Shown here piece by piece: positions 1 through 33,399 of a DNA stretch of 33,399 bases. Under the pieces are notes generated by a model. The model had not been told where the DNA came from and ran no database searches. It was given only the letters and a program-made list of their open reading frames with translations. The first letter of the stretch is position 1; each line of letters begins with the position of its first letter. Both the position numbers and the translations under genes were made by a program. The DNA is taken from assembly GCA_049433345.1 (NCBI GenBank), contig JBMTER010000003.1, positions 1 to 33,399 on the forward strand. The letters are read 5' to 3'. Origin of the DNA: Gaiellales bacterium. Lineage in GTDB: Bacteria; Actinomycetota; Thermoleophilia; Gaiellales; F1-60-MAGs149.

Positions 1-35
1 CCCCGCGCAACCGGGGCCCGTGCCATCATCGGTGC

Positions 36-1625
36 ATGGGCAGCCCGGTGGATGCGCCCGCGCCCGGTGCGCGCAGCCGCTCCGTGTCCGCGGCCCTGTT
101 CAGCGCCGCGACGGGCGTCTCGCGTGTCCTGGGGCTCGTGCGGGAGATCATCGCGGCGCAGCTGCTCGGTGTTTCCGGGCCGGCGAGCGCGTTCGTGGTC
201 GCCAACAACGTCCCGAACACCGTCCGCTCGCTGGTCGCGGACTCGGCGCTCGGCGCGTCATTCGTCCCGGTCTTCAACGAGCTCCTCGTACAGGGGGAGC
301 GCGAGCGCGCCTGGCGGGTCGCCTCCAGCGCCCTCACGCTCGCGGTGCTGGCCCTGACGGCGCTGACGGTGCTCGGGATCCTGCTGACCCGGCCCCTGCT
401 GTCCTTCGCGAACCTCTCCGACGAGCAGCTCGAGCTGACGGTCACGATGACGCGGATCCTGTTCCCGATCCTGATCCTGCTCGGCATCTCCGGACTGGTG
501 CAGGCGATCCTCAACTCGTTCGACGAGTTCGTCCTGCCGGCGATCGCGCCGGTCTTCTGGAACGCCGTCGTCATCGGGTTCCTCGTCTACGCCTTCACCG
601 CCGACGACCTCGATCAGCGCGCGCTGATCCTCGCCGTCGGCACGCTCGCCGGTACGGTCGTGCAGACCGTCGTGCCGCTGCCCGGCCTGCGCGGCAAGGG
701 CGCAACCCTGCGGCCGCTGATCGACCTGCGCGACCCGGCGGTGCGGCGGATCCTCGTGCTCCTGATCCCGGTCGCCCTCGGCCTCGGGCTCGCGAACGTG
801 AACCTGACGGTGTCGACCTACATCGCGACCTACGTCGATGCGGACTACGCGCCGCGCGCGATCGACGCGGCGTTCCGGGTGTACATGCTCCCGCAGGGGA
901 TCTTCTCCGTCGCGGTCGCGACGATCATGTTCCCCCTGATGGCGCGGGCTGCGGCGGCCCGTGACCTCGATCGACTGCGCGGAGCGCTCGCCGACGGCAG
1001 CGCGCTGATCCTGTACCTGCTGCTGCCGGCGAGCGTCGTGATCGCGGTACTCGCCACGCCGATCGTGGAGGTCCTCTTCCAGCATGGCGCGTGGACCGCC
1101 GCGGAGACGCCGGGCGTCGCCCAGGCCCTGATCGCGTTCGCCCTCGGGCTCGCCCTGAACGGGCTGATCCTGCTCTACACGCGCTGCCTGTTCGCGCTGC
1201 AGCACGTCTGGCTCGCGACCCTGATCGCGCTCGTCAACCTCGCCGTGGCGACCGGACTCAGCCTGCTCCTGTACCAGCCGTTCGGCGTCTGGGGGATCCC
1301 GCTCGCGAACTCGATCGCGAACGCCGTCGTGGCCCCGCTGATGTGGATCGTCCTCGGCTGGCGCGTCGGGCACCTGGCCACCGGCCGCGTGCTGGGGCGC
1401 GCCGCGCGCATGCTCGGCGCGTCGCTGCTGGCCGGGCTGATCGCGTGGCTCGTCTGGCGCCTCGCCGACGCCCTCCTCGGCGACGGCCTGCCGAGCCTGA
1501 TCGTCGGCCTCGGGCTCGCCATCGGCATCAGCGGCGCCGCCTACCTCGCGGGGACCCGCGCCGCCGGATTCGCGGAGGCCGCGCGGATCATCGCGCTGGT
1601 GCGCCGACGCGAGGGCTCCGCGTGA
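36..1625 (+). CDS. murJ: Lipid II flippase MurJ (MviN)
   Basis: 529 aa, many TM segments; N-terminal SRVLGLVRE...AF.VA..VPN..R.L.A..ALGASFVPVF and later LPQGIFSVAVAT..FP motifs typical of MurJ. Confidence 0.95.
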   Translation: MGSPVDAPAPGARSRSVSAALFSAATGVSRVLGLVREIIAAQLLGVSGPASAFVVANNVPNTVRSLVADSALGASFVPVFNELLVQGERERAWRVASSALTLAVLALTALTVLGILLTRPLLSFANLSDEQLELTVTMTRILFPILILLGISGLVQAILNSFDEFVLPAIAPVFWNAVVIGFLVYAFTADDLDQRALILAVGTLAGTVVQTVVPLPGLRGKGATLRPLIDLRDPAVRRILVLLIPVALGLGLANVNLTVSTYIATYVDADYAPRAIDAAFRVYMLPQGIFSVAVATIMFPLMARAAAARDLDRLRGALADGSALILYLLLPASVVIAVLATPIVEVLFQHGAWTAAETPGVAQALIAFALGLALNGLILLYTRCLFALQHVWLATLIALVNLAVATGLSLLLYQPFGVWGIPLANSIANAVVAPLMWIVLGWRVGHLATGRVLGRAARMLGASLLAGLIAWLVWRLADALLGDGLPSLIVGLGLAIGISGAAYLAGTRAAGFAEAARIIALVRRREGSA

Positions 1626-2539
1626 GGGAGAGCCGCCTGCGGGTGCCCGGGCCGGCCGTCTTCGCCTACCTCGTGGCGCGCGACGCCGTCGGACGCTTCC
1701 AGCGCCATCGCTGCACGACGGCCGCGGCGGCAATCGCCTTCCACGTCCTGTTCTCGCTGTTCCCGCTCGTCCTGATCGTCGCGGCCGTGATCGGCGGCGA
1801 CGTCCGCGACGCGTCGATCCGCGACCAGATCTCCGACGCCCTGGTGACCGCACTGCCCCTCGACGAGACCGCCCGCGCCCAGATCGACCGCCTGCTCCAG
1901 CAGGCGACGCGCAACCTCGCCGCCATCGGCGTGATCGGCGTGGTCGCGCTCCTGTGGTCGGCCAGCGGGATGCTCGGCAGCGTGCGCGGGGCGATGGAGC
2001 TCGCCTGGGAGGGCACGCTCGGGACGCGGCCGTTCGTCCGCGGCAAGCTCGTCGACGCCGTCCTGCTGACGATCCTCGTGGCGCTGATCCTCGCCTCGTT
2101 CCTCGTCGGGATCCTCGTCAGCGTGCTGCCGCGCATCCCCGACGACGTCTTCCGCGACACCGCCTGGGAGGCCTACGCGGACGCGATCCGCTCGTCGATC
2201 GCACCGGCGATCAGCGTGCTCACGTGGTGGCTGATCCTGACCCTCGCCTACAAGTTCCTGCCGACGCCACGGCCGGCGCTGCGCTACGCCACCCTGGGCG
2301 CGTTCCCGGCCGCCCTTCTGCTCGAGGGCGCGCGGGTCCTGTTCGCCGTCTACGTCACGGACGTCGCCACCTACGACATCGTGTACGGCTCGATCGGCTC
2401 CATCATCGCGTTCCTGTTCTTCGTCTACGTGGCCTCCATCATCACGCTGGGCGGCGCCGAGCTCGGCGCCTCGATCCGCCGCGTCCACGGCACCTGGCGC
2501 TCGCTGGCGCCGCCGGCCGCGCGGTCCCGCGGCGGATGA
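1622..2539 (+). CDS. YihY/virulence factor BrkB family inner membrane protein
   Basis: GTG at 1622 overlaps the murJ stop (GTGA), in frame with ORF 1091..2539; motifs AAAIAFHVLFSLFPL, LLWSASG, YDIVYGSIGSIIAFLFFVY...LGGAEL. Confidence 0.88.
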   Translation: MRESRLRVPGPAVFAYLVARDAVGRFQRHRCTTAAAAIAFHVLFSLFPLVLIVAAVIGGDVRDASIRDQISDALVTALPLDETARAQIDRLLQQATRNLAAIGVIGVVALLWSASGMLGSVRGAMELAWEGTLGTRPFVRGKLVDAVLLTILVALILASFLVGILVSVLPRIPDDVFRDTAWEAYADAIRSSIAPAISVLTWWLILTLAYKFLPTPRPALRYATLGAFPAALLLEGARVLFAVYVTDVATYDIVYGSIGSIIAFLFFVYVASIITLGGAELGASIRRVHGTWRSLAPPAARSRGG

Positions 2540-2555
2540 CCGGTAGCCTTACGAG

Positions 2556-4364
<1,809 letters not shown>

Positions 4365-4422
4365 CCGCGCGGCGGCAGTGCGGCCGCGAGGCGGAAACGC
4401 AGGCTGTCACGCGCATCGCGGA

Positions 4423-4451
4423 GGCGCGCCGGGCACCTCGATCGGCGCGCC
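4423..4451. terminator. GC-rich hairpin between convergent lepA and corA (possible terminator)
   Basis: GGCGCGCCG-N11-CGGCGCGCC perfect 9-bp inverted repeat; no U-tract. Confidence 0.35.
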
Positions 4452-4465
4452 GCGCGCCGAGGGCG

Positions 4466-5446
4466 TCATAGCCAGCGGAACCAGCGGAACACGCCGAGCA
4501 GGACCACGACGGCAGCCAGGAGGACGCCCGCGATCGCGAAGAACGCCACCGCCGCGTGGTCGAACGGCACGGGTACGTTCATGCCGAACAGGTTGGTCAT
4601 GAAGGTGACCGGCAGGAACACCACCGTCAGCACGGTCAGGACGCGCAGGACCCGGTTCTGGCGGTGCGAGATCGCCGTCTCGTTCGTCGCCTCCAGCGCC
4701 TCGACGACCTCCTTGTAGTTCTCGAGCAGGTCCCAGATGCGCTCCGCCGAGTCGATCAGGTCGTCGTAGTAGATGTCGAGCTCCTCGCTCGCGAGGAAGC
4801 GCTCGCCGGCGCGCTCGAGCTGGCGCAGCACGGGACGCTGCGGCTTCGTGATCTTGCGGTACGAGATGATCTCCTGCTTGACGTTGGAGATCTGGCGCAC
4901 GATCGACTCGTCGGGATCCCGCTCGAACATGTGATCCTCGATCTCCTCGAGCTTGCGCCCGATCTGGTCGAGGATCGGGAAGCAGTAGCCGTAAAGCGAG
5001 TCGAGCACCTCGTAGAAGAGGAAGCCGGAGCCCTTTGCGAACCACTCGGCCCGCTCCTCCTCGTTGCCCTCGAGCCGGCGGAACACGTTGCGCACCGGCT
5101 TCAACGGCACGTTCGGGATCGTGATCAGGAAGTCGCGCCCGATGAACGCGTTGACCTCAGCCGGGAACAGCCGCCCCGACGCCTTGTCGTACCAGGGGAA
5201 GTGCAGGACGACGAAGACGTAATCGGGGTAGTCGTCGACCTTGGGCCGCTGGCGGCGGGAGCGGACGTCCTCGAGATCGAGCTCGTGGAAGGAGAACTCC
5301 TCCTCGAGCCAGGCGATCTCAGCGGGGCCCGGCGACTCGATCTGGATCCAGCGCAGGCCGCCATGCTCGAGCACGCCGACGCGCGGCTCCAGGGCGGGAG
5401 CCGTCGGGGACGCGGCCGTGGGCCGGGGTCGGCGGATGCGGGGCAT
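4466..5446 (-). CDS. corA: CorA-family Mg2+/divalent cation transporter
   Basis: 326 aa; QRPKVDDY in the cytoplasmic domain and two C-terminal TM helices separated by the GMN signature (LFGMNVP). Confidence 0.93.
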   Translation of the reverse strand: MPRIRRPRPTAASPTAPALEPRVGVLEHGGLRWIQIESPGPAEIAWLEEEFSFHELDLEDVRSRRQRPKVDDYPDYVFVVLHFPWYDKASGRLFPAEVNAFIGRDFLITIPNVPLKPVRNVFRRLEGNEEERAEWFAKGSGFLFYEVLDSLYGYCFPILDQIGRKLEEIEDHMFERDPDESIVRQISNVKQEIISYRKITKPQRPVLRQLERAGERFLASEELDIYYDDLIDSAERIWDLLENYKEVVEALEATNETAISHRQNRVLRVLTVLTVVFLPVTFMTNLFGMNVPVPFDHAAVAFFAIAGVLLAAVVVLLGVFRWFRWL

Positions 5447-5526
5447 GGCGGGGAGCTGAAGGTGATCGACGCATTGAGCCGGCGAAGGATAGCGCGCACG
5501 CGCAGACCGGGCGGTATCGTGTCCGC

Positions 5527-6852
5527 GTGCGCATCCTCGTGATCGGAGCGGGCCGGGTGGGGGCGAGCGTGGTCGCCGCGCTGCACGCCCAGCACGACGT
5601 GACCGTGATCGACGTCGATGCGGAGCACCTGAACGCGATCGGCGCCCGCTACGACGTGCTGACCGTGGCCGGGAACGGCACGTCGCGCAGCGCCATGCAG
5701 AGCGCCAACATCGCCAGCCAGGATCTCGTGATCGCCGCGACGGACCGCGACGAGATCAACATCGTCGCCGCGTTGCAGGCGCGGGCCCTGTGCCGCGGCC
5801 GCATCCTCGTCCGCACCTCGAGCGCCGAATACCTGTCCGCATGGCGCGCAGGCGAGCTGCCGGTCGACGTGATGATCTCCGCCGAGAACGAGATCGCGCA
5901 GGCGGTCTCCCGGGCGATCGGCATGCCCGGCGCGCTGCAGAGCGACATGTTCGCCGACGGCCGCGCCGAGATGGTGGAGTTCGAGGTCCACGCCGACGCC
6001 GCGGAGAACATCGTCGGCCGCCGCATCGCCGAGCTGCGGATCCCCGACGAGAGCGTGATCGCGAGCCTGATCCGCGCCGACCGCGTGCTGATCCCGGGCG
6101 GCGGCGACGTCGTCGAGGAGGGCGACCGGATCGTGCTGATCGCCTCGCCGGCCGCCAGCCGGGAGTGGGCGCTGCGCCTCGCCCGTCGCGACGTCGACGA
6201 CGTCAAGGAGGTCGTCATCGTCGGCGGCGGAGCCACCGGGCGCACGATCGCCCGCACCCTCTGCGGGCAGGGACTGCGCGTCCGCATAGTCGACGCGAAC
6301 GAGGCGGTCGCGCGGATCTGCGCCGAGGAGATCGCGGACGCCGACGTCTTCTGCGCGGACGCGACCGACACCGGCTTCCTCCAGCGAGAGAACGTCGGAC
6401 GCGCCGACGCCGTGATCTGCTGCACGGAGCGCGATGAGCGCGACCTGCTGATCAGCCTGCTCGCCAAATCGCTCGGGGTGCGCGTCGCCGTCGCCGTCGT
6501 CGGCGACCCGGACTACGTCCCGGTCTTCGAGCGCGTCGGCGTCGACTACGCGCTCAACCAGCGCCTCGTGGTGGCGGAGGAGATCGTGCGCTTCACCCAC
6601 GATCCGCGCACCCGCGGCTTCGCGATGCTGGAGAACGATCGCGTCGAGGTGCTCGAACTCGAGGTGCGGCCGACCAGCGCGCTGATCGGCCGGCCGTTCC
6701 GCGAGCGGCCGCTCGAGGGCGCCATCGTCGGCGCGATCGTGCGCGGCGAGCGCGTCATCTTCCCCCGGGGCGACGACGCCCTGATGGCGGGGGATTCGGC
6801 GATCCTGCTCGCGGAGGCGCACCGGGTCCAGGGCCTGGAGCAGGCGCTGTGA
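5527..6852 (+). CDS. trkA: Trk K+ uptake regulatory subunit TrkA (tandem RCK domains)
   Basis: 441 aa; two Rossmann motifs (IGAGRVG, VGGGATG), each followed by an RCK-C-like region; upstream of trkH genes. Confidence 0.93.
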   Translation: MRILVIGAGRVGASVVAALHAQHDVTVIDVDAEHLNAIGARYDVLTVAGNGTSRSAMQSANIASQDLVIAATDRDEINIVAALQARALCRGRILVRTSSAEYLSAWRAGELPVDVMISAENEIAQAVSRAIGMPGALQSDMFADGRAEMVEFEVHADAAENIVGRRIAELRIPDESVIASLIRADRVLIPGGGDVVEEGDRIVLIASPAASREWALRLARRDVDDVKEVVIVGGGATGRTIARTLCGQGLRVRIVDANEAVARICAEEIADADVFCADATDTGFLQRENVGRADAVICCTERDERDLLISLLAKSLGVRVAVAVVGDPDYVPVFERVGVDYALNQRLVVAEEIVRFTHDPRTRGFAMLENDRVEVLELEVRPTSALIGRPFRERPLEGAIVGAIVRGERVIFPRGDDALMAGDSAILLAEAHRVQGLEQAL

Positions 6853-8375
6853 GCCCGGCGGCCGCCCCCCCCCCCCGCCACGGCCGCCTGAGGGTCGACC
6901 TCGGGGCCACCGGAAGCCTCGTCGGGCTGGTCATCAAGTGGCTGAGCCTGACCCTGCTCCTGCCGATCGGGGTGGCGCTCCTCGACGGCGACAGCCTGCG
7001 GCCGTTCGTCGTGCCGCTCGTCGCCGGCGTCGCGGCGGGCTTCGCGCTCGAGCGGATCGCGGGCCGCCGCTCCAACGACGTCGGTGTGCGGGAGGCCTTC
7101 GCCGCCGTCGCGATCGCCTGGCTCGCCGCCGCCCTGCTCGGAGCGGTCCCGTACATCCTCGACGGCGGCGACATCAGCTCCTTCGGCGACGCCTACTTCG
7201 AGGCCATGAGCGGCTTCACCACGACAGGCGCGAGCGTGATGGCCGATATCTCGTCGCACTCCCCGGCGATCCTCTTCTGGCGCTCCCTGACCCAGTGGCT
7301 CGGCGGGATGGGGATCATCGTGCTGGCGATCGCCATCCTCAACCAGGCCGGACCCGGCGGCAAGGCGCTGCTCCAGCAGGAGGCGCCCGGTCCGGAGGCG
7401 GAGAAGCTGACGCCGCGCCTACGCGACACGGCGCTGCGGCTGTGGCTCGTCTACGTGGCGCTCACCGCCCTGCTCGCGATCGCGCTGTGGGGCGTGGGCC
7501 TGATCGCGCCGGAGCAGGGCATGGGGCTGTACAACGCCGTCACGCACGCGTTCACCACCCTGTCGACTGGCGGCTTCTCGCCCGAGCCGCGTTCGATCGA
7601 GGCCTTCGGCGTCGCCTCGCAGGCGCTGATCGCGGGCTTCATGGTCATCGCCGGCGGCAGCTTCGCGCTCTGGTACCGGACCGCCCGCGGTGATCTGGCG
7701 GCCGCCCCGCGCGACGGCGAGTTCCGGACCTACCTCGTGATCATGGCTGTGCTCTCGCTGCTCGTCGGCGTCGCCCTCCTCGCCACGACCGACGCCGGCT
7801 GGGACGGCGCGTTCGGCCAGGCGGCATTCCAGGTGATCTCGATCATGACCACGACGGGCTACGCGTCGCAGGACTTCGCGATCTGGGCGCCGATCGGCCT
7901 GCTGCTCCTGTTCGCCGCGATGTTCATCGGCGGGTGCGCCGGCTCGACCTCAGGCGCGATCAAGGTGATCCGCGTCCGCCTCGCGGTCGCCTCCGCCCGC
8001 CGCGACGTGGAGACGGCCGTCCACCCGGAGAAGGTCCTGCCCGTGCGCCAGAACGGCCGCCCCGTGCGCGAGGCAGCGCTGCAGAGCGCGACGGCCTTCA
8101 TCGGCCTCTACCTCCTTACCTTCGCGATCGGGGCACTCGCGATCCTGCTGATCGCGACGCTGCGCGGCGTCGAACTCGGCGCCTTCGACGCGCTGATCAG
8201 CGCGGCGACCACCATCGGCAACGTCGGCCCGGGCGTGGGGGAGGCCGGACCGATGGGCAGCTACGCCGGGTATCCCTGGGAGGCGAAGGCCGTCATGACC
8301 GCCCTGATGTGGATCGGCCGTCTCGAGCTGATCCCCGTCCTCGTCCTGCTGACCCGGGCGTACTGGCTGCGATGA
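6849..8375 (+). CDS. trkH: Trk K+ uptake membrane subunit TrkH (copy 1)
   Basis: FEAMSGFTTTGAS, QWLGGMGII, TLSTGGFS, IMTTTGY, GGCAGST, IGNVGPG, GRLE motifs; GTG overlaps the trkA stop. Confidence 0.95.
   Translation: MSPAAAPPPRHGRLRVDLGATGSLVGLVIKWLSLTLLLPIGVALLDGDSLRPFVVPLVAGVAAGFALERIAGRRSNDVGVREAFAAVAIAWLAAALLGAVPYILDGGDISSFGDAYFEAMSGFTTTGASVMADISSHSPAILFWRSLTQWLGGMGIIVLAIAILNQAGPGGKALLQQEAPGPEAEKLTPRLRDTALRLWLVYVALTALLAIALWGVGLIAPEQGMGLYNAVTHAFTTLSTGGFSPEPRSIEAFGVASQALIAGFMVIAGGSFALWYRTARGDLAAAPRDGEFRTYLVIMAVLSLLVGVALLATTDAGWDGAFGQAAFQVISIMTTTGYASQDFAIWAPIGLLLLFAAMFIGGCAGSTSGAIKVIRVRLAVASARRDVETAVHPEKVLPVRQNGRPVREAALQSATAFIGLYLLTFAIGALAILLIATLRGVELGAFDALISAATTIGNVGPGVGEAGPMGSYAGYPWEAKAVMTALMWIGRLELIPVLVLLTRAYWLR
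6865..6876 (+). repeat. Poly-C homopolymer (C12) in the first codons of trkH copy 1
   Basis: Direct reading of gccg-cccccccccccc-gcca; currently in frame (encodes A-P-P-P-R). Confidence 0.9.
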
Positions 8376-9883
8376 GCGCCGTCGCGTCCCGCCCCACGGC
8401 CGTCCGCGTCGCGCCGCCCCTGCGCGTGGTCGGCCTGGTCGTGGGCGGCGCGGGCCTCACGATCGCGGCACCGCTCGCCTACGCGGCCTGGCTCGATGAG
8501 CCACTCCTGCCGTACGCGCTGCCCCTGGCGCTCAGCGCGGCCCTCTTCGCCGTCGCCTACCTCGCCGGGCGGCGCGTGGACGCCCCGAATCGTCGCGAGG
8601 CCCTCGCCGCCGCGGTCCTGACGTGGGTCGGCCTGTCGGCGCTCGGCATCCTCCCGTACGTGCTCGGCAGCGCACCCGGCGGGCCGCAGGGCGTCATCGA
8701 CGCCTTCTTCGAGAGCACCGCCGGCTTCACCGCCACCGGCGCCACGATCATCACGGACCTGCCGGCCCAGCCGCGAGCGCTGCTCCTCTGGCGCTCGCAG
8801 ACCCAGTGGATCGGCGGCATCGGCCTGATCGTGCTGGCCGTGATCTTCCTGCCGCGACTCGCCGTCGGCGGCCGCCAGCTGATCGAGACGGAGGTCGCCG
8901 GACCGCAACTCGAGAAGCTGGCCCCGCACCTGCGCGCGTCGACGCTCCGCATCGTCGGGGTCTACGTCGCGCTGACGGTGCTCGTGATCGCCGGCCTGAC
9001 CGCGCTCGGCGCCGCCGGGCTCGCACCCGGCATGGGCCCCTACGAGGCGGTCGCGCACGCCTTCACCACCGTCTCGGCCGGGGGGTTCTCGCCGAGTCCG
9101 GACTCGATCGAGCCGTTCGGTCCGTGGGCGCAGTGGCTGATCGCGGGCGCGATCATCATCGCCGGCACCAACCTCGCGCTGTGGTTCCGGGCGATCGCCC
9201 TCGGGCGGCTGTCGAGCTTCCGAGACGACGAGCTGCGCTGGTACCTCGGCATCCTCGCGGTCGGGTCACTCGTCGTCCTCCTCGAGCTGATGACCGCCGG
9301 CACCTACGACCTCGCCGACGGCGTGCGCCAGGCCGTCTTCCAGGTCGCCTCGATCACGACCGGGACGGGCTACGCCAGCGCCGACTTCGCCGCCTGGGGC
9401 GAGCTCGCGCTGATCACCCTGTTCGTCCTGATGTTCGTCGGCGGCTGCACCGGCAGCCCGACGGGCGCGCTCAAGGTGATGCGCGTCGTGCTCTTCGGCC
9501 GCGTGATCCTGCGGGAGATCCGCGCCACCGTGCACCCCGAGCAGGTGCGCCTGATCCGCATCAACAGTCGACCGGTCAACGCCCGCATCATCCACGGGGT
9601 CCTCGTCTTCGTGCTGCTCTACGTCGTGCTCGTGCTGCTCAGCGCAGTGCTGCTGCTCGTCGATCCCGGCGCCCCCGCCGGCCTCAACTTCGAGGACGCG
9701 CTGAGCGCGGCCGCCGCCAGCGTCGGGAACGTCGGTCCCGGCTTCGGCTTCCTCGGTCCGATGGGGTCCTACGCGCCGTTCGCCGACCCGTCGAAGGTGT
9801 TCCTCGCGCTGCTCATGATCGTCGGGCGCCTCGAGATCTTCCCGGTGCTCGTCGTGCTCAGCCGCGCCTTCTGGCGGGACTAG
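8372..9883 (+). CDS. trkH: Trk K+ uptake membrane subunit TrkH (copy 2)
   Basis: ATG at 8372 overlaps the trkH1 stop (ATGA), in frame with ORF 7934..9883; FESTAGFTATGAT, QWIGGIG, SAGGFS, TTGTGY, VGNVGPG, GRLE. Confidence 0.93.
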   Translation: MSAVASRPTAVRVAPPLRVVGLVVGGAGLTIAAPLAYAAWLDEPLLPYALPLALSAALFAVAYLAGRRVDAPNRREALAAAVLTWVGLSALGILPYVLGSAPGGPQGVIDAFFESTAGFTATGATIITDLPAQPRALLLWRSQTQWIGGIGLIVLAVIFLPRLAVGGRQLIETEVAGPQLEKLAPHLRASTLRIVGVYVALTVLVIAGLTALGAAGLAPGMGPYEAVAHAFTTVSAGGFSPSPDSIEPFGPWAQWLIAGAIIIAGTNLALWFRAIALGRLSSFRDDELRWYLGILAVGSLVVLLELMTAGTYDLADGVRQAVFQVASITTGTGYASADFAAWGELALITLFVLMFVGGCTGSPTGALKVMRVVLFGRVILREIRATVHPEQVRLIRINSRPVNARIIHGVLVFVLLYVVLVLLSAVLLLVDPGAPAGLNFEDALSAAAASVGNVGPGFGFLGPMGSYAPFADPSKVFLALLMIVGRLEIFPVLVVLSRAFWRD

Positions 9884-9909
9884 GACGGCGGTCGGCGTAT
9901 ACTGCCCGC

Positions 9910-9935
9910 GGAGCGCCGGGAAGCCTGGTCGGCAA
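9910..9935 (+). ncRNA. Candidate monovalent-cation (Na+/Li+) riboswitch-like cis-regulatory RNA
   Basis: GGAGCGCCGGGAAGCCTGGTCGGCAA begins 6 nt after a TATACT -10 element (9898-9903), can fold with GCCG/CGGC closing a G-rich loop, and precedes an NhaD-like gene. The class assignment is unverified. Confidence 0.5.
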
Positions 9936-9975
9936 CATCGCACCCGCCGGAGGCGGCGGAGAGGGGGACCCCGAC

Positions 9976-11238
9976 GTGGCATTGCTCGTCTCCGCGATCT
10001 TCGCGGCCGCACTGATCGCCATCGTGGCGGACTGGATCGACCGCACGAAGATCGCACTCCTCGGCGCCGCCGCCGTCGTCCTGGTCGGCGCGCTGACCGT
10101 CGACACGGCGGTCGAATCGGTCGACTGGCAGACGCTCGGCCTCCTGGTCGGGATGATGATCATCGTCGTCCTCGTCGAGCCGACGGGGATCTTCGGCTAC
10201 CTCGGCCTGCACGCCGCGCGCCTGTCGCGTGGCCGTCCGATGCGGCTCCTGTTCCTGCTCGGCCTGTTGACCGGGACGATGTCGGCTTTCCTCGACAACC
10301 TGACAGCGATCCTGCTGGTGCTGCCGATGGCCTTCGCGGTCTCCCGCCAGCTCGGCATCTCGCCGATCCCCCTCGTGGTCACGCAGATCCTGAGCAGCAA
10401 CCTCGGCGGAACGGCGACGCTGATCGGCGATCCGCCGAACATCATGATCGGCGGCGCCAAGCCCGAGCTCTCGTTCGTCGAATTCATCGTCAACCTCGCG
10501 CCGCCGTCCGTCGTCGCGCTCGTGGTCGCGATCCTGATGCTGCGCGTGCTGTTCCGACACGACCTGCGCTACGACCCCGTGCGGGCTGCGGCGCTGCAGG
10601 ACCTCGTCCCGTCGTCCGAGCTACGCGAGTCGACGGCACGCCGCGCAGTCGTCCTCGGGGTGCTGGGCCTGACGCTGCTCGCGTTCTTCGCCCACAACGC
10701 GATCCACCTCGCGCCCGCGGTCGTCGCGCTGTGCGGCGCGACCGCGATGCTGCTGGTCACCGACGTCAAGATCGAGAAGGCCCTCGAACGCGTCGAATGG
10801 GCGACCCTGTTCTTCTTCATCGGCCTCTTCGTGATGGTCGGCGCGCTCGAGCAGCAGGGCGTGATCGAGCGCATCGCCGACGTCGTCCAGGAGATGACCA
10901 GCGGCAGCGAGCCGATCCAGGCGCTGGTGATCCTGTGGGGTGCCGCCGTCGGGTCCGCGCTCGTCGACAACATCCCGTTCACGGCCGCGATGATCCCGGT
11001 CGTCGACCAGATCGATGGCGCCGGGATCAAGCCGTTCCTGTGGTGGTCGCTCGCGCTCGGCGCCTGCTTCGGCGGCAACGCGACGATGGTGGCCGCCGCC
11101 GCCAACGTCGCCGCCACCGGCATCGCGAAGCGCGAGGGGCACCCGATCTCGTTCGCGCGCTTCCTGCTGTACGGCCTGCCCGTGACGATCGTGTCGCTCG
11201 TGATCGCCACGCTCTGGGTCCAGCTGGTGCTGCTCTGA
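9976..11238 (+). CDS. ArsB/NhaD (ion transporter superfamily) permease, possible Na+/H+ antiporter
   Basis: GTG at 9976 after a GGAGAGGGGG RBS, in frame with ORF 8623..11238; DWQTLGLLVGMMI, SAFLDNLT, SNLGGTATLIGDPPNIMIG, SALVDNIPF, GACFGGNATMV..AAN motifs. Confidence 0.88.
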   Translation: MALLVSAIFAAALIAIVADWIDRTKIALLGAAAVVLVGALTVDTAVESVDWQTLGLLVGMMIIVVLVEPTGIFGYLGLHAARLSRGRPMRLLFLLGLLTGTMSAFLDNLTAILLVLPMAFAVSRQLGISPIPLVVTQILSSNLGGTATLIGDPPNIMIGGAKPELSFVEFIVNLAPPSVVALVVAILMLRVLFRHDLRYDPVRAAALQDLVPSSELRESTARRAVVLGVLGLTLLAFFAHNAIHLAPAVVALCGATAMLLVTDVKIEKALERVEWATLFFFIGLFVMVGALEQQGVIERIADVVQEMTSGSEPIQALVILWGAAVGSALVDNIPFTAAMIPVVDQIDGAGIKPFLWWSLALGACFGGNATMVAAAANVAATGIAKREGHPISFARFLLYGLPVTIVSLVIATLWVQLVLL

Positions 11239-11311
11239 CGCGCCCGGCAGGATTCGAACCTGCGGCCTCGAGATTAGAAGTCTCTCGCTCTATCCCCTGA
11301 GCTACGGGCGC
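11239..11311 (-). tRNA. tRNA-Arg (anticodon TCT)
   Basis: Reverse complement GCGCCCGTAGCTCAGGGGATAGAGCGAGAGACTTCTAATCTCGAGGCCGCAGGTTCGAATCCTGCCGGGCGCG: 7-bp acceptor stem, D-arm, CT-TCT-AA loop, GGTTCGAATCC T-arm; CCA not encoded. Confidence 0.95.
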
Positions 11312-11364
11312 ACCCCGAACGGTACCCGGCGCGGTCGTACGGCGATACGCAGCACACTGGTCGG

Positions 11365-12564
11365 GTGCGCTATCCGTACGCCGATCTCGTCGGACTGCCG
11401 AACGTCCCGCGCCTGTTGAGCGCCGCCGTGCTCGGCCGGCTGCCGGTCGGCATGGGGGCGATCGCGCTGTTCCTGCTCGTACGCCAGAGCGGCGGCTCGT
11501 ACGCGACCGCCGGCTTCGCGGTCGGCGCGTCGACGATCGCCGGGTGCGTCGGCGCGCCCGTGCTCGGACGGCTCGTCGACGCGCACGGGCAACCGCGGGT
11601 GCTGATCCCGAGCATGCTGGCCCAGGTCGCGGCGCTCGTGCTGCTCGCCCTGCTGGCCCCCGCCGACGGCCCGCTCCTGTTCGCGCTGTGCGCCGCCTAC
11701 GGGTTCCTCGCCCCGCCGCTCGCCGCCTCGCTGCGCGCCACGTGGGCGCAGCTGCTCCCGGACCGAGGGCGCCTCCAGCGCGCCTACTCGCTCGACTCGA
11801 CCGCGCAGGAGACGATCTGGATCATGGGTCCCGTCCTCGCCGCCTCGGTGGCGGCCGCCTACGACGCCCGCATTCCGCTGGTGCTGATGGCCGGCTTCGT
11901 CGGGATCGGCGTACTCTGGTTCGCGACCTCCGAGACGAGCCGCCGCTGGCGCGCCGAGCGCACGGGCGAGCGGCACCTGCTCGGGCCGCTGCAGGCCCGT
12001 CCCGTGCGACGCGTGCTGATGGCCATCCTCGGCCTCGCCTTCGCCTGGGGCTCGCTCGAGCTCGCCATCGCCGCGCGGGCGGACTCGCGCGGCGAGAACC
12101 CGGGGCTCCTCCTGTCAATCTGGGCCGTCGGCAGCGTCGTCGGCGGGCTCGCCTTCGCCGCCCGCCGCTGGGGCGGCACCCCGCAGCGGCTGCTGGTGAT
12201 CCTGCTGATCCTCAACTGCGCGGGCTTCCTCGTCCTGCCCCTCGCCCGCGACGCGGTGCAGCTCGGCGTGTTGCTCGCGATCACCGGCGTCGTCAACGCA
12301 CCGGTGATCGCCACCCTCTACACCCTGATCGAGGAGCTCGCGCCACGGGGCACCGTGACCGAGGCCTTCACATGGGTGTCGACGACGTTCCTGGCGGGGA
12401 TCAGCGGCGGCGTCGCCCTGGCCGGCGTCGTCTCGGACGCGTACGGCCCGCGCAGCGCCTTCGCGCTGGCCATCGTCGGGGGAGGGGCCGCCGTGGTCGC
12501 CGTCGTGCTGCGGCACCGTGGACTGCACTCGGCGACCGCACAGGTGGCAGACCGCACGATGTAG
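11365..12564 (+). CDS. MFS transporter
   Basis: 399 aa, about 12 hydrophobic segments, motif A-like GRLVDAHGQPRV; substrate unknown. Confidence 0.88.
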   Translation: MRYPYADLVGLPNVPRLLSAAVLGRLPVGMGAIALFLLVRQSGGSYATAGFAVGASTIAGCVGAPVLGRLVDAHGQPRVLIPSMLAQVAALVLLALLAPADGPLLFALCAAYGFLAPPLAASLRATWAQLLPDRGRLQRAYSLDSTAQETIWIMGPVLAASVAAAYDARIPLVLMAGFVGIGVLWFATSETSRRWRAERTGERHLLGPLQARPVRRVLMAILGLAFAWGSLELAIAARADSRGENPGLLLSIWAVGSVVGGLAFAARRWGGTPQRLLVILLILNCAGFLVLPLARDAVQLGVLLAITGVVNAPVIATLYTLIEELAPRGTVTEAFTWVSTTFLAGISGGVALAGVVSDAYGPRSAFALAIVGGGAAVVAVVLRHRGLHSATAQVADRTM

Positions 12565-12596
12565 GCCGCAGGGCGCTCCGCTGCGATGAATTCGGC

Positions 12597-13445
12597 ATGG
12601 GGAGCACCGAGGCATCCATGCTGACGCTGCAGGAGGCTGCGGACGTCGTCGGCTGCCACTACCAGACGCTGTACCGGCGCGTCCGCAGCGGTGACATCCC
12701 CGCGCTCGTCGCCGGCGGCTCGTACCGGATCCGCCGCGAGGACCTTGACACGTGGCTGTCCGAGCGCGACCAGCGCAGCGGCGCGGTCCCGGACCGCGGC
12801 CAGCGCGACTGGCCGGCCCAGGCCGACCGCCTCTTCTCGCACCTGATCACGGGCGACACCGACGCGGCCCGCCAGCAGATCGACCGCCTGCTCGCCGGCG
12901 GCACCTCGGTGGCGGAGTTCTGCGACAGCCTGTTCGCGCCGATCCTCTTCCGCATCGGCGACCTCTGGCGGCGCGGCGAGATCACGATCGGCGACGAGCA
13001 TCGCGCGTCGCGCACCGTCGAGAGCCTGCTCGAGCGCGTGCTGGCCGCACGCCCGAAGCCGGGACCGCGGCTCGGCACCGTGGTCGTAGCGGCCCCCCGC
13101 GGGGATCGCCACTCGCTGCCCGGGCAGATGGTCGCCTTCGGCCTGCGCGCCGACGGCTTCATCGTGCACCACCTCGGCGCCGACCTTCCACCCGACGAGA
13201 TCGCCGACCTCGCCACGCGCGAGCAGGCCGACCTCGTCGCCCTGTCCTGCGCGACCGGGGATCGCGAGGGACTCGTGGAGGCGATGCGGGCGCTCGCCGC
13301 GGCGGGCTTCCCCGTACTGGTCGGCGGGGCGGGCATCGGCAGCGCCGAGGCGATCGAGCTCGGAGCGGCCCGCTACGGCGGATCCGTGGCCGAGGCGCAG
13401 CTGGCCGCCCGCGCGATCGTGCGCGAACGCGCCGCTGCGCGCTAG
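12597..13445 (+). CDS. Excisionase-like HTH plus cobalamin-binding domain transcriptional regulator (CarH/LitR-like architecture)
   Basis: N-terminal LTLQEAADVVGCHYQTLYRRVRSGDIPA...YRIRREDL (Xis/MerR-superfamily HTH), then W-x9-EH (WRRGEITIGDEH) and DxHxxP-x41-SxA-x23-GG. The start could also be ATG 12618. Confidence 0.85.
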   Translation: MGSTEASMLTLQEAADVVGCHYQTLYRRVRSGDIPALVAGGSYRIRREDLDTWLSERDQRSGAVPDRGQRDWPAQADRLFSHLITGDTDAARQQIDRLLAGGTSVAEFCDSLFAPILFRIGDLWRRGEITIGDEHRASRTVESLLERVLAARPKPGPRLGTVVVAAPRGDRHSLPGQMVAFGLRADGFIVHHLGADLPPDEIADLATREQADLVALSCATGDREGLVEAMRALAAAGFPVLVGGAGIGSAEAIELGAARYGGSVAEAQLAARAIVRERAAAR

Positions 13446-15622
13446 CGCCGCTCGGAGCGGTCGAACGGCCGCAGGCGCTCGGCGGTCTCCTCGCGTCGCG
13501 TCGTGCGCGCTCCCGCATCGCGCCCGCCGACGGCGTCGACGGCCTGACGCATCAGCTCGTCCTGCGCCATCACGGCGGCGGCACCCGCGACGGGGATGCG
13601 GCGCTCCCATACGCCGTCGCGGCCGAGCTCCCACGAGCCGCCGGAGTCGGCCAGTTCGAGTTCGAGGACCGCGTCGAGGCGTTCCAGGACAGCGGGGTCG
13701 CGGACCGGCACGACCACCTCGATCCGCGAGTCGAGGTTGCGCTGCATCATGTCGGCACTGCCGAGGTAGGTCGTCGAGGCGACCCCGGTCTCGAAGCGGA
13801 AGACGCGCGCATGCTCGAGGAAGCGCCCGAGGATCGAGACGACGCGGATGTTCTCCGACATTCCGGGCACACCGGGACGCAGGCAGCAGATCCCCCGCAC
13901 GATCAGGTCGATGCGGACCCCCGCCTGGGCGGCCCGGTAGAGCTCCTCGATGACCACCGGGTCGACCAGGGAGTTCATCTTCATCGTGATGCGGGCGGGG
14001 CGGGCGGGGGTGTGCTCGACCGCGCAGCGGCGGATCTCGGCCACGACGTGGCCACGCAGGTGCATCGGCGCGACCCAGATCGCGTGGTACCCCTGCGGTC
14101 GCGCGAAGCCGGTCATCTGGTTGAAGAGGTCCGCGACGTCGGCGGTGATCTGGTCGTCGCAGGTGAAGAGACCGAAGTCCGTGTAGGTGCGCGCGGTCGA
14201 CGGGTTGTAGTTGCCCGTGCCGATGTGCACGTAGCGGCGCGTGCCTCCCTGCTCGCGACGCACCACGAGCGCCAACTTGCAGTGCGTCTTGTAGCCGACC
14301 TGCCCGTGCACGACGTGGACGCCCGCTCGCTCGAGGGCGCGGGCCCAGCGGATGTTGCGCTCCTCGTCGAAACGGGCGGTCACCTCGACGAGCGCGACGG
14401 CCTGCTTGCCCTCCTCCGCGGCGAGGGCGAGCGCCGGCACGATCGGCGAATCGCCGCTCGTGCGGTAGATCGTGTGCTTGATCGCGAGCACGTCGGGATC
14501 CTGGACCGCCTGCTCGATGAAGCGCTCGACCGAGGCGCCGAAGGACTCGTACGGGTGGTGCACGAGGATGTCGCCCTTGCGGATCTCCGCGAACACGTCG
14601 ACGGCGCCTTCGCCCTCGCCGGCGAGTCGCGCCGGCAGCTGCGACTGCCAGGGCCGGAACCGCAGATCGGGGCGGGGGAGACGGGCGAGGACGCTCAGCC
14701 CGCCGGTGTCGAGCGGCGGCCGGGTGGCGAAGACCTGGCGCAGATCGACGTCGAGGGCGTCGATCAGGGTCGCGCGCATGTCGGCGGGCATCGACTCGTC
14801 GATCTCGAGGCGCACGACGTCGCCGAAGCGGCGCCGCGACAACTCCCGCTCGACCGCCTCGAGCAGGTCGTCGGCGCCCTCCTGGATCTCGAAGTCCGCG
14901 TCGCGCGTGACCCGGAAGGTGCTCGACGCGACGATCTCCATGCCGGGGAAGAGCATCGGCAGTCCCGCCGCGATGATCTCCTCGATGCGCACGAAACGGT
15001 CGCGGTCGCCGAGGCGCACGAGCCGGGGCAGCACCTCGGGCACCTTGACGCGCGCGAAGCGCGTCTCGCCGTTCGACGGGTCGCGCACGGACACGCCGAC
15101 CGACAACGACAGGTTGGAGATGTAGGGGAAGGGCTGGCCGGGACCGACGGCGAGCGGCGTCAGCACCGGATACAGCTGGGCGCGGAAGACCTCCGCGATC
15201 TCCTCCTGCTCCTCCGCGGTGCAGTCGGCGAGCCCCACGACCTCGATGCCGTGCGCCGCCAGCTCCGGCAGCAGCATGCCGTGCACCGTGTCCTCAAGTT
15301 GCGCCTGCAGGTCGCGGTAGCGATCGGCGATCGCGTCGAGCGTCTCGTGCGGGGGCGTGCCGTCCGTCGGCACGGTGCCGTGCAGCACGTGGTCGACGAG
15401 GCCCGCCACCCGCACCATGAAGAACTCGTCGAAGTTGCTCGCGTAGATCGAGCAGTAGCGGACGCGCTCGAGCAGTGGAAACGTCGGATCCGCCGCCAGT
15501 TCGAGCACCCGGCGGTTGAAGTCGAGCCAGGACAGCTCGCGGTTGAACAGCCGCTCGCGACCCTCGGGGGCGCGCAGGGACGCGGAGGGGCGGGGACCCG
15601 GCGTTGTGCGACTGGCCTCCAT
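13442..15622 (-). CDS. ppk1: Polyphosphate kinase 1
   Basis: 726 aa; FNRELSWLDFNRRVL, NFDEFFMVRVAGL, HHPYESF, ARFDEERNI, GTGNYN, GRFLEHAR, SADMMQRNLDSRIE. Confidence 0.97.
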   Translation of the reverse strand: MEASRTTPGPRPSASLRAPEGRERLFNRELSWLDFNRRVLELAADPTFPLLERVRYCSIYASNFDEFFMVRVAGLVDHVLHGTVPTDGTPPHETLDAIADRYRDLQAQLEDTVHGMLLPELAAHGIEVVGLADCTAEEQEEIAEVFRAQLYPVLTPLAVGPGQPFPYISNLSLSVGVSVRDPSNGETRFARVKVPEVLPRLVRLGDRDRFVRIEEIIAAGLPMLFPGMEIVASSTFRVTRDADFEIQEGADDLLEAVERELSRRRFGDVVRLEIDESMPADMRATLIDALDVDLRQVFATRPPLDTGGLSVLARLPRPDLRFRPWQSQLPARLAGEGEGAVDVFAEIRKGDILVHHPYESFGASVERFIEQAVQDPDVLAIKHTIYRTSGDSPIVPALALAAEEGKQAVALVEVTARFDEERNIRWARALERAGVHVVHGQVGYKTHCKLALVVRREQGGTRRYVHIGTGNYNPSTARTYTDFGLFTCDDQITADVADLFNQMTGFARPQGYHAIWVAPMHLRGHVVAEIRRCAVEHTPARPARITMKMNSLVDPVVIEELYRAAQAGVRIDLIVRGICCLRPGVPGMSENIRVVSILGRFLEHARVFRFETGVASTTYLGSADMMQRNLDSRIEVVVPVRDPAVLERLDAVLELELADSGGSWELGRDGVWERRIPVAGAAAVMAQDELMRQAVDAVGGRDAGARTTRREETAERLRPFDRSERR

Positions 15623-15670
15623 CGGCGGAAGGGTACCCGCTGCGGGCGGGCCGCGACCGCGCAGCGCGCG

Positions 15671-15714
15671 CGTAACCGGATCGTCACCGTCGGCTCACCG
15701 GCTCCACACCCATC
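15671..15714 (+). promoter_or_regulatory. Putative PHO box: four 11-nt direct-repeat units
   Basis: CGTAACCGGAT / CGTCACCGTCG / GCTCACCGGCT / CCACACCCATC at exact 11-nt period between divergent ppk1 and pstS; resembles the actinobacterial PhoP unit GTTCACC. Confidence 0.7.
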
Positions 15715-15775
15715 GCCCCCCGCGCATCGCCGATTCTGCCGGCGAAGGGTTCCGAGACCAACGGAGGGAAACCAC

Positions 15776-16741
15776 GTGCATACCCGCAAGGCACTCACCA
15801 CGATCCTCGCGATCGGCGCCATCGGTGCGCTGATGGCCGGCTGCGGCGGCGGCCGCGAGGAGGAGACGACCACGGACGCCGCCGCGGCGCAGAGCGACCT
15901 TTCCGGCGCGATCGTGCTCGACGGCTCCAGCACCGTCGCCCCCCTGGCCACGATCCTGGCCGAGAAGTTCGAGGGCGCCAACCCCGGCGTCTCCGTCACC
16001 GTCGGCACGTCCGGCACCGGCGGCGGCTTCGAGAAGTTCTGCGCCGGCGAGACGGACGTCTCGAACGCCTCGCGTGGCATCAAGGACGAGGAGGTCGCGG
16101 CCTGCTCCGAGGGCGGCGTGGAGTACTCGGAGGTGCTCGTCGCCAACGACGGCATCGCGATCGTCGCCAACCCGGAGAACGACTGGGCGCAGTGCCTGAC
16201 GGTCGAACAGCTCGCCACCATGTGGGGCCCGGGCTCGTCCGCCACCAGTTGGAAGGACATCGATCCGTCGTTCCCCGATGAGCCGCTCAAGCTGTACGGC
16301 CCCGGCACCGACTCCGGCACGTTCGACTTCTTCACGGACGCCATCAACGGCGAGGAGGGAGCGAGCCGCACCGACTACTCGCCGTCCGAGGACGACAACG
16401 TGACCATCCAGGGCGTCACCGGCGAGAAGGGCGGGCTCGGCTACTTCGGCCTCTCCTACTACCTGGAGAACCAGGACAAGCTCAAGCTGATCGAGGTCGA
16501 CAGCGGCTCCGGCTGCGTCGCCCCGAGCCTCGAGACGGTGCAGTCCGGCGCCTACGCGCCGCTCTCGCGCCCGCTCTTCATGTACGTGTCGGGCGGCGCG
16601 GCCGAGCGCCCCGAGGTGCTGGCCCTCGCCCAGTACCTGGCGGACAACGAGGAGGCCCTCAACACCGAGGCCCTGTTCGTGCCCCTCTCCGAGGAGCAGC
16701 TGACCACGCTCAAGACCGAGGTCGACAGCCTCAAGGGCTAG
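15776..16741 (+). CDS. pstS: Phosphate ABC transporter substrate-binding lipoprotein PstS
   Basis: GTG at 15776 after a GGAGGG RBS; signal peptide with lipobox MAG-C; DGSSTV, SGTGGGFEKFC, DSGTFDFF, YAPLSRPLFMYV. Confidence 0.95.
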   Translation: MHTRKALTTILAIGAIGALMAGCGGGREEETTTDAAAAQSDLSGAIVLDGSSTVAPLATILAEKFEGANPGVSVTVGTSGTGGGFEKFCAGETDVSNASRGIKDEEVAACSEGGVEYSEVLVANDGIAIVANPENDWAQCLTVEQLATMWGPGSSATSWKDIDPSFPDEPLKLYGPGTDSGTFDFFTDAINGEEGASRTDYSPSEDDNVTIQGVTGEKGGLGYFGLSYYLENQDKLKLIEVDSGSGCVAPSLETVQSGAYAPLSRPLFMYVSGGAAERPEVLALAQYLADNEEALNTEALFVPLSEEQLTTLKTEVDSLKG

Positions 16742-16778
16742 TCTGACCGCGTGGCAGTCGATTCCCCCACGATCGGAG

Positions 16779-17663
16779 GTGGGGGGCCGGCCCCCCGGCG
16801 AGCGCGCCATCAGCGGCGCGCTCGCCCTGGCGGCGGTGATCTCGGTGCTCGTGACGGTGGGCATCGTGATCGCGCTCCTGATCCCGTCGATCGAGTTCTT
16901 CGCGGAGATCTCGCCGACCGAGTTCTTCGGCACCACCGACTGGGCGCCGCTGTTCGAGCCACCGGCCTTCGGCGTCCTTCCGCTGATCATCGGCACCCTC
17001 TCGACGACCTTCTGGGCCTGCCTTGTCTGCCTGCCGCTCGGCCTCGGCACGGCCATCTACCTGAGCGAATACGCCCGCCCGAGGGTCCGCAACACCGTCA
17101 AGCCCGTGCTCGAGGTGCTGGCCGGCGTCCCGACGGTGGTCCTCGGCTACTTCGCCCTCACCGTCCTGACGCCGTTCCTGCGCGACCTGGGCTGGCAGGT
17201 CGAGATCTTCAACGCCTTCTCCGCAGGGGTGATCATCGGCATCCTGCTTCTGCCCACCGTCGCCTCGCTGTCGGAGGACGCGATGACGGCCGTGCCCCGC
17301 AACCTGCGCGAGGGCTCGTTCGGCCTCGGCGCGAATCGCTTCCAGGTCTCGACCCGGGTGGTCGTGCCCGCCGCGATCTCCGGGATCATCGCCTCCTTCG
17401 TCCTGGCCATCTCGCGCGCGATCGGCGAGACCACGATCGTGCTGCTCGCCGCCGGACAGCTGGCGCGCGTCTCCTTCTGGCCGGGCGAGTCCGTGATGAC
17501 GATGACCGCCTTCATCGCGGGTACGGGCTCCGGGGACGTGCCGACCGGCTCGATCGAGTACAAGACCATCTTCGCCGTCGGCATGACCCTGTTCGTGCTG
17601 ACCTTCATCCTCAACATCATCTCGATCCGGATGGTGCGCCGCTTCCGGGAGATCTACGAGTGA
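16779..17663 (+). CDS. pstC: Phosphate ABC transporter permease PstC (start uncertain; possibly 16751 with a 1-nt indel)
   Basis: [38 protein letters not shown] (EAA loop), SRAIGET; follows pstS. Confidence 0.93.
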
Positions 17664-18568
17664 ACGCGGCCAACCGCATCGCCGCGGCACGCGCGGAGGG
17701 CGCCGTCCGCGACTCGATCGCCGGACGCCGCAACCGCTCCCTGGCGGCCGGCGTGTTCCTCGGCTACCTGATCCTGTCGACGCTGGTCGGGCTCGTCGCC
17801 CTGGCGATCCTGCTGGTCACGATCCTGCAGGACGGATTGCCCTACCTCGATTCGATGCTGTTCTCGAACGCCCCGTCGGCGAACCCGAACCGGGCGGGCG
17901 CTCGTCCGGCGATCATCGCCAGCATCCTCGTCGCCGTCGTCCTGATCGCGACCGCCCTGCCCGTCGCGGTCGGGACCGCCGTCTACCTCGAGGAGTTCGC
18001 GCCGAAGGGCAACCGCCTGATCGACCTGATCGAGCTCAACATCCAGAACCTCGCCGCGGTGCCCTCGATCATCTTCGGCATCCTCGGCCTCGCGTTCCTC
18101 GTGCGCGGCATCGACCTCGGGCCTGTGCTCCTCGCCGGCGCCCTGATCCTGGGTCTGCAGATGCTGCCGACGGTGATCATCGCGGCTCGCGAGGCGCTGC
18201 GCGCGGTGCCCGACACGGTCCGACAGGGGGGCATGGCCCTCGGCGCGACACGCTGGCAGGTCGTCTGGCGCGAGGTTCTGCCCGCCGCGATCCCCGGCAT
18301 CGCGACCGGATCGATCCTCGGCATGAGCCGCGCGATCGGCGAGACCGCGCCGCTGCTGATGGTCGGCGCGGCGACCTTCGTGTCGTTCAACCCGGGCCTG
18401 CTGACCCAGTACACCGTGCTTCCGATCCTCATCTACCAGTGGATCAAGCTTCCCCAGGAGACATTCCAGGGCCTCGCGGCGGCGGCTATCATCGTGCTGC
18501 TCGTGATCCTGGTCGCCATGAACGGATTCGCCATATGGATGCGCAACAGGTACGAGAGGAAGTGGTGA
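17660..18568 (+). CDS. pstA: Phosphate ABC transporter permease PstA
   Basis: GTG at 17660 overlaps the pstC stop; [41 protein letters not shown]. Confidence 0.94.
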
Positions 18569-19464
18569 GCGTGGAGCAGAGCCCCGAGACGACCACCGCC
18601 ACGCCGCCCGCCGGCGTGCGCGAGGCGGGCCTCGGCACCCTCGACGTGACCGATCGCTCCGCGGCGGAGGCGACGCCGGTCGAGGAGCGCGAGGTCGTCT
18701 TCGACTGCGCCGGCGTCGGCGTGCGCTACAACGGCAAGCGCGCCCTGCGCGACGTCGACCTCCGCATCCACGCCAACGCGGTGACGGCGCTGATCGGCCC
18801 CTCGGGCTGCGGCAAGAGCACCTTCATCCGCTGCCTGAACCGGATGAACGACCTCATCCCGGGCGCCACCGTCGACGGCGGCGTGCGGTATCACGGCGAG
18901 GACCTCTACGACCCGCAGGTCGATCCGATCGAGGTCCGCAAGCGGATCGGGATGGTCTTCCAGAAGCCGAACCCGTTCCCGAAGTCGATCTACGACAACA
19001 TCGCCTTCGGCCCGCGCGTGCTCGGCATGAAGGACCAGCTCGACGAGCGCGTCGAGCAGGCGCTGCGTCGCGCCGTGCTCTGGGACGAGGTCAAGGATCG
19101 CCTGAAGGAGGGCGCGCTGGGACTCTCGGGCGGCCAGCAGCAGCGGCTCTGCATCGCCCGCGCGTTGGCCGTCGAGCCGGACGTGATCCTGATGGACGAG
19201 CCGTGCTCGGCGCTCGACCCGATCTCCACGTCGGCGATCGAGGACCTGATGCTGTCGCTCACCGACGAGTACACCGTGGTGATCGTCACGCACAACATGC
19301 AGCAGGCCGCGCGCGTCGCCGACATGACCGCGTTCTTCTCCGTCGACCAGGGGGAGACCGGTGCCCGCTGCGGCGTCCTCGTGGAGGTCGACCGCACCGA
19401 GCGCATCTTCACCAACCCGGCCAACGAGCGGACCGAGGCCTACGTGACGGGGCGCTTCGGATGA
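18565..19464 (+). CDS. pstB: Phosphate ABC transporter ATPase PstB
   Basis: [59 protein letters not shown]; GTG at 18565 overlaps the pstA stop (18571 also possible). Confidence 0.97.
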
Positions 19465-20129
19465 GAGAGGGCTTCCAGGAGGAGCTCGACGGGCTCTGCG
19501 CGGCCGTGCTCGAGGAGGGGCGTATCGCCGCCGGCGCCGTCGCGGAGGCGACGCGCGCGCTCGTCGACTGGAGCGTCGAGGCCTTCGAGGCGACCGTCGC
19601 CGCCGAGTCGGACCTGAAGCGGCTCTACCTCGAGACCGAGGCGCACGTCGAGACCATCGTCGCGCGTCAGGCGCCCGTGGCGAGCGACCTGCGCACGGTG
19701 CTCGCCGTGCTGCACATCAACCGCAGTCTCGAGCGGGCGGCCCACAACGCGGCGCGCATCGCGCACCTCGCGACGCCGCCTCCGCGCCGCGCGCTGGTCG
19801 AGGAGGCCGTGATCACGGACGCGCTGCGCGCGATGGGGGAGCGAGGTGCCGAGATGCTACGCACAGCGGTCGACGCGTTCGACCGCCGCGATCCCGGCGC
19901 CGACCGCCTGCTGGCCGCCCTCGACGAGCTCGTCGATCGCGAGAACGAGAAGATCGCCGAGACGATCCTGACGATCGACATCAACGACCCCGAGCTGCGC
20001 CAGTGGGCGTCGCGGATGCTGTTCGCCGCGCGCTGGCTGGAGCGGGTCGGAGACCATGCCGTCAACGTCGGCGAGCGCGTCACCTACATGGTGACGGGCG
20101 AGTCGCCGGCGGTCGAGCACACCGGCTGA
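19461..20129 (+). CDS. phoU: Phosphate signalling protein PhoU
   Basis: ATG overlaps the pstB stop; [11 protein letters not shown] and [21 protein letters not shown] motifs. Confidence 0.92.
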
Positions 20130-20142
20130 GACGGCTGCGAGG

Positions 20143-20217
20143 GGTGAGCGGTGGGACTCGAACCCACGACCGCCGGGACCACAACCCGGAGCTACCACCA
20201 GCTGAGCTACGCCCACC
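20143..20217 (-). tRNA. tRNA-His (anticodon GTG), including genomic G-1
   Basis: Reverse complement GGTGGGCGTAGCTCAGCTGGTGGTAGCTCCGGGTTGTGGTCCCGGCGGTCGTGGGTTCGAGTCCCACCGCTCACC: CCGGG/CCCGG stem with TT-GTG-GT loop, G-1:C73 identity pair; followed by CCT rather than CCA. Confidence 0.93.
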
Positions 20218-20290
20218 ACGGCCCGCCTCCGGCGGACGGCGGGAGCATACACCGACTGCCGCGGCAGAGGTCGCGGGCTAGGATCGTGCG

Positions 20291-21022
20291 ATGGCGACCG
20301 TCCTGATCGTCGAGGACGACGAGGTCCTCGCCGGCGTCATGCGCCGCCACCTGACCCAGGCCGGCCACGACGTGGAGTGGGCGGCGGACGGGGAGCGCGG
20401 CCTCAAGAAGATCCGCTTCGAGCGCCCCGACGTCTGCGTCGTCGACCTGATGATGCCCGGCACCGACGGCTGGGGGGTGATCGAGCAGATGCGGGCCGAG
20501 GGGCTGGAGACGCCTGTGATCGTGCTGTCGGCACGCTCCTCCGAGCACGACAAGGTGCACACGCTCGGCATCGGCGCGGACGACTACCTCGTCAAGCCGG
20601 CCTCGATGAGGGAGCTCGTGGCGCGCGTCGGCGCCGCGCTGCGCCGATCCGGCCAGGGACGGAGCGACGCAGAGCGCGCGCGCGAGGATGGCGAGATCAC
20701 CGCCGAGGGGATCCGCATCGACTTCAAGACGCATCGTGCGCTCGTCGAGTCGGCTCCCGGCCAGTGGACGGACTGCGAGCTGACCGTCCGCGAGTTCCGC
20801 CTGCTCGTCACGCTCGCGCGCGACGAGGGGCGCGTGCTCAGTCGCGACGAGCTGCAGCAGCGGGTCTGGGGCACGCCGCACCGCCCGCGCGATCGCATCG
20901 TCGACGTGTGCGTGCGCAAGATCCGCGAGAAGGTCGATCACCGCTCGCCGACGCGCGACTTCGTGCACACGCACTACGGCGTCGGCTACCGCTTCGAATC
21001 CGAGCCGAAGGCCGACGCCTAG
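20291..21022 (+). CDS. OmpR/PhoB-family response regulator (copy 1)
   Basis: Receiver domain (VEDD, VDLMMP, GADDYLVKP) plus winged helix (LTVREFRLL, VLSRDEL, VDVCVRKIREK, GVGYRF). Confidence 0.93.
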   Translation: MATVLIVEDDEVLAGVMRRHLTQAGHDVEWAADGERGLKKIRFERPDVCVVDLMMPGTDGWGVIEQMRAEGLETPVIVLSARSSEHDKVHTLGIGADDYLVKPASMRELVARVGAALRRSGQGRSDAERAREDGEITAEGIRIDFKTHRALVESAPGQWTDCELTVREFRLLVTLARDEGRVLSRDELQQRVWGTPHRPRDRIVDVCVRKIREKVDHRSPTRDFVHTHYGVGYRFESEPKADA

Positions 21023-22097
21023 GCCGCGATCGGGAGACGGACGCGCAGCAGGGTGCCGCGCTGGCCGTCCGACTCGGCGACGACGTCGCCGCCATGCGCC
21101 TCGACGATGTGCTTGACGAGCGCGAGCCCGAGCCCCGAGCCCGGGCCGGTGCGCGAGGCGTCGCCGCGGTAGAAGCGCTGGAACACGTAGGGCAGATGCT
21201 GCGCCGGGATGCCGATCCCGTCGTCGCGCACCACGAGCACCGCTACCTCCGCCTCGATCCGCAGCTCCACGTCGACGGCCGCGCCCTGCCCGCCGTGGAT
21301 GAGGGCGTTGTCGACGAGGTTCTGGACGACGACCTCGCAGAGGCGCACGGCCACGGGCACCTCGGCGGCATCCGGCGTCTGCACGCGGATGACGCGGCCG
21401 CGCCCGAGGCGCCGGCTGCGCGCATCGTCGACGACACCGCGCACGACGCCGGCGAGGTCGGCGACGCCGTCGGCGACCGCGAGCCGCCCCCGGTCGAGCG
21501 CCGCCAGCAGCAGCATCTCGTCGATCAGCCGACGCATGCCCTCGACCTCGTTCTCGATCTGGACCGCGAGCTCAGCCCGATCCTCGTCGATATCGGGCAG
21601 GGCGAGGGTCTCCGCGAGCCCGAGGATGCGCGCCAGGGGCGTGCGCAGCTCGTGCGAGACGGCGGCGGAGAAGGTGCGCCGCGCCTCCTCGAAGTCGATG
21701 TCCTCCGTCGCATCGACGATGGCGACGAGGACGTCGTTCCCCCAGCCGGAGGCGGTGATGCGCAGGGAGCGCGGGGGGTCGCCGAGGATCACCGACTCGC
21801 GCGTCACGCCGTGCAGGCCGCCCGCGCCCTCGACGATGCGGGCGAACGATTCGGAGACGCCGCGCAGGGGAGCTCCCTCGTCGACGCCGACGGCCAGCGA
21901 GCGGGCGGCGCCATTGGCGTAGGCGATGCGCCCGTCCGAATCGACCAGGACCAGCGCCACCGGCACGATCGCGCCGACCAGCGCCAGATCCGGCGCGCGC
22001 TCGTCGACGGGCTCCGGCGGCGACGGCGGATGTCGATCGCGAGCAGCGCCGCCACGACCAGGGCACCCGCGACGATCAGGGCCGCTTCGGGAGACAC
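21019..22097 (-). CDS. PhoR/SenX3-like sensor histidine kinase with apparent 1-nt frameshift near 22015-22025
   Basis: H-box SHELRTPL, N-box NLVDNAL, DDGIGIP, FQRFYRGD, GSGLGLALVK, with a PAS-like segment. The N-terminal TM helix (GTG 22097, VSPEAALIVAGALVVAALLAIDIRRRR) lies in a different frame from the kinase body. Confidence 0.85.
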
Positions 22098-22207
22098 ACG
22101 CCCAGCATAGGCGGCACGTCCGTGCCGCCGCCGCGTACACCGGATCGATACCGGCCCGCCACCGCCGCGCAACCCACGGCCCGCCGTTCGGCCCGTAGCG
22201 TGACGCC

Positions 22208-22933
22208 ATGCCGAGCATCCTCGTGATCGAGGACGATCCCGTTCTCGGAAAGGCGATGGCCATGCACCTGCGCCACGCCGGCTACGACGTCGATCTCGCG
22301 GAGGATGGCGAGCGTGGCCTGCGGCGGATGCAGCACCATCGCCCCGACGTGGCCGTCGTCGACCTGATGCTGCCCGGCGTCGACGGCTGGGCGGTGACCG
22401 AGACCATCCGGCGCGACCACGGGGGCGTGCCGGTGATCGTCGTTTCGGCGCGCGGCTCGGAGCACGACAAGGTCCACACCCTCGAGATCGGGGCCGACGA
22501 CTACCTCTCGAAGCCATTCGGGATGCGAGAGCTGGTGGCCCGCATCGAGGCGCTGATGCGCCGCTCGCGGCTGGTGGCGACGACCGTTCCGCGCGGCGAC
22601 GCCATCGTGGTGGAGGGACTGCGCGTCGATCCGAACCTGCAGCGCGCCTTCGTGCGCGTGCTGCCCGGGCAGCCGGAGGGCGAGTGGGAGGATGCGCAGC
22701 TGACGCCGACCGAGTTCCGCCTGATCGTCGCCCTCGCGCGCGCGGAGGGGGTGGCCCTCAGCCGCGACGAGCTGCAGCGGCGCGTCTGGGGTACGCCGTA
22801 CCGGTATCGAGACAGAACCGTCGACGTCTGCGTGCGCAAGCTGCGCGAGAAGGTCGATCGGCGCAGCCCGACGCACGACTACGTGCATACGCACTACGGC
22901 GTCGGCTACCGCTTCGCCGCCGAATCGTCCTGA
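22208..22933 (+). CDS. OmpR/PhoB-family response regulator (copy 2)
   Basis: IEDD, VDLMLP, GADDYLSKPF, LTPTEFRL, VDVCVRKLREK, GVGYRF; close paralogue of 20291..21022. Confidence 0.93.
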   Translation: MPSILVIEDDPVLGKAMAMHLRHAGYDVDLAEDGERGLRRMQHHRPDVAVVDLMLPGVDGWAVTETIRRDHGGVPVIVVSARGSEHDKVHTLEIGADDYLSKPFGMRELVARIEALMRRSRLVATTVPRGDAIVVEGLRVDPNLQRAFVRVLPGQPEGEWEDAQLTPTEFRLIVALARAEGVALSRDELQRRVWGTPYRYRDRTVDVCVRKLREKVDRRSPTHDYVHTHYGVGYRFAAESS

Positions 22934-22962
22934 CGCCGCCGGCGCCCGGATACACTGGGCAC

Positions 22963-23766
22963 GTGCTCGAGATCGGCACCATCCTGCGCTCCGCACGCGA
23001 GCGGCGCGGCCTCGGTATCGACGAGGCGGCGGAGGCCACGAAGATCCGGCCCGCGTACCTCGACGCCATCGAGGAGGAGGCCTTCGAGCGGCTGCCGGGA
23101 CCGACCTACGCGCGCGGCTTCCTGCGCGCCTACGCGGAGTACCTGGGGCTCGACGCGCAGCCGCTGATCGATGAGTTCTCGGAGCGCTTCTCGACGGCGC
23201 CGTGGGAGCTCGACGACGACGTCATGTTCCCGCGCCGCCGCGGCCCGCGCGCCGACGCGCGCGCCAGTCGCAGCTCGGGGATCATCGTCGTCGCACTGGC
23301 GGGGATCGTCGCGGTCGCCGTGCTCGTCGTGATCGCCGCGACCTACCCGTCGGGACCCGACCAGCCGCTGCCCGAGGACGCCGGCACCACCTCCGTGGTG
23401 ACGGTGACGGAAGAGGCCGTCAACCCCGTCGCCACGGCCGTCACCGCCGAGACGGAGCCCCAGACGACACAGGCGCAGGCCCCCGTGACGCTGCGGATCC
23501 GGCCGCTCGCGCAGGTCACCGTGACGGTGCGCGCGCTCGACGAGCCCGAGGCGATCCCGCCGCTCTTCCAGAGGGAGATCGAGCCCGATCCGGAGCAGCC
23601 GCAGGCGCAGGGCATCCTGATGCCGCGGTCCACGACCGGCTACACGGTGCGCATCGATCGACCCGGCACGATCATTCTCGAGGTCAACGGCAGCCAGGTG
23701 GTTCCCGGCGACGGCGACAGGCTGCTGACGATCGATCCCGACGGCCGCGTGGCGGCGATCGAGTGA
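22963..23766 (+). CDS. RodZ-like membrane-anchored helix-turn-helix protein
   Basis: GTG at 22963; IGTILRSARERRGL...TKIRPAYLDAIEEE.F..LPG..YARGFLRAYAEYLGLD, then one TM helix and an extracytoplasmic tail. Confidence 0.88.
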   Translation: MLEIGTILRSARERRGLGIDEAAEATKIRPAYLDAIEEEAFERLPGPTYARGFLRAYAEYLGLDAQPLIDEFSERFSTAPWELDDDVMFPRRRGPRADARASRSSGIIVVALAGIVAVAVLVVIAATYPSGPDQPLPEDAGTTSVVTVTEEAVNPVATAVTAETEPQTTQAQAPVTLRIRPLAQVTVTVRALDEPEAIPPLFQREIEPDPEQPQAQGILMPRSTTGYTVRIDRPGTIILEVNGSQVVPGDGDRLLTIDPDGRVAAIE

Positions 23767-25049
23767 GCCGCCGCACCGCAGCCGTCCTCGTGACGGGATC
23801 CGAGATCCTGCTCGGCCGCACCCAGGACCGCAACAGCGGCACCCTCGCCCGCTCGCTGGACCTCCACGGGGTGCGCCTCGAGCGCGTCGTCGCCGTCGAC
23901 GATCGCGCGGAGCAGCTGCGTACGGCGCTCGACGAGCTGCTCGGAGCCGGCTTCGACCTGGTCGTGACCTCAGGGGGTCTCGGGCCGACGCACGACGATC
24001 GCACCGTGGCCATCGTCGCGGAGGCCACGGGAAGGCCACTGGTCCTCGACCAGGCGGCGCTCGACGAGATCACGGCCATCGTTACCGGCTACGCCGAGGT
24101 GCGCGGCGTCCCGGTCGATCGGCTCCTGCCCGGGGCGCGCAAGCAGGCGATGGTGCCGGAGGGCTCCCACGTCCTGTCGCCGTCGGGCACCGCGCCGGGC
24201 GTGATCGTGCCGGGCCCGACCACGGTGGTCGTGCTGCCCGGACCGCCGACGGAGCTCCAGGAGGTGTGGGGGAGGGCCCTTGTCCATCCCGCGCTGGCCG
24301 GGATCCTCGGAGCCCGGCCCGATCGTCGCATCCTGCGCATCTGGAACGTGCCCGAGTCGACCGTGGCCCGCCGCTTCGAGGAGCTCGGCGGCGACGAGGG
24401 CGGCACCGAGACCTCGATCTGCGCATCCCGGTTGGAGGTGGAGGTCGTCGTCCGCTTCGGCTCCGAGACCGCAGGCGCCGCCCACGCCCTCGCCGACGGG
24501 ATCGCGGACGAGTTCGGCGCGGCGGTCTACGCGCAGGACGACGCCAGCCTCGAGGAGCGCGTGGTGCGTGAGCTCGTCGCGCGCGCCTGGACTATCGCGA
24601 CGGCCGAATCCTGCACCGCCGGGCTGGTCTCCGCGCGGATCGCCTCCGTGCCCGGCGCCTCGGCCGCGCTGCTGGGCGGCGTCGCCGCGTACGCGAACGC
24701 GGTCAAGGAGGACCTCGTCGGAGTGCCGGCGGCACTGATCGCCGAGCACGGAGCCGTCAGCGCCGAGGTCGCCGTCGCCCTCGCCGAGGGTATTCGCGCG
24801 CGCCTCGGGGCGGACGTCGGGGTCGGCATCACGGGCGTGGCGGGACCGGACGGCGGCAGCCCCGACAAGCCCGTCGGGCTGGTCCACATCGCGGTCGTCG
24901 GCCCCGGCGGCCGGGAGACGCTGATGCGCCGCTTCCCCGGCGATCGGGATGCCGTTCGCACCAACTCGGCGACGGCGGCGCTGCACCTCGTGCGCCTGCT
25001 GCTCGACGCATCGGCTCCCCTCGCCGACGCGCGCGTCCCCGGCGCGTAA
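23763..25049 (+). CDS. cinA: CinA-family protein (molybdopterin-binding-like domain plus NMN deamidase PncC domain)
   Basis: [55 protein letters not shown]...KPVGLV; directly upstream of recA. Confidence 0.93.
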
Positions 25050-25081
25050 GCGTCCGGCTCGCGGAGCATACTCTCGGGCAG

Positions 25082-25093
25082 GAACACGCAATC
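25082..25093 (+). promoter_or_regulatory. Weak candidate LexA (SOS) box upstream of recA
   Basis: GAAC-ACGC-AATC versus Gram-positive GAAC-N4-GTTC (two mismatches), just downstream of a CATACT -10-like hexamer. Confidence 0.25.
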
Positions 25094-25126
25094 TCACCAC
25101 CCGGCGCGCGCCGGCAGGGGGTCATC

Positions 25127-26218
<1,092 letters not shown>

Positions 26219-26225
26219 GCGCCGC

Positions 26226-26813
26226 ATGCCGGAGCGCGTCGTGACGAGGATCGCGACGCGCTCCGGGCAGCGGCTCGACGTCGAGCTCGACGGAGACCGC
26301 TGGCTGCCCCTCGCCGCCGCCACCGTCGTGCGCCTCGGCCTCGCGCGCGACGCGCCCGTATCCGAGAAGACGCGGCTCGAGGCCGAGCGCCTCGCCGCCG
26401 AGGAACGCGCTCTGGCCCGCGGCGCCCGCCTCGTCGGTCGTCGCTCGCACGCCCGCGACGAACTCGAGGGCAGGCTCGCACGGGCTGACGGACCGGAGGC
26501 GGCCCGCGTGGCCGTCGACCGTCTCGATGCCCTGGGGGTACTCGACGACGAACGTCACGCGCGGGAACTCGCGCGGCGCCGCCTACTGGACGGCTGGGGC
26601 CCCGAACGCATCCGCCACGACCTCGTGGCGGCCGGCGTCGCCGCCGACCTCGTCGAGACTTCGATCGACGACATCCCACAGGAAGACCTGCTCGCGGCCG
26701 CCTCCCGCGCGATCGGCGATCGCACGGGGCCGGAGGCCTGGCGTCGGCTCGCCGCGCGCGGCTTCGGCGAGGACATGGCCGAGCGGCTGCTCGGCGTGCC
26801 TCCGGACGCCTGA
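26226..26813 (+). CDS. recX: RecX-family regulatory protein
   Basis: ATG at 26226 just after recA; RRSHARDEL..RL, LGVLDDERHA, GWGPERIRHDL..AGV, RRLAARGF helical-repeat motifs. Confidence 0.85.
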   Translation: MPERVVTRIATRSGQRLDVELDGDRWLPLAAATVVRLGLARDAPVSEKTRLEAERLAAEERALARGARLVGRRSHARDELEGRLARADGPEAARVAVDRLDALGVLDDERHARELARRRLLDGWGPERIRHDLVAAGVAADLVETSIDDIPQEDLLAAASRAIGDRTGPEAWRRLAARGFGEDMAERLLGVPPDA

Positions 26814-26906
26814 CGGGACCCCCGTCCGCATCGCGCTACCCTTCGGCGGAGATGATTCCGCCGTCCCGCGAGGGGTGGCTCGTTCCACGACATTCTGGAG
26901 ATCACT

Positions 26907-28475
26907 GTGCTCGAGACCGTGATCGCGGCAGTCGCCGCGCTGGTCATAGGCCTAGTCGTCGGCGCCGTCGGCGTGCGGTCGATCATGGGCGGACGCGATC
27001 GGTCCGCTGAGGAGGACGCCCTGCGGGAGATCGACGGACTGCGATCCGACGCGCAGTCCGCTGTGGCCAACGCGCATCGCGAGGCCGAGACGATCCGCAA
27101 GGAGGCCGCCCTCGACGCCAAGGAGCAGCTGCACGAGCTTCGCCGCGAACTGGAGCAGGCCCTCGACGAGCGGCGCGTCGAGCTATCACGGCTCGAGGAG
27201 CGGGTGGCGACGCGCGAGGAGGCCCTCAGCCGCGCCGAGCTCGCCGTCGTGGAGCGCGAGCACGGCATCGGGCAGCGCGAGGCTGAGCTCGCCGACGGGG
27301 AGTCCCGGCTCGCGGAGTCCCGCGCGCGCACCGAACGCGAGCTCGAGCGGATCGGCGGCATGACCGCGGATGAGGCCCGGACCCAGATCCTCCAGCGAGT
27401 CGAGGAGGCGGCCCGTCATGACGCGGCCCAGCTCGTGCGGCGGATCGAGGAGGAGGCCCGCCAGGATGGCGACCGACGGGCGCGCTCGATCATCGCCACG
27501 GGCATCCAGCGAACGGCATCCAGCTACGCGGCCGCCACGACGGTGTCGGCCGTGCCGCTGCCATCCGACGACGTCAAGGGCCGCATCATCGGGCGCGAGG
27601 GGCGCAACATCCGCGCGCTGGAGGCGATCACCGGCGTCGACGTGATCATCGACGACACCCCCGGCGCGGTCGCCCTGAGCGCCTTCGACGGCGTCCGGCG
27701 CGAGGTCGCCCGGATCACGCTCGAGAAGCTCGTCGCCGACGGCCGCATCCACCCGGCCCGCATCGAGGAGACCTACTACCAGGCCAAGGAGGAGATCGAC
27801 GAGCGGATCCGCGAGGCCGGGGAGCAGGCCTCCTTCGAGGCGAACGTCCCGGGGCTCGACCCGGAGCTGATCGCGATCCTGGGCCGCCTCAACTACCGCA
27901 CCTCGTACGGCCAGAACGTGCTCAAGCACTCGCTCGAGTGCGCGCACCTCGCCGCGATCATGGCGGTCGAACTCGGCGCCGATGAGCGCGTCGCGCGCCG
28001 CGCCGCGCTCCTGCACGACATCGGCAAGGCCGTCACCCACGAGGTCGAAGGACCGCACGCGCTGATCTCCGGACAGTTCTGCCGCAAGTTCGGGGAGGGC
28101 GAGGCCGTCTGCCACGCGGTGGAGGCCCACCACTACGACGTCGAGCCGGACTCGGTCGAGGCCGTCCTCGTGATCGCCGCGGACGCCATCTCGGCCGCCC
28201 GGCCCGGCGCCCGCGGCGAGAGCCTCGAGCAGTACATCAAGCGGCTCGAGTCCCTCGAGGAGATCGCGACCCGTCGGCCCGGCGTCGAGCGCTGCTTCGC
28301 GATGCAGGCCGGCCGTGACGTGCGGGTGATGGTCAAGCCGGGTGAGGTCGACGACGCCATGGCAGCCCTGCTCGCCCGTGAGATCGCCAAGGAAATCGAG
28401 GACACGCTCGAGTATCCGGGGCAGATCAAGGTGACCGTGATCCGCGAGTCCCGCACCAGCGAGCTCGCCCGCTAG
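26907..28475 (+). CDS. rny: Ribonuclease Y
   Basis: N-terminal TM, coiled coil, KH domain ([13 protein letters not shown]), HD domain (LLHDIGK), [24 protein letters not shown]. Confidence 0.97.
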
Positions 28476-28482
28476 GACCGCC

Positions 28483-29799
28483 ATGCTCCGCTACCACGTC
28501 ACGACGTTCGGCTGCCAGATGAACGTGCACGACTCGGAGCGGATCAAGGGCATGCTCGAGGCCGCCGGGATGGGGGAGGCGCCCGACCGGGACGCCGCCG
28601 ACGTCCTCGTCTTCAACACGTGCACCATCCGCGAGAAGGCCGACGACCGGCTCGTGCAGCACCTGCACGACGCGCGCGGCCGCAAGGAGCGCGACCCGCA
28701 CCTGCAGGTCGTGGTCGCCGGCTGCTGGGCCGAGTCGCAGCGCGACGCCATCTTCCGCGATTTCCCGTGGGTCGACGCCGCCGTGGGTCCCGGCCGGATC
28801 CGCTCGCTCGACCACGCCATGCGCGGCGACGGCGACGCCCGCGGAGCGTTCGGCAGCTTCGACGATTTCGCAGCCGACCTTCCGCAGCGGCGCGAGCGCG
28901 ACTTCCAGGCCTGGCTGCAGCTGTCGATGGGCTGCAACTCCGTCTGCAGCTACTGCATCGTGCCGAGCGTGCGCGGACGCGAGCGTTCGCGGCATCCCCG
29001 GGAGGTCCTCGCGGAGGCCCGCAGCCTCGCAGCGGACGGCGTGGTCGAGGTGATGCTGCTCGGGCAGAACGTCAACTCGTACGGGCGCGACCTGCCGCCG
29101 TCGGAGCGCTGCACCTTCGCGGAGATGCTGCGTGCCGTGGACGCCATCGACGGGATCACGCGCATCCGCTTTATGAGCCCGCACCCGAAGGACATGCGCG
29201 GCGACGTGATCGCCGCCATGGCTGAAAGCGAGGCGGTCTGCGAGCAGTTGCACCTGCCGCTGCAGTCGGGATCGAGCCGCCTCCTCAAGCGCATGCGCCG
29301 GACGTACGACCAGGCTCGCTACCTCGAGCTGGTCGGACGCCTGCGGGAGGCCATGCCCGACATCGCCCTGACGACCGACGTGATCGTCGGCTTCCCCGGC
29401 GAGTCCGAGGCGGACTTCCAGGACACCCTTGACGTGTACGACGCCGTCGGATTCGACCACGCCTTCACGTTCATCTACTCGCCGCGCACCGGAACCGAGG
29501 CCGCGGGCTTCGAGGATCAGGTTCCCGACGAGGTCAAGCACGAGCGGCTCGAGCGGCTCGTCGAGGTCGTCCAGCGGCACGCCGCTCGACGCAACGCCGC
29601 ACTGGTCGGAACGCTGCAGGAGGTGCTGTCGGAAGGCCCGAGCCGTACCGATCAGGGCGTCTGTCGCGGCAAGACGCGCGGCAACAAGACCGCACTGTTC
29701 ACCCCAGCCGCGCCCGCGGGCACCGTCGTCGCGGTCCGCGTCGAGGAGACGACCTCGCAGACGCTGCGCGGCACGCTCGAGAGTCCCGTCCCCGCCTGA
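28483..29799 (+). CDS. miaB: tRNA-2-methylthio-N6-dimethylallyladenosine synthase MiaB
   Basis: TFGCQMNVHDSE, NTCTIREKA, radical-SAM CNSVCSYC, LLGQNVNSYG, HLPLQSGS, IVGFPGE, C-terminal TRAM-like region. Confidence 0.97.
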   Translation: MLRYHVTTFGCQMNVHDSERIKGMLEAAGMGEAPDRDAADVLVFNTCTIREKADDRLVQHLHDARGRKERDPHLQVVVAGCWAESQRDAIFRDFPWVDAAVGPGRIRSLDHAMRGDGDARGAFGSFDDFAADLPQRRERDFQAWLQLSMGCNSVCSYCIVPSVRGRERSRHPREVLAEARSLAADGVVEVMLLGQNVNSYGRDLPPSERCTFAEMLRAVDAIDGITRIRFMSPHPKDMRGDVIAAMAESEAVCEQLHLPLQSGSSRLLKRMRRTYDQARYLELVGRLREAMPDIALTTDVIVGFPGESEADFQDTLDVYDAVGFDHAFTFIYSPRTGTEAAGFEDQVPDEVKHERLERLVEVVQRHAARRNAALVGTLQEVLSEGPSRTDQGVCRGKTRGNKTALFTPAAPAGTVVAVRVEETTSQTLRGTLESPVPA

Positions 29800-29804
29800 G
29801 CGCG

Positions 29805-30737
29805 GTGCCCGACGTGATCGCCATCTTCGGCCCGACTGCGGCCGGCAAGACCGCCGTCGCCATCCGGCTCGCCCGGCTGATCGCGCCCGCCGAGGTCGTG
29901 TCCGCCGACTCGATGCAGGTCTACCGCGGCCTTGAGGCGATCACGAACCAGCCGACGGCAGCCGAGCGGGAGGGGATCCCGCACCACCTCATCGGCTGTG
30001 TCGATCCCGACCAGCCCTACGACGTCGTCCGCTACGCCGAGGCGGCCCATGCCGCGATCGACGACATCCTCGCGCGCGGCGCGGTGCCGATCGTCGTCGG
30101 CGGTTCGGGCCTGTACCTGCGGGCCGCGATCGCCGACATCAGCTTCCCTCCGCCGGGGGAGGATGAGCGGCGACGACGGCTGCGCGACAAGATCGCCGCA
30201 GAGGGCCCGGCCACCATGCACGCGCGCCTCGCCGCCATCGATCCGGCCGCCGCCGCCCGCGTCGATCCCGCCGATGCCCGACGGATCGTCCGAGCACTCG
30301 AGTTGGCCGAGGCCGGCGCATCGCTCGCCCCGTCCACGGAGGATGCGCTCTGGAGCGGTTCGACACGTCATGCGACGCGCCTATTCGGACTCGTCGTCGA
30401 GCGTGCCGTGCTGCGCCGACGGATCGATGCCCGCACGCCCGAGCTGCTCGAATCGGGCGCTGCCGAGGTCGAGCGGCTGCTCGCCGCACCCGGGGGGCTT
30501 TCGGAGACGGCACGACGCGCTCACGGCGTCGACGACATCCGGGACCTCGTGGAGGGACGGATCGACCGGGCCGAGTGCGAACGCCGCCTGGCGACGCGCA
30601 CCCGGCAGTACGCCAAGCGGCAGGACACGTGGCGACGGCGATTGCCCGGCCTCGAGGAGATTCGGGCCGACGGCACCGCCGACGCGGTCGCCGAGGAGAT
30701 CGTCGCCAGACTCGCCGGCGAGCCCCGATACGATTAG
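29805..30737 (+). CDS. miaA: tRNA dimethylallyltransferase MiaA
   Basis: GPTAAGKT, SADSMQVYRG, IPHHLI, VGGSGLY, RRIVRALE, TRQYAKRQ.TW. Confidence 0.96.
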   Translation: MPDVIAIFGPTAAGKTAVAIRLARLIAPAEVVSADSMQVYRGLEAITNQPTAAEREGIPHHLIGCVDPDQPYDVVRYAEAAHAAIDDILARGAVPIVVGGSGLYLRAAIADISFPPPGEDERRRRLRDKIAAEGPATMHARLAAIDPAAAARVDPADARRIVRALELAEAGASLAPSTEDALWSGSTRHATRLFGLVVERAVLRRRIDARTPELLESGAAEVERLLAAPGGLSETARRAHGVDDIRDLVEGRIDRAECERRLATRTRQYAKRQDTWRRRLPGLEEIRADGTADAVAEEIVARLAGEPRYD

Positions 30738-30740
30738 GCA

Positions 30741-31544
30741 ATGGAGATGATCGAGACCATCGAGGCCGCCTTCCGCGGTGATATCGAGGCGGCTGACGCA
30801 CGCGCCGCCGTCGAAGAGGCGATCGCGCGACTCGACCGCGGCGCGGCCAGCCTCGCCGAACCGGACGGCGCGGGCGGGTTCGCGGTCAACGGCTGGGTGC
30901 AGCAGGCCATCCTGCTGTTCTTCCGGCTGCAGCAGATGGAGGTCATCGAACACGGCCCCTTCACGTACCACGACAAGGTCCCCCTGAAGACGCAGGTCGA
31001 CGGAGTGCGCATCGTGCCGCCCGCGACGGTGCGCTACGGCGCCTTCGTCGAACCCGGCGCCGTCCTGATGCCGTCCTACGTCAACATCGGGTCGCGCGTC
31101 GGCGCCGGCACGATGGTCGATACGTGGGCGACGGTCGGATCGGGCGCGTGGATCGGCCGCGACGTCCACCTGTCGGGCGGCGTCGGGATCGGCGGCGTGC
31201 TCGAGCCCCCCGGCGCACGCCCGGTCATCATCGAGGACGGCGCCTTCATCGGATCCCGCGCGATCGTGGTCGAGGGTGTGCACGTGGGCGCGGAGGCGGT
31301 GCTCGGCGCCGGGGTGGTCCTGACCGCGTCGACGCGGATCATCGACGTCAGCGGCGCGCAGCCCATCGAGACGACCGGCCACGTGCCCGCCCGTAAGGTC
31401 GTCATTCCCGGCACCCGTCCACGCTCGTTCCCCGCGGGGGACTTCGACGTGCCGTGCGCTCTGATCATCGGCGAGCGCACGGCCTCGACCGATCGCAAGA
31501 CCTCGCTCAACTCGGCGCTGCGCGAACTCGACGTCGATGTCTAG
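30741..31544 (+). CDS. dapD: Tetrahydrodipicolinate N-succinyltransferase DapD
   Basis: DKVPLK, RIVPPA.VR.GAF, LMPSYVNIG, GTMVDTWATVGS, HLSGGVGIGGVLEP, hexapeptide repeats, KTSLN..LR C-terminus. Confidence 0.95.
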   Translation: MEMIETIEAAFRGDIEAADARAAVEEAIARLDRGAASLAEPDGAGGFAVNGWVQQAILLFFRLQQMEVIEHGPFTYHDKVPLKTQVDGVRIVPPATVRYGAFVEPGAVLMPSYVNIGSRVGAGTMVDTWATVGSGAWIGRDVHLSGGVGIGGVLEPPGARPVIIEDGAFIGSRAIVVEGVHVGAEAVLGAGVVLTASTRIIDVSGAQPIETTGHVPARKVVIPGTRPRSFPAGDFDVPCALIIGERTASTDRKTSLNSALRELDVDV

Positions 31545-32604
31545 GCCGCACCTCGGGGGCAACGTCGCGGACATCTGCCACGACCTCGTCGCGACCGCGT
31601 CCGTGTACGGCGACGAGCGGACACTGGCGGACATGATCGAGCGACGCATCGCGGAGCTCGGCGTGGAGCACGAGCGGATCGGTGATTCGATCGTGGCCCG
31701 CACGGGGACCGATGGCACGCCGATCGCGCTCGTCGGCCACTTCGACACGGTCCCGAACTGGCCCGACGGTGGCGTGGAGCGCACCGACGAACGCATCATC
31801 GGCCGTGGCGCGGCCGACATGAAGGGTGGCGTCGCCGTCATGCTCGCCCTCCTGCAGCGCCTCGCCCTGGAGCCGCGGGACGCGGTCATGATCTTCTACG
31901 ACCACGAGGAGGGGCCGCACGCCGACAACGGGATCCACCGCGTGCTCGCGGAATCGCGCCTGCTCGAATCGCGGCCGTCGATGGCGGTGGTGCTGGAGCC
32001 CTCCGGCGGATCGATCCACGCGGGTGCGGTCGGGTCGATCAACGCCCAGATCCGCTTTCGTGGGCGGGCGGCGCACGCGGCGCGGCCGTGGGAGGGGGAG
32101 AACGCGATCTCGGCGGAACTCGCAGACGCGCTCGGGCGCTTCGCGCGGCGCGCACCCGTCGCGATCGACGTCGACGGCCTGACCTACCATGACACGGTGA
32201 CCGTCACCATGATCAACGGCGGTGTCGCCCACAACGTCGTGCCCGATTGCGTCGAGCTGTGGATCAATGCGCGCATCGCCCCCGGCGGATCCGTCGATGC
32301 CGCGCAGGCCGAGGTCGAGCAGCTCGCGGGTCCGTCCGCCGAGGTCGCGTGGAGCGATGTCGCACCGCCCGCGATGCCGAGCCTCGACGTGCCCGTCGTG
32401 CGGGAGTTCATCGCGCGAGCCGGGCTCGAGGTGCTGCCGAAGCAGGCCTGGACCGACGTGGCGACGATGCACGAGTGGGGCGTGCCGGCCTTCAACTACG
32501 GACCCGGTGATTCTGCGCAGGCGCATCAGCCCGGCGAGTGGGTCGCCATCGATCGGCTCGAGGAGTGCGAGCGGGTGCTGGCCCGGGAGCTCGGCCTGTC
32601 GTGA
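31537..32604 (+). CDS. dapE: Succinyl-diaminopimelate desuccinylase DapE (M20 family)
   Basis: GHFDTVP, GRGAADMKGG, YDHEEG, AHAARPWEGENAI, WTDVA, NYGPGD...AH...E; between dapD and dapF. Confidence 0.9.
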   Translation: MSRPHLGGNVADICHDLVATASVYGDERTLADMIERRIAELGVEHERIGDSIVARTGTDGTPIALVGHFDTVPNWPDGGVERTDERIIGRGAADMKGGVAVMLALLQRLALEPRDAVMIFYDHEEGPHADNGIHRVLAESRLLESRPSMAVVLEPSGGSIHAGAVGSINAQIRFRGRAAHAARPWEGENAISAELADALGRFARRAPVAIDVDGLTYHDTVTVTMINGGVAHNVVPDCVELWINARIAPGGSVDAAQAEVEQLAGPSAEVAWSDVAPPAMPSLDVPVVREFIARAGLEVLPKQAWTDVATMHEWGVPAFNYGPGDSAQAHQPGEWVAIDRLEECERVLARELGLS

Positions 32605-33399
32605 GCATCCCGATCGAGCGCTGGGAGGCCTGTGGCAACACGTACCTGCTCGTCGAGCGCGAGCGGGTCGGACGCCCCCTGGTCGCGGCTGCCGCGATCG
32701 CGCTCTGCGATCGCGTCAGCGGCCTCGGCGCGGACGGCGTTCTCGAGCTGCTGCCGGGCGCCGGCCCGGTGCGGCTCTCCATGGTGATCTGGAATCCGGA
32801 TGGGTCGACGACCGAGGCGTGCGGCAACGGGACCCGGATGGCCGCGCGTTGGGCGTCCGAGCGCAGCGGTGAGGAGCGGATCGTGGTCGGGACGGAGGCC
32901 GGCCCGCTGCACTGCACGGTGACCGGCGAGCAGGTGCATGCGGTGATGGCGGAGGCAGGACTGACCGGGCACCAATACCGACCGACTGACGAGCCCTTCC
33001 CGTATCCACATCGCTTCGTCACGATCGGCAATCCGCACGTCGTGATCCCGGTCGATGACGTCGACGGCTTCCCCCTCGCGACCGAGGGTCCCGAGCTCGA
33101 GCGCCACCCGTGGTTTCCGGAGCGCACGAACGTGGAGGTGATGGCCCCGATCGACGAGCACCGCATCCGCATGCGCGTGTGGGAGCGCGGCGTTGGGGAG
33201 ACGCCGGCCTGCGGCACCGGTGCGTGCGCGGCCGCCGTCGCGGCGATCGCCGATGGCATGGCCGTCTCCCCGGTCACCGTCGAGGTGCCTGGCGGAGAAC
33301 TCGTCGTCGACGTCGGACACGACGGCGCGGTGACGCTGAGCGGCCCGGCGCGGCGGGTGGAGGAGATCCTGCTCGACGCGGACCTGCGCGCGGCCGGCG
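32601..33399 (+). CDS. dapF: Diaminopimelate epimerase DapF (3' end beyond the window)
   Basis: Absent from the ORF track (no stop in window). Manual translation from GTG 32601 gives ACGNTY, GLGADGV, NPDGS..EACGNGTR, GNPHVV, RTNVE, VWERGVGETPACGTGACA, with both catalytic Cys motifs. Confidence 0.95.
   Translation, partial: MSIPIERWEACGNTYLLVERERVGRPLVAAAAIALCDRVSGLGADGVLELLPGAGPVRLSMVIWNPDGSTTEACGNGTRMAARWASERSGEERIVVGTEAGPLHCTVTGEQVHAVMAEAGLTGHQYRPTDEPFPYPHRFVTIGNPHVVIPVDDVDGFPLATEGPELERHPWFPERTNVEVMAPIDEHRIRMRVWERGVGETPACGTGACAAAVAAIADGMAVSPVTVEVPGGELVVDVGHDGAVTLSGPARRVEEILLDADLRAAG

Follow-up and report, generated by a model that had tools for sequence, protein, structure and literature searches.

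A conserved 25-nt leader hairpin upstream of cation-transporter genes in Actinomycetota as a candidate ion-responsive switch

Our genome comparisons identified a sharply defined 25-nt motif, GGNGY-GCCGGGAAGNCUGGUCGGC-R, in the leaders of cation-transporter genes across the phylum Actinomycetota. We put at about even the chance that it represents a new class of cis-regulatory leader RNA, spread across the phylum, that controls genes for Na+/Li+ export and probably works as a small translational switch of the ON type. Apparently undescribed so far, the motif makes a strong candidate for a hitherto unknown genetic switch responsive to ions. The stretch of DNA under study (the window; 33,399 nt of a contig from a Gaiellales bacterium) carries the single copy found in its genome, GGAGC-GCCGGGAAGCCUGGUCGGC-A at 9910-9934 (25 nt), ahead of a permease gene (Table 1). 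The features that an earlier note had read from the letters of this leader are all in place, namely the TATACT hexamer at 9898-9903, the block GGAGCGCCGGGAAGCCTGGTCGGCAA beginning at 9910, two mutually exclusive pairings, GCCG (9915-9918) with CGGC (9930-9933) or GCCGG (9915-9919) with CTGGT (9925-9929), a CCGCC-GGA-GGCGG hairpin (9944-9956) adjacent to the ribosome-binding site, and the site itself (GGAGAGGGGG, 9958-9967) before the GTG start at 9976. The predicted minimum-free-energy (MFE) structure of the window leader, besides engaging the element at the start codon, pairs GGC 9978-9980 with GCC 9923-9925. Compared with shuffled sequences, the leader fold was no better than chance (z = +0.26 for 9884-9990, +0.01 for 9909-9985, and -0.39 for 9909-9936). 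A scan of the leader for E. coli-type sigma-70 promoters called none, and a terminator-like site was absent from 9500-10300. The CCGCC/GGCGG hairpin was present in only 3/5 orthologous leaders; a differing hairpin occupies the same place in leaders L009 (CCGCCG/CGGCGG) and L007 (CCACC/GGUGG), and one is not clear in L002 and L013.

Table 1. Features of the permease leader and its surroundings in the window
Feature	Position	Strand	Remark
trkH stop codon TAG (second of two tandem trkH genes)	9881..9883	+	Intergenic region of 92 nt starts after it
-10-like hexamer TATACT, TANNNT type	9898..9903	+	Final T precedes the initial G of the motif by 7 nt
Motif 5′ tail GGAG, consensus GGNG	9910..9913	+	Putative transcript 5′ end at about 9909-9910, from -10 spacing
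Stem 5′ strand: closing C9914, then G1 C2 C3 G4 G5 (9915-9919)	9914..9919	+	Compensatory variants and closing-pair covariation
9-nt loop GAAGCCUGG, consensus GAAGNCUGG	9920..9928	+	Free variation solely at position 10 (9924 in the window)
Stem 3′ strand: U15 C16 G17 G18 C19 (9929-9933), then closing A9934	9929..9934	+	Alternative partner: downstream CGAC(C) element
Second, variable hairpin CCGCC-GGA-GGCGG	9944..9956	+	Just upstream of the ribosome-binding site
Purine-rich putative Shine-Dalgarno region GGAGAGGGGG	9958..9967	+	Assigned from position
CCGAC element adjoining the start codon	9971..9975	+	Predicted MFE structure: pairs with GUCGG 9928-9932
Regulated gene (putative): 420-aa permease, CitMHS/ArsB/NhaD (ion transporter) superfamily, GTG start	9976..11238	+	Pfam CitMHS, 2.1e-79

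The motif was found, with at most two mismatches, in 120/401 sampled genomes of Actinomycetota, against about 12 matches of a reversed-pattern control among those listed for the same 401-genome sample, and in 10 of the 37 genomes of the window's family against a single control match. Within the genus, it occurs in exactly the four other genomes that possess the permease gene, and the block is kept in 4/4 of these genus-level orthologous leaders while the flanks have diverged. The earlier note had tentatively stated that such a core recurs upstream of actinobacterial cation/H+ antiporters, and had set beforehand, as the outcome that counts against its reading, a lack of conservation upstream of orthologues or other cation transporters. 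The genome scans bore out this statement, and the conservation was found in four orthologous leaders and, before other cation transporters, in further genomes across the phylum. Three bases outside the search pattern, G(-5), G(-4), and G(-2), were each conserved in 133/135 instances. A covariance model built from 150 distinct instances separated known sites from background, with bimodal scores (38-49 bits for known sites in 100 loci; next best, 22.4) and, across 151 genomes, 68 matches of at least 35 bits, the remainder scoring at most 29.2. Weaker variants of the motif received no support, since all 17 inspected matches of at most 29 bits were without motif context; the clearest low-scoring matches lay inside genes, such as two conserved coding pairs. 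The window copy (9908-9936) scored 45.5 bits (E 2.2e-6), a partly circular value because its sequence is among the training rows; the 149 other rows and the orthologues were gathered independently of it. The window copy also shares the characters of the wider set in its -10 distance of 7, C9914/A9934 closing pair, GGAG tail, and downstream gene of a cation-transporter superfamily.

The position of the motif relative to upstream promoter-like elements suggested that it lies at the very 5′ end of the mRNA. In 76/131 instances, the motif began 7-9 nt after the last T of a TANNNT box, with a peak of 50 instances at 8 nt, and a box at matching spacing was found in 4/5 orthologous leaders. The earlier note had placed the transcription start of the window gene near 9910; the conserved -10 box just upstream of the motif argues against a start downstream of it, an outcome that the note had listed as contrary to its reading, whereas the exact start is itself deduced from the spacing.

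The genes downstream of the motif were predominantly those of cation transporters (88 of the 112 scored ORFs), comprising NhaA (54), Na_H_Exchanger (21), Na_Ca_ex (4), CitMHS (4), ABC_tran (3, NatA-like), MrpA-type (1), and TrkH (1), and the motif was further confirmed ahead of other MrpA-type genes and of genes for a P-type ATPase and a cation-efflux (CDF) protein. Among the same 112 ORFs were small CBS-pair proteins (5), DUF2254 proteins (4), and a KdpD-like kinase (1). Genes for PPDK_N-domain enzymes also carry the motif. The window permease can be assigned to its superfamily only (Pfam CitMHS): it scored below the NhaD equivalog cut-off (TIGR00775, 79.1 bits against 577.1), reached 63.5 against 80 for NF038006 and 204.7 against 500 for its best NCBIfam match, a MamN-like model, and likewise stayed below the cut-offs of the ArsB models. 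The proposal in the earlier note that this permease moves Na+ rather than arsenite gains from the association with the motif, which would be in keeping with a Na+-related role, although this is guilt by association only.

Compensatory substitutions in the natural variants support the formation of the hairpin as an RNA stem. The stem would contain four G-C pairs and a G.U cap, with either U.G or C.A as a wobble-type closing pair; its 9-nt loop, GAAGNCUGG, is almost invariant, with any base tolerated at position 10. Pair 2-18 was double-substituted from C-G to U-A in three genomes, and pairs 3-17 and 1-19 were also double-substituted, each to U-A; three of the compensated copies lie upstream of NhaA genes (Pfam) and one upstream of an ABC ATPase. 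Changes on both sides at three stem pairs in the 150 distinct 29-mers were matched by only 1/500 shuffles, and the four G-C pairs contained no unpaired cell in this set. The closing position covaried strongly in the 131 instances (U/G 58, C/A 41, U/A 10, C/G 1; Fisher p 1.7e-19), with U.G and C.A types both found within single loci; this closing "pair" is non-standard in 78/150 sequences. Canonical and compensated copies are found together within one genome in three cases (G217, G163, and G389), which points to RNA pairing rather than to the DNA site of a protein. Of the two pairings in the earlier note, the outer one (GCCG/CGGC) is thus the one supported by compensatory changes, with three stem pairs compensated among the homologous leaders. 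An inner hairpin (CCGGG/CYUGG) showed zero double changes and is disrupted by A or G at position 10, U12-to-G, and G14-to-A. The stem is nevertheless near-invariant, with double changes in 5/150 sequences. In the window, nearest-neighbour energies prefer a hairpin in a shifted register (P(C2-G18) = 0.004), the two registers being predicted as nearly isoenergetic (-7.0 vs -7.7 kcal/mol).

Several other readings of the conserved block did not hold. A pairing between the GGNG tail and a CNCC further downstream showed no covariation with the variable base -3, and clear covariation was likewise not seen between base -3 and loop position 10. A two-tier G-quadruplex formed from the GG tracts is contradicted by natural variants that substitute G17 or G18. 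A coding reading, that is, a small or leaderless ORF from the GUG inside GGUG, conflicts with the missing U at -3 in 36/131 copies, including the window, with the invariance of would-be third codon positions in all three frames, and with a 1-nt indel between block and start codon in two 94%-identical orthologues.

A downstream element complementary to the 3′ side of the hairpin suggested how the motif may control translation. GACC was found within 80 nt downstream in 85/131 instances against 33 in a reversed control, and CCGACC in 38 against 10, with a peak 10-14 nt past the core. CGACC followed within 4 nt by a Shine-Dalgarno-like sequence occurred in 24/131 instances (shuffled mean, 0.9; maximum, 4), and seven leaders, six of whose listed records are named Streptomyces, carry CCGACCRGA, a perfect 9-nt complement of UCUGGUCGG. 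Roughly one leader in two has no CGACC. The idea that the core generally occludes the ribosome-binding region was rejected as non-significant, since in 77 leaders its 3′ half paired with positions -22..+6 relative to the start codon no more strongly than with shuffled sequence (mean z -0.24, Wilcoxon p 0.13), and the start-codon occlusion pairing in the window reached -15.1 kcal/mol against -14.7 +/- 3.2 kcal/mol for shuffled ribosome-binding regions. Occlusion thus describes a subset of leaders, not demonstrably the window gene. The cation-responsive translational switch proposed in the earlier note is accordingly sustained as regards a conserved, unclassified cis element before cation transporters, but not as regards the window's own occlusion pairing, which was no stronger than shuffled.

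In the proposed mechanism, the transcript would start at the motif or within a base or two of it, exposing the GGNG tail followed by the hairpin. The stem 3′ strand UCGGC, together with the GG of the loop, may alternatively pair with the downstream (C)CGACC, which is often fused to the Shine-Dalgarno sequence and, in the window, to the GUG start codon. When the signal is absent, this alternative helix would hide the ribosome-binding region; when it is present, the signal would stabilise the 5′ hairpin, free the ribosome-binding region, and allow the transporter to be made. Cytoplasmic Na+ or Li+, bound directly by the RNA, is the most likely signal. We infer both the direction of this switch and its ligand. 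In some leaders, the start codon lies about 10-15 nt past the hairpin, so that the hairpin might itself hinder the ribosome, and the switch would then have the opposite sign. Because NhaA and Mrp also take part in homeostasis at alkaline pH, the signal could be pH rather than an ion.

The near-invariance of the stem is atypical of riboswitches, and recognition by a protein would also fit. The hairpin could serve as an RNA operator on which an RNA-binding protein, or another conserved factor, acts in trans after sensing sodium, pH, or membrane stress, while the RNA binds no signal, an explanation that we regard as rather unlikely. A stem and loop kept nearly unchanged phylum-wide in only 25 nt are typical of protein-recognised hairpins, and the motif-led genes for CBS-pair proteins, DUF2254 proteins, and the KdpD-like kinase could encode regulators under feedback control. 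However, no recurrent linked regulator gene emerged among 73 predicted divergent neighbour ORFs, in which no Pfam family occurred more than three times, and the wobble-isosteric covariation and competing downstream pairing are expected of a self-contained RNA switch; a factor encoded elsewhere is compatible with both observations. The same lack of a recurrent regulator gene beside the motif weighs against the block being a DNA operator at +1..+25, where a bound transcription factor would block RNA polymerase. Its place directly downstream of the -10 box is a classic repressor position, and GCCG...CGGC reads as an imperfect inverted repeat, but the doubly substituted copies that share genomes with canonical ones would be weakened in both half-sites, and the G.U pair, its C16-to-U variant, and the U.G/C.A covariation 21 nt apart are sensible only in RNA. 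Furthermore, the motif is always oriented towards its gene, and two divergent genes each have their own copy. We consider a DNA operator highly improbable.

A further explanation, which we hold to be quite improbable, is a constitutive or physically tuned 5′-end element that has no specific ligand, either a 5′ stem that shields the transcript from decay dependent on its 5′ end or a bistable hairpin that shifts with ionic strength, temperature, or, through the C.A pair, pH. The strictly 5′-terminal position and the near-equal predicted energies of the two registers are consistent with such an element, and protonation could in principle affect the C.A closing pair. Nonetheless, a generic stabiliser needs neither an invariant 9-nt loop nor a GGNG tail, nor restriction to genes for Na+ and cation export, and the commoner closing form, U.G, is not pH-sensitive.

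Beyond a leader RNA class with a probable switching function, we tentatively propose, at somewhat less than even chances, that the 25-nt hairpin alone suffices as an aptamer for an alkali cation (Na+ or Li+) and founds a riboswitch class unrelated to Li+-I, Li+-II, and Na+-I. The closing pair and the G.U cap would be part of the ion site, and the RNA would govern a sodium-export regulon (NhaA, CPA, Mrp, NatAB-like, and P-type ATPase) across Actinomycetota, including Streptomyces, Nocardia, and Mycobacterium. To our knowledge, the element is far smaller than any known aptamer class. Short hairpins with a conserved loop by the ribosome-binding site can nevertheless be a complete sensor, as in guanidine-II (mini-ykkC); those hairpins are paired, and their sequence, ligand, and gene set differ from those of the motif; no relationship is claimed.

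Bacterial sodium sensing is largely unknown, and known Na+/Li+ riboswitches are rare, with no reports from Actinomycetota. Against this background, a near-invariant leader element occurs in about 30% of the sampled genomes of the phylum, upstream of genes for most types of Na+ exporter. Should it prove to be a sensor, the element would mark out the sodium/lithium stress regulon in a phylum to which major antibiotic producers and pathogens belong, offer a natural RNA module of very small size with which expression can respond to ions, and suggest a Na+-related role for uncharacterised carriers of the motif, including the CitMHS/ArsB-NhaD permease, DUF2254 and CBS-pair proteins, and PPDK_N-domain enzymes. 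The whole candidate sensor is short enough for a synthetic oligonucleotide.

Searches of known RNA families and of the literature are consistent with an undescribed motif. A cmscan of the whole window against Rfam 15 at the gathering score returned two tRNAs only, and the region 9780-10080 at E<=10 yielded a chance miRNA match only; no match was obtained in 18 related loci, nor in locus L045 at E<=10. Sub-threshold matches (mir-1288, Scr3202, and Pab19) were discarded as noise. No family matched the motif even at E<=10, in agreement with the "unclassified class" that the earlier note had allowed for, and the Rfam models exclude Li+-I (nhaA-I) and Na+-I (DUF1646) for the window. A literature search, to which figures, supplements, and most subscription journals are closed, found no description of the motif and no text match to 12-13-nt pieces of its core.

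The known alkali-cation systems nevertheless resemble the motif in their gene contexts. The validated Li+ and Na+ riboswitches, too, stand mostly upstream of nhaA and further cation-transporter genes, and their authors think that most act at the ribosome-binding site (PMC9646797). Li+-I/nhaA-I, which has Na+-sensing variants (White et al. 2022, PMC9646797; Weinberg et al. 2017, PMC5737381), is, like the motif, a 5′ leader found mostly before nhaA, and also before nhaD or other cation transporters; in these accounts, a rising cation turns expression on, mainly via ribosome access in the authors' view, and the RNA is reported from Proteobacteria, whereas the present motif is found in Actinomycetota. 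The motif is, moreover, a single 25-nt 5′-terminal hairpin with a sequence unlike nhaA-I and a putative ligand, and the nhaA-I Rfam model was unmatched in the window and 19 other loci. Li+-II/nhaA-II shares the dominant gene nhaA with the motif; it is described as a separate RNA architecture with no similarity to nhaA-I, confined to some Gammaproteobacteria (PMC9646797). The null Rfam result and the taxonomy would set the motif apart from it. Na+-I/DUF1646 (White et al. 2022, PMC9337991) precedes mixed Na+ genes, including antiporters and ATP-driven Na+ exporters, and the regulon of the motif is similar (NhaA, CPA, Mrp, NatA-like ABC, and P-type ATPase). However, the cited text describes a two-stem aptamer from Firmicutes, Proteobacteria, Acidobacteria, and Verrucomicrobia whose tested representative acts by transcription termination (PMC9337991), and terminators generally follow DUF1646 RNAs (PMC5737381). 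The same text counts only one validated Na+-sensing protein regulator (PMC9337991). NhaR, the LysR-type, Na+-responsive activator of E. coli nhaA, performs the task proposed here, turning nhaA on when Na+ rises (PMC9337991), but it is a protein acting on DNA, whereas the evidence for the motif points to an RNA element.

Of 24 other genus genomes sampled, 4 carried the permease gene, as did a few more distant genomes, and all four genus-level loci retained the trkH-permease arrangement. The intergenic region had diverged across these loci with the exception of one block, GCGCCGGGAAGCCTGGTCGGCA (variants, AAGTCTGG and GGGGAGCCCGG), which in four of five leaders lay at a matching distance from a TANNNT box. 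Distant permease orthologues (62-48% identity) had neither the trkH neighbour nor the block. The possibility that the block encodes an N-terminal protein extension was rejected, since a 1-nt indel lies between block and start codon when two orthologues of 94% identity are compared. In the window, the second gene of a tandem trkH pair ends upstream of the leader, at 9883, and the -10-like hexamer, motif start, hairpin and purine-rich region described in the earlier note all lie where it had placed them. The CCGCC/GGCGG hairpin, present in the window, has counterparts (of different sequence) in only two of the four orthologous leaders and no clear counterpart in the other two. The folding energy of the window leader was at the shuffled level (z +0.26, +0.01, and -0.39), an E. 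coli-type promoter and terminator scan of the leader called none, and the permease fell below every cut-off of the NCBIfam ArsB, NhaD, and MamN models.

Features of the window leader and neighbouring genes
Feature	Position	Strand	Basis or remark
Tandem trkH paralogues	6849-9883		Both match Pfam TrkH
Probable ATG start of second trkH	8372		Overlaps stop codon of first trkH (8373-8375)
-10-like hexamer TATACT	9898-9903	+	Read in sequence
Motif GGAGCGCCGGGAAGCCTGGTCGGCAA	from 9910	+	Read in sequence
Hairpin CCGCC-GGA-GGCGG	9944-9956	+	Read in sequence
Purine-rich GGAGAGGGGG	9958-9967	+	Read in sequence
GTG start of permease	9976	+	Read in sequence
Permease gene, 420 aa	9976-11238	+	Pfam CitMHS 2.1e-79
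tRNA gene	11239-11311	-	Directly abuts permease stop codon (11236-11238), zero gap
tRNA	20143-20216	-	

An exact scan for GCCGGGRAGYCYGRTCGGC, with one genome per species, returned at least 120 matching stretches. Among the matches listed, 78 of 80 record titles named actinobacterial taxa (Streptomyces, Nocardia, Mycobacterium, Arthrobacter, Leucobacter, Microbacterium, Acidimicrobiales, Gaiellales, Solirubrobacterales, and others), the other two being one Chloroflexi MAG and one Pirellulales MAG. The contig binned as Chloroflexi (locus L052) carries a full motif copy with a GGGG tail, which may reflect misbinning or a rare case beyond Actinomycetota. The matches listed and the family loci together gave 137 instances, 135 of them with full flanks. 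Outside the search pattern, positions -5, -4, and -2 relative to the 19-nt core were each G in 133 of 135 instances, with more variation at -3 (U 95, A 20, C 16, G 4), -1 (U 72, C 49, A 13, G 1), and +20 (G 63, A 60, C 10, U 2). These near-invariant flanks define the full block as GGNGY-GCCGGGAAGYCUGGUCGGC-R, and nearly all pattern matches are true members. Four matches lacking GGNG were left out, of which those at L078 and L128 look like chance matches, whereas L025 and one copy at L029 are true copies that have diverged.

With up to two mismatches, the 24-nt pattern occurred in 120 of 401 phylum genomes sampled (79 of 249 genera), against about a dozen for the reversed pattern, and its frequency was very uneven among families (e.g., 10/10, 18/21, and 14/22 versus 0/28, 0/19, and 1/31). 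A covariance model built on 150 distinct 29-mers scored all known sites in 100 loci at 38-49 bits (next best match, 22.4) and gave 68 matches at or above 35 bits in 151 genomes (remainder, 29.2 or below), so that its scores were bimodal; all 17 low-scoring matches fetched lacked motif context, the clearest being conserved coding sequence. The 401- and 151-genome tallies include a few genomes flagged as unpublished, of which the other claims are independent. By pattern search, the block was present in 10 of 37 family genomes (reversed-pattern control, one match): within the genus, in exactly those genomes with the permease gene, and in other genera upstream of Na+/H+ exchangers, a Na/Ca exchanger, an APC-type permease, and a KdpD-like kinase. 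At one family locus there were three copies, including a divergent pair ~100 nt apart. Several genomes had back-to-back copies on opposite strands, 100-600 nt apart and each facing its own transporter gene (genome:contig G049:C6, comprising L029 and L033; G188:C116; G146:C61 and C304; G174:C124; G267:C10; G163:C9), in some cases with a third copy a few kb off; such loci look like small sodium-export islands.

The genes behind the motif were tallied from downstream ORFs that started within 160 nt, had at least 100 aa, and showed a GC3 of at least 0.75. These thresholds were passed by 112 of 137 instances; 25 were left out, including 11 without an ORF or reaching the locus end. Cation-transport proteins accounted for 88 of the 112, with Pfam matches to NhaA (54), Na_H_Exchanger (21, seven with a TrkA_C domain), Na_Ca_ex (4), CitMHS (4, the window's own group), ABC_tran (3), MrpA-type (1), and TrkH (1). 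The NhaA and Na_H_Exchanger counts bear out the statement in the earlier note that the core recurs upstream of actinobacterial cation/H+ antiporters. Two-mismatch loci added four MrpA-type genes, a P-type cation ATPase, and a weakly matching CDF protein. The rest of the 112 included CBS-pair proteins (5), DUF2254 (4), PPDK_N (2), SulP (1), a KdpD-like kinase (1), and an APC permease (1).

The CBS-pair genes (L043, L058, L060, L100, L110), PPDK_N genes for PEP-utilising enzymes (L111, L127), and DUF2254 membrane protein genes (probably L039, L051, L094, L141) have no evident transport role; in CBS-type leaders there is one more variable hairpin, as well as a possible short upstream start codon. 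At two Streptomyces loci (L072, L088), motif-controlled Na+/H+ exchanger genes have KdpD-type sensor genes as divergent neighbours, and one motif copy in G049 is directly upstream of a KdpD-like kinase; these neighbours may connect K+ and Na+ control. Just 3' of a motif-controlled nhaA in a Blastococcus record, the sRNA Ms_IGR-5 (L045, 7551-7801, +) was the only Rfam match at gathering score among 18 related loci.

Double variants preserved the outer stem, in which core positions 1-5 pair with 19-15 (G1-C19, C2-G18, C3-G17, G4-C16, G5.U15). C2-to-U with G18-to-A occurred in three genomes (two-mismatch variants), and C3-to-U with G17-to-A, G1-to-U with C19-to-A, and C2-to-G with G18-to-C in one genome each, every one retaining the base pair. 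The variant copies checked for context, all but the C2-to-G/G18-to-C copy, were located behind a TANNNT box; three double-variant copies were upstream of Pfam-confirmed NhaA genes, and the 1-19 variant was upstream of an ABC ATPase, divergent from a canonical copy. A C16-to-U change, giving G4.U16, was found by eye upstream of an NhaA-like gene. In the 150-row alignment, three stem pairs changed on both sides, a result reached by 1 of 500 shuffles, and the four G-C pairs had zero unpaired cells. The closing bases covaried (C/A 41, U/G 58, U/A 10, C/G 1; Fisher p 1.7e-19) with the highest mutual information among all column pairs, and C/A and U/G types were found together within single loci. 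Exchange of U.G and C.A is a classic isosteric wobble exchange in structured RNAs. The inner hairpin showed no double changes and was disrupted by variation at positions 10, 12, and 14, position 10 accepting any base. Of the two exclusive pairings proposed in the earlier note, the outer one (GCCG/CGGC) is the one backed by compensatory changes across homologous leaders. Copies upstream of MrpA-type genes had unusual loop variants in four of five cases (position 10 G or A in L162 and L177; U12 replaced by G in L165 and L166; L170 canonical), which may represent a subclass with altered tuning.

Nearest-neighbour energies gave -7.0 kcal/mol for the covariation-supported stem and -7.7 for a register-shifted alternative, preferred in the window; with such near-equal energies, the hairpin may be intrinsically bistable. 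The distance from the end of the TANNNT box to the first G of the block fell within 7-9 nt for 76 of 131 instances and peaked sharply at 8 nt (50 instances); in the window it is 7 nt. In actinobacteria, a -10 box commonly makes up the whole promoter, and transcription begins ~6-8 nt downstream of it; this spacing suggests that the block lies at the extreme 5' end of the mRNA.

Downstream of the block, GACC (within 80 nt), CGACC, and CCGACC were found in 85, 58, and 38 of 131 leaders, against 33, 17, and 10 in reversed controls, GACC-type elements peaking 10-14 nt past it. The CCGACC-type element is complementary to motif GGUCGG (loop G13 and G14 with stem U15-G18), so CGACC-type elements would compete with the stem. 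In 24 of 131 leaders, a Shine-Dalgarno-like sequence lay no more than 4 nt past CGACC (shuffled mean 0.9, maximum 4), and in seven leaders (Streptomyces named in six of seven listed records) CCGACCRGA, which takes in the first Shine-Dalgarno bases, was a perfect 9-nt complement of UCUGGUCGG. Some leaders have a variable hairpin between block and CGACC, which is what an RNA helix enclosing a variable insert would predict. CGACC was absent from about half of the leaders, and in some the start codon lies ~10-15 nt past the hairpin. Across 77 leaders, pairing of the core 3' half with the -22 to +6 region was no better than shuffled (mean z -0.24, p 0.13). In the predicted minimum free energy structure of the window leader, 9928-9932 is paired to CCGAC (9971-9975) and 9923-9925 to 9978-9980, spanning the GUG start, with an energy not above chance.

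Collectively, we are highly confident that the motif is a functional cis-regulatory RNA. Canonical and compensated copies were found together in single genomes, and the motif orientation was always that of the gene; with the compensated variants and closing-base covariation, this points to an RNA hairpin rather than a protein's DNA site, leaving a DNA operator very improbable. The main rival, a hairpin recognised by a protein, agrees with the small element size and the near-invariant stem and loop, and we consider it unlikely but worth serious weight; among 73 predicted divergent ORFs searched for a regulator neighbour, no Pfam family occurred more than three times. A ligand-free physical or stability element is more doubtful still. 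A cis-acting leader RNA switching translation of Na+/Li+ exporters is most likely; sensing would belong to the 5' hairpin state, and repression to the state with the CGACC helix. The full model, direct cation sensing and ON logic included, we regard as evenly poised.

The motif did not match the Rfam models of nhaA-I (Li+-I riboswitch) and DUF1646 (Na+-I riboswitch) and lies outside both classes; no Rfam 15 family matched at the window leader, even at E≤10, which fits the unclassified class suggested in the earlier note. No description of the motif or its core was found in the literature text searched, which did not extend to figures, supplementary alignments, or the majority of subscription journals; the main text of a 50-genome survey including Streptomyces avermitilis lists other motifs and contains neither "nhaA" nor "antiporter". 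We rate the motif as a new class among cation-transporter leader RNAs, for which a prior description in such figures, supplements, or journals is possible. The nhaA-II motif (Li+-II riboswitch) is reported only from some Gammaproteobacteria (PMC9646797), whereas our motif is actinobacterial, a comparison based on Rfam and reported taxa. The gene set of the motif resembles those described for Li+ and Na+ riboswitches (PMC9646797, PMC9337991).
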